Source: Octopus sinensis (taxonomy: Eukaryota). Taken from it: a DNA stretch of 64,000 nucleotides. The stretch covers positions 48,050,001 to 48,114,000 of the forward strand of contig NC_043014.1 of assembly GCF_006345805.1 (NCBI RefSeq). The letters run 5' to 3'. The notes below the pieces were generated by a model, which saw only the letters and a list, made by a program, of their open reading frames with translations, had not been told where the DNA came from and searched no databases. Within the stretch, counting starts at the first letter, position 1. The number at the start of each line of letters is the position of its first letter. The position numbers were made by a program, and so were the translations under genes. Below are positions 1 to 64,000 of the stretch, piece after piece.

Positions 1-856
1 CCTGGCTTCCCAGACCCCGGTCAAACCGTCCAACCCGTGCTAGCGCGGAAAACAGACGTTAAACGATGATGATGATGAAAGGCAAAGTTGACTTCGGCGG
101 AATTTGAACTCAGAACGTAACGGCAGACGAAATACCGGTAAGCATTTCGCCCGGCGTGCTAACGTTTCTACTAGCTCACCGCCTTATGTATGCATGGATA
201 CCACCTCCTGAATATTTGAACCTGGTTAACAGAGATGCACTATGAATAAAGATCAAGAGATTTATGCCTTGGAGAACAATGTGAAGTTTGTATATCATTA
301 ACGAGTGGTGATATGTGGTAGGCCGGATCAAAGTTCATAGATGTTAGACAAAAGGAAGGAGAATTGCCCAGTTTAGTTTTTGGCATCTATGCAAGTGTAG
401 AGAAGTGTTGATGTGCCTCATGAAATACCGATACACTCTATATTTCCTCATTAAAGTTTTAATTTACTCACAGAATTATTTTGGTAAAGTATACCTATTT
501 CTTTATTACCCACAAGGGGCTAAACACAGAGGGGACAAACAAGGACAGACATAGGTTTTAAGTCGATTACATCGACCCCAGTGTGTAACTGGTACTTAAT
601 TTATCGACCCCGAAAGGATGAAAGGCAAAGTCGAACCTCGGCGTAATTTGAACTCAGAATGTAACGACAGACGAAATACCGCTAAGCATTTCGCTCGGCA
701 TGCTAACGACTCTGCCAGCTCGCCGCCTATGTTTTGGTGAAGTATACCATTACCATCATCATCATGTTTGTGGTAAGACATCAGTTCAAATTATTCTAGC
801 ATGTACAACCTGATAAAGTGATGACGATGATGATGAGTAAAGCTGAAGTAACTTAC

Positions 857-896
857 CTTTGCCACTCTTGTTACAAACTGCTGCTGCTAAGAGAAC
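857..896 (-). CDS. ARCN1: Coatomer subunit delta (archain) coding exon 2, 40 nt, VLLAAAVCNKSGK+G
   Basis: Minus strand reads tttctttgcAG|gttctcttagcagcagcagtttgtaacaagagtggcaaag|GTAAGT. The peptide matches the delta-COP N-terminus as recalled (MVLLAAAVCTKAGKA). Downstream exons lie left of the window. Confidence 0.93.
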
Positions 897-1544
897 CTGC
901 AAAGAAAAAAGAAAGAATGTGTTAAAGTTCTGCTGAATCAAAAAACAAGTAGTTTTAGGTTCATCTGGGTGATTTCATAGGATTCAACAAGCACCTGGTA
1001 CCCAGCATATCTATGCATGGTCAATTAGTATTGAGTGTTACTACACAGCTCACTACCTACTGTAACCAGCACTACTATACAAAGCTGACTACTTATAGTA
1101 CCCAATACTACTATACACAACTGACCATCTAATGCCCTGCATTACTATACATGACTGGTACTTAGTAACACTACATAGCTGACCTTTCTACTACACACAA
1201 ATACCAAGTACACTAGCATTACTACACAGTCTTCCTAACATTTGAATCTACCCCTTTGGTGAAGTCAGTGAAGAAAGTCCAGTGTCAAAAGTCCTTGGTG
1301 AGATGAGGGAAAAAGATCCACTGGACAAAGATCTCAGTCACATCAAAGCTATTGAGGTTCAATTCAAACTGCTGTAGGTTAGTGTTTGCAGACAAATATA
1401 TACAGGGGTGTTGAGGGTTATGGTTGAGAGGAGAAAGGATTGGGTGAAAACCCATACCAGCAGGGAAGATGGCAAATGATGAGGATGATGATGATTTATT
1501 ATGGTGTGTGTGTGTGACTTGACTTGACAGCATTCACCCGGGGT

Positions 1545-1975
1545 GGGTTGAGCTGGCTTCATTCATCCTCAATGCTGCATCTCTCACAAACGCCAACCAG
1601 ACCTGGCGATTTGAGGCTAATGACCACGTGATCTCCAACCACTCCTTATTCCAGTGGGGAACGCCGTAGATATAGGGGCCTAGGTTGGTTTCCAGATCAG
1701 CCTTGACTGTCATCAGCCAGGTTTTTCGTTGTCCACCACATCGCTTTCGCCAACCCTGGAGGGGAGCTGGGGCAATTGCTTCGTAGATGAATTCTCCTGG
1801 TTGAGGATGGAGGGCATGACCCAGCCAACGCAGACGTCTCGTTAGGATGACTTATCGGGGGGGAGGTGATTCTGCACTGGTGTCGCACCGAATTGTTGGA
1901 GACAAAGTGATGCCATTGGACACAAAGGATGCGGTGTAGACAGAGGTGATCGAAGAATTCTGGTCGCTTAATAGA
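1545..1975 (-). mobile_element. Decayed RTE-like LINE, 3' end of ORF
   Basis: Minus-strand translation includes GWRKRCGGQRKTWLMTVKADL...WLEITWSLASNRQVWLAFVRDAA, typical of an RTE C-terminus; frameshifted. Confidence 0.6.
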
Positions 1976-3357
1976 ATCCTTCTAAGCGAAGGATTCGAAG
2001 TCTAGTGTGTGTGCATGTGAACAAGTGAGTGTGAGAGATAAACAGACAGTAGAGTTTTGTTTAGCTCCAGCTTTGCCCTGAGCATACAAACCTATGATTA
2101 CAGGCATTCCTGTCATGACCATCATGTCATTATAGGCATCATTTAACTCAGATTACATTATCTAATGTCCTTCCTTTTTTTTTAAAGACAGTAGTGTGTG
2201 ATTTGAGAGAAATTTGGTTGTTATTTCTAGCATGGCAAGAGACCACATAGTGAGTAGAAAAGGTGAGTGTACTAGGTAGGTCTGGCTTCACTGTAACAGT
2301 CTGTTGTTTAACAACACCAGAGACCATTGTAGTAGTGGTAGAAAATGAAGATATGAGAGGACACAGCACCTTCTCCCCAGCTGACCACCACATAACAGAC
2401 TCTCCACCCCTACACAGATAAACCTAAGCTTTTATCCTTTGGTATTGATTTTCACCTGCCCCCCCCTCACCCTAACCCCTACCACCATTACAATCTGTGT
2501 TCTTCCCATGTAACCCGGCAACTGTGGGTTATTGGCAAAGAGGAAGTGGGAGGAATGATCTAATCCACTTGAGCTTCTTCCTTTATTCATCTGCTCTCCC
2601 CAATACTCTGTCAGATGTTTCCTTTCTGCTCCTCCTCCTCCTCATTCTCAGACAGAAAAATGAATACCACAGCACCGTCATCATCATCATCATCATCATC
2701 ATCCCATGAGGCAATGTGGTCACTGAAACTCAAGAATATTTACCTTCAAATAATCTATACTGTCCTAAAGATTATGTCTAAAGTTACACTCAGTAAAACA
2801 GTATTAAATACAATTTGCCTGAAAAAACAAAAAAAAGAAGAGATGGTCATGGTTAGAATGTCTATGATTATATAAAGCTCTGCTCAATAAAGGCTCAGCT
2901 GGGGCTAAACAACAGCAACAACAGGTCCACTGTATAGCTGGGTTTTTTTCTTTACCTCTCCCCTCTAGTTATATTCACTGTCAGTTTCATGTCATTAAAG
3001 GGTAAATTTGTAAAGACCCCACCCTATGGTCATGAATGACCATGGGAGTGCACTTAGAAAGTTCCCCTCCAAGGCACAAGTCTGCTCAAGATTGTTCATG
3101 GAAGACCAGCAGTCACCCATGCATACCAACCTCCCATCTCCACGTCACCAGTGTTATCCAAGGGAAAGGCAAAGGGGCCCGATACAGCTTGGCGCCAGTG
3201 ACGTTGAAACTCATTTCTAAAGCTGAGTGAACTGGAGCAACGTGAAATAAAGTGCCCTGCTCAACAACACAATACACAGCCCAGTCTCACTACCTCATCA
3301 TTGTGAGCCCGACGTTCTAACGACTGAGCCATGCATACCATTAAGGTTCCACTAAAC

Positions 3358-3991
3358 CAGTGGTTCTCAACCGGTGTCTACATGTCCTTCGGGGGTCCAA
3401 GTAAGATTTTGTTGTTAAAATATGTGTGCAATAAATTAGTTATACCTCTACAACACACAAAATATAAAAATTTTTTTTATACAATAGGCGCGGGAGTGGC
3501 TGTGTGGTAAATAGCTTGCTAACCAACCACATGGTTCCGGGTTCAGTCCCACTGCGTGGCATCTTGGGCAAGTGTCTTCTGCTATAGCCCCGGGCCGACC
3601 AATGCCTTGTGAGTGGATTTGGTAGACGGAAACTGAAAGAAGCCTGTCGTATATATGTATATATATATGTATGTGTGTGTGTTTGTGTGTCTGTGTTTGT
3701 CCCCCTAGCATTGCTTGACAACCGATGCTGGTGTGTTTACGTCCCCATCACTTAGCGGTTCAGCAAAAAGAGACCGATAGAATAAGTACTGGGCTTACAA
3801 AGACTAAGTCCCCGGGTTCGATTTGCTCGACTAAAGGCGGTGCTCCAGCATGGCCGCAGTCAAGTGACTGAAACAAGTAAAAAAGAGTAATTCCTAGTAA
3901 TATTTAATTATGAAAATATAATGGGGTTTTATTTTATATACGTTGAATGGCTATGAAGGTCCAGTGGGTATAAAACGGTTGAGAACCACAG
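3358..3991. mobile_element. hAT-type MITE with nested family B SINE
   Basis: TIRs cagtggttctcaac / gttgagaaccacag; 8-bp TSD cactaaac / caccaaac. Confidence 0.75.
3487..3888 (+). mobile_element. tRNA/CORE-like SINE family B (about 400 bp, internal TA/TG microsatellite)
   Basis: Head ggcgcgggagtggctgtgtggta, CORE-like gtggcatcttgggcaagtgtctt, tail gactgaaacaagtaaaagag. Other copies 4556-4952 (+), 37628-38022 (-), 57047-57385 (-), partial 14510-14640. Confidence 0.85.
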
Positions 3992-6147
3992 CACCAAACC
4001 CATCTCTGCCCCATACAAGAATTGTTAGGCCACCCTGTTAATTACCACAGCTGACCACCAGTTCTACTGCAGTGACCTGCTATGTTGGTTAAGCCCTTTT
4101 GTTGTATTTCAAATGAAAAACATTACCTTTGTTCGAAATAATTTTTGAAATAATGTAGAATTTAGTAAAATAGCTGTCATTATTAAGCTTGTGTTTTAGG
4201 GAAAAAATTAACACATTTTGGTGGAAGATTTTAATTCAGATCATTAGAAAACAAGAAGTTAATCATAAAACCAGGGACCATCTCAGATAGATTGGTATCA
4301 AAAGATTTAAATAAATATTGGTTTCAAATTTTGGCACAAGGCCAGCAATTTCAGGGGAGGGCATAAGTCAGTTGCATTTACCCCGGGTGTTCAACTGATA
4401 CTTATTTTACCGACCCCAAGAGGACAGAAGGCAAAGTTGGCCTCGGCAGAATTTGAACTCAGAAAATAAAGATGAATGAAATGCTGCTAAACATCTTGCC
4501 CAGTAAGCCAACGTTCCAGTTCGCCATCTTAGATTAATGAAACAGTAAAAATATAGGCGTAGGAGTGGCTGTGTGGTAAGTAGCTTGCTTACAAACCACA
4601 TGGTTCCAGGTTCAGTCCCAATGCGTGGCACTTTGGACAAGTGTCTTCTACTATAGCCTCGGGCCAACCAAAGCCTTGTGAGTGGATTTGGTAGACAGAA
4701 ACTGAAAGAAGCCCGTCATATATATATATATATATATGTGTGTATATATGTGTGTGTCTGTGTTTGTCCCCCACAACATCGCTTGACAACCGATGTGGTG
4801 TGTTTACGTCCCCATAACTTAGCAGTTCAGCAAAAGAGACCGATAGAATAAGTACTAGGCTTATAAAAAATAAGTCCTGGGGTCGATTTGCTTGACTAAA
4901 AGGCGGTGCTCCAGCATGGCCACAGTCAAGTGACTGAAACAAGTAAAAGAGTAACTGATGGAGGACATAATGAGAGTAGGGAGAAGCAGAAACCAAACTG
5001 CACAGTGGGCCTACCTAAGCATTGGTGTTGATGTTATTTAGCCCCGGGTCTGTCTATCTCAGCCAGCTATCAATGGATCCCCCACCTGTGTGCTGACACC
5101 ATCCTGTTTTTAAAGTGTACTGCCATATATTTCTTTACTACCCACAAGGTGCTAAACATAGAGGGGACAAACAAGGACAGATAAAGGGATTAAGTCGATT
5201 ATATCGACCCCAGTGCGTAACTGGTAGTTATTTAATCGACCTCGAAAGGATGAAAGGCAAAGTCGACCTTGGCGGAATTTGAACTCAGAACGTAATGGCA
5301 GACGAAATACAGCTACGCATTTCGCCCGGCGTGCTAACATGTCTGCCAGCTCGCCGCCATAGCTGCTTCAAAGGTTCGGGGTTTCAATTAAAACCCCTAG
5401 TTTGAAGGTACTTGGAAGATTACAGGTGGGCGAGGTGAGATTTGAGTAAAAGAAGTGACTTTAGAGAAACTCCTTCACTGTGTTGTATGGTCCCTATTTT
5501 AAAGAGAGTAAGGGGTTTGTGGGGGGAAGATCTGGCTGCTATATTGAATAACTCAACTTTCTAATAACTCCTTCACTAGCATTTGATTAGCTTATGATAG
5601 TGGTGGTGGTGTGGATAATACTCAATACCAACACACCTAGTCAAGTCATACCAATTAGGTAGCCTCGACAGGATCATTAAGCCTGCTAGAAATAACAGCC
5701 AAACCTTCAAATTATATCTTTTCATAAATATAAATATTGGATAATGTAGTCATAGACATAACCCCAAAAAGATGGGATGGTCATGACTGGAATATTTTTG
5801 ATTATAGGTCAGCTGATTAGGGTTGACTCAGAGCTAAACATAATCGAGTTTACTTCAGCTGTTCTTAAATAGAGCTCTAAAGTACATCCACCAGCACTTC
5901 AGCTCACTCATCAGATGAACTAGATGCAGAGGTAAAGGACCAATCAACCCTGTCCTAAAGTTACTGGTGCTGTGGAAGACTGTCCTGCTTCTAATAACAT
6001 GTAATTTCTCTATCCAGGTTGTAACATAAACATGTTGTCACTACAAGTTCTAACATATGTTATTCTCCTCCTCTGCCTCCGACACAACCAGTCATACAGC
6101 TTTAGTCTATTTATGGCACAGCTGTTGCTGTGTATGAGGTGGGAGTA

Positions 6148-6179
<32 letters not shown>

Positions 6180-7877
6180 AGACTAAATGTTATTCATTGC
6201 TCCATTGTATCAGGTAAGTATATGTATCTAACCCAGTTTTTTAAAATATTGATCTTACTAAAATGCCTGCCAACAGACATGGCTCTTTCAGTTTGAAATA
6301 GGGGTCAGTTTATAAAGTACAACAAAGGTCAGTTCAGATACTATAACTGTACTATAATAGGGGCCACTATACTATAAATACTATAAATACAATTATAGGG
6401 TCCACCTTAGAAACTTTCCTGGGTACTATTATAGGGTTCAATTTACTACAGAAGTACTATCAGAAGGTCTAATTTATATACTGTAATTATTTGTGTAGGG
6501 TTCACTTTAGGTGTTATAACTATTAATAAGTAAGAAAGAAGAGAGGACTGTGCTGACATCAAGGAAATAGCTGTGCTTGATATGCAGAAAAAGAGGAGGC
6601 AGAGATTGCATAGAGTGTACCCAAGGGTAAACTATGGATATACAAGAGGGTGGTGGTTTGGTGGATTAGACTAATGGAAAAGATAAGACTTTGTACGTGG
6701 CAGATGCAGAGAAGTGGTTGTGATAGATGAAGAAATAAAGAAAAGAAAACAATGGTGTGTGTGTGTGTGCCGGTGATTGTAGTGTGTTGGTGTTGCCTGG
6801 AAGAAGAAAAACAAGAGTTTGATTTGAGACGGATTTAGAGAAACCTAAACAAGTGAAGGAGACAGGATGGAGAGAATAATCTGTGACACAGGAACGAAGT
6901 CTTAGACATGTGAAAACAAATGGAAATTAAGTTGTTGAAGGTCATTAGAGAGTGCTTCCAACTAGGTCACTGTGATCATCCACTAAGAACTGTTCAGCTA
7001 ACAATGTAGTCTCTCTATATGGTTGCTCCAGCTGCTGGAAAATACAGCCAAATCTCCCCTAAGATAACATTAACATTAAAAAGCAAAATTTAAATTGGAC
7101 ATTTTGAATAATTGTTTCTTTATTACCAACAAGGGGCTAAACATAGAGGGGACAAACAAGGGCAGACAAACGAATTAAGTCGATTACATCGACCCCAGTG
7201 CGTAACTAGTACTTAATTTATCGACCTCGAAAGGATGAAAGGCAAAGTCGACCTCGGTGGAATTTGAACTCAGAACGCAACGGCAGACGAAATACGGCTA
7301 CGCATTTCGCCCGGCGTGCTAACGGTTCTGCCAGTTCACCGCCTTAACCCTGATTACACTTATTCTGGAAAAAGAGACAGTCACAGTTGGAATGTCTTTT
7401 GAGCAGAAAGATAGCCAGGGGTTAAACAATAACAACAACTCTAGCAGATGCCTGTGATAATAGCAGTACAAGGACATCCCAACATCAAGCTGTTGTATGT
7501 CCCAATAAATGAGAAAAAGCCTGACATTTAAGAGAGGTGTAGTTGGCCATATTGTGAACTGAACTAACAAACAAGGAAGAAGCACAGAACCAGGGACAGG
7601 GGACAGAAAATAGGATAAGTGAAAATTCAAATATCACTTATACCATGAAGGAATCCCCAGAGTGATGGACTTTAGCAAATGGGCATTATATCTCCTCCTG
7701 AATAGGCAATTAGTTTACTGTAGAGAATGCACCCATATAAGTTGGCATCCATTGCTAATAGAAGGTGAAGTCAGTCAAACTTGGGTAATGGGTTTTGCTC
7801 AGAAACAACAAAATGCATGAAACAAAGTCAGGACCTAGGGATAATTAGTCCCTTAATTTATCCATTGAGTATTCACT

Positions 7878-7913
<36 letters not shown>

Positions 7914-9339
7914 AGGAATAGTAAACAAAGCAGAAGAAGAAAGAAGACAGGAGCTGAAAAAGAGAACAAGAGATATAAGAACAAAGGGAGGGGACAACAA
8001 AAAGGGGACATAAAACCTAAGGTAGGAGAGAAAGGGTTAGACAGAATTATGTTGGTTGTCATTTAGTGCATATTGTTGTATGTTAAATCATTGACAGGAG
8101 TGAAAATATGGGTAGTGAGTGAGTTCCAAAGGCTTGTGGCTTCAGAAAATAAGGGTTGGACAGAAGTGTTTAATAAGGGATCTAAATTGAAAGTGATGTT
8201 AGTAAGGCAGCTACATTGAATGCATTTATATGATATAGGACATCTACTGCAATAGTGATAGTGGTAGCTGGATAGTACAAGTCTAAGTAATCTCCACCCA
8301 TCCAGACACTTTCTGTATCCTGGTCAATGTTATTAGAGACACATATAGTCAGATTCAATTTCCAATCTACATCTAACTGGTTTCCGTGCCGGTGGCATGC
8401 AAGAGGAACCATTCGAGCGGATCGTTACCAGCATTGCCTTACTGACACCTGTGCTGTTGGCATGTGTAAAAAGATTCGAGCAAGGTCATTGCCAGTACCG
8501 CCTGACTGGACCCTGTGCCGGTGGCACGTAAAAGCACCCACTACACTCTCGAAGTGGTTGGCATTAGGAAGGGCATCCAGCTGTAGAAACTCTGCCAGAT
8601 CAAGACTGGTTCCTGGTGCAGCCATCTGGTTCGCCAGCCCTCAGTCAAAATCTTCCAACCCATGCTAGCATGGAAAGCAGACATCAAACGATGATGATGA
8701 TGATCTGCACCTAAATGCTAATGTACACGTGCAGTATTATAAGAAATAATAGCACACATGAATAGAAAAACTTGTCATAGATTTATAAAAGCAAAACAAA
8801 TTCACTTTAAGAGCAATAGTTTTAAAACCCAGGAGATATCTTTTTGGCACTGAGCCCTCAACTTGTGAAGTTTGAGGAGAGCCTGTTTTACGTTCAGTCA
8901 AATAAACTGGAGCAAGCAGAGTTAGGTGTCTTGTTCAGAGGCAGAACACAATGATCTGAAGTTAGGTTTGTACTATGGCCTCACAGCTATTGTCTCTCTC
9001 ATCTCCCAAACCCTGTAATAAAAATACATACTAAAACCTCCTACATAAAATTTTCATATTATAGAAAAATCAAAATAAACTTTAGATCATCAAGGATGGA
9101 CCTTTGTTTTATGTAACAAATAGAAACTACTTCAGCAAATTCAAATAGTGTCTTCAAGCTCAGATCAATAAAGTATTGTTTTTTAAACATTGGCTCAGCT
9201 ATTGAAATCGTGCACCAAAATGCTGCCAGTTTAAAGCTTATATAAACAAGCTGTTACCTCAAAGTTTGGGTAAGCAATGTATTGGCTGAATACTTGGAAT
9301 GACAAATTAGTAACTGAAAGTTTTGATTGATAAGCTTAT

Positions 9340-9790
9340 ACATCAAAGGCTGAACCAACAAGCTATTACCTGATTACTTGGATCAACACATTATTTCCTA
9401 AAAGCTTGGATCAACAAGCTATTGCCTAAAAGCTTAGGTCAACAGTTATTGCTTAAAAGCATAAATCAACGGGTTAGTGTTTAAAAACTTGGCTCAACAA
9501 GCTATTGCCTAAAAGTTTGGATCAATAAACTAATGCTTAAAAGCTTGGATCAACAAGCCAATTGCCTAAAAGCTTGGATCAATAAACTAATGCTTAAAAG
9601 CTTGGATCAACAAGCTATTGCCTAAAAGCTTGGATCAATAGGTTATTGCCTAAAAGCTTGGATCAACAGGTTATTGCCTAAAAGTGTAGATCAACAGGTT
9701 ATTGTCATGAAGCTTGGATCAACAGGTTATTGTCATGAAGCTTGGATCAACAGGTTATTGTCATGAAGCTTGGATCAACAGTTTGTCTCA
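9340..9790. repeat. About 28-bp minisatellite (aagcttggatcaacaggttattgcctaa)
   Basis: More than a dozen degenerate-to-perfect units, most homogeneous at 9640-9780. Confidence 0.88.
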
Positions 9791-10189
9791 AAGCTGGCAT
9801 AGTAGTTTAAGTATAAAGTTTTTAACATTAAGATCAAAATCAAAGGTAGTGAAGTGGCAAAAACAGTAGACCTTTATGTCAGAGTTCAAATCTCACCAAG
9901 GTTGGCTTCACTTTTCATCCCACAGGGTTAGATACAATAAATACCAGTCATATACTGGTATCCATTCATTTGATTGGCTTGCTGCCAACAGAAGAAATCA
10001 ATATTCAAATTGAAGTCAAAGACTGGATATTTGTGAATGCTTTCTGATAATTTCTTCCCTATTAATATCCATTTTTTAAAAATAAGTGACTTCTTTCTGG
10101 ATTATAAAGAAGTGAGTTCAGTCTCAGCTGATTCATGATAGTTTGTCTTATGATTTATTTACATACACTGCAAGTTATCATGTTGTTCC

Positions 10190-10472
10190 TTCTCGAGCCA
10201 TGCCTGGCTCATAAGGGCCGGTTTCCCGGTTTATTTGGCGTATAGGTTCCCCACCTGGACGGGACGCCGGTGAGCTGCAGGATGCAGGAGGAAAGAGTGA
10301 GAGAATGTTGTGGCGAAAGAGTCAGCAGAAGTCCCGCCATTACCTTCTGCCGGAGCCGTGTGGAGCTTAGGTGTTTCGCTCATAAACACACACATCGCCC
10401 GGTCTGAGATTCGAACCCGCGATCCCTCGACCGCGAGTCCACTGCTCTAACCACTAGGCCATGTGCCCCCAC
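10190..10472 (-). mobile_element. tRNA-derived SINE family E
   Basis: Minus-strand head ggcacatggcctagtggttagagc...ggttcgaatctcagaccgggcg. Copies at 19812-20103 (-); related heads with different bodies at 27208-27595 and 59262-59545 (+). Confidence 0.85.
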
Positions 10473-10589
10473 ACCAGTTATCATGTCAGTAGTATTAAAT
10501 GCTGACAGAAAGAGATAGTATAGATATACGCCAGAAAAGGTCTTCAAAATGGTAATGCAACCAAATTCTGGAATATGCTAATAAACATA

Positions 10590-10900
10590 TAGAGAGAGAC
10601 TGAAGACAATTAACCAGATATTGTTATCAAGGGCCACTAAGAAAAGAAATGCCTCCTAATTCATTGTTTCAATCCCCACAGATGATAATGTACTTCTCAA
10701 AGAAATGGAAAAATTATACAAATATATATAAAGATCTGGAAATAGAGATAACCTGAATGTGGGACCTGAAAACAGAAACAACCCCTATAATAATAGATGC
10801 TTTGGGGATGATCAAAACCTTACATGGACAAATGCGTAGTCAAAACCCAGGGATTTTCAAATATGCATAATTAGAAAATAGCATTACTAAGCATTGCAAA
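10590..10900 (+). mobile_element. Highly decayed RLE-type non-LTR fragment
   Basis: Fragments such as YKDLEIEIT*MW and PIIIDALGMI resemble the same RLE C-terminal motif as 21.6-22.1 kb. Confidence 0.45.
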
Positions 10901-11589
10901 GGCATAATACGGAATAAAATTACTACAGGAAAACTAACAGAACCAACACATTACACGGACACAAGAAGGACAGAGGTAGTCAGTAATGCAGCGAAAACAC
11001 ACACAACTACTAAGAAATGGTAGTGGTGCGAGTCATAGCAGTAGTTTCTTATTTCTTTATTGCTCACAAGGAACTAAACATAGAGGGGACAAACAAGGAC
11101 AGACAAAGGGATTAAGTCGATCATATTGACCCCAGTGCGTAACTGGTACTTATTCAATCAACCTCGACTCGAAAGGATGAAAGGCAAAGTCGACCTCGGC
11201 GGAATTTGAACTCAGAATGTAAAGACAGACGAAATACCGCCAAGCATTTCGCCCAGCGTGCTAAAGTTTCTGCCAGCTCGACGCCTTATCATAGTAGTAG
11301 TTTCTAACACAGAGTATGGCCTAAAGTTTTGGAAACAGGAGAGATTAGTCAACTGCATCGACCCTCACTGTATAGCTGGTATGTCATTTTATTGACTAAA
11401 GAAGGAGGAAGGGCAAAGGTGACCTTGGTGGGATTCAACTTTTGCTTCTTGCCTTGAATTTTGTATCTTTTGTCAAAATAAAGGCAAGTACTGTCAACCC
11501 CACCTACCATGAAATACAGAAAGCCTGTGTCTAAGTTAGAAATCATTATTATTACATTATTGTGTTGCCTTGTAAAGAACTCCATTTGC

Positions 11590-11920
11590 TGAGACCCCCT
11601 TCAGTCATGACTGACCATGGGATTGCACCTAGAAAGTTACCTTCCCAGACACAAGTCCAGGCAAGATTGTTTATGGAAGACCATCAGTCGCCCATGCATA
11701 CCAGCCTCCCCTCTCCACGCCACCAGTGTTATCCAAGGGAAAGGCAAAGGGGCCGATACAGCTTGGCACCTGCGACGTCGCAACTCATTTTTTACAGCTG
11801 AGTGAACTGGAGCAACGTGAAATAAAGTGTGTTGCTCAAGAACACAACACGCAGCCCAGTCCGGGATTCAAACTCACAACCTCACGATCGTAAGTTCGAT
11901 GCTCTAACCACTGAGCCATA
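11590..11920 (-). mobile_element. tRNA-derived SINE family D (about 330 bp)
   Basis: Minus-strand head atggctcagtggttagagc...gtgagtttgaatccc, then ttgagcaacacactttatttcacgttgctccagttcactc. Copies at 3010-3335 (-), 37015-37395 (-), 35925-36262 (+). Confidence 0.85.
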
Positions 11921-12210
11921 TTTCAAACACTTTAGCATTCAGATTACTCTGTCAAATGTATTGTTTCTTTATTCAAATTGTTTCGAATTAATCATGTATT
12001 ATCTTACAGCTTTGATGGTTTGATGATGTGATAGTTAATTTTTGAGAATGTCAGTGTAGGGTAGGTGTGAGAGGCTTGATATGGCCCGCCTGAATGTAAA
12101 ACATGTAGAATATTTGGGCCAGATACAGTCAGTTTAAATGTCATAGGGTTAAGGTGAGGGTACCTGAAGTTGGTTGCATGCAAATATAAAGATTCCTAAA
12201 GAGGACTACA

Positions 12211-12432
12211 TTAACCCTTTAGCATTTAAACCAGACACATCAGGCCCAAAATATTTTACCTGTTTTATGTTCAAACCAGTCAGATCCAGCTTTTCACACC
12301 CACTGTACAATGTCATTCTAAAAATAAATAACTACAGCTTTGAAATCCCAATGCTACAAGATAATGCATGATTAATTCAAAACAACGTGAATAAATATGC
12401 ATTACATTTGACAGAATGCTAAAAGATTAAAC
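12211..12432. mobile_element. piggyBac-like MITE (second family); partial inverted copy at 11930-12152
   Basis: ttaaccctttagcatt ... aatgctaaaagattaa termini. Confidence 0.6.
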
Positions 12433-12924
12433 TCAACTATCTGATTTGGCAGGGCTTCTACAGCTGGATGCCTTTCCTAACACCAACCACTCAACAGAGT
12501 CTAATGGGTACAGTTTTTTCATGACACAAGCACTAGTGAGATCACCTTGCAACTTCCAAGACTAAGGACTTACAGTGGATCCTATAAGTAAAAAAGAATA
12601 GAAGAGGGAAGGTGCATGATATTCAAGGTGGATGGAAGAGGGAAGTTAAAATAAGATGAGAGAATCAGATCTATAGTTGTGAGAGAGTCATCATTGTTTA
12701 ATCGTTTAACGTCCGCTTTCTATGCTAGCATGGGTTGGACGATTTTGACTGAGGGCTGGCAAACCAGATGGCTGCACCAGGCTCCAATCTTGATTTGGCA
12801 GAGTTTCCAGAGCTGGATGCCCGTCCTAACGCCAACCACTCCGAGAGTGTAGTGGGTGCTTTTACATGCCACTGGCACGGGGACCAGTCAGGTGGTACGA
12901 GGTCGTTGCCAGAGTAGACACGGA

Positions 12925-13484
12925 AAATTTTAAAAGATGATCGAAGTGAATAAAAATTATAAAAATATATAAGGATATTGTTAATTTACAATATCAGTGG
13001 CTACCATGCATAAAAGAACTATAAAGGCAAAATTATTAATTAATAATGAAGGGTACTACTTGTAGCACCAGCTTGCTAAAAATAGCAGTCAAAATGACTC
13101 AAAACCACAGTTTTCACTTGTACACAAGGGCAAAACTAAGGGAACTGGCCCTTGGTCAGTATTACTCAGACAAGAACAAAGTGATCATTCACAGGGTTCA
13201 AAATAATGGGATTTGGGCATGTTTGATTTTCCTTTTCAATTCTTTGTGTCTATGGTACAGAGTCTTTAAATTTTACTGCTTGTTCCCGCCTGTGGTTTTG
13301 AGTCGTTTTGACTGCTACTTTTAGCAAGCTGATGCTACAAGTAGTACCCTTCATTATTAATTAATAATTTTGCCTTTATGGCTCTTTAATGCATGCTAGC
13401 CACTGATATTATTGTAAATTATTAATAATAATATCCTTATATATTTTTATTATTTTAATTCACTTCGATAATATTTTTAAATTT
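12925..13484. mobile_element. Long-arm fold-back element (about 185-195-bp arms) plus a rearranged partial second copy at 13530-13865
   Basis: Arm 12925-13110 is the reverse complement of 13290-13484; the second copy abuts (TA)n. Confidence 0.7.
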
Positions 13485-13857
13485 GTTGTGGCATGAAAAA
13501 TTATTATTGAGCACATGGACAAAGCGAGCATGGTTTTGGCCCTGGGTCAGTATTACTCACTACAAGAACAAAGTGATCATTCACAAAATTTGAAATCACT
13601 GTGATATGGTTATGTCTGATTTTCATTTTCAGTTCTTTTCATCTATGGTATGGGGTCTTTAAACTTTACTGCTCATTCCTTCAATTTCGCCCTTGTGTAC
13701 AAGTGAAAACTGTGGTTTTGAGTCGTTTTGACTGCTACGTTTAGCATGCTGGTGCTACAAATACTACCCTTCATTATTAATTAATGATTTTGCCTTTATG
13801 GTTTATTTATGCATGCTAGCCACTGATATTATAATAAATTATTAACAATAATAATAT

Positions 13858-13899
<42 letters not shown>

Positions 13900-14417
13900 T
13901 ACAAAATTGACAAAACACCGATGTTTATCACTTCTGAATAGGATCTAATGCAAGTTATTTCACTTGTGCATGACTTTCAAGAGTTTTAATACCAAGCACA
14001 TGAGAATATATTCTTTTTACACCTAGAAGCGCAGCCTACCCACAAACTAGCAAAACACACTTTGTGTATGTGTGTTCAATATTGTTTACATCTCTCGAGG
14101 TGCTTTTAAATCATATTTGAATATTCACTTTGTCCATATATATATATAAATGGTAAGACAACAAAAGAATGAAAGAGACTTCGATATTATGTAAATAGAG
14201 GAATTTATCTGTAAACAATTATTCGGTAGCCATGATAAAACTCAGAGTTTCGGATGTCGGGGTGGAAATCCACACCGCTGTCTGCGTGAATTTCCACCCC
14301 AACATCCAAAACTTGGAGTTTTATCATGGCTACCGAATAATTGTCACATATTACATTTACAGATATATATATATCATATCCATGGTTTTAGCTTGACCAT
14401 TGCTGGAATATATATAT

Positions 14418-14468
<51 letters not shown>

Positions 14469-16348
14469 TTTATATATATACACACACACATATATATATT
14501 GGTGAATGAATAAGTGCATGCATGGATGTGTGGTTTAGAAGATTGCTTCTCAACCATGTGATTTTAGGTTCAGTCTCATTGTATGGCAATTTGGGCGTCT
14601 TCTGCTATAGCCCCAGGTTGAACAAAGCTGTGTGGGCAAATTTGATAGAGAGAAACAAACTCATGTCTTAACACCCCTCACTAATTGTAATCAACGACTT
14701 CGCTACCATACACACAATGATGTTTGTTTGCAGTTTTTCATGAAAACATAGGCGAAGCGGAAAATATTATCATGTGGATATGTCTCCTTGTTTTCCTATT
14801 ACACACTAACTGCAAAACAAGCTTTGCTATCACAAAAGTAGTGGCCTTCGTTTGCAATCTTCCACATAAATAAGTCATACAGCCATCGTAGTGTTTAAAA
14901 AGACCGGGGTGAGTATTATCTTGCTTGTAAACTGACGAGGATTGGCCACAGCAAGAGCATCCGATCATAGAAAATCTGCCATGACAAATTCCGTCAAACG
15001 CGATGATGACATATTCATATAAACGTGTGTGTATGTATGTATGTGTATATATATCGTTTTAGTGTGTACCATCATTATCATTGTCGTTTGAACGTCGGCT
15101 CAGACGAGATATGTTGAGGCAGATCTTCTACATCTTGTTGATCTGTTTCCAAGCAAGAGGATATTTCCCAAAACTCTTTGGACACGAACGGCACAATGGC
15201 CGGTAATGTTTTCGTGAAGGATTTCAAACGGATGATACCACTTGTACGACAGTGACTTTTGTTTACAATTAAAAGTGTGATGTTGAGACAAGGACGTAAC
15301 ACACATAATAGCATTCGTTCGGTTTCCCCTCAAGGCTTTTGTCAGCCCACAGCTAGAGTACAAAACACTTGCTCGACGCGGTCGCCGAGCAGTGTGAATG
15401 AACCCAAATCCGGGATTGCCAAAGGAATTTCTTTACTATACAGTTATTATTATTACTCAGATCTAGGTAATGGAACTCCAGAAAAAGACAACAAACTCCT
15501 GATACAATATTATTTATATTATAAGAATACATAAGTATACACACATTTGTATGAATACGTGTATTCTTATATAAATATCTGAGTGTGTGCGTGTGTATAT
15601 ATATATATATATATATATAGCCAGATAACCGAAGAGATGGTGTTGTGGATTCCCACTTCGGCATCTGAAACTCAGAGTTTTATCTTGACTATCGAGTAAT
15701 TGTAACATATTATTTTACAGATAAATTCCTCTATTTACATAATATTGAGGTCTCTTTCTTTCTTTTGTTATCTTACCGTTTTACCAATATATATATATAC
15801 ATACATATATATATATATATATAAGCATTGTGCTTGTATAGTACCAAATAAATATCGATATATAGATGGGGACAAACCTTCGTTGTTAAACACGTAGTCA
15901 TATGCATATAATAAAAGGCAAAGATAAATAATATCGAGACATAGAGATAGACATTTTTTTTGTTAAATAAAAAGGACATTGAAATAAAGCTGATCTAGGC
16001 AACTTCGTGCGTGGTTGCGAGAGGTGTGGACAGGAAAAACATATTTTGGATTGAATATATTTATCAACTGATACGAAATTTTGAAATTTTGTTTTTACAG
16101 AAATATACATGTCTTTTAAACGATTCGAAAGTGAAATTTTTTTTTTAAATACCTGTAGGATTTTCGAAGATATTTGATGGAAATTTGATCGAGAAATATC
16201 TGAATAAGTTATCAAACGTTGGCACATCGAGTGACAAGAGGTGAAATATAACGATAGGCTTTTTTTTTTTGTTTAGAGGAACTTACGAAGTTTTAGCTTT
16301 AAATAACAACCGTAGAAAGACAAGACATCATTCAGGTGCTGTACTTAC

Positions 16349-16351
16349 CAT
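16349..16351 (-). CDS. ARCN1: Coatomer subunit delta coding exon 1 (initiator ATG only)
   Basis: Minus strand has aaacaacaATG|GTAAGTAC, a strong donor directly after a good-context ATG. Phase 0 joins exon 2 to give MVLLAAAVC. Intron 897-16348. Confidence 0.8.
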
Positions 16352-16439
16352 TGTTGTTTATGAGGAGAAAACAATGACAACAAAGAGCCAGACAATTCCA
16401 GTATTCTGTGTCTTGGCTCAGATCTCAAGACATACAGTG

Positions 16440-16500
16440 CTATTATGGCGGAAGCCACGTCAATGAATTAAATACGAAGGTTCGGCGACGAAAAGGGGCT
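16440..16500 (-). promoter_or_regulatory. Putative ARCN1 core promoter / TSS region
   Basis: ATGGCGGAAG (YY1/ETS-like composite; CTTCCGCCAT on minus) and ACGTCA half-CRE about 100 nt upstream of the ATG exon, in a locally CpG-richer patch. Confidence 0.4.
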
Positions 16501-16909
16501 CTTTCGATATTTACGTTATATGATGAAATTTTTATTAAGCTGATGTTTTGTTTATAATACTTTAATATTAACTGTATGTTTGTATTGCGTCGAAGGGATG
16601 AATTGAAATTTACTTTTTGCTACGAAAACTACAACTGAGTCAGCATTTCGTTTCTTTTGTCTGTTTTTGTTATTTTTTACTCCAAGGGAGATAAATCGGG
16701 ATTACTGTCAACGTCGACAAAATTGTTGTCATTTCTGAGTCAGTTTTTAGTTAAGAAAAAAAAAAAAAAAATTCTTTTATTGGTCACAGGGGCTGACTAA
16801 ATAAAAACTACAGTAATTAAACGAATCATACTTTTAGCCACTAACTGGTAATACATTAGTCGTATACTATTATCAACACTATATGCAAGAGCAAATTTTA
16901 AAAAAATAA

Positions 16910-17372
16910 CCCATTGAGATCATTTCGGTTTGAACGGCAGTTTTTTAAAATATTTTCCACGTAACTAAACACTTTTAAACTTCGTATACTGGTAGAATGT
17001 ATTTATAAAACATCTTTTTCTCTTGGCTTTATTGAGAAAATTCTATAGTTTATAAGATATTTGTTGTTTTTTTTTTCTTCAATTTCTGCAATTTCAACCA
17101 ATCAGTGACGTCCATTGAAGTAAAAAACATTCTGTGCCGTATGAATATGTCCCTCGTTTAGGAAACAAATTGGGTTTATTTACATTTGTGAAGAAAAAAA
17201 AGATACCCTTCCCACACCCCCACCCCTAACCCTAACCCTAACCCTAAAACAGATTGAAATGCAATAGATCGATATTAGGGTCATAATTATGGGTGACAAT
17301 TTCATATGACACCGCTAGAAAAAACTGCTGTTCAAACCGAAACGATCCCATTAAAATACATTCAACCGATTT
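16910..17372. mobile_element. MITE with TIRs and an internal (CCCTAA)n tract; similar architecture at 59770-59995
   Basis: gatcatttcggtttgaacggcagtttttt / aaaaaactgctgttcaaaccgaaacgatc; cccacccctaaccctaaccctaacc inside. Confidence 0.6.
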
Positions 17373-20300
17373 AATGGAATGAGAAATTGTGTTAGTAAAA
17401 ATCGAATGAAACTTAGGGATGATACTTTCAAATTTTAAAGCAGGCACGAACTGAGCCGTCGGTCATTTGAGCACTGACCAAGAGCCCGGAGCTCTGGGGG
17501 ACCCCCACTCTACATGTTAACTCTGCTAAAACACATTCAAAGGGGCCCTGTAAACAGTTATGCAGGAGGGTCCTTAATACTCTCAGTTTGCCCCTGTATT
17601 AAAATATATATTAAAAAACGCTTCAATACAATATTCAGTTGTACACATTATAAAATTAAGAATATGGTATGCAAAAGGGAAATAATTTCATTGTTAGCAA
17701 GCTGAGACTGTTTATGCAAAGCATGACCATCCAGTAATCAGATGGTCTTTCTAGGGTATCAGTGGCCAATGGTTTGAAGTTCATTAATAGGGCATATCTT
17801 TTGTGCAACATTGCTGTAGATCAGTTTACCTGTTGATCGATTCTCCCAGTGAGCAGTTGGTGAACTTTCAGCTTAGTATATGGTGTCTGCTTGACTACAT
17901 GTTTGTGTCTTAGTAGTACATGATGATGGAAGCAATATTATCTAAGCATAAGTAGCTATCATTAATGTTATGTGCATTCATTGTGTGATCTTTTGATTTT
18001 AATAGCAATTCAAAATTTTTTGAGACAAAAATCACAGCTTCCACCTCAGTCATCGTCCAAAGTGGCCTATACATCTACATGTAACAATATTATTCGGTGA
18101 TCTTTTTAATTATTCTCTATTTTCTGTGTACTTTTGCATGTTTGCATGTTCAAATATGCAAATATTAGCCCTTGTGTCTGACTCTTTGGCTCTTATTGAC
18201 ACTCCTTCATCAATCACATCACAATAAAAAAGACAGATGCTTTCTTGGACTGAATTAAACTTAATTATATTTTAGATAGGAAAATAAAATTTCCTCATAA
18301 TAAATAATAATATTTGTTAGATAATGTAGTGCAAAAACGTCTGTTTATTTTTAGTGTTGAGTGGTAATATAGCACTGTTAATTGCTTTGATGTGTGGCTG
18401 TTGTGTTATTAGACCCTTTGTCATTTTTATATCTAAGCAAGATATATATTTTTTTTCTCTCTCTAGTTTCAGCTCAGAGCTGTGGCCATGCTGATGCACT
18501 GCGGTTTTTTTTCTTCTTTTACAGCAGGGTTTGCCCCCGCCCCTACCAGAGCCTCATGTAGCTTCTAGGTGCTTTCGCTCAATAATAAATCACAACGCCT
18601 GGTCTGGGAATCCTACGACTGCAAGTCCGCTGCCCTAACCACTGGGCCATTGCGCCTCCAGATATTATAAACAACTTGTTAATTCTTTGCTGCATATAAT
18701 GGATATATGACAGTTCATTAGAAAGCTCCTTTGTTGTGGCTGTGAAAGATGCTGAATATTCTTAGCATTTGAACATCTTTGTAAAGTTGTAGTGGAGGCA
18801 CATGGCTTAGTGGTTAGGGTGGTTAAGGTGTTGGATTCTTGATCATAAGTTTGTGGTTTTCATTCCTGGACCAGATGATGTGTTGTGTTCTTCACCAAAA
18901 CATTTCGTTTCATGCTGCTCCAGTCCACTCAGCTGGTAAATATGAGTAGTCCTATGGCGGACCAGTGTTTCATCCGGGGAGGAATACGAGTGCCAGAGAA
19001 ACTGTGAAACTGGCCCTATGTTCTCTGTGGAGTAATGTAGTCTAACTATAGACTCAATGGATTCTGACTGAACAGATTTGGATGAGGTAAGTATTCACAA
19101 GGGTGATGGTACTGTGAAAGAGACCAACAGACAAGTAGAAGAGAAACATTGTGGTCAGGAATGTAATTTGAAAAGACATCCTTCAGTTGATGCTTCTGGA
19201 ACAATTAAGGTCCAGAAAATTTAGGCCTGACAGACATTAGAAATAACCAAAACAATTAATCCCTCTTAATGTTTATTATAGCACAGAAAATTTTCACAAA
19301 CATTATTTGGCTCAATGGATGTTAAAACTGTTTCCTGAAATAAACATGAGCCTAATGGGCAAGATCAAGGCAAGGCACTAGAAACAACAGGCTTGATATT
19401 GACTCATACTCTTATCATCAGAGAGTAAATAATGGAGCTGCTGCCTCAAGATATATAATATTTACTTCATGATATTCAGAACAAGTTTCTTTTTGTCATA
19501 GCATTTAATAACAAAAGGAGAAATAACTCAAGCAAAGCATAAGTCAGGGTATTTTACATTAAAGTATGAATGACACAAAATCGTTTCTATCACTATTGTC
19601 TGCAAACGTTCATGTCTTCTTTGCTGTCTGGGGATAAATTCTGCTGTGAATTAAAACTGGCAAAGATGTTGTAATCTTCTTCATTGAATATGAAGCAAGT
19701 GAATCAATAACTAGCTGCAGTGATGATATTGTTGCTGACTGAAACAAACTGGACAATGAATGTATTTGGCATATGAAGAAAGCAATATTGAACTTATAAT
19801 GAGGGTCATCCTTCTCGAGCCATGCCTAGCTCATAAGGGTCGGTTTCCCGGTTTCCTTGGCATATAGGTTCTCCACCTGGACGGGACGCCGGTCCGTCGT
19901 AGGTGAGCTGCAAGATGCAGGAGGAAAGAGTGAAAGAAAGTTGTGGTGAAAGAGTCAGCAGAAGTTCGCCTTACCTTCTGCCAGAGCCGCGTGAAGCTTA
20001 GGTGTTTTGCTCATAAACACACACATTGCCCGGTCTGAAATTCGAACCCGCGATCCCTCGACCGTGAGTGTGCTGCTCTAACCACTAGGCCATGTGCCTC
20101 CACCAATAAGGGTCATCCAGTTGGTTTAGAAGAAGCAGCCAAAATGGTGTGGTACTGTGCAACAACATCTCAAGAATTGAAGGTTTATGGGGTTTTTGGA
20201 CACCAGCCAACAAGTACTGGTAGTCCTTCCACTTGATTTTTAATGTGGATTTTATCAGAGGTCTGATGCTGTTGTAATATCATGAAGAGCTTTCCCATCT

Positions 20301-20493
20301 GAACTCCAAAAATCACCATTTTTCTGCCTTTTGATTTTGAAGGCACATAGCCTAGTGGTTAGGATATGGTGCTCATAATCTTGCAATCATGATTTTGATT
20401 CTTGGACGGGGAGGGGGGATTGTGTTCTTGAGCAAACCACTTCATTTCATACAGTTCCATATTTAAGAGATGAGGCATTATGCGCATTATTTA

Positions 20494-20628
20494 CATTATT
20501 TACATTTGACGGATATTTGTCCTCATCTTGTTTGTTGTTAACACAATGGGCATATGGCGTAGTGGTTAAGAGCGCAGCCTATTAACCCAAAGATTCTGAG
20601 TTTGATTCCAAGTAGTGACCTGAACAAC

Positions 20629-20668
<40 letters not shown>

Positions 20669-20805
20669 TCGAAAAATACCTTAGGAATGAGAACCCAGGT
20701 TCAAAATTTCCCCCAAGACATCTGAAGAAGGCCGGAGGGTATATCAGCCAAAACGTGTTAACAACAAACAAGATGAGGACAAATATCCATCGAATGTAAA
20801 TAATG
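20494..20805 (+). mobile_element. Composite element: 51-bp terminal inverted repeats enclosing a tRNA-like head, (AAT)n and a hammerhead-like tail
   Basis: TIRs at 20494-20544 / 20755-20805 (2 mismatches). A box TGGCGTAGTGG, B-box-like AGTTTGATTCC, CTGAAGA at 20722. Confidence 0.65.
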
Positions 20806-21589
20806 CACTTCATTTCATGTTGTTCCAGTTCACCAAACTGTAAATAAGTTACCCCGTGATGGACACACCATAGAAACCAAATAACTGACCCTATGTGTCA
20901 GAACACAAAACAGTAATGCCCAAGGTCATGAATTCATGGTATAGACATATCAGCTGAACTTGGATGACCCAAAGACAGAGTACTGTAGGACAAAGAATCC
21001 GAACAAGTAGAGGTCATATGTATTACATTCAAATTCTGGCACAAAGCCAGCAAGTTTGGTGGAGGGGGTAAGTCGATTACATTGACCCCCGATGCTCAAC
21101 TGATACTTATTTGATCCATCCTGAAAAGATGAAAGGCAAAATCAATCCCAGCAGAATTTGAACAGATGACAGTTGAAATACCACTAAGCATTTTGCCCAG
21201 CGTGCTAATGGTTCTGCCAGCTCACTGCCTTGTGAAAGTCATATATATTGAACCTGCTGACTGAGTTACTTGGGGTTTTGAGGAGAAAGGCAAGTAGTTA
21301 CCCATGACACAAGTATTTGATTGGCACTTATTTTATGGCCCCTGAAAGGAGGAAAGGCTAACTTGACCTTGGAGAATAATAATAATAATAATAATAATAA
21401 GATTAATAAAATGACTCTAAGCATTTTGCCCAGCTTGCTAACAAATCTGCCAATTAGCCGCTTTAGTAGTACAAGTAATAATAATAATAATATTAATAAT
21501 GATAAGATGTAAGTATCAATCACATTTTTGTGTGAGTGCAGTTTACTAGCACAAAAAGAGTATAAACACAGATGTGTGTGTGTGTGTGT

Positions 21590-22110
21590 GTAGGAAAAAG
21601 AGTGCATTGGGATGTTAGCCAAGCATGTTGCTTCAAGACAACAGAAAAGTGGTATGAACTTGAACCAGAAGCTGTGATAGAAAATGAGAATTGCAAGTTG
21701 TTGTGGGATTTCCCCATAAAGACTGAAGCCAGGAGACTGGATATGATCATAGAGGACAACAAAATAAACGAACTGAATAAGATCATAGTTTTTGCAGTTC
21801 CCTATGGTAGCAGAGTCAATATCAATGAAATGAAAGAAAAATTGAGATATATCAGGATCTAGCCAGAGAGCTGAGGAGACTGCAGAATACCTGGACAACA
21901 ATTATGCCTGTAGTTATAGGTGCACTAGGTACAACACCCAAAATTCTACCAAAAAAAAAAATTGAAAGAAATTGGAATTGAAACCCACATTGTTGACCTG
22001 CAGAAAAGTTCCAACCTATCTTCTCCAAGAGTCCTGAAGAAGATTCTTGGGATTTGAGGAAACTTGTCACCAAACCTCAAGATAAAATACCTGCTAACTA
22101 AATTAGCATG
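21590..22110 (+). mobile_element. Decayed R4/Dong-like non-LTR retrotransposon 3' end (restriction-like endonuclease region) followed by (AAT)n
   Basis: VHWDVSQ...WYELEPEAVIENENCKLLWDFPIKTEARRLDMII...FAVPYGSRV, then a frameshift to DLARELRRLQNTWTTIMPVVIGALGTTPK. Runs into an AAT tract at 22110-22260. Confidence 0.75.
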
Positions 22111-22117
22111 CACCAGC

Positions 22118-22164
<47 letters not shown>

Positions 22165-22185
22165 TAATAATAATAATAATAATAA

Positions 22186-22235
<50 letters not shown>

Positions 22236-22739
22236 TAATAATAATAATAATGATAATAATTTTTGGCATAAGCCCTGCAATTTTGAGGGAGCGGGTAAGT
22301 GGATTATATTGACCCTAATACTTGACTGGTACATATTTTATCGACCCCCAAAAGGATAAAAGGCAAAGTAGACCTCAGCAAGATTTGAACTCAGAACCGT
22401 AACTATATCCCGCAAGGCATTTTTTTCCGACGCTCAAACGATTCAGCTAATCCCCATTTCCAATATGGGCTCAAGGCCAGGAAAATTTGGGAAGAAAATG
22501 TATAATCGATTATATCGATTCTGTTACATGACTGGTTAATAATTTTATCGACCCAGGATGGATGACAGAAAACGGCACCCCTCGTCGTGATTCGAACTCA
22601 GAACGTAAAGGAACGCGACTGAATACTGCAAATCATTATCGTCCGACCCTCTACCAATTCTACCATCCACTCCCCTCAATAAAAATAATGATTGCCACAA
22701 AGCAATCAGTTGCACCGTTGCTGCTGGTGGTGGTGAAGG

Positions 22740-22835
22740 TGTGACTAGTTTGTTTATATTCGCGTTAGTTTACAAGTTGGACGGAATATTTAACGAATGC
22801 CTCAAACCGTTCAACTGTTACACGTCATGAGCAAG
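22740..22835 (+). promoter_or_regulatory. Putative TBC1D23 promoter / 5' UTR
   Basis: CpG-richer island (about 22740-23100) with CACGTCA and the YY1-like AAGATGGCG motif overlapping the start codon. Confidence 0.4.
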
Positions 22836-22867
22836 ATGGCGCAGGCTGCCGAACAATTGCCGAGCTG
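22836..22867 (+). CDS. TBC1D23: TBC1 domain family member 23, coding exon 1 (MAQAAEQLPS-W); an in-frame upstream ATG at 22827 would add MSK
   Basis: aagATGGCGCAGGCTGCCGAACAATTGCCGAGCTG|gtaggt. The phase-2 TG joins the G at 44823 to make W, in frame with exon 2. Intron 1 is 22868-44822. Confidence 0.75.
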
Positions 22868-23221
22868 GTAGGTTTCACTTAAGCATTTCGTTTTTAAAAC
22901 TGCTTTCTCTCTCTTTATCTCGTCGATGTTTGGCCATATCGAAGGGGTTATGCATCGGGGGACATATCGGTGTTGTCGGGCTCTCGTATTTACACCTGTC
23001 TCTGTGCGAGTTTCGTCGATGTGTTTACTGGAGGAACGACGAAATTTCACCTCCGTTTCTCGCTGACAAATGTCACTGGCCATGTTTTATGGAAACAGGC
23101 TTCGAAAGGAGGATAAAATATTATTATCTGCTGCTAAAAACAGCCCAGACTGTAGCTGACAGAAGACAGAATACAAAGGCATTCGACATTAATTTCCTTC
23201 TGGGTTAAGCGAAGGGAACCC

Positions 23222-23333
23222 TTAACGAAATTGTACATTTCTATTTGGTGGTGGTCACCACTTGGAGCGATTCTCCGTCACTACATGTGTTCATATAAAA
23301 TAGTATATATCCATAAACAGACGAACGGTCATC

Positions 23334-23368
<35 letters not shown>

Positions 23369-23507
23369 AATATATATGTATATGTACCCTTAACGAAACT
23401 GTACATTTCTATTTGGTGGTGGTCACCACTTGGAGCGATTCTCTATCACTACATGTGTTCATATAAATAGTATATATTTCACAAATAGACAAACGGTCAT
23501 CGTATGC

Positions 23508-23530
<23 letters not shown>
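23222..23530. repeat. Tandem duplication of a unit of about 125 bp, each copy followed by (TA)n
   Basis: cccttaacgaaa(t/c)tgtacatttctatttggtggtggtcaccacttggagcgattctc... at about 23219 and 23387. Confidence 0.85.
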
Positions 23531-23550
<20 letters not shown>

Positions 23551-23799
23551 CACACATACGCATTGTACTTTGAGTTATGGTGGAGTGAGAAATGAAAAAT
23601 ACAGTGTCATGCTAAATGTTTTTTTAATGCATATTTCATAAATATATAGACACGGTTGAGCAGTAAATGGTGTATATGTGTCTGATGTATACAATATATT
23701 CACACACACACGCAGAGTAGTAAGTGTGAAATAGACGTATATTGTACAAAAAATGTGACAGTGAACGGCGCATATTCATACTCAACACATATATCTGTC

Positions 23800-23840
23800 T
23801 TTCTATCTGCAGCCAAGTAATATAATATAATATATATATA

Positions 23841-23906
<66 letters not shown>

Positions 23907-24944
23907 GAAATAGAGCAGTAAATGTTAGAGATGTACAGAAATTGAACGATTGAATGGCGCATATTTATACATACGTGTGTGTATATATATATATATTTAT
24001 ACACACACACATACGCATATGTGTGTATATGTATGTATGTATGTATATACGTGCATGCATACTCTGGTTATTGACATCAAAGTCAACGACACACGGACAC
24101 AATATGCATAGACACTAACATGCAAAGATAATACATTGTCACATAGGTGTATACTTATCCTGAGTCTGTGTGTGTGTATATACATATATATATATATATC
24201 TACGCATACATGAGCACGAATAAATTTCGTAGGCATTCACATTATTATACTACATATAGAGTTATATAATAATATAATATATAATCTGTTTAATATTAAA
24301 TGTATTTGGGGGTGGGACATTCCAACTGCGTGTACGCGCGCATATATATACCTGTATATATATGTATGTATATATAGATATATAATATGGTGATGCTGTT
24401 GGTGGAGATTATTATGACTAACGTATGTCTAGTTATTCATTCAGCGTTGATGAGGATGGTATTTTCCTCTGGGTGGGGCGGCAAGCTGTAGTCGCACCGA
24501 TAGCTCTTTCCACACACACACACACACGCCTACATACGTAAACAGTCACACTAATACACAGATGTCTGTGTCGTATATCTCCGCAGCCAGCGCCACCCCC
24601 TACGCAATATATCCACTCTACTGCTATTACAATGGTTGATTGTTGCTTCACTTACTGATCCTATCCTCTCTCTTTCTCTCTCTCAGTCCAGATGTGTGTG
24701 TGTGTGTGTATGTGTTTTATATATGTATATATATATATATATAGCGCCAGGAATGGGGGGAACAGAGAAATGTCCAATATTGAAAGTAGAGCAGAGTTAG
24801 ATTTATTATGACCAGAAACTTCAGAAATTGTTACTCCGAGTTTCCAGTCATTGGACGATTATGAAAAGTGAAGCATAAAAATGGCTTGTGAGGGTGTGAG
24901 TGGCTTATCTCTCTCTCTCTCTTTCCCTCTCTCTATCTCATATA

Positions 24945-25001
<57 letters not shown>

Positions 25002-25098
25002 CCCACACATCTATATGAAAGGCACGTGCACGTGTGTGTGTGTGTGTGTACATACATATATATATATATTATATATATATATGAAGAAATAATATGTG

Positions 25099-25137
<39 letters not shown>

Positions 25138-25150
25138 GAAATAATATGTG

Positions 25151-25189
<39 letters not shown>

Positions 25190-25586
25190 GAAATAATATG
25201 TGATATGTAAATAAATATATATTTTTACAACCATCCAGCATTCTGAACACCTTTTTTCTTTCATATGTATTAAATCTGTACATCACCCCCAATACTTCTA
25301 ACATATATATATACCTATTATCAAAGCCATGACCATCCTTCTTGTATATCTAGGGTCATGTTATATATGTGCTTCCCGCTTTAAGATGGTTGGGTTTTGA
25401 TTTAATGGACTTTGGTTGCTATTTCCAAAAAGTCAAGTGAACTCTGAGAGACTTCATCATTGACTCATGTCTGTGTAATTGGCGGTGTTCTTGTGTGTGC
25501 GTGAGTGTGCCTGATGCTTTCTCTATCTGGTGTCTTGTGTATGTATGTCTGTGCATGTGTATGTACATTTACATACATATATATAC

Positions 25587-25647
<61 letters not shown>

Positions 25648-25672
25648 CGTACAGACACACACACACACACAC

Positions 25673-25704
<32 letters not shown>

Positions 25705-26595
25705 ATCTGTCTGTCTGTCTTCAGCAGTGTATTTATGTTGCACTTGACTGCTCTTTTTGAAAAAGTACTTGATACCTACTCAACTTGTTCCTTTAAAGTT
25801 TAGTAAACCAGTTCAACTAGTACGTGTGTGCTTTCACTGCTGGAACTAACACCAGAATCTTCTTCAAGTCACACCCTACCATCTTAAAGAGAGAGGAGCC
25901 ACTTTATACTATAGCCTTACATACTCCGAAAAAGATGGGATAGTCATGGCTGGAATGGCCTCGATCATGAATCTTCTGGATTGAGTTTGTGCTGGGGCTG
26001 TAAAACATTATTTAATGTGACTACGTGCTTTCCATGACACCACCACTGTCTAACCAGAGATAATCCAACTAACTGTTCTACTGACTGACCACATAATCTA
26101 CTTGATTGGGTATGGCTGCAGGATGAGCTAAGTCTGTAGTCCATTATGTAGTTGGACAGCCGGTGCCTATCTTCTTTCCTTCAATCTGTCTCTCTCTGCC
26201 TCATTTATGTGTGTGTGTGTGATGACATTGACATACACTAATCTAGGAAGGAAAGAGAGAGCTGTCTCTCTTGTTATATAGAGGACTCTTTATCAATGTG
26301 TGTGTGTGGTCGTACCTATGTATGTGCACAAACAATACCTAAATATGTCGATACACTTTTGTAGAAAAAGAATGTCTGCTTGCGTGTGCTTGTACATACA
26401 TGCATACAGACTAATATGCAGTCATCTATATGATACATATACACACACACATAATATATGTATAAGGTAATATATATATATATGTGTGTGTGTGTGTATG
26501 TGTGTGTATATATGTATATATACATACATGTATATATATATGTGCGTGTGTGTGTGTATGTATGTATGTATACATACATGTATATATGTGTGTGT

Positions 26596-26661
<66 letters not shown>

Positions 26662-26668
26662 ATATATA

Positions 26669-26736
<68 letters not shown>

Positions 26737-26758
26737 CATGTATATATATGTGTGTGTG

Positions 26759-26799
<41 letters not shown>

Positions 26800-26800
26800 C
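23800..26800. repeat. Cluster of (TA)n, (TG)n, (CA)n and (CT)n microsatellites in TBC1D23 intron 1
   Basis: Long tracts at 23820-23900, 24900-25200, 25550-25700 and 26440-26795; a tripled gaagaaataatatgtgat unit at 25083-25205. Confidence 0.95.
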
Positions 26801-29800
26801 AAAGTGTCTTTCATGGTGGCATAGCAACGGAATTACCGCATAAACTAACGAACCTTGACCTTTGCTCTTTCTCTTTCTTTCAGTACACACCCATTTATTA
26901 GAGCCGTTAATTGGACTATCAATGCTAATTAATATAATCTCTTGCCTATGTTGTGTTAGTAGTACAAACTCCACTTCCACCAAAATCCACTCTATTTGAC
27001 TTTTGTCCTTTTGGAAATTGATAAAATCAATACCTGTAATATAATTGACTCAGTCATGCAAAAATAGGGACCAGCAGTTTTTTTGGGGATTTTTTTTTTT
27101 TATAGAGGAGGCCAGGTATTTTTGTGGTTTTCAAAGTGTTTTTACAATTTAAAAGTCAAAGCTTTCATATTCTCTTCATCTCTGTCCATTATACTGTATT
27201 CAGGCATTAGGAGGCGCAATGGCCCAGTGGTTAGGGCAGCGGACTCGCGGTCGGAGGATCGCGGTTTCGATTCCCAGACCGGGCGTTGTGTGTGTTTATT
27301 GAGCGAAAATGCCTAAAGCTCCATGAGACTCCGGCAGGGGGTGGTGGCAACCCCTGTTGTACTCTTTCGCCTCAACTTTCTCTCACTCCACTCTTACTTC
27401 CTGTTTCTGTTGTACCTGTATTTCAAGGGGCCGGCCTTGTCACTCTCTGTGTCACGCTGAATATCCCTGAGAACTACGTTAAGGGTGCACGTGTCTGTGG
27501 AGTGCTTAGCCACTTACACGTTAATTTCACGAGCAGGCTGTTCCGTTGATTCGGATCAACTGGAACCCTCATCGTCGTAACCGACGGAGTGCTTCCATAT
27601 ATCCATTCAAGCATTATCATAGTGTGTGCTTTCTGTGCTCTCTTCATATTTAATTTCACCAGGCTCAACCCTCATCATATCACTGCTGTTGGTTTAATAC
27701 ACTTTTAGTCATTTTAAAACTGTACACAATCTAAAAAATGTTCCATCATTACTCAGTCACAGAAGTCAACAATTTTCTTCCAACAGCAGGGCAGGACAAT
27801 TTTTCTCCAACAAATAAATTAATGGTCTGGGCTCCAATATCACTTGGATTTGTTGGGACCCTCACTGCATTATTTTCTCAGTGTACCCCTTGAAAGGACC
27901 TTGCTCATGTGAATAGGGGTTGATGTGCTAAGTTTTTTTTTAATTTTCTAGTTGGTGATTTTGCTATTGTTTAACCTTGATCCATCCCTGATAAAGCAGA
28001 CCTATGATCAAGAGCAGTCACATCATAACATCCCATCATATTTTCTTATAGTTAAATGTGTTTAAAAGAAGGTTGGCTGCTATTTCTTGTAGTTAGAGTG
28101 ACATGTGTAATATATGTGAATGTGGAAAATAATCTTTAAGAGAGAAACAGATGACCATCTGATCTGGTTACTAACATATATTGTGTTCAAGATCAAGACA
28201 TTTAATGGGTCAGTCCACTTAGCAAGTGGGAATAGGTACCTCAGGTCGAGGAGCAGGACCCGATGTAAATAGCTACTGCTATTTACATTGTAAAACTGAG
28301 GAGTGTTTCAGCCACTTGCAGTGAAAATTTCCATTTGACCAGTGAGTGTAGCTTAATGTGGGATGAACTTAAGTTGGCTGCTCATCATCATCATTATTAT
28401 TTAACGTCTGTGGTCCATGCTGGCATGGGTTGGATGGTTTGACCAGGGCTGGCACACTGGAAGGCTGCACCAGACTCCAGTCTAATTTGGCATGGTTTTC
28501 TATGGCTGGATGCCCTTCCTAATGCCAACCAGTCTGAGAGTGTAATGGGTGCTTTTACGTGCCATTTGCGTAACACCGGGATGCTTATATGTGCCACCAG
28601 CACGGGTGCCAATTTGCGTGACCCCGATATCTGCCATGACTGCGATTTTGCTTGGCTTGATGGGTTTTCTTCTCAAGCATGACATAATGCCAAAGGTCTT
28701 GGTCATTCGTGAGGCCTGGAAATGTGGAAGGTCGGTGTGGTACAACAGGGAGAGCATATGGAGTGTAGTGTGAGAGTGAGAACATGTAGAATGTGGGCTG
28801 GTAAGGATGGCATGTGGAATGTCGTGTATGAGTGAGAACATGGAGTGTGGAGTGACAGTTTGAGTGTATGAAAATGGGAACGTGGAGTGTAGCAGTGGGG
28901 GAATGTGTGGTGTGTTAATGTGGTGAGAGCATTATCATGCTGCATATGCTTATCCATTATCACATCACCATGTAGTGTCTGCTACCACTGAAGCACTCCT
29001 GGGTCCAATCATCATCATTATCACCACCACCACCACTGTAATAAAATATGTAATGCATTCACATGATATTTTGAAGGTCTTTTGTCTATAATTGGCTTTT
29101 GTTGTAAATGTCACATGCCTGTTAGCAATGGCTCCAGCTTTTATCTTTACAAATCTCCCTACTCTTAGCTATAGGATTGTTATCCAGCAGCAGGTATTGT
29201 AGTAGTCCTTTCACACCAAATCAACCTGTGGTGTATATATATATGTACATACCTATTATCAAAGCCATGACCATCCTTCTTGTATATCTAGGGCTATGTT
29301 ATATATGTGCTTCCTGCTTTAAGATGGTTGGGTTTTCATTTAATGCTTCTATGATTATTGCATCTTTTATTCACATAAAATCTGTTTTGGACTACAGACT
29401 CTTTTAATGGTGTGCAGTCTGTCGGGGACTATATTTTCTTTACATTTTTTTTTCAGACAGACTGCTATGATTTTAGGGTAACTTGGCCCCTATTTCTAGC
29501 ATGTTGAGTGACTATGTAGAGCAGTGTTTCTCAACCATTTTTTAGCTGTGGACCCTTTTGATTCCTATTTTACTCAGATTAACCCTCTTCACCATTCAAT
29601 CTTTAAAAAATCCTATTATATCATCATCATCATCATCGTCATTTAACATCTGCTTTCCATGCTGGCTTGGGTTGGACGGTTTGACTGAGGGCTGGCAAGC
29701 CAGAAGGCTGTACCAGGCTCCAATCCAATCTGGCAAAGTTTCTATAGCTAGATGCCCTTCCTAATACCAACCACTCCAAGAGTGCAGTGGGTGCCTTTTA

Positions 29801-30109
29801 TGTGCCACCAGCACATGGGCCAGTCAGACGGTACTGGCATTGAACATGCTTGAATGCTGCTTTTTATGTACCACCGGCATATGAACCAGTCAGGCAGCAC
29901 TGGCAACAATCACGCTCGAATGGTGCTTTTAACGTGCCTGGTACGGGACCAGTCAGGCAAGGAATGTATTTAAAAAATTGTCGAAATATTTTATGTATTG
30001 TAGAAGTATAACTGCTCTATTTACATAATTTTTGACAAAATCTTGAAGCCCCTCCTCAGGATCACGTGGACCCTGGTTGAGAACCACTGGTTTCAGCCAG
30101 TCTGGGGCC

Positions 30110-31265
30110 ATGCTGGAGCACCACCTTTCAGTGTTTTGGAGTCTCCTTTCAGTACTGTTTTTGGTGAAGAAGCAAGTTGGATGAAGCTGCTCTTTGTGCC
30201 TCCTTCCACAGTGTGGGCTCATTTGGGATTTTAGCTAGAAATCTGTCCAGGTGCTTTTTGAATGTTTCTACATCTAAACCTTGCAGATCTCTTAGGTTCC
30301 TTGACAGAATGTTAAATAGTTGTAGTCCCCTGAAACCCAAGCTGTTGCAACACTGGGTCCTTGTCTGAGATGAAGAAGGCGGTATCTTTGGTATTACATA
30401 GTGCCATCCAAGGAGTAGAGTTCCAGTTCTTGTAGTCTCTCCCTGTAGCTCATCTGTTTTACCAAGTCAATCTTCTTTGTGTAGTGGTGCTGGATTGCCT
30501 CAAGTGCTGCCACCAGTTTGACACTCTGTGGCAACTAAAGTTAGGAGCAGGGATCCTGATGACTGAGGACGAATGTCTGACATAGGAGTAGCAAGGTATC
30601 CTTATTTCTGTTTTTGAATGATCTAAGAGTCTATCCTGCCACTCGCCTACACAGAGTTGCCATCCTGGCAATATACACATGGAACGTTGCAGCACTGCTC
30701 ATGTGGATTCCCAGGTCATGCACCGATTCTAGCTCTGGAGTTGTACTGCCCCATGGTCCTATGTATTCCAATTGTAGTCTGTTTTTGTGCTAATAGTGGA
30801 GTGCTTGAAACTTATCAGCATTGAACTGCTTGTTATTTTTATCAGCCCATTTATATATTGCATGTAGGTCATTTTGCAGTTTACTATGTCATCAGGATCC
30901 TTGACTCCTTTAGATACTTTTGTATCATCAGTGTAGCTGATGAGACTGGCTGACTGTATGCCTGACAGCATGTCTGAGAGAGCCACTACAAACAGTAGTG
31001 GTCCCAGTACAGTTCCCTGAGGAACTCTGCTGTGGATTGATGTCTCCCCAGAGAGAGCACCATTGGCTGCAACTGCCTGACTTCTGTCCTTTAAAAAGTT
31101 GTGCAACCATTCTCCCAGTTTTCCAATGATACCAAGGTCATGTAGTTTGTGACATATCATTGCATGATCAACTTTGTCAAAGGCTTTGGCAAAGTTGAGA
31201 TATATCACATTCTGAGTGGTTGAGCTGCTGTTCCAGTACCCAATCATAATGTTGTATCAGGCTCA
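30110..31265 (-). mobile_element. Decayed CR1/L2-group LINE: reverse transcriptase and 3' end
   Basis: ORF 30759-31247 has YLNFAKAFDKVDH...VPQGTVLGPLLF...YTDDTK (RT motifs). Downstream GFRGLQLFNIL...FKKHLDRFL; stops and frameshifts present. Confidence 0.88.
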
Positions 31266-31289
31266 GTAAAAAATAAGTGACATTTTGAA

Positions 31290-31760
31290 ACATGAAATTC
31301 ATCACAATATATTTCAACAATGCGGAAATTTTATTCATCAATGTAAGTACCATTACAATCAACACATGTTTGCAAACAAGTTACAAGTTTATTTATTCTG
31401 GTGACATAAAAATCTGGAGTTCTGGAGCTGATGAACTCTTTGAATGCACTTTCAGCATTGGTTTGATTTTTGAACTCCTTCTCTCTCAGGAAACCATCAA
31501 GGTGCTTGAAAAAGAGGTAGTCAGTTGGAGAAAAATCTGGGTAGGGAAGAACTTCGTAGCCAAGTTTCCTCAACTTCTGGAGCATCATTAGTGAAACGTG
31601 TGGTCAAGCATTGTCATGAAGAATGATTGGCCCTCATCTGTTGACCAGTCTGGGATGGAGGAGTAGCAGTTTGTTGTTCATGATGGCAATTTCATAGCAA
31701 TATATTTCTGCAGTAATGGTTTTTTTCCAGGTTTTAAGAAGTTACCGCCCAACTCCACCC
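31290..31760 (-). mobile_element. Decayed mariner transposase, C-terminal catalytic region
   Basis: GPIILHDNA*PH followed by LQKLRKLGYEVLPYPDFSPTDYLFFKHLDGFL...YVTRINKLV...CVDCNGTYID; HPPYSPDL motif partly deleted. Confidence 0.88.
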
Positions 31761-33189
31761 CCAATCAAGTATCTTGTGTTGACCATTCACTACTTTCACT
31801 CACACATTATTTCACAAACCCCAACCTCACCCAAAACCCCATATATAGAATCACAAAGCCCCAAATCCTCAAACCTGTTTGACAATGAATGTGAGAAAGT
31901 TCTCCAAAAAGAATTAAAAAAAAAATCTCCTCACCCAAGTTAACAAAGGACTTACTAGATCTATGAACTAAAATCTATATTATTAAAAAATAATAACTCA
32001 TTAGAACTACCAGTGAAGTCATTTTTCTTTTTTCAAATATATATATATAATATATATATATATTATATATATATATAAAAAATAAGAATAAGATTGTTAC
32101 TAGTTTTATTTTGTCTTTTTGTCTTCTCTCCATGTGCTATATGAACACTTAAGGTGGTTTTAGAGTCAGACCATGGCTGCTATTTTCAGCATGGCAGTAT
32201 CTCGTAGATACCCTAAGTTATATATATAAATAAATATATATATATATATTATATATATATATATGGAAATATATATGTATGTGTATTATTGTGTAATTTA
32301 TGTATCAAATGTATTTATTTGATGTATAAATTATATGAAGATATCGAGCATATCATCTTTCTATCTGACACCTCAATCTTTTTCTCTTAGTCTTGATGGT
32401 TTTGTGTTTCTGCACCATATTCAGTGTCCTTGAAGTCATGGTGTGTGCGTACATACACACATTTATGCAATCACATACAATCTGTAATCCACACACACAC
32501 TTATCTTCCAGGTTGTATTGAAGAAGAAGCTATCTGCTCTCTCCTTCCCAACTCTGTAAACATTGTCTCTTCTCTTTCACTCCTCCTGTCATTACAATAA
32601 CATTTCATACACTATGTTTAACCTTCCAGACTTCATGTTAAACATTTTCTTTTATCCCTTTTTTTCTCCACTACTGCAACCCTCTAGAAATCCTACCCTG
32701 TTTGTATTATCATTGCAGTCACACTACCCAATGCTGTCTTAAGGCAAGAGCACATTGGGCAGTTGGGCAGTTGCCCAACGGCTTTACAGATCTGGAGGCC
32801 TATTTCTGATCTGTTTATGCTGTGGCTTGCTGTCAATAAATAAATCAATAAATACTGTAGGGTCCAATTTCAAACAGAAGACTGTGGGATAGAATGAGCC
32901 AAACTCCCATCAACCAAGAAATTCTGGGAGCTGGATTGGTCACACTCTTAGGGGACCTCCAAGCAGCATTGCAAGACAAGTGTTGGACAACCTAAGAAGA
33001 TTTGGAAATGATGCATGGAGAATGAAGCGAAAACAATCAGTCTCTCTTGGTCTGAAATCAAGATGCATCCACTGGCATGAAGTGGTCATTTGGCCCTATG
33101 CCCCTTGGGGAGAAGTGTGGACTAACTAACTGTAGGGTTCAGCACATTGATTTGCCCAGGGGACTATAATGCCCTGATGTTACCCCTTT

Positions 33190-33545
33190 AACAATTTACA
33201 CTCAACATCAACCCAACTTGCTGAGGCTGCCTGCTGGAGCCTATGCGGCAGGTATTTAAAGAGAAAAATTTGACAAGACAGTCAGTCACCGGCTGACACT
33301 CGCTGACGATACATCGAAGAGGCCAGGGAACAGAAGAAAGAAGGCATGCACCCAACACCAGAGCTGAAGACACCTCTGAAAGAGGGGGCCCCACCACGTC
33401 AAAACGGTAGAAGAGTAGGGGCCGAAACTGGACGTGGTTCCTCCTGATGATGTCTTGAGCTAACTGGAGCTGTTGTGGTAGCAGACCATGAAACACGGTT
33501 GTAATTCCTTCATGCCTGCCTTGCCCTTGAGGAATCATCTCCAAC
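33190..33545 (+). repeat. Dispersed repeat, with a second copy in opposite orientation at about 45290-45600
   Basis: ORFs 33188..33556(-) and 45096..45527(+) share RRNHV.FRPLL.YRFD...PLSEVSSALVLGACLLS. Confidence 0.8.
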
Positions 33546-33914
33546 TTACAGCACACAATTCATTCTTTTCTGATGAAATAATGCCAGAAAGAAAAAGAAA
33601 AAAATCTTAAACTACAAATTATCAACTTTCAACTGAATTTATTTTCATTTTCTTTTTGTTCGTCATTGCTAAACTCAGTACAATACTAGTACAGTTAGTA
33701 CCAATATCTAGACATGGGCATGGCTGTGTGGTTAAGAAACTTGGTTCATTATTTTAATTATTTTAATATGACACAAAACTCTACTGGGACACAAAACTCT
33801 CCTGGGACACAAAACTCTATCGGGACACAAAACTCTACTTGTGAAGACCTATTGAGGCAAGTGAGAATCGAAATCGATCAACATCAATGGAAATTATAGC
33901 TGTGATACTAGTGC

Positions 33915-34287
33915 TAGTGGCACGTAAGAGAACCATCCAAACGTGGCCGTTGCCAGCGCCGCCCCGACTGGCCTTGTGCCGGTGACACGTAAAAAGCACC
34001 ATCCGTTCGTGGCCATTGCCAGCCTCGCCTGGCCCCCGTGCCAGTGGCATGTAAAAAGCACCATCTGATCGTGGCCGTTTGCCAGCCTCGTCTGGCACCT
34101 GTGCCGGTGGCACGTAAAAAGCACCCACTACACTCACGGAGTGGTTGGCGTTAGGAAGGGCATCCAGCCGTAGAAACATTGCCAGATCAGACTGGGCCTG
34201 GTGCAGCCTTCTGGCTTCCCAGACCCCAGTTGAACTGTCCAACCCATGCTAGCATGGAAAGCAGACGCTTGATGATGATGATGATGA
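33915..34287 (+). mobile_element. Repeat family C ending gttggcgttaggaagggcatccagc...catgctagcatggaaagcggacgttaaac(GAT)n (RTE-tail-type SINE/LINE 3' end)
   Basis: Many near-identical copies: 1-77, 8370-8703, 48460-48625, 48720-48888, 57405-57665, 58770-59150 (+); 12705-12900, 28385-28570, 29620-29950, 38030-38250, 46303-46560, 48935-49270 (-). Confidence 0.85.
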
Positions 34288-34289
34288 CA

Positions 34290-34778
34290 GTGGTGTTTGT
34301 GTTTATAAAACTGAAGTACCCTGTGTCTGGGTACTTCAGTTTTCAAAATCATTTTTTAAAAAAATAGTTATTTTAATATGGCTGTGGTGTTTGTGTTTAT
34401 AAAACTGAAGTACCCTGTGTCTGGGTTCTTCAGTTTTCAAAATCATTTTTTAAAAAAATGGTTATTTTAATATGGCAGTGGTGTTTGTGTTTATAAAACT
34501 GAAGTACCCTGTGTCTGGGTACTTCAGTTTTCAAAATCATTTTTTAAAAAAATCATTATTTTAATATGGCTGTGGTGTTTGTGTTTATAAAACTGAAGTA
34601 CCCTGTGTCTGGATACTTCAGTTTTCAAAATAATTTTTTTTTTAAATTGTTATTTTAATATGGCTGTGGTGTTTGTGTTTATAAAACTGAAGTACCCTGT
34701 GTCTGGATACTTCAGTTTTCAAAATAATTTTTTTTTTAAATCACTATTTTAATATGGCAGTGGTGTTTGTGTTTATAA
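34290..34778. repeat. 94-bp minisatellite, about 5.2 units, each with a 15-bp hairpin
   Basis: Units start at 34290, 34384, 34478, 34572, 34666, 34760; hairpin aaaactgaagtaccc-tgtgtct-gggtacttcagtttt. Confidence 0.92.
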
Positions 34779-37700
34779 GAAAGGAAAATGTGAGGTAAAA
34801 CAAATAAGAAAGTGAAGCCTCAGTAAGACAAGTGGGAGGAGTGGAGGGAAGAATCATGTGATTTCCCCCCCCCTTCCTCCAAAAATCTGTGGCTGCAGTG
34901 ATGACATTACCACCACCACCACCACCATTGTAACATCTGTGCCAGCTATGTTGAAATGTCGAGTGGTGGTGATGGTAGTGAGAGGGTTAGTAACAGAACT
35001 GCAAATGACAACAACAGTAATATCAACAAGAGTTGTGAATGTTCCTTCAAAAAAAAGAAAGGGATATGGGCAAATAAAAGAATCCTGTGAAGAGCATCCT
35101 TTTTGGTTGGAGGCTGAGAGCTGAGAGAAGTATGAGAGGAATATTGTGAAGCAACTGGAAACCATGTTGGAGGAATATTAGTTTCAAATTCTGACACAAG
35201 GCCAGCAATTTTTGGGAGAGACCAGGTAGATTACATCAACCCCAGTGCTCAGCTGGTAATTATTTGACCCCGAAAGATTGGAAGGTGAAGTCGACCTCAG
35301 CAGAATTTGAATTTCAGATTGTAAAGACAGATGAAATGCCATTAAGCATTTTGTCCCAGCATGGTAACCGTTCTGTCAGCTCGCTGCCTTAAGTTGGAGA
35401 AATATTGCCAGCACCAGACACACTTCCAATGAAGACTGGTCAGGCCTAAAAGCCAGGATACTTCTACAAAGAATACCTGTAGAATTGGCAAGGGTCTCTG
35501 ATCGCATTTATTTCAACTGCCAGAAGCAAGTTTGCATTATGGTAGAGGCAGTGAGCTGGCAGAAAACGTTAGCACGCCGGGCGAAATGCTTAGCGGTACT
35601 TCATCTGCCGCTACGTTCTGAGTTCAAATTCTGCCGAGGTTGACTTTGCCTTTCATTCTTTCGGGGTCGATTAAATAAGTACCAGTTACACGCTGGGGTC
35701 GATATAATTGACTTAATCCGTTTAACTGTCTTTGTTTGTCCCCTCTGTGTTTAGCCCCTTGTGGGTAGTAAAGAAATAGGTAGAGAATCAGAAGTCCAAA
35801 TGCTACAACTATTGCAGTACCAACAACCACTTGAGGGTCCTTCTACCCTTTTGTGAAGTGGGAAGAATATGTGATCACCACTGCTGAATGTACCTATAAC
35901 ACGAAAACAGTAAAGGAGGCATGAAAGCACATGGCTCAGTGGTTAGAGTGTTGAGCTTACAGTAATGAGGTATGAGTTCGATTCCTGAACTGCGCTGTGT
36001 GCTTTGTTCTTCAGCAAGACTCTTTATTTCACATTACTCCAGTTCACTCAGTTGTAGAAATGAGTTGTGGCATCACTGGTGCCAAGCTGTATCGGCCTTT
36101 GCCTTTCCCTTGGATAACATCAGTGATGTAGAAAGAGGAGGCTTATATGCATTGGCAACTACTGGTCTTCCATGAACAACTTTGCCCGGACTTGTGCCCC
36201 AGAGGGTAACTCTCTAGGTGCAATTCCATGGTCATTCAATACCGAAGGGGGCCTTTACCCTAATGACCCCAGCAGTGCAAGCAGTATCCTAATGACTAAT
36301 AGCATCTTTCAGTCATTTGAATGGAGGAGGATGGCTGTATTGTTTTGGAAATCTTTGCATCACTATGGACAATTTTCCTGGATTCTTGGTGGTAGGTTTG
36401 TAAACATGAATAACCATGAAAAAGGTACTTTCAGACTAGTAATTGCTTATGCTCCAACTATGACATGTTGGTTAAACATTATACTTCTTTGGAGTATCCC
36501 TCTTATTTCTTTATTGCCCATTAGGGGCTAAACACAGAGGGGACAAACAAGGATAGACAAAGGGATTAAGTCGATTACATTGACTCCAGTGCATAACTGG
36601 TACTTAGTTTATCGACCCTGAAAGGATGAAAGGCAAAGTCGACCTCGGTGGAATTTGAACTCAGAACATAATGGCAGACGAAATACTGCTAAGCATTTCG
36701 CCCGGCGTGCTAACATTTCTGCCAGCTCACTGCCTTGGAGTATCCCTCTTGTTACATCAAAGGGCTGACTGAAATGGTATCTGTGACTCACATTGAAATT
36801 GCATGGGAGTAACTGACAGGAGAAAAGGTTTTAAAAGACCCACAAACCTACTCGGGTGTTTCCATTTGTTGGATAAGTTCTGACTGTATGTGCCAATGTT
36901 GATACAGATTAACTGCACAGGGTCATCCAGATAGTAGCTAGGTAGAGTATTTGTCAGGTGTAGGTGTCTATGAATTTGACTGGTTATTTACACAGACAAA
37001 GGTAAAAAAAAGGTAAAGACCCCCTTTAGTCATAAATGACCATGGGATTGCACCTAGAAAGTTCCACTCAGAGGTACAAGTCTAGTCAAGGTTATTTATG
37101 GAAGACCAGCAGTCTCCCTGCATACCAGCCTCCCTTCTCCATGCCACCAAAGGTATCCAAAGGAAAGGGAAAGGCCAGTACAGCTTGGTACCGATGATGC
37201 CACAACTCTGCTGGGGTCGTTAGGGTAAAGACCCCCTTCGGTCATGAATGACCATGGGATTGCACCTACAGCTGAGTGAACTGGAGCAACATAAAATAAA
37301 GTGTCTTGCTCAAGAAAGCAACACACAGCCCAGTCTGGGAATTGAACTCACTACCCCATGAATGTGAGCCTGACGCTCTAACCACTGAGCCATGCACCTT
37401 CACAGACAACAAGTGTATGAACTATAGTGAACTTAATAAGACACAAAAACAGGAGCTTTTTCACTGGGAGCTGGCTAAGTCATTCCCCATGTAAAAAGCC
37501 TTCAATCAGCAAATTTAATGAACTGAAGTGGCTGTTGACAGAGGCAGATGTGAATAACGAGTGGTGGATTCCTCTGAACAGATTCAATAGAGTAAATGTG
37601 ATCAAGTAAAGAGTAGCAATGGAAAACAATTATATACTCTTTTACTCTTTTACTTGTTTCAGTCATTTGACTGCGGCCATGCTGGAGCACCGCCTTTAGT

Positions 37701-38252
37701 CGAGCAAATTGACCCCGGGACTTATTCTTTGTAAGCCCAGTACTTATTCTATCGGTCTCTTTTGCCGAACCGCTAAGTGACGGGGACGTAAACACACACC
37801 AGCATCGGTTGTCAAGCAATGCTAGGGGGACAAACACACACACATATATATATATACATATATACGACGAGCTTCTTTCAGTTCCCGTCTACCAAATCCA
37901 CTCACAAGGCATTGGTCGGCCCAGGGCTATAGCAGAAGACACTTGCCCAAGATGCCACGCAGTGGGATTGAACCCAGAACCATGTGGTTGGTTAGCAAGC
38001 TACTTACCACACAGCCACTCCTATATATATCATCATCATCATCATCGTTTAACGTCCGTTTTCCATGCTAGCATGGGTTGGACGGTTCAACTGGGGTCTG
38101 GGAAGCCAGAAGGCTGCACCAGGCCCAGTCTGATCTTGCGGTGTTTCTACAGCTGGATGCCCTTCCAAATGCCAAACACTCCGTGAGTGTAGTGGGTGCT
38201 TTTTACGTGCCACCGGCACAGGTGCCAGGCGAGGCTCGCAAACGGCCACTAT

Positions 38253-38295
<43 letters not shown>

Positions 38296-38467
38296 AATAT
38301 TAGAGAATAAATCCAAATTTACAGGGAAAAAATCAGATTTAGGATTAAATCCAATTTTATAGTAAAATATTATAAAATATTATTAGAGACAAAACCACTA
38401 TTTTGCAAAACAAACAAGGAAAGACTTAATCAATACATAAAATTTTAATAAATAGTCAAAAAAACCG

Positions 38468-38510
38468 CCACTACAATTGTTTCTTGTCTTGATCGACAAT
38501 CTTCAGGTGG
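38468..38510 (-). ncRNA. Identical minimal type I hammerhead motif in the opposite palindrome arm
   Basis: Exact reverse complement of 43469-43511. Confidence 0.8.
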
Positions 38511-41500
38511 ACTTCCAATCTAAAATATCAATATTTTAAAATATAAAAATAATAATTTTAAAATAATTAAAGTATGAATGAAAAAATGTAAATATATAAT
38601 CCATATATAACCTATATATAATCCATATATAAACAATATATAAACTAAAATAAACCTATCAACAATTAAATATAAAATATAAAACAAAACAAAAAAATAA
38701 TAATACTATAATAATAAACTATATATACACCCATACACATATACCTAATTATATATAACCATATCTAACTACATACACTAAATCACACACCTATATATAT
38801 ATCCCTATACATACACATAAAAACGTCTAGGCAACTATAAATAAATAAAATAGCTAAATACTTCAACACAATACTTATTCATACTCCCACACACACACAC
38901 ACATACAACCCACATTCACGCTCTAGAAAACGGACATCACTTAAAATTATGAACGGAGAAATGGAATAAATGGAATTAAAAATTATATTCACTTGGTAAA
39001 ACTAACACTACTTAAAAATTATGAATGAAACAATGCAATAAAACAACAGACATCACAAATAGACACAAATTACTACGAATTCCTTAACAAACCTACCATG
39101 ATAAACCAAAACTCATAAAAACATATAATGATAAAATCTCCCTTTACTAAACTCTATAACATACCTATATAGCAATCCCCCTAACCTAAACATTCACACA
39201 CAAATACACACACGTAAACCACACACCCACGACATATACAAATACCCACACCACTTACACATACCTATACATACATATAAACCTCAACATATACTCCAAA
39301 AACCCACTCAACCCCACACAGACAAATAAACACAAAAATTATGAATGGATTCTTTTATAAAACTACCATGATAAGCTAAAACTCACAAAACATAAATGAT
39401 AAAACCTCCCTTTACTAAACACTATAACATACTTATATAGGAATCCCTTTAACCTATACATTCACACACAAAAAACACACACGTAAACCACACACCCATA
39501 ACAAATACAAACACCCACCCCACTCACACACACCCACAAGTACATATACGCCTCAACATATACACCAAACAAAATTACTTTACCAAGGAACTTAACATAT
39601 GTATAAAAAGTATAACCGCTCTGGAAACGAACATCTTTTAAAATAATGAATGGAGAAATGGAATAAATGGAATTAAAAATAATATTCACGTGGCAAAACG
39701 AACACCACTCAAAAATTATGAATGAAACAATGTAATAAAACAACCAACATCGAAAATAGACAAATTACCACGAATTCCCTAAAAAAACCATGATAAACCA
39801 AAACTCTTAAAAACATATAACGATAAAATCTCCCTTTGCTAAACTCTATAACAAACCTATATAGCAATCCCCCTAACCTAAACATTCACACACAAAAAAC
39901 ACACACGTAAACCACAGACCCACGACTTATACACATACCTATACTAACTTATAAACCTCAATATACACCAAAACCCACTCCCTCCCCACACAGACAAATT
40001 AACACATACATCCCAAAACCTAAATACAAACCCATATACACATTCACACACAAACACACACACACGCAAAACACACACACACAACAGATACATATACTCC
40101 CTCACATATACGCATATACATACTCACTAAACTCGATATATACAACAATATTTACACACCCACACTCATACAGATAAATAAATTATACAACTAAAAACTC
40201 ACACACAATCTCATATACATAAACACTCCAATAAAAAACACATTAAATACATCGTAATTAACCAGAATATCAAAAATAACAATATGACATAAGGAGAAAT
40301 AAACTACATACTTACAAGTCAGTTTCAAATTATGAAGTGAAATTAAATTCTTAGCCATTAAAAAAATCAAACCAAAATTACGTTACCATAGAAATATAAC
40401 TTATGTAAAAAAAGAATACGCGCCATGGAAAGTAAACGTCATTTAAAATTATGAATGGAGAAATAGAATAAATGGAACTAAAAACTATATCCACGTGGCA
40501 AACCAACACTACTTAAAAAAATTTATTATGAATGGATTCTTTAATAAAACTACCATAATAAATTATTATATACAATTATGAGCTTTAGCTCATCTTAGCA
40601 GCTCTAACAAACAACTTGCAGTAACCCAAATCCATTCTCGAATGAATGAATGGGTGGAGTTGGGAATTGTAACCGGGTGGTGGGCTAGCATTGCTTGGAA
40701 TTGGGAATGGAATAGTGTAGTAGTAAGGCAGGCATCGAGAATGGATTTGGGTTACTGCAAGTTGTTTGTTAGAGCTGCTAAGATGAGCTAAAGCTCATAA
40801 TTGTATATAATAATTTATTATGGTAGTTTTATTAAAGAATCCATTCATAATAAATTTTTTTAAGTAGTGTTGGTTTGCCACGTGGATATAGTTTTTAGTT
40901 CCATTTATTCTATTTCTCCATTCATAATTTTAAATGACGTTTACTTTCCATGGCGCGTATTCTTTTTTTACATAAGTTATATTTCTATGGTAACGTAATT
41001 TTGGTTTGATTTTTTTAATGGCTAAGAATTTAATTTCACTTCATAATTTGAAACTGACTTGTAAGTATGTATACTACTTAAAAAAATTTATTATGAATGG
41101 ATTCTTTAATAAAACTACCATAATAAATTATTATATACAATTATGAGCTTTAGCTCATCTTAGCAGCTCTAACAAACAACTTGCAGTAACCCAAATCCAT
41201 TCTCGAATGAATGAATGGGTGGAGTTGGGATTGTAACCGGTGGTGGGCTAGCATTGCTTGGAATTGGGAATGGAATAGTGTAGTAGTAAGGCAGGCATCG
41301 AGAATGGATTTGGGTTACTGCAAGTTGTTTGTTAGAGCTGCTAAGATGAGCTAAAGCTCATAATTGTATATAATAATTTATTATGGTAGTTTTATTAAAG
41401 AATCCATTCATAATAAATTTTTTTAAGTAGTGTTGGTTTGCCACGTGGATATAGTTTTTAGTTCCATTTATTCTATTTCTCCATTCATAATTTTAAATGA

Positions 41501-43468
41501 CGTTTACTTTCCATGGCGCGTATTCTTTTTTTACATAAGTTATATTTCTATGGTAACGTAATTTTGGTTTGATTTTTTAATGGCTAAGAATTTAATTCAC
41601 TTCATAATTTGAAACTGACTTGTAAGTATGTATTTTATTTCTCCTTATGTCATATTGTTATTTTTGATATTCTGGTTAATTACGATGTATTTAATGTTGT
41701 TTTTTATTGGAGTGTTTATGTATATGAGATTGTGTGTGACTTTTTAGTTGTATAATTTATTTATCTGTATGAGTGTGGGTGTGTAAATATTGTTGTATAT
41801 ATCGAGTTTAGTGAGTATGTATATGCGTATATGTGAGGGAGTATATGTATCTGTGTGTGTGTGTGTTTTGCGTGTGTGTGTGTTTGTGTGTGAATGTGTA
41901 TATGGGTTTGTTATTTAGGTTTTGGGATGTATGTGTTAATTTGTCTGTGTGGGGAGGGAGTGGGTTTTTGGTGTATATTGAGGTTTATAAGTTAGTATAG
42001 GTATGTGTATAAGTCGTGGGTCTGTGGTTTACATGTGTGTTTTTTGTGTGTGAATGTTTAGGTTAGGGGGATTGCTATATAGGTTTGTTATAGAGTTTAG
42101 CAAAGGGAGATTTTATCGTTATATGTTTTTAAGAGATTTGGTTTATCATGGTTTTTTTAGGGAATTCGTGGTAATTTGTCTATTTTCAATGTTGGTTGTT
42201 TTATTACATTGTTTCATTCATAATTTTTGAGTGGTGTTCGTTTTGCCACGTGAATATTATTTTTAATTCCATTTATTCCATTTCTCCATTCATTATTTTA
42301 AAAGATGTTCGTTTCCAGAGCGGTTATACTTTTTATACATATGTTAAGTTCCTTGGTAAAGTAATTTTGTTTGGTGTATATGTTGAGGCGTATATGTACT
42401 TGTGGGTGTGTGTGAGTGGGGTGGGTGTTTGTATTTGTTATGGGTGTGTGGTTTACGTGTGTGTATTTGTGTGTGAATGTATAGGTTAAAGGGATTCCTA
42501 TATAAGTATGTTATAGTGTTTAGTAAAGGGAGGTTTTATCATTTATGTTTTGTGAGTTTTAGCTTATCATGGTAGTTTTATAAAAGAATCCATTCATAAT
42601 TTTTGTGTTTATTTGTCTGTGTGGGGTTGAGTGGGTTTTTGGAGTATATGTTGAGGTTTATATGTATGTATAGGTATGTGTAAGTGGTGTGGGTATTTGT
42701 ATATGTCGTGGGTGTGTGGTTTACGTGGGTGTGTGGTTTACGTGTGTGTATTTGTGTGTGAATGTTTAGGTTAGGGGGATTGCTATATAGGTATGTTATA
42801 GAGTTTAGTAAAGGGAGATTTTATCATTATATGTTTTTATGAGTTTTAGTTTATCATGGTAGGTTTGTTAAGGAATTCGTAGTAATTTGTGTCTATTTGC
42901 GATGTCTGTTGTTTTATTGCATTGTTTCATTCATAATTTTTAAGTAGTGTTAGTTTTACCAAGTGAATATAATTTTTAATTCCATTTATTCCATTTCTCT
43001 CGTTCATAATTTTAAGTGATGTCCGTTTTCTAGAGCGTGAATGTGGGTTGTATGTGTGTGTGTGTGGGAGTATGAATAAGTATTGTGTTGAAGTATTTAG
43101 CTATTTTATTTATTTATAGTTGCCTAGACGTTTTTATGTGTATGTATAGGGATATATATATAGGTGTGTGATTTAGTGTATGTAGTTAGATATGGTTATA
43201 TATAATTAGGTATATGTGTATGGGTGTATATATAGTTTATTATTATATTATTATTATTTTTTTGTTTTGTTTTATATTTTATATTTTATATTTTATATTT
43301 AATTGTTGATAGGTTTATTTTAGTTTATATATTGTTTATATATTGATTATATATGGATTATATATAGGTTATATATGGATTATATATTTACATTTTTTCA
43401 TTCATACTTTAATTATTTTAAAATTATTATTTTTATATTTTAAAATATTGATATTTTAGATTGGAAGT

Positions 43469-43511
43469 CCACCTGAAGATTGTCGATCAAGACAAGAAAC
43501 AATTGTAGTGG
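43469..43511 (+). ncRNA. Minimal type I hammerhead ribozyme motif (Penelope-like element type)
   Basis: CCAC CUGAAGA UUGUC-GAUCAA-GACAA GAAAC AAUU GUA GUGG. Canonical core, stem I 4 bp, stem II 5 bp, stem III AC/GU within palindrome ACAAUUGU, GUA triplet. Confidence 0.8.
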
Positions 43512-43598
43512 CGGTTTTTTTGACTATTTATTAAAATTTTATGTATTGATTAAGTCTTTCCTTGTTTGTTTTGCAAAATAGTGGTTTTGTCTCTAATA

Positions 43599-43655
<57 letters not shown>

Positions 43656-44212
43656 TATATATACACACACACATATACATATATGTATATATCTTATTTT
43701 TTACTTGTTTCAGTCCATGATTGAACAGCATAATGAATTAATGCTCCAATCGGTCAAAACTTTATATCATTCCCAAATTATCAAAAATTGAATATTAATA
43801 TACATTTATATATATTATATATGTATTTTTTTTACTACCCACAAAGGGCTAAACACAGATGGGACAAACGGATTAAGTCGATTACATTTACCCCAGTGCG
43901 TAACTGGTACTTAATTTATCGACCCCGAAAGGATGAAAGGCAAAGTCGACCTTGGCGGAATTTGAACCCAGAACATAACCGCAGATGAAATACGGCTACG
44001 CATTTCGTCCGGCGTGCTAACATTTCTGCCAGCTCACCGCCTTACACACTGCCTTATATATATTATATATGGAACGTTTATTCATTATACCTTTCAGTTA
44101 TTTCTCCTTTCACCTCGGTGTCACCTGAGCACTTCCAGCTGTTGTCCTATTTTCATTTTTGTTCTGTGGTTCAACAACGTTATAAAATCATCCTCTTATA
44201 TATGTATGTATG

Positions 44213-44250
<38 letters not shown>

Positions 44251-44637
44251 ATACATATATAGGATAGCCAATATTCGTTAGAAATATCACCACCAGTGGC
44301 TTAGCATGTATAAATAGTCAATAGACAACATATTCTTACTTTAAAAATAGTGTACGTTTAAACACAAAAGAAAACTACCCTTTAACAAGTAATTTTTACA
44401 TGCTAGAAGAAGCAGCCAAAATGGCCAAAACCACAGTTTAATAGCAATTTTTGAAGGAAATGAAAAATAAAAGCTTTTACTTTAAAAAAAAGATAAAAGT
44501 TTTTATTTTTCATTTCCTTAGAAAATTGCTATTAAATTGTGGTTTTGGCCATTTTGGCTGCTTCTTCTAGCATGTAAAAATTACCTGTTAAAGGGTAGTT
44601 TTCTTTTGTGTTTAATGTACACTATTTTAAAAATAAG

Positions 44638-44725
<88 letters not shown>

Positions 44726-44822
44726 GATGACACACACACATATATCAGACAGTAAGCAAGCAAAATTATGAGTAAAAAAACTGTATTTTGTATGACAAAA
44801 CTGTTATTTCTTAAAATTCTAG

Positions 44823-44931
44823 GGTGAATGAACTTGAAACCAGTTTGATGGAGATGTGTGACTTTGGAACGGTGAGAAATATATGCCGAGGACGCCCTGT
44901 ACCTGCACACTTGAGACCTGAAGTATGGCAG
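44823..44931 (+). CDS. TBC1D23: TBC1D23 exon 2 (VNELETSLMEMCDFGTVRNICRGRPVPAHLRPEVWQ)
   Basis: ttctAG| ... |GTTAGT. Resembles TBC1D23 '[25 protein letters not shown]' as recalled. Confidence 0.93.
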
Positions 44932-45978
44932 GTTAGTAACTGGTGTCTTCATTTTTGTCTGTTATCTATATCTGTGGTGCATGTGTGTCTGTATGTATGT
45001 ATGTATGTATGTATGTATGTATGTATATTTCCCCCCAATATTTGTTGCAGTCTATATATTGACTCTACACGCTTCGGATTGCCACACTTGTCACTGTGCA
45101 CTCCTCCCTCTCTCCCTCATTCTTCATGCTACTCTCTACTTGCTTTTGTACCGTGACGGCTTCCTGTTCCTCTTCCCTGACCCACTCCTCCTTCCTCCAC
45201 CTCTCCCCCAAACTGATATTTAGCATTGACAATACCCCTTTACCTGTCTGCCATTCACTATGTGCCTATGTTCCCTACCTTTCCCCATCTCTCTCTGAGG
45301 AATTACAACCGTGTTTCATGGTCTGCTACCACAACAGCTCCTTTATAGGATCCATCAGGAGGAACCATGTCCGGTTTCGGCCCCTACTCCTCTACCGTTT
45401 TGACATGGCGGTGCCCCCGCTTTCGGAGGTGTCTTCAGCTCTGGTATTGGGTGCATGCCTTCTTTCTTTCTTCTTTCTTCTGTTCCCTGGCCTCTTCGAT
45501 GTATCATCAGCGAGTGTCAGCCGGTGACTGTCTTGTCAAATTTTTCCCTTTAATTACCTGCCGCATAGGCTCCAGCAGGCAACCCCAGCAAGTTGGGTCA
45601 CGTGACACTGTCTCACCTTAACTGACTAGTGAAGGCGCGTAGTTTTAGCCCGCGCTTTTTCTAAACGACCTTCACCTGTCACTCCTCTGATTTTACCTGA
45701 TCTTCTGCTTTTATCCCCTTCACCTGTCTCCATCCTCCTTGCATTCACATTCATCCTCTTGTACCCTGAGAATGTCCTGATACCTCAATACTACCAGCTT
45801 TTCTAACTGGGGTTGTCATAGACACCTGTTGCTATCTGAGATTGAAACTGTTGTGTCCTCAGTCAAATCGTCCAACCCATGCTAGCATGGAAAGCGGACG
45901 TTAAACGATGATGATGATGATGATCACACATGCACTCACTCACACTCACACACACTCACACACACACACACACACACA

Positions 45979-46029
<51 letters not shown>

Positions 46030-46085
46030 ACATACACACACACAGATATTGCTTTTGTGTATCTACTGAACATTTTCAATTGCAG

Positions 46086-46191
46086 ATTTGTCTGAATATT
46101 CAAGGCCGAGGAGATGCAATGGCTACATTTGATGGTTTATATGACATGGACGAACAGACACAGTTGAGAGAAGACTGCACAGCTCTTGTTG
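46086..46191 (+). CDS. TBC1D23: TBC1D23 exon 3 (ICLNIQGRGDAMATFDGLYDMDEQTQLREDCTALV)
   Basis: ttgcAG| ... |GTGAGT; 106 nt, phase 0 to 1; frame-compatible with both neighbours. Confidence 0.93.
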
Positions 46192-47103
46192 GTGAGTGTT
46201 TATTTTGGGGAAATGTTTTTTGTTTTGCAGTGTCAGTGATGGTGACGGGGAGAGGAGCACTCTGGTGGTAGTGGGGCTCCTTAGAGTTACTGAATCAGGG
46301 CGTATCATCATCGTTTAACATCTGCTTTCCATGCTAGCATGGGTTGGACGATTTGACTGAGGTCTGGCGAACCAGATGGCTGCACCAGGCTTCAATCTTG
46401 ACCTGGCAGAGTTTCTACAGCTGGATGCCCTTCCTAACACCAACCACTCCGGGAGTGTAGTGGATGCTTTTACGTGCCACCGGTACGGGGCCAGTCAGGC
46501 GGTACTGGTAACGACTTCGCTCGAATCTTTTACACATGCCACCAGTACAGGTGCTAGTAGGGCGATGCTGGTAGTATTATTATACACTACACCATTTGAA
46601 GACTCTCACACTGTAACCCATACAATTCATCACAGTATGTCAGAGCATACATTATCTATCAGAATATAAGAAATAGACAGGGCAGTGAAGGGAATACGAT
46701 CTGTCCATACTATTCATTGTTTATCAGAGTATGGAGTATGGTTCCCTGTTAGGAAGGAACATGGTGTGATTTGATAAACGGATCTGGGTTTTGTGTGTGA
46801 TTGTTTTGTTGACTATACAACAACTAGAGGACTGTTTGATCAGAGATGATCTGGGATTATACAGCAAGAAGAACGATTATTTATACTCCATATTTTTCTG
46901 TACCCTACACCATTCATAAGGTATGTTCTATCTTACACTACCCAAGTTCTATATTTTTACCTCCTCTACAATAAGGAAGCCTTTTACATGGTTATTTAAC
47001 ATACTAGAAATAGCAGAAAAATGTTTACTTAAAGAGAATAACAAGCTACATAATACAAAATTTTTACTTTTCAAAAATTCCAATTCTAAAGGGTTGAAAC
47101 AAA

Positions 47104-47132
47104 CCCGAGTAACGCCGGGCGATACTGCTAGT
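47104..47132 (+). mobile_element. Helitron-like 3' terminus
   Basis: GC hairpin cccgagtaacgccggg followed 8 nt later by CTAG|T. Confidence 0.5.
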
Positions 47133-47374
47133 TATTTGATAATTTTTTGAAATTATCTCCCCTACTTTGTGAGAGTCGCTCACACTTGCCACCAGGTTTT
47201 AATTTTCTTCTGCCAATTTTTAGTTGTATGTCATTCTGTACCACTCTACGTCAACGTGAATCACTTCAATTTTTGGCATTGGTCCACATTGGTCCACATC
47301 TTAAAGCACGTTTTGTAATCCTGCTCTGTTTGGTCAATCTTTGTCTTTGATTTTTTTGATATTTGTTTATTGTC

Positions 47375-47706
47375 TTGTTGTGTCTGGGGAGAGTCATTTT
47401 CTTTTTGTGCCTTATAATGTAACACACTCACCGGTAAAATTTCCACTTATTTCTTATTTTTATTTTCCTAAAAATTTTCGTTGTGTCTTGCAACCTTTTC
47501 GATAGTTTTGAAGATTTCCACTTTTATCTTCCTAAAATTTTCGTTGCGTCTTGCAACCTTTTCAATAGTTTTGACTCTCAAAACTATTGAAAAGGTTGCA
47601 AGACGCAACAAAAATTTTAGGAAGATAAGAAAAAAGTGGAAATTTTACCAGTGAGTGTCTTATGTTATAAGGCACAAAATGGAAATGACTCCCCCCAGAC
47701 ACAACA
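47375..47706. repeat. Fold-back element with three copies of a motif of about 45 nt (two tandem on minus, one on plus)
   Basis: Symmetry centre ttttga-ctc-tcaaaa at 47576; outer arms tgtctggggagagtcatttt / aaatgactccccccagacaca. Confidence 0.8.
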
Positions 47707-47786
47707 GAATATGCTTCAACACACAAACTCATATAAAGAATCTTATACACCAAATCCAAAAATGAAATGTTTATTGTGTATTTCAG

Positions 47787-47991
47787 ATAAACTGGGCAAC
47801 GAAGAAGACGACCGTGTCTCCATTGTCAGCGACTTGGAATCTATTTTCACATTTTACAGCAAATCTAAGAATGAATCTTATATCCCTGATAATGGCTGGT
47901 TGGAAGTGATTCAACCTTTATTAGCCATGAAATACAACAGGATAGAACTTTACAACAGTTTCTACACTGTTGTTAACAGATACTTGCCAAA
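47787..47991 (+). CDS. TBC1D23: TBC1D23 exon 4 (DKLGNEEDDRVSIVSDLESIFTFYSKSK...ELYNSFYTVVNRYLPK)
   Basis: tttcAG| ... |GTATGT; 205 nt. Matches the TBC1D23 'DIESVITFYCKS...LYNCFYAIMNKYIP' segment as recalled. Confidence 0.95.
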
Positions 47992-48358
47992 GTATGTCCC
48001 CTTCTTTCTCTTCTCTCTTCTGTCATCTGCTCTCTTATCTTCTTTCTCCTTCTCCCTTCTTTCTGTCTTCTACTCTGTCGTCTTCCTCCTCCTCCTCCCC
48101 TGTCTTCTCTTGTCTGTCTTTTATCTTTACACTTACCAAAGTCTTTTCTCAGCTTTTACTATTTCTCTTCTTAATTCCTCCATCTTCATTTTTCGTTTTC
48201 ATAAAATGCTGTGTGTGTGTGTATGTGTTTGCATCTACTTGTCTCTGTCTGTCTGTCTGTTTCAGTGTCCTTCTGTGTGTCAGTTTGTCTGCCTCTCTAT
48301 CTGTCTATCCACCTGTTTGTGTATCTGTCTTTGTCTATGTATCTGCATGTATGTATTA

Positions 48359-48414
<56 letters not shown>

Positions 48415-48621
48415 GTATGTATGTATGTATGATGATGATGTATATATGTGTACGTATGCACCCACTACACTCATGGAGTGGTTGGCGTTAGGAAGGACAT
48501 CCAGCTGTAGAAACATTGCCAGATAAGACCGGAGCCTGGTGCAGCCTTCTGGCTCCCAGATCCCCGGTCGAACCGTCCAACCCATGCTAGCATGGAGAAC
48601 GGACGTTAAACAATGATGATG

Positions 48622-48678
<57 letters not shown>

Positions 48679-48883
48679 GTATGTATGTATGTATGATGAT
48701 GATGTATATATGTGTACGTATGCACCCACTACACTCATGGAGTGGTTGGCGTTAGGAAGGACATCCAGCTGTAGAAACATTGCCAGATAAGACCGGAGCC
48801 TGGTGCAGCCTTCTGGCTCCCAGATCCCCGGTCGAACCGTCCAACCCATGCTAGCATGGAGAACGGACGTTAAACAATGATGA

Positions 48884-48924
<41 letters not shown>

Positions 48925-49850
48925 TATATATATATCATCATCATCATCGTTTAACATCCGGTTTACCATGCTAGCATGGGTTGGACGGTTCAACCGGGGT
49001 CTGGGAAGCCAAGGAGGCTGCACCAGGCTCCAGTCTGATCTGGCAGTGTTTCTACAGCTGGATGCCCTTCCTAATGCCAACCACTCCATGAGTGTAGTGG
49101 GTGCTTTTTACGTGCCACTGGCACAGGGGCCAGAGGAAGCTGGCAAATGGCCACGATCAGTTGGTGCTTTTACGTGTCACCGACACGGACGCCAGTCAGG
49201 AGGCACTAGCATCTGCCACGTTCGGATGGTGCTTTTAACATGTCACCGGCACGGGTATCTTAACTACAATTTCCATTTGATTTTCATTTTGATGTTGGTG
49301 TTAACATACTTGACTCAATAGGTATATATATAGATAGATATATTGATATGCACATATATATAGATTGTGCATAATTTTTGTACTAGTCACTAGTGTTATA
49401 AATTGTGAATTGTGATCCATCAAAAGCCAAAGGTTTTTCATGTTATTGAATTGTGGGGTAGAGGTTAATGAGCATGCATGCTTTTCCAAAGGGTATAAGT
49501 GTAAGAAGGACCCACAATGAGGAACCAAACCCAATTCATCAAGAGCTTACCACCCACCTCTCCCATTATGCACCAACACATAATATGTAAGAAACATGGT
49601 GTGATTTTTGTTGGAGCAAAAAATTAAGAATTTTGACTTAAAGCATTTACAACTTGAACAAAAGAATGGAATCGTTAGCACCCTGTATGCATGGGGCTAA
49701 TTATCTTTTGTGTAAAATCCCAGCTTCCTTGAATTTCATACTGGTTCAGTAAAAAATATTGCTTTTGAAATGTTAAGTTGATATATGTTTTTGTATATAT
49801 GTACATTCATGTGTGTGTGTATTATACATGCATATATGTGTACATGTATA

Positions 49851-50306
49851 CATCATGGGGTACTGAAAAGTTGCTGGCTTTAAGAATATCTGTATCTTTA
49901 TTACCCACAAGGGGCTAAACACAGAGGGGACAGACAAACGGATTAAGTCGATTACATTGACCCCAGTGCGTAACTGGTACTTAATTTATTGACCCTGAAA
50001 AGATGAAAGGCAAAGTCGACCTCGGCAGAATTTGAACTCAGAACACAAAGACAGACGAAATAGCGCTAAGCATTTTGCCCAGCGTGCTAACGTTTTTGCC
50101 AGCTCGCCGCCTTTAAGAGTATCATGAAAGGCCTGGTTGGAGGTCCAGCCTTCCAAGTTCTTTTACAGGACTTAGAAAAACTGAAGGACTGCTGCAATAA
50201 GTGTGTAAATCTGAGAGGGAAATATGTTGAATGAAATCATAACCAACTGACTCTCCTGAATTTTGTTTTACCCAAAGCCAGGAACTTTTCAGCACCCCAT
50301 CATATG
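49851..50306. mobile_element. Mariner-like MITE interrupted by a family A SINE
   Basis: TIRs atggggtactgaaaagttgctggcttt / aaagccaggaacttttcagcaccccat; SINE flanked by duplicated ctttaaga(a/g)tatc. Confidence 0.7.
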
Positions 50307-50818
50307 TGTATACATGTGTAGGTATATATGCATATTCACAGGTGCAGCAAAATACACAAATGCATGTGCACACATACAAATGCACACATTTGTTGCTTTA
50401 AAAATATTACTTTAAAGTATTACTTCAACAAAAATGCAATTTCATGAAAGTTTTTAGAGTGACCTCATTTGTATGAAATTTAAGACATTTGGAATATTCC
50501 CACAAGAGCCAGAAATGAAATAGAAAAAATGCGAGCTTGAAGCAACTGTTTTTGCACGTGTCACTTAAAAGGGATTTTTTTTAAAAAAAAAAAGAAAGAA
50601 AGCAAAGATAAATGTTTTCTGAATAACTTTCATACAATATTTTTAAAATACATTCAGACAGCCAATATATTTCAAAGGTGAAACAGTTCTAATATATTAA
50701 TAGAACACTCTACACTTGTGTATTGAATTCTGTAAATTATTGCTTTTGGTGAATCAGCAGAGATTTATGTATGTATATGGTATGTATGTGTGTGTATTTA
50801 TATATATATATATTTATA

Positions 50819-51003
50819 CTTTATTTCAAAGCAGCAGAAATTCAACAAAATCTGTTACTCTGAGTTTCTCGTTCCCGTTCGTCGGACAGTTTTTGTTAAA
50901 AAAAAACTTTTAACAAAAAATTTTAACAATAACTGTCCAACAAACGGGAACATGAAACTCAGAGTAACAGGTTTTGTTGAATTTCTGCTGCTTTGAAATA
51001 AAG
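50819..51003. repeat. Fold-back element with about 72-bp arms carrying hammerhead-like motifs
   Basis: ctttatttcaaagcagcagaaattcaacaaaa...ggacagtt is mirrored by aactgtcc...ttttgttgaatttctgctgctttgaaataaag; TA-rich flanks. Confidence 0.8.
50852..50889 (-). ncRNA. Minimal type I hammerhead-like motif, U4C variant
   Basis: CUGU CCGACGA ACG-GGAA-CGA GAAAC UCAGA GUA ACAG. A decayed mirror copy is at 50933-50970 (+). Confidence 0.55.
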
Positions 51004-51129
51004 CATATTACTCTACCTCTGGTATCTGAGTTCTCTTTTTTCCACCTTGTTTCACATTTATGTGTTTACTCTGGTATATATATATATAAATATAAAATCA
51101 GAAACAAGTTAAAAATAACAAGCAGAGTA

Positions 51130-51842
51130 TTTGAGGAATGGCTCCCACACAATAGTGATTCCTCAAGTGCTTTGCTTGTTATATCCAGAAATAGCTCTGA
51201 AGAGAGTAGCATTCATTTTCTTAGGTCATTCAATTTGCCTCCATCGATCAATAAACCAGTTCATCTTTGGTGTTACAAGGAGTTTTGTTGGTCTCTTGCT
51301 AAACTGCGTCCCACACCTAATAATCAAGGGGTTTGAGTCTGGCGAGTTAGGGGTGATGTGGTTGCAGAAATTGTCTGACAGCCATGACTGGGTTCTCCTG
51401 CTTGCGTGGCATAGTGCAGAGTCCTGTTGCCAGACATCGGGTCTTCCAGCAGCCAGCCTCTTGACCCAGAGCAGCACTACCTCCTCCAGGCACTTGATGT
51501 AGACCTCCATGTTGAGGCATAATGTCGCCATCACTAGTGATCACACCAAACACCATGATGTCAACTGGATGTTTGATTTTTATCACTCTTGGTATATGTC
51601 CTCAGATTGACACCCAAACACTCTGAAATGTTTGTATTGGAGCTTCCAGCACAAATGCCAAGCAGTACAGCATGTTTCCAAATTTGTGGCAGAGTGAATT
51701 GCATCATGGTGCTGTTTTTCTCACAGATGGTGCCCAACTGACCCTACTATACTGTGTAGTCGACAAAATTGAAAACAAACAATTCACATGCATGAAATTA
51801 AAAATATAAAATGGCAAGAATTTTTACCCATTACACCCTGTA
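51130..51842 (-). mobile_element. Decayed Tc1/mariner (maT/DD37D-like) fragment with one TIR
   Basis: HPVDIMVFGVITSDG and VWQQDSALCH...PNSPDSNPL motifs; TA|CAGGGTG terminus at 51834-51842 (minus). Confidence 0.75.
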
Positions 51843-51902
51843 TATGTAATGAAAACTTGTAATGTAGTATTTAGGCTTCAATGTGATCTCAATGAACCTT
51901 AA

Positions 51903-52103
<201 letters not shown>

Positions 52104-52697
52104 TGAACCTCCCCTGTTAAACATCGATATTGATCCCCAGTGTCAAGTCTCTATGTTGACCTCCTATGTTGAACCTCCCATGTTGAAGCATTGTGTTAAA
52201 CATCGACATTGATCCCCAGTGTCAAGTCTCTACGTTGACCTCCCATGTTGAACCACTGTGTTAAGCCTCTGTGTTGAGCCCTTACATGTGTTGAATCCTC
52301 ATGTGTTGAACCTCTATATTGACCTCCTCTACTGAACTTCATATGTTCAGCCATTGTGTTGAACTTCTATATTGACCCACTATGTTAAGTTACTGATTGA
52401 ACCTCCTATGTTGAACCACTATGTTGATCCATTGATATAACCTTTGCATTGATCTGATTTTAGTTTTAAAAATACTCGTCCCCACGTATTCTTTACTCTT
52501 TTACTTGTTTCAGTCATTTGACTGCGGCCATGCTGGAGCACCGCCTATCCCAGTGCTTCTATGTTAATCACATTCTCGCTATTTTGGGGCTAATTATTTC
52601 TTTGATATTAATCATTATTTATTGACAATGATAATGATGATGATGACGATGTTTATAATGATGTTGCTGATGATGATGATGATGATGCCTGTTTCAG

Positions 52698-52822
52698 TTT
52701 CGGAGTCTGTTTGCTGGGATATGTGACCTTGAGGTCATCCAAAACATGTGGGACGTCTACTTTCAACATGCTGACCCTTTTTTGCTATTTTTTCTGGCTC
52801 TTGTGATACTAGTGAACGGTCG
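52698..52822 (+). CDS. TBC1D23: TBC1D23 exon 6 (FRSLFAGICDLEVIQNMWDVYFQHADPFLLFFLALVILVNGR)
   Basis: gtttcAG| ... |GTAAGT; 125 nt; TBC C-terminal 'WD.Y...ADPF' motif. Confidence 0.95.
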
Positions 52823-53489
52823 GTAAGTACAGTGTTTAGTTTTGTCCTACTATTTAGCCCTGTCTCATCCCTGATCTTATAAAACCGTAACCAAGGGCAT
52901 TCAAGCCATGTTCATCTGTTTTTATTTCCCTGTCGCAGTGTACCCCAAACTATATTATCCTACATGGATAAGGCAGCGATCTGGCAGAAACGTTAGCACG
53001 CCGGGCGAAATGCAAAGCTGTATTTCGTCTGCCGCTACGTTCTGAGTTCAAATTCCGCCGAGGTCGACTTTGCCTTTCATCCTTTCGGAGTCGATAAATT
53101 AAGTACCAGTTACGCACTGGAGTCGATGCAATCGACTTAATCCCTTTGTCTGTCCTTGTTTGTCCCCTCTGTGTTTAGCCCCTTGTGGGTAGTAAAGAAA
53201 TAGGTATTTCGTCTGCTTTTACGTTCTGAGTTCAAATTCCGCCGAGGTCGACTTTGCCTTTCATCCTTTCGGGGTCGATAAATTAAGTACCAGTTACGCA
53301 CTGGAGTCGATGCAATCGGCTTAATCCCTTTGTCTGTCCTTGTTTGTCCCTTCTATGTTTAGCCCCTTGTGGGTAGTGAAGAAAAATATATTATCCTACA
53401 TGTTTTCTTTTTTTTTAAACACTTTGATATGGTTTGGGGGAGATTCAGTAAGACCACCTGTTCCTGTCCTTTTATTCCTTTACTTACTT

Positions 53490-53885
53490 CATTTGACTGC
53501 AGCCATGCTGGCTCCATCATACTTTCACATCCTTCAGTACTATACTCTACTCAGGTGAGCAGCCTTCTCTTGCGAATACTTACTTACCTAACTGGTGTTG
53601 GTGTCAACAAAAAATGCAAATGAGTACACTCTATGAAGTGGTTGGCATTAGGAAGGGTATCCAGCTGTAGAAACCATGCCAAAGCATTCATTTGACTGCA
53701 GCCATGCTGGCTCCATCATACATTCACATCCTTCAGTACTATACTCTACTCAGTTGAGCAGCCTTGTCTTGCGAATACTAGCTTACCTTACTGGTGTTGG
53801 TGCCAACAAAAATGCAAACGGGTACACTCACTCTGTGAAGTGGTTGGCATTAGGAAGGGTATCCAGCTGTAGAAACCATGCCAAA
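53490..53885. repeat. Tandem duplication of about 200 bp
   Basis: catttgactgcagccatgctggctccatcatac...gaaaccatgccaaagca occurs twice. Confidence 0.8.
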
Positions 53886-54136
53886 GCAAACATTGGAGTT
53901 TGGCACAGACCTTTGGCTCATCAGTTCCTGTTAAAGCGTCCACTCTGGGAAAAAGGGGCATTCGATGATGATGATAATGATCTGGTTGATTTTGTTAACT
54001 CACCTACACAATCAGTCTCTTTTCTATAGTAGCATTGACAGCCAACAGAATATTCTCCTCCTTCCTTGCCAATCCCTGTTATATCTTCTGCATTCATTGT
54101 TCCATATAGTATTGCAATTTTTAATTTCTGTCCTCT

Positions 54137-54866
54137 TTAACCCTTTTAATACCAACCCGGCTGAAACCGGCTCTGGCTCTGAGTACAAATGTCTTGTTTT
54201 CATAAGTTTTGAATTAAAATCTTCCACCAAACCTTAGTCACAATTTATGTTCCTAACACTAGCTTCATGATAACTAAGTTATTGTACTAAATTCTTTGTT
54301 ATATCTAAAGTAATTGAAAGAAACACAGAACATCTCAAAATAAATACGGTAATGAAAGGTTTGAATTATATAACAGACACAATTCCTAACCCTTTTAATA
54401 CCAACCCAGCTGAAACCACTTCTGGTTCTGTAGTACAAATGTCTTGTTTTCATAAGTCTTGAATTAAAATCTTCCACCAAACCTTAGTCACAATTTATGT
54501 TCCTCACACTAGCTGAATGATAACTAAGTTATTTTACTAAATTCTTTGTTATATTTAAAGTAATTGAAAAAAACACAGAGCATCTCAAAATAAATACAGT
54601 AATGAAAGGGTTAAAATATATAATAGAGAAATAATTCTTAACCCTTTCGATACCAGCCCAGCTGAAACCACCTCTGGCTCTGTAGTACAAATGTCTTGTT
54701 TTCATGAGTTTTGAATTAAAACCTTCCACCAAACCTTAGTCACAATTTATGTTCCTAACACTAGCTTCATGATAACTAAGTTATTGTACTAAATTCTTTG
54801 TTATATTTAAAGTAATTGAAAGAAATTCCGAGCATCTCAAAATAAATACAGTGACGAAAGGGTTAA
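54137..54866. mobile_element. Three tandem piggyBac-like MITEs (about 222 bp each)
   Basis: Each unit runs (T)TAA-CCCTTT ... AAAGGG-TTAA (end of unit 1 degenerate). Units about 54141-54360, 54390-54610, 54642-54862. Confidence 0.75.
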
Positions 54867-56072
54867 GGACAAAATGATCTCTTGTCACTCTTATCTACAT
54901 TTTTTACACCTTATTTGCTGATACTAGTTGCTACACTTTTACTAAATCAACCCTAGTGCTAATTAGCTAACACCATAAAAGAATACTGTACAACTTACAT
55001 TCAGTTATGATTGCAGTTTATCATTTTCATTCTAGACAATGTATTTACTGTCTTGTTTTGCATCATTCCCAAAGATTTCACTTCATCTTTTGATCCTTTA
55101 AGTTCCTGCAGAATTCCTTCTTTCATATTGAGCAAGACCCCTTCTGAGATACACCTGAGCTGTTGGGTTCTCTGATACTACATGACTATGTGAGTCTTTG
55201 TCGCACGAACTTGAGAGCTTTTGCATGTTAAATCCATTTTTCTGACTTTCAAATATCTTGTGCATTTCTATAACAGACTTCACACCAAGAACCGTTTATA
55301 TTATATCATCTTCATTGTTAACCACATGCTCACATATAATTTTCACATTGTAAGGCGGCGAGCTGGCAGAAACGTTAGCACGCCAGGCGAAATGCTTAGC
55401 GGTATTTCATCTGCCGTTACATTCTGAGTTCAAATTCTGCTGAGGTTGACATTGCCTTTCGTCCTTTCGGGGTCGATAAATTAAGTACCAGTTATGCACT
55501 GGGGTTGATGTAATCGACTTAATCCATTTGTCTGTTCTTGCTTGTCCTCTCTGTGTTTAGCCCCTTGTGGGTATTAAAGAAATAGGTATTTCGTCTGCCG
55601 TTACATTCTGAGTTCAAATTCCGCCGAGGTCGACTTTGCCTTTCATCCTTTCGGGGTTGATAAATTAAGTACCAGTTACGCACTGGGGTCGATAAATTAA
55701 GTACCATTTATGCACTGGGGTCGATGTAATCGACTTTATCCCTTTGTCTGTCCTTGTTTGTCCCCTCTGTTTAGCCCCTTGTGGGCAATAAAGAAATAAA
55801 ATATGATTTTCTCATTGACTATGAGGAACAAAAGATCAAAAGCAAGACTCAAGTTGATTCACAGCTGGAAGTTAATTCCTCAGTATCTCCATTGCCAACT
55901 TGGGACATTTCATCTTTGGTGTCTAAACTGATCTCCCAATCAATCTATTCTCATTCAACTTCCTGCACATATTTGGCAATTGTTGTACTAATTAATTATA
56001 ATTGAAGTAAATTGTGTTAATTAACTGTGATTAATTAAGAGTAACACGATCGCATCACTGTTTCTGTTGTAG

Positions 56073-56119
56073 AGAACAAATTATTACTGCAGAGAATGAT
56101 AGCAAGCAGAGTATTGTAG
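56073..56119 (+). CDS. TBC1D23: TBC1D23 exon 7 (EQIITAENDSKQSIV)
   Basis: ttgtAG| ... |GTGAGT; 47 nt, phase 2 to 1; exactly bridges exons 6 and 8. Confidence 0.88.
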
Positions 56120-56272
56120 GTGAGTACAATGGGGAGCCGGGGGGTGGCACTGGAGTGTGGGGTTGCGGCATGGTGGGGAATGGGTGGTACTGGAGAATGG
56201 TATGACTGTGACTGGGATGTGATGAAATGATGGGAAGGGATATGGCATTGTAGTATGATGGTATAATAGGGA

Positions 56273-56505
56273 AGGCGGCGAGCTGGCAGAAACGTTTACA
56301 CGCCAGGCGAAATGCGTAGCCGTATTTCATCTGCCGCTATGTTCTGAGTTCAAATTCCGCCAAGGTCGACTTTGCCTTTCATCCTTTCCGGGTCGATAAA
56401 TTAAGTACCAGTTATGCACTGGGGTCGATGTAATTGACTTCATCTGTTTGTCTGTCCTTGTTTGTCCCCTCTATGTTTAGCCCCTTGTGGGCAGTAAAGA
56501 AATAG
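56273..56505 (+). mobile_element. tRNA-derived SINE family A (about 235 bp), representative full copy with target-site duplication
   Basis: Head aaggcggcgagctggcagaaacgttagc, B box gagttcaaattcc, central gtcgactttgcctttcatcctttcggggtcgataaa. TSD ggtat(a/g)atagggaa at 56260-56273 / 56505-56518. Other copies approx. 79-186, 495-730, 5130-5360, 7115-7346, 11047-11290, 35550-35782, 36505-36736, 43830-44045, 49895-50112, 52972-53385 (tandem), 55351-55800 (tandem), 61095-61290. Confidence 0.9.
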
Positions 56506-56808
56506 GTATGATAGGGAACGAATGATATGGTGGGGAACTGGATTGCAGTATGATAGTAAAGTTCACAGACAAGTGGAATTGATGTGTTATGGTGTGGCTG
56601 AGAGTGAAATGGGTCTGGGGTCTGTTGATATGGTTGAGCATGTAAGTGCTGTGGGATGATGATATGAATGAAAGAGAGAGAAGGAGGAGAGGGAGTAAGG
56701 ATTTGAGCAGAACAGGTGTGAGTGGGAATGTGTGTGTGTCAGGGGACTTTATTTGACTCTCGTGTGATCAGATTCCACAAATACCAATATTCAAATATTT
56801 TATTCCAG

Positions 56809-56912
56809 AATTAATGAGTACATTCCCAGCGGCACTGGAAGCTGTTGATATTGAAGACTTTTGTACTTTGGCTCAGTATTATGCCTCACGCACACCACAG
56901 TCCTTCAGGAGG
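56809..56912 (+). CDS. TBC1D23: TBC1D23 exon 8 (ELMSTFPAALEAVDIEDFCTLAQYYASRTPQSFRR)
   Basis: attccAG| ... |GTCAGT; 104 nt; conserved 'DIED...LAQYY...TP.SFR'. Confidence 0.95.
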
Positions 56913-58419
56913 GTCAGTATTGATCTTTATATTGATTATTGTTGTTGTATTAAAGAAAAAAAAATCATTGAGGAATATGGAGTGATGTTGACTTTGTGAG
57001 TGTCCGTGTGCTGTGTAGCAGCAACACTGTCCCAGATACGTTTTATCTTTTACTTGTTTCAGTCATTAGACTGCGGCTATGCTGAGGCATCGCCTTGAAA
57101 AGCTTTTAGTCAAAGAAATCAACCACAGTGATTTTTTAAAGCCCGGTACTTATCCTATCAGTTGTTTTGCCAAACTGCTAAGTTACAGGGATGTAAACAA
57201 ACCAACACCAGCTGTCAGGTGGTGGCGGGTGACAAACATAGACACAAAGACACACACACGCATACACACATGTGTATAGTAGGCTTCTTTCAGTTTTTGT
57301 CTACCAAATCCACTCATAAGGCTTTGGTCAGCCTGAGACTATAGTAGAAGACACTTGCTCAAGGTGTCACTCAGTGGGATTGAACCTTGTTTGTCCCTCT
57401 ATATTTAGCCCCTTGTGTCGGTGGCACATTAAAAGCTCCAACCGATCGTGACCGATGCCGGACCCCCCTGGCACCTGTGCCGGTGGCACGTAAAAAGCAC
57501 CCACTACACTCGCGGAGTGGTTGGCGTTAGGAAGGACATCCAGCTGTAGAAACTCTGCCAGATCAGACTGGAGCCTGGTGCAGCCCCTGGCTTCCCAGAC
57601 CCCGGTCGAACCGTCCAACCCGTGCTAGAACAGAAAACGGACGTTAAACGAAGATGATGATGATGATATAAAATCATGACAAAACTCACACATGTTGTAG
57701 TCCTTAAGATGAATAATTTTGGTAAAATCTCCAGTTTTCTTTTTTGTGCTGTTCAGTGTTGCATTAAAAAAAAAAAAAACCAATGATGTAAGGGGAGGTA
57801 AACAAACCTGAACTATTCACCAAATGAGGCAATACGTCTCTCACTGATGTTACTTCATCTTTTGTGAAAGCAACCCAGTGAGTTGCTCACAGTGGAAGTG
57901 GTAAATCCATCCTAACACTACTAATCCAACATCTGGCAGCTGACTTGGCAGACACCCGTAAAATTATTAACCATCTTACAAACAATAACTCTGAGCACCT
58001 TTTCAAACTCCACCCGTCTAACACCCATGGACATGTTTACAAAGTCAGAAAACTCCCATGACTTTCGAAAACATTTTTTCACACCAAGAGTTTTTGATGC
58101 ATGGAACAAACTGCTGGCATCAGTTGTTAGTTGTCGGAGCACTGCATCCTTCAAAACTTCCATGCTTCCTGAGATTCGCCAACACTACACCTGATTTTCT
58201 CCCCTCCATATTACTGCAAGCATGTATCTGACTTATACACTGTTCTCTTCCCAGACATTTGTATATTACTGCATATACTTTATATGCACTTTCTGACAAG
58301 TTGTGGTGCACCTGAGCACTGTATACAATAATTTCATTATTATTATTATTATAATTCAGTCTCCTTGCCACTAGTCTAGTGTTTCTATTTCAGTTGAAAA
58401 TCTCTCCTATTATTTCCAG

Positions 58420-58545
58420 GATTACCAATCGCCGTTGTTTGGAACTTCTCTTGGAACCAAAGAGGATGAGTCTATTCAAGTGTCTCAAGCTTTGTGTCTT
58501 CCTGTCTCTGTACATGAGCTGCTTCAACCACGGCAGGCAGGTGTG
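58420..58545 (+). CDS. TBC1D23: TBC1D23 exon 9 (DYQSPLFGTSLGTKEDESIQVSQALCLPVSVHELLQPRQAGV)
   Basis: tttccAG| ... |GTAAGT; 126 nt; conserved 'SQALCL..SV.E.L'. Confidence 0.94.
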
Positions 58546-59922
58546 GTAAGTATTTCTGACATTACACCATTAATTAGTATCACTCAGTAGCAGACATGTT
58601 ATATTGGTCTCTTGATTCTTGAAAAACTGTAATTCACATAATGTAGCAAACATTCTAAAGATGCTTAATTTCCTGTAAACTTAACAATTCTTTGGTATTT
58701 ATCGATGACTGGCACCCATGCCAGTGGAGCGCTAACAGCTCCATCCAAGCGGGATCACTGCCAGAGCAGCAGTCTGGCACGTAAAGAACACCATTTGAGC
58801 GTGATCGTTACCAGCGTCACCTTACTGGCACTTGTGCCGGTGGCACGTGAACAAAACATTCAAGCAAGGTCATTGCCAGTGCTGCTGAACTGACTCCTGT
58901 GCAGGTGGTACGTAAAAAACACCATTTTTGAGTGTGACCGTTGCCAGTACTGCCAGACTGGCCCTCTTGCTGGTGGCACATAAAAGCACCCACTACACTC
59001 TCGGAGTGGTTGGTATTAGGAAGGGCATCCAGCTGTAGAAACTCTGCCAGATCAAGATTGGAGCCTGGTGCAGCCATCTGGTTTGCCAGTCCTCAGTCAA
59101 ATCGTCCAATCCATGCTAGCATGGAAAGCAGATGTTAAACTATGATGATGTGCAGACATCTGAGATGGCCACAGTTGAGTCAATATACAGGTCACGCCCT
59201 CTCATTGGTGTTACTCGTTTGTGGCTGTGCAAGTTATACTTGTCTTGGTCATCTGGCACTAGTCAGGGCAGTGGACTCGCGGTCGTAGGATCGCAGTTTC
59301 GATTCCCATACCAGACGTTGTGAGTGTTTATTGAGCGAAAACACCTAAATCTCCACGCGGCTCTGGCAGCGGGTGGTGGTGATCCCTGCTGTTCTCTTTC
59401 ACCACAACTTTCTCTCATTCTTTCTTCTGTTGGCCTGCTCGCTTAGCCAGCAGGGTGGCATCATTTGAAGACCAAAACAATGTTAAGCGCATTGTGACCA
59501 GCGATGTGTAGCAACATCTGATAGCCTGGTCGGTCATGTGATTACGTGAACAGCAAAGCTAAATGTTTCACAGACACATACTTGACACAGTGCAACACAT
59601 TTGGAGAACTTCTAGTAATAGCAGCTAAATCTCTCTTAAATCACACCTTAACATATTTAAACGTACAATGCTAGACATGTTTACACAGAAGATTGCAAAC
59701 AGATGATTCCACTTGTATGTTAGTGATCTTTTTTTTACAATTATCATGAGATGCCAAGACAAAAATAAGGTTTAATGGCGATCTTTCCTTACAGGTACCA
59801 TAACTACCAATTATAAACCCACGTGGGTTTGTTTACATTTCTGAAGAGAAAAGAAACCCTTTCCCCCCACCCCTAACCCTAACCCCACATATATAAAAAA
59901 AAAACTTTACAGAAAGTGATGA

Positions 59923-60225
<303 letters not shown>

Positions 60226-60870
60226 TAACATGCTTCACAAAATACTTATCAGCATTTTGTTTGTCTTTACATGTGACTATATGTGACATTACACCGCAGT
60301 ACGTGTGACTATATGTGATATTTCCTCAGTACTTGTGGCTAAATGTGACAGATTTCACTGTCCTATTGGTACCTCACAATTTGGAGACTGTTTGAAATAC
60401 ATCTTCTGAATAAAGCAGAAATGTTGCCTTGTATTGTGTAAATCATTGAGTAGTGTAGTGTGCAGGGATAGTTGTGTGGTGTAGAAGGGTGTTGTGTGTA
60501 TGATGATGTAGTAGTGTTTTTTTTTCTTTGTGGCACCAGCACTAGAGAAGCAACCCTGTTCTGGACACAACTAAAAGGAGCTCTCGAACCCTCCATATCT
60601 CCTCACTTGCCAGCATTTTTGCAGTGTAAGAAGTGTAAATGATACTAAGACAGACCTGTGTAGTAGAGAGTAATCTGAGGCAGGTACATGTATTCAAGAC
60701 AACATAACTAAGAGGATAGGGTGAAAGCAGAAAGCAGTTTGACTCAGGAGATAGTGCTGACAGAGGATAGGAATGTTTGGAGAAAAGGAGCTTGAGTATG
60801 ATGGCAAGCTGAGTTAAGGTAGGGTAAAGAGATTCTGTACAGAAGGGAAGAGTGTAGTTAGAGTGCACAG

Positions 60871-61071
60871 CAGTGGTTTTCAACCAGGGTTCCACCAGTA
60901 CAGTCCAGGGGTTCCGCAAGAAGTTACAAAACTGCTAAAATCGGCAGTAATTTTTAATTCTCCTGTGCAGATATGTGTACATAAGACTATTAAATTATTG
61001 CACAGGGGTTCCTCGAGCCAGTGGAATGTTTCCTTGGGGTTCCGCTCCAGCAAAAAGTTTGAAAAGCACTG
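60871..61071. mobile_element. hAT-type MITE
   Basis: TIRs cagtggttttcaa / ttgaaaagcactg; 8-bp TSD gtgcacag / gtacacag. Confidence 0.75.
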
Positions 61072-61745
61072 GTACACAGGTCGAACTACATTGAAGGCTG
61101 TGAGCTAGCAGAATCGTTAGCACACTGGACAAAATACTTGGCAGGATTTTGCCTGTAGCTACGTTCTGAGTTCAAAATCTGCCGAGATCGACTTTGCCTT
61201 TCATCCTTTTGGGGTTGATAAAATAAGTACCAGTTGAACACTGGGGTCGATGTAATCGACTCATCCCAAGCTGCCCTTGTGGCAAAAATCTGAAATAATA
61301 GAGTGCACAGGTCACAATTGGTCCAGTGTACTTTAAGATGGGCCAGAGAGGTTGAATGGTAAGTTTGGTGGCAAGGAGGAGAGTGAAAGTAGCACTGTTG
61401 GTTCGGTCTGTACCAGTTAATAGTTGGTCAGGAAAGTGCAGTGGTATGTTTAGTTACACTGCAAGTAATGCATGGCTGATAGATACATTGCTGATTTTTT
61501 AGTCCCCCTGCAACAGCATAGGACAGTAAAATTGAGAAGTGGAGGGAGTGATTAAGAGATGAGCAATACAGGCATAGGTCAGGAAGGTATGAAGATTAAA
61601 GGTACGGCTGACTGAAATATAGGTGATATAGGAGTGAGAAGAGGGAGGTGGGCAACTAGCGGCAGCAATAGGGTAAGTAAAAAGGGTTAATAAGTGGGAG
61701 AGAGGCTATCAAAGTGGTTAATGATGTTACAGAATATATATATAT

Positions 61746-61794
<49 letters not shown>

Positions 61795-62064
61795 ATTGAT
61801 AAAACGTAAGATAACAAAAGAAAGAAAGAGACCTCAATATTATGTAAATAGAGGAAATTTATCTATACAATATGTTACATTACTCGGTAGTCAAGATAAA
61901 ACTCTGAGTTTCAGATGCCGAAGTGGAAATCCACAACACCATCTCTTCGGTTATCTGGAAAATAGCCAGATAACCGAAGAGATGGTGTTGTGGATTTCCA
62001 CTTCGGCATCTGAAACTCAGAGTTTTATCTTGACTACCGAGTAATGTAACATATTGTATAGATA
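61795..62064. mobile_element. Short (TA)n-associated hammerhead-like element as head-to-head dimer; relatives at 14148-14360 and 15620-15790
   Basis: 99-bp arms (61860-61958 / 61966-62064) with a 7-nt spacer. Shares the tail 'gataacaaaagaaagaaagagacctcaatattatgtaaatagagg' with the other two copies. Confidence 0.75.
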
Positions 62065-62344
62065 TATTATATATATATATATATATACCACCATGCTGAA
62101 AATAGCAGTCAAAACTTGACTCTAAAGCCACATTAAATGTTCATATAGCACTAGGAGAAAAGACAGAGAAACAAAATAAAATAGCAAAAAAAGAATTTAC
62201 TGGATAATTCCAAATCCTGGATTTCTGGCTTTGCATAAAAGATGCTCTGCCTTTGTCAGTGGAATTTTTTAATAATTATTACCCTTGAAAGGTTTTTATT
62301 CCCATGCTGGCCACTTGATAAGATCGATACTTAAATATTGATCT

Positions 62345-64000
62345 TATCCTTATTTATATATATATGTATATATATGTGTGTATATATATATATGTGTGTA
62401 TATATATATATGTGTGTATATATATATATATGTGTGTATATATATATATGTGTGTGTATATATATATGTGTGTGTATATATATATATATGTGTGTATATA
62501 TATATATGTGTGTATATATATATGTGTGTATATATATGTGTGTATATATATGTGTATATATATGTGTGTATATGTGTATGTATATATATGTGTATGTATA
62601 TATATGTGTATATATATGTATATATATATATGTGTATATATATGTATATATATATATATGTGTATATATGTATATATATATATATATGTGTATATATATG
62701 TATATATATATGTGTGTGTATATATGTATATATATATGTGTGTATATATGTATATATATATGTGTGTATATATGTATATATATATGTGTGTATATATGTA
62801 TATATATATGTGTGTATATATGTATATATATATGTGTATATATATGTGTATATATGTGTATGTATATATATGTGTATATATGTGTATGTATATATATGTG
62901 TGTATATATATGTGTGTATATATGTGTGTGTATATATGTGTATATATGTGTATGTATATATATGTGTGTATATATATGTGTGTATATATGTGTGTATATA
63001 TATGTGTATATATATATATGTGTATATATATATGTGTATATATATATGTATATATATATGTGTATATATATATGTATATATATATATGTGTATATATGTA
63101 TATATATATATGTGTATATATGTATATATATATATGTGTATATATGTATATATATATGTGTATATATAATATATATGTATATATGTATATATATATATGT
63201 GTATATATGTATATATATATATGTGTGTATATATGTATATATATATGTGTGTATATATGTATTATATATGTGTGTATATATGTATATATATATATGTTGT
63301 ATATATGTATATATAATGTGTATATATGTATATATATGTGTGTATATATGTATATATATATATGCGTGTATATATGTATATATATATGCGTGTATATATG
63401 TATATATATATGTGTGTATATATGTATATATATATATGCGTGTATATATGTATATATATATGCGTGTATATATGTATATATATATGCGTATATATATGTA
63501 TATATATATGTGTGTATATATATGTATATATATATGTGTATATATATGTATATATATGTGTGTATATATATGTATATATATGTGTGTTATATATATATAT
63601 ATTGTGTATATATATGTATATATATGTGTGTATATATATGTATATATGTGTGTATTATATGTATATATATATATGTATATATATATATATGTGTATATAT
63701 ATGTATATATATATATGTGTATATATATGTATATATATATGTATATATATAATGTGTATATATATGTATATATATGTGTATATATATGTATATATATATA
63801 TTGTATATATGTATATATATATATGTGTATATATATGTAATATATATATATGTATATATATATAATGTGTATATATATGTATATATATGTATATATATAT
63901 GTGTTATATATATGTATATATATATATGTGTATATATATGTATATATATATATGTGTATATATATGTATATATATATATGTGTATATATATGTATATATA
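62345..64000. repeat. Compound (TA)/(TG) microsatellite, at least 1.65 kb, running off the window end
   Basis: Almost only T, A and G on the plus strand in tatatatgtg-type units. It produces the spurious 500-aa Y/I/C/V/M ORFs. Confidence 0.97.

What the first reader, a model, noticed from the sequence alone, without database searches (positions are those of the whole stretch)
38371..43608. 5.2-kb near-perfect palindrome with about 2.3-kb arms inside TBC1D23 intron 1
Seen: left arm 38371-40641 and right arm 41298-43608 are reverse complements with few differences (coordinate sum 81979 at both the outer ends and the hammerheads). The arms are strongly strand-skewed: A/C-rich and G-poor on the left, T/G-rich on the right. 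They contain three diverged internal repeats (aaaattatgaa(c/t)ggagaaatggaataaatggaa at about 38945, 39640, 40445), and a G-rich apex of about 92 nt. Inference: transcription of the host gene would give a dsRNA stem of more than 2 kb ending 1.2 kb before exon 2. This is a potential ADAR substrate (coleoids are known for extensive A-to-I editing), a possible siRNA source and a cruciform-prone site. High arm identity suggests recent origin or gene conversion.
Basis: partly seen in the sequence, partly recalled or inferred. Interest (0 to 1): 0.7.

Follow-up and report, generated by a model that had tools for sequence, protein, structure and literature searches.

The report
Giant intronic hairpin repeat in octopus TBC1D23
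A non-coding 5.2-kb stretch whose two halves are near-perfect mirror-image complements really does sit in an intron of the TBC1D23 gene, wedged into a TA microsatellite; it is most likely a young foldback-type repeat that would form very long double-stranded RNA if transcribed, and its kind is already known.

Summary
The palindrome is real in the sequence. The left arm (38371-40641) and right arm (41298-43608) match at 2256 of 2265 aligned bases (99.6%), with 12 indel events. Eight of those are one-base A-run differences.

The centre is not a simple 92-nt apex. A 565-bp hairpin tip is duplicated in tandem, which gives a T-shaped fold. Rfam finds no hammerhead or any other RNA family, and the arms hit no Pfam family.

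The arms are G-poor (6.3% G). They carry three diverged internal units and have no other copy in the window. The element is bounded by (TA)n arrays on both sides, with a 78-bp unpaired spacer on the left only. Two smaller hairpin repeats in the same window show the same layout, and both belong to multi-copy families.

The host gene is a TBC1D23 orthologue on the + strand (PDB 6jl7, E=1e-50). The next exon starts 1215 nt downstream. Exon 1 was not located, so "intron 1" is unverified.

Best reading: a young foldback-type repeat, either a mobile element or an in-situ fold-back duplication, that forms dsRNA only as a passive by-product. ADAR editing is plausible but untested. An siRNA role is unlikely, because molluscs lack a dedicated endo-siRNA pathway. 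An assembly artefact is not excluded, especially for the duplicated tip.

The parts
38256..38292 (.). Left (TA)n array. It follows directly on a truncated SINE-like repeat copy (about 38021-38257).
   Evidence: TRF, period 2, 23 copies. The SINE copies align up to 38253-38257.
38293..38370 (+). 78-bp unpaired spacer (X1) between the left (TA)n and the palindrome. It has no counterpart at the right end and resembles the arm terminus only weakly.
   Evidence: Sequence. Local alignment against the arm terminus scores 44, against 32.6 +/- 4.6 for shuffles, p about 0.02.
38371..40641 (+). Left arm, 2271 nt, A/C-rich and G-poor (6.3% G). It contains three diverged complex units and CA/TA-type simple sequence.
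38919..39246 (+). Internal unit copy 1, containing the 33-nt motif at 38943.
   Evidence: 89% identical to 39617-39939. Motif hit.
39617..39939 (+). Internal unit copy 2, with the motif at 39640.
40368..40519 (+). Internal unit copy 3 (partial), with the motif at 40445.
   Evidence: 82% identical to 39566-39715. Motif hit.
40642..40734 (+). Apex 1, a 93-nt G-rich loop (37 G of 93).
40735..41071 (+). Inverted copy of 40305-40641, 337 nt and 100% complementary. Together with apex 1 it forms the first hairpin tip.
   Evidence: I2.
41073..41206 (+). Second direct copy of 40508-40641. This is the start of the second copy of the 565-bp tandem duplication.
   Evidence: Copy 2 differs from copy 1 only by 4 one-base homopolymer contractions.
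41207..41297 (+). Apex 2, 91 nt. It equals apex 1 minus two homopolymer bases.
41298..43608 (+). Right arm, 2311 nt, T/G-rich and C-poor. It is the reverse complement of the left arm.
43605..43692 (.). Right (TA)n array, directly abutting the right arm. It shares 3 nt of ATA/TAT microhomology with the arm end.
   Evidence: TRF, period 2, 44.5 copies. Sequence.
44823..44931 (+). Next downstream exon of the TBC1D23 orthologue. The 3' splice site is ttctag|G and the donor is cag|gttagt.

Best explanation
This is a genuine, evolutionarily young, non-coding long inverted repeat of the foldback class. It is most likely a non-autonomous foldback-like (very long TIR) mobile element lodged in a (TA)n microsatellite, in the intron upstream of the first recognisable coding exon of TBC1D23.

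Each arm is old, G-poor, cryptically simple CA/TA-type sequence interspersed with three diverged units of about 700-800 bp. The inversion that paired the arms is much younger than those internal repeats. The hairpin tip has since been duplicated in tandem, or was mis-assembled.

The element has no function of its own. As a by-product, TBC1D23 pre-mRNA that runs through it would fold into about 2.4 kb of almost perfect, A:U-rich duplex. In a coleoid, the likely fate of that duplex is promiscuous ADAR hyper-editing in the nucleus, followed by decay with the intron, not siRNA production.

Shown: the structure, composition, flanks, host gene and predicted fold. Inferred: mobility, transcription and editing.
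For: - Arms are 99.6% complementary over 2.27 kb.
- Arms differ in the copy number of 11-, 14- and 17-nt tandem units, and they contain larger sub-repeats. Foldback-element arms behave this way.
- The ORFs in the arms have no Pfam hit. There is no Rfam family and no tRNA.
- The element is bounded by (TA)n arrays on both sides. Such arrays cover only 2.7% of the window.
- The same layout, (TA)n, then a 64-78-bp spacer, then a palindrome, then (TA)n, recurs at 44197-44722 and at 61734-62087. Both of those belong to repeat families with further copies in the window. Hairpin repeats bounded by TA arrays are therefore a recurrent, heritable repeat type in this genome.
- The flanks are collinear with the host gene. 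A SINE-like copy lies to the left, and unique sequence to the right runs on to a TBC1D23 exon. This argues against a simple fold-back read artefact.
- Predicted RNA fold: MFE -4017 kcal/mol against about -1046 for shuffles.
- 93.5% of the adenosines in the left arm lack a 5' G, the neighbour that ADAR disfavours (the preference itself is from established knowledge).
- Molluscs lack a dedicated endo-siRNA pathway.
Against: - There is no second copy of the arm sequence in the 64-kb window.
- No octopus DNA could be reached in any collection, so mobility is untested.
- No target-site duplication can be read, because both flanks are (TA)n.
- The ends are asymmetric: the 78-bp spacer is on the left only.
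- No transposase is present.
- The missing part of the left-flank SINE copy is not found on the other side, so no empty site can be rebuilt.
- Transcription and editing were not observed.
- The differences between the arms are dominated by homopolymer-length changes. That pattern looks like unpolished long-read consensus, so the exact divergence and the tip duplication are uncertain.
Confidence: 0.42

Rival explanations
1. In-situ inverted duplication. The ancestral intron carried (TA)n, X1, one arm, the apex, then (TA)n. A break or stalled fork at the fragile, hairpin-prone right (TA)n let the 3' end fold back near the apex and copy the arm in reverse. Synthesis then rejoined the (TA)n by TA microhomology. 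No transposition is involved. The dsRNA consequences are the same as in the best explanation.
For: - Asymmetry: the left arm runs on into 78 bp with no counterpart on the right.
- The right arm stops exactly at the (TA)n, with 3 nt of ATA/TAT microhomology.
- The arms are nearly identical although the internal repeats are old.
- A further replication-type rearrangement, the 565-bp tandem tip duplication with a 1-nt junction, sits at the centre.
- The arm is single-copy within the window.
Against: In the small U-family hairpins, two separate copies (14146-14352 and 61797-62063) share the same asymmetric boundaries. Such asymmetry can therefore be inherited and is not made anew each time. This model also treats the (TA)n on the left as coincidence. 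The window alone gives no direct test.
Confidence: 0.3
2. Assembly artefact. Either the second arm, or at least the duplicated 565-bp tip, was created by chimeric fold-back long reads or by mis-joining of a palindromic centre. The real locus would then have one arm, or a simple palindrome with a single tip.
For: - The two tip copies differ only by four one-base homopolymer contractions and no substitution.
- 8 of the 12 indels between the arms are one-base A-run differences. This is the error profile of long-read consensus in a region where short reads cannot be placed uniquely.
- The apex is an odd G-rich sequence with no relatives.
Against: - A fold-back read should continue beyond the second arm as the reverse complement of the first flank (X1, (TA)n, SINE). 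Here the right arm ends at a (TA)n and runs into unique sequence and the next TBC1D23 exon.
- The arms also differ by 9 substitutions and by whole 11-, 14- and 17-nt repeat units, which is unexpected if both came from one molecule.
- Smaller, older hairpins with the same layout exist nearby.
Confidence: 0.13
3. A selected, functional hairpin locus. Examples would be an hpRNA-like small-RNA gene, or an ADAR- or dsRNA-binding-protein sink that tunes editing or TBC1D23 splicing.
For: The duplex is very long, nearly perfect and A:U-rich, in a favourable ADAR context. It sits 1.2 kb upstream of a splice acceptor.
Against: There is no evidence of conservation. The arms are low-complexity sequence with no similarity to any gene in the window. 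Molluscs lack the Dicer-2/siAGO pathway and detectable endo-siRNAs. Near-identity of the arms is explained by youth alone.
Confidence: 0.05

Closest known systems
Foldback (FB-type) transposable elements (Drosophila FB, sea-urchin TU, nematode Tm1 Mutator/Foldback; PMC3169594, PMC4079207 listed)
   Same: Almost the whole element consists of two long inverted arms. The arms contain tandem sub-repeats whose copy number differs between them. The middle is short and non-coding, and there are no ORFs.
   Different: Copy number and mobility are unknown. No target-site duplication can be read. The sub-repeats are large (270-800 bp) and diverged, not short and regular. The left end has an unpaired 78-bp segment. 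The arms are strongly G-poor.
TA-microsatellite-targeting elements (MuTAnT Mutator-like elements of Medicago, PMC4486113; rice Micron, from my own knowledge)
   Same: The element is flanked by (TA)n arrays on both sides, as are the other hairpin repeats in this window.
   Different: Those are plant families with defined TIRs and 9-bp TSDs. No sequence relationship, TSD or transposase is shown here. The TA arrays might also have grown out of TA-rich element ends.
Intronic inverted repeat pairs that form ADAR-edited dsRNA (for example inverted Alu pairs; repeat-derived editing across metazoans including O. bimaculoides, PMC9989829)
   Same: Intramolecular pairing of inverted copies within one transcription unit. 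Promiscuous hyper-editing of a long duplex is the expected outcome.
   Different: The duplex is about ten times longer and far more perfect than a typical repeat pair. It is one element and not two independent insertions. Editing was not observed here.
Drosophila hpRNA loci (endo-siRNA-producing hairpins)
   Same: A long hairpin with internally repeated arms.
   Different: The pathway that processes them (Dicer-2/AGO2) is reported absent from molluscs. No target-gene homology was found.
Fold-back inversions / palindromic duplications seeded at fragile AT-rich repeats (yeast and cancer genomes, human PATRRs; from my own knowledge)
   Same: A large palindrome with a short asymmetric centre, a junction in an AT-dinucleotide repeat with microhomology, and a secondary rearrangement at the centre.
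   Different: In PATRRs the AT-rich repeat is itself the palindrome. Here the (TA)n lies at the outer ends and not at the centre. This is a germ-line, interstitial, 5-kb event.

Membership tests
Foldback-type transposable element | Two long inverted arms make up nearly the whole element, with a short non-coding middle | tested here: met
   Arms of 2271 and 2311 nt at 99.6% identity, with 656 nt between them (93 nt if the tip duplication is discounted). The arm ORFs have no Pfam hit.
Foldback-type transposable element | Arms built of tandem sub-repeats, with copy number variable between arms | tested here: met
   Internal units are 82-89% identical. There are 11-, 17- and 22-nt tandem units. 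The arms differ by whole 11-, 14- and 17-nt units. However, the units are large and diverged, not short and regular.
Foldback-type transposable element | Target-site duplication flanking the element | tested here: inconclusive
   Both flanks are (TA)n, so any TA-composed duplication is hidden. The left end also has a 78-bp unpaired segment.
Foldback-type transposable element | Multiple dispersed copies, or presence/absence polymorphism (mobility) | not testable with these tools
   There is no other copy in the 64-kb window. No cephalopod DNA could be reached in the collections.
ADAR hyper-editing substrate | A long intramolecular duplex within one transcription unit | tested here: met
   Predicted stem of 1921 bp plus tips of 340 and 140 bp, MFE -4017 kcal/mol. 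The host gene is on the + strand and an exon lies downstream. Transcription itself is assumed.
ADAR hyper-editing substrate | Clusters of A-to-G mismatches between RNA and DNA | not testable with these tools
   No RNA-seq data were available.
hpRNA / endo-siRNA locus | Processing by a dedicated Dicer-2/siAGO pathway into 21-22-nt duplexes | not testable with these tools
   No small-RNA data were available. The literature reports that the pathway and its products are absent in molluscs, including O. bimaculoides (PMC11114477, PMC12479628), which argues against membership.
   No family reaches its gathering score in the whole window. At E up to 10 in 38000-44000 there are only TA-repeat look-alikes of miRNA families.
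Fold-back chimeric-read assembly artefact | Beyond the second arm, the sequence continues as the reverse complement of the first flank | tested here: not met
   The right arm ends at a (TA)n, followed by unique sequence, other repeats and the next TBC1D23 exon.
Fold-back chimeric-read assembly artefact | The copies differ only by sequencing-type errors | tested here: inconclusive
   For the tip duplication this holds: only 4 homopolymer contractions. For the arms it does not fully hold: 8 homopolymer indels, but also 9 substitutions and 3 repeat-unit indels.
Deaminase-hypermutated (G-to-A / C-to-T) repeat copy | A strand-specific excess of one transition, and recognisable parents under a three-letter alphabet | tested here: not met
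   Differences among the internal repeats are A/G 20 against C/T 47 on the G-poor strand. Three-letter BLAST against the rest of the window gives no hit.

The most novel reading that the evidence does not exclude
Hairpin elements bounded by TA microsatellites could be a distinct, recurrent class in octopus genomes. They might be made or spread by a mechanism tied to (TA)n arrays. This 5.3-kb member has an arm that is 48% A and almost free of G, so it offers about a thousand adenosines in the context ADAR prefers. It could then act as a nuclear ADAR/dsRNA-binding sink, or as an editing-dependent modulator of TBC1D23 intron processing.
Probability: 0.06. Interest if true: 0.65.

Novelty: new member of a known kind. 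Interest (0 to 1): 0.3.

Why it matters
If the structure is real and transcribed, it is one of the longest near-perfect intramolecular dsRNAs one could expect in an animal pre-mRNA, in a lineage known for very heavy A-to-I editing. It would be a convenient natural probe for three questions. How do coleoid ADARs handle kilobase-long perfect duplexes? What happens to long dsRNA in an animal without a dedicated siRNA pathway? How stable are kilobase palindromes next to fragile (TA)n tracts?

The kind of object is not new. Long inverted repeats, foldback elements and intronic dsRNA-forming repeat pairs are all known. Nothing here shows a function. The practical value is mainly as a flag for assembly validation, and as one example of the hairpin repeats bounded by TA arrays that recur in this window.

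Tried and rejected
- Hammerhead or other structured RNA: Rfam finds nothing at gathering scores or at E up to 10 apart from TA-repeat noise. ARAGORN finds no tRNA.
- Protein-coding arms: the longest arm ORF (97 aa) has no Pfam hit and the arm ORFs are low-complexity.
- Deaminase or RIP-like hypermutation as the cause of G-poverty: differences among the internal repeats are not biased towards G/A. C-to-T, G-to-A, A-to-G and T-to-C three-letter BLAST against the rest of the window gives no hit.
- RNA-edited retro-copy: the nine arm-to-arm substitutions show no A/G excess.
- Other copies elsewhere. All of these came back empty:
  - BLAST within the window.
  - The protein database, which holds only one distant TBC1D23-like fragment and no octopus proteins.
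  - Exact-ORF look-ups for arm ORFs and a host-gene ORF.
  - Two metagenome pattern scans.
  - The plasmid collection, checked for vector or contaminant.
- Shared origin of the three spacers X1, X2 and X3: they show no similarity to each other.
- Rebuilding an empty site from the truncated SINE-like copy on the left: its continuation is not on the right side.
- Locating exon 1 or a CpG island, to verify 'intron 1': no candidate was found.
- Literature on octopus foldback or palindromic repeats: nothing specific was found.
Full report

Yes. The repeat finder reports a chain of inverted segments joining 38371-40641 to 41298-43608. A global alignment of the left arm with the reverse complement of the right arm gives 2256 matches, 9 mismatches and 52 gap columns in 12 indel events, which is 99.6% identity over aligned bases.

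Composition mirrors across the centre. The left arm is A 47.6%, C 22.7%, G 6.3%, T 23.4%, and the right arm is A 23.6%, C 6.3%, G 22.4%, T 47.7%. Mirror copies lie on the other strand, against 0 expected by chance.

As RNA, 38371-43608 has a predicted MFE of -4017 kcal/mol. Three shuffles give about -1046, and a neighbouring 5.2-kb stretch gives -1808.

**2. Corrections to the description**

- The inner ends sum to 81939, not 81979, because the arms differ by a net 40 nt.
- The arms are separated by 656 nt, not by a single apex of about 92 nt.
- The hairpin tip is duplicated in tandem:
  - Copy 1 is 40508-41072: 134 nt of arm, then a 93-nt G-rich apex (40642-40734), then a 337-nt perfect inverted copy of 40305-40641.
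  - Copy 2 is 41073-41633: the same 134 nt, then a 91-nt apex (41207-41297), then the start of the right arm.
- The two copies differ only by four one-base homopolymer contractions and by no substitution.
- The predicted fold is therefore T-shaped: a 1921-bp stem carrying a 340-bp hairpin and a 140-bp hairpin.
- There is no hammerhead ribozyme or any other Rfam family and no tRNA.

**3. Anatomy of an arm**

Each arm contains three diverged copies of a complex unit. 38919-39246 is 89% identical to 39617-39939, and 40368-40519 is 82% identical to 39566-39715. A 250-nt sub-repeat is also present, with 39055-39300 84% identical to 39322-39569. Small tandem units of 11, 17 and 22 nt occur as well.

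Most G residues sit in the complex units. The stretches between them are CA/TA-type cryptically simple sequence, including a G-free run of 236 nt.

I tested whether the G-poverty reflects strand-specific deamination. It does not look like it:
- Differences among the internal repeats are A/G 20 against C/T 47 on the G-poor strand.
- A three-letter-alphabet BLAST finds no parent sequence elsewhere in the window.

The skew switch at the centre is simply what inverting a skewed sequence produces. The longest arm ORF (97 aa) has no Pfam hit, and the arm ORFs are low-complexity.

**4. Surroundings**

The host gene is a TBC1D23 orthologue on the + strand. Concatenated exon peptides match PDB 6jl7 (TBC1 domain family member 23) at E = 1.2e-50. 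A downstream exon carries a rhodanese signature.

The next exon is 44823-44931. It has a good polypyrimidine/AG acceptor and an in-frame stop just upstream, so an upstream exon is required. The palindrome ends 1215 nt before it. The 1.1 kb in between is almost entirely repeats, so the missing upstream exon most probably lies to the left of the palindrome. I could not locate that exon, however, and 'intron 1' remains unverified.

On the left, a SINE-like copy (at least 12 relatives in the window) is cut off at 38253-38257 by a (TA)n array at 38256-38292. A 78-bp unpaired spacer (X1) follows, and then the palindrome. On the right, the arm runs straight into a (TA)n array at 43605-43692, sharing 3 nt (ATA/TAT) with it. 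The rest of the SINE-like copy is not on the right side, so no empty site can be rebuilt.

**5. The same layout recurs in the window**

(TA)n arrays cover only 2.7% of the window. Even so, two smaller hairpin repeats have the layout of (TA)n, then a 64-78-bp spacer, then a palindrome, then (TA)n:
- Palindrome 44330-44643, with (TA)n at 44197-44261 and 44640-44722.
- Palindrome about 61861-62063, with (TA)n at 61734-61796 and 62062-87.

Both belong to families with further copies in the window. The second ('U') family recurs at 14146-14352 as a hairpin with the same asymmetric boundaries. It also recurs at 15621-15783 as a monomer. Both copies are again bounded by (TA)n. The first is related to a MITE-like cluster at 12986-13834, whose right end also abuts a (TA)n.

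The three spacers are unrelated to each other in sequence. So hairpin repeats bounded by TA arrays are a heritable repeat type in this genome, and the finding looks like a giant example. This is an argument by analogy. The arm itself has no second copy in the window, and no cephalopod DNA was reachable elsewhere.

**6. What it most likely is**

I favour a real, young, non-coding long inverted repeat of the foldback class. Its origin is unresolved between two options:

(a) A non-autonomous foldback-like mobile element lodged in a TA microsatellite. The points in favour are:
- TA arrays on both sides.
- Arms that contain sub-repeats.
- Unequal sub-repeat numbers between the arms.
- The multi-copy hairpin families with the same layout.

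(b) An in-situ fold-back or template-switch duplication that rejoined at the fragile (TA)n. The points in favour are:
- The asymmetry at the left end.
- The TA microhomology at the right junction.
- The arm being single-copy within the window.

I put these at roughly 0.42 and 0.30.

The arms are 99.6% identical whereas the internal repeats are only 82-89% identical. The inversion, or the last gene conversion between the arms, is therefore much younger than the arm sequence itself.

**7. Artefact risk**

A simple fold-back chimeric read is unlikely. Beyond the right arm the sequence does not continue as the reverse complement of the left flank. It runs into unique sequence and the next exon of the same gene. 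The arms also differ by 9 substitutions and by whole 11-, 14- and 17-nt units.

On the other hand, 8 of the 12 arm indels are one-base A-run differences, and so are all 4 differences between the tip copies. This is the signature of long-read consensus that short reads could not polish. The true arm divergence may therefore be lower than measured, and the 565-bp tip duplication in particular needs read-level confirmation. I give about 0.13 to the second arm or the duplicated tip being an assembly artefact. The duplicated tip is the less secure of the two.

**8. How it would work**

If the intron is transcribed, the RNA should snap into about 2.4 kb of nearly perfect, A:U-rich duplex containing only 22 G:U pairs.

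ADAR hyper-editing is the expected fate. Repeat-derived intramolecular duplexes are the main ADAR substrates across metazoans, octopus included (PMC9989829). In addition, 93.5% of the left-arm adenosines lack the disfavoured 5' G. This remains inference, because no RNA data were available.

Two surveys find no Dicer-2/siAGO genes and no endo-siRNA signature in molluscs, including O. bimaculoides (PMC11114477, PMC12479628).

Cruciform or hairpin formation in DNA is plausible. The rearranged centre is the kind of secondary change expected at an unstable palindrome, but that too is inference.

**9. Novelty and score**

Long inverted repeats, foldback elements, elements bounded by TA microsatellites, and intronic dsRNA-forming repeats are all known kinds. 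I found no report of such elements in octopus repeat annotations. This is therefore a new member of a known kind. It is notable for its size and perfection, and for the organism's editing biology, but no function has been demonstrated. Interest 0.3.

Noticed in passing
window 44197-44722: A 314-bp hairpin (palindrome 44330-44643; core arms 44358-44479 and 44494-44615 are 96% complementary). It has an imperfect (TA)n and a 68-bp spacer on the left, and (AT)41 directly on the right. This is the same layout as the finding. The spacer and arms resemble the MITE-like repeat at 12986-13834.
   Followed up: partly
window 61734-62087; 14136-14374; 15596-15823: The 'U' repeat family has about 60 nt of unique head plus a hairpin with arms of about 100 nt. 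It occurs twice as a hairpin (61797-62063 and 14146-14352, with the same asymmetric boundaries) and once as a monomer lacking the second arm (15621-15783). Every copy is bounded by (TA)n arrays.
   Followed up: partly
window 12986-13896: A cluster of three copies of a 120-160-nt TIR-like unit (12986-13144 on +, 13290-13410 on -, 13676-13834 on -; 90-94% identical). Its right end abuts (TA)18. A related fragment lies at 62087-62132.
   Followed up: partly
window 40508-41633: A tandem duplication of the 565-bp hairpin tip. The copies differ only by four one-base homopolymer contractions. It is either a very recent rearrangement of the palindrome centre or an assembly error.
   Followed up: yes
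window 38021-38257 and at least 12 other places (e.g. 34063-34287, 48924-49158, 57467-57670): An abundant SINE-like repeat, 81-92% identical between copies, with 3' sub-repeats of about 62 bp. The copy next to the palindrome is cut off at the (TA)n. A second abundant repeat (43863-44051, about 20 copies) lies to the right of the palindrome.
   Followed up: partly
window 62300-64000: A TA/TG-rich satellite-like tract with a C-free run of 1015 nt and GC skew up to +0.93. It gives only low-complexity matches to 38592-38819 of the left arm.
   Followed up: no
window 30759-31247 (-); 31331-31588 (-); 51226-51534 (-): A reverse-transcriptase fragment (Pfam RVT_1, E=1.2e-13) and two ORFs that look, from my own knowledge, like Tc1/mariner transposase remnants. 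Neither of the two has a Pfam hit at E up to 0.1.
   Followed up: no
window 60010-60150 (+), 47700-47950 (+), 46040-46150 (+): Further TBC1D23 exons: TBC-domain pieces and the rhodanese motif '[10 protein letters not shown]'. They show that the gene runs left to right across the window.
   Followed up: partly
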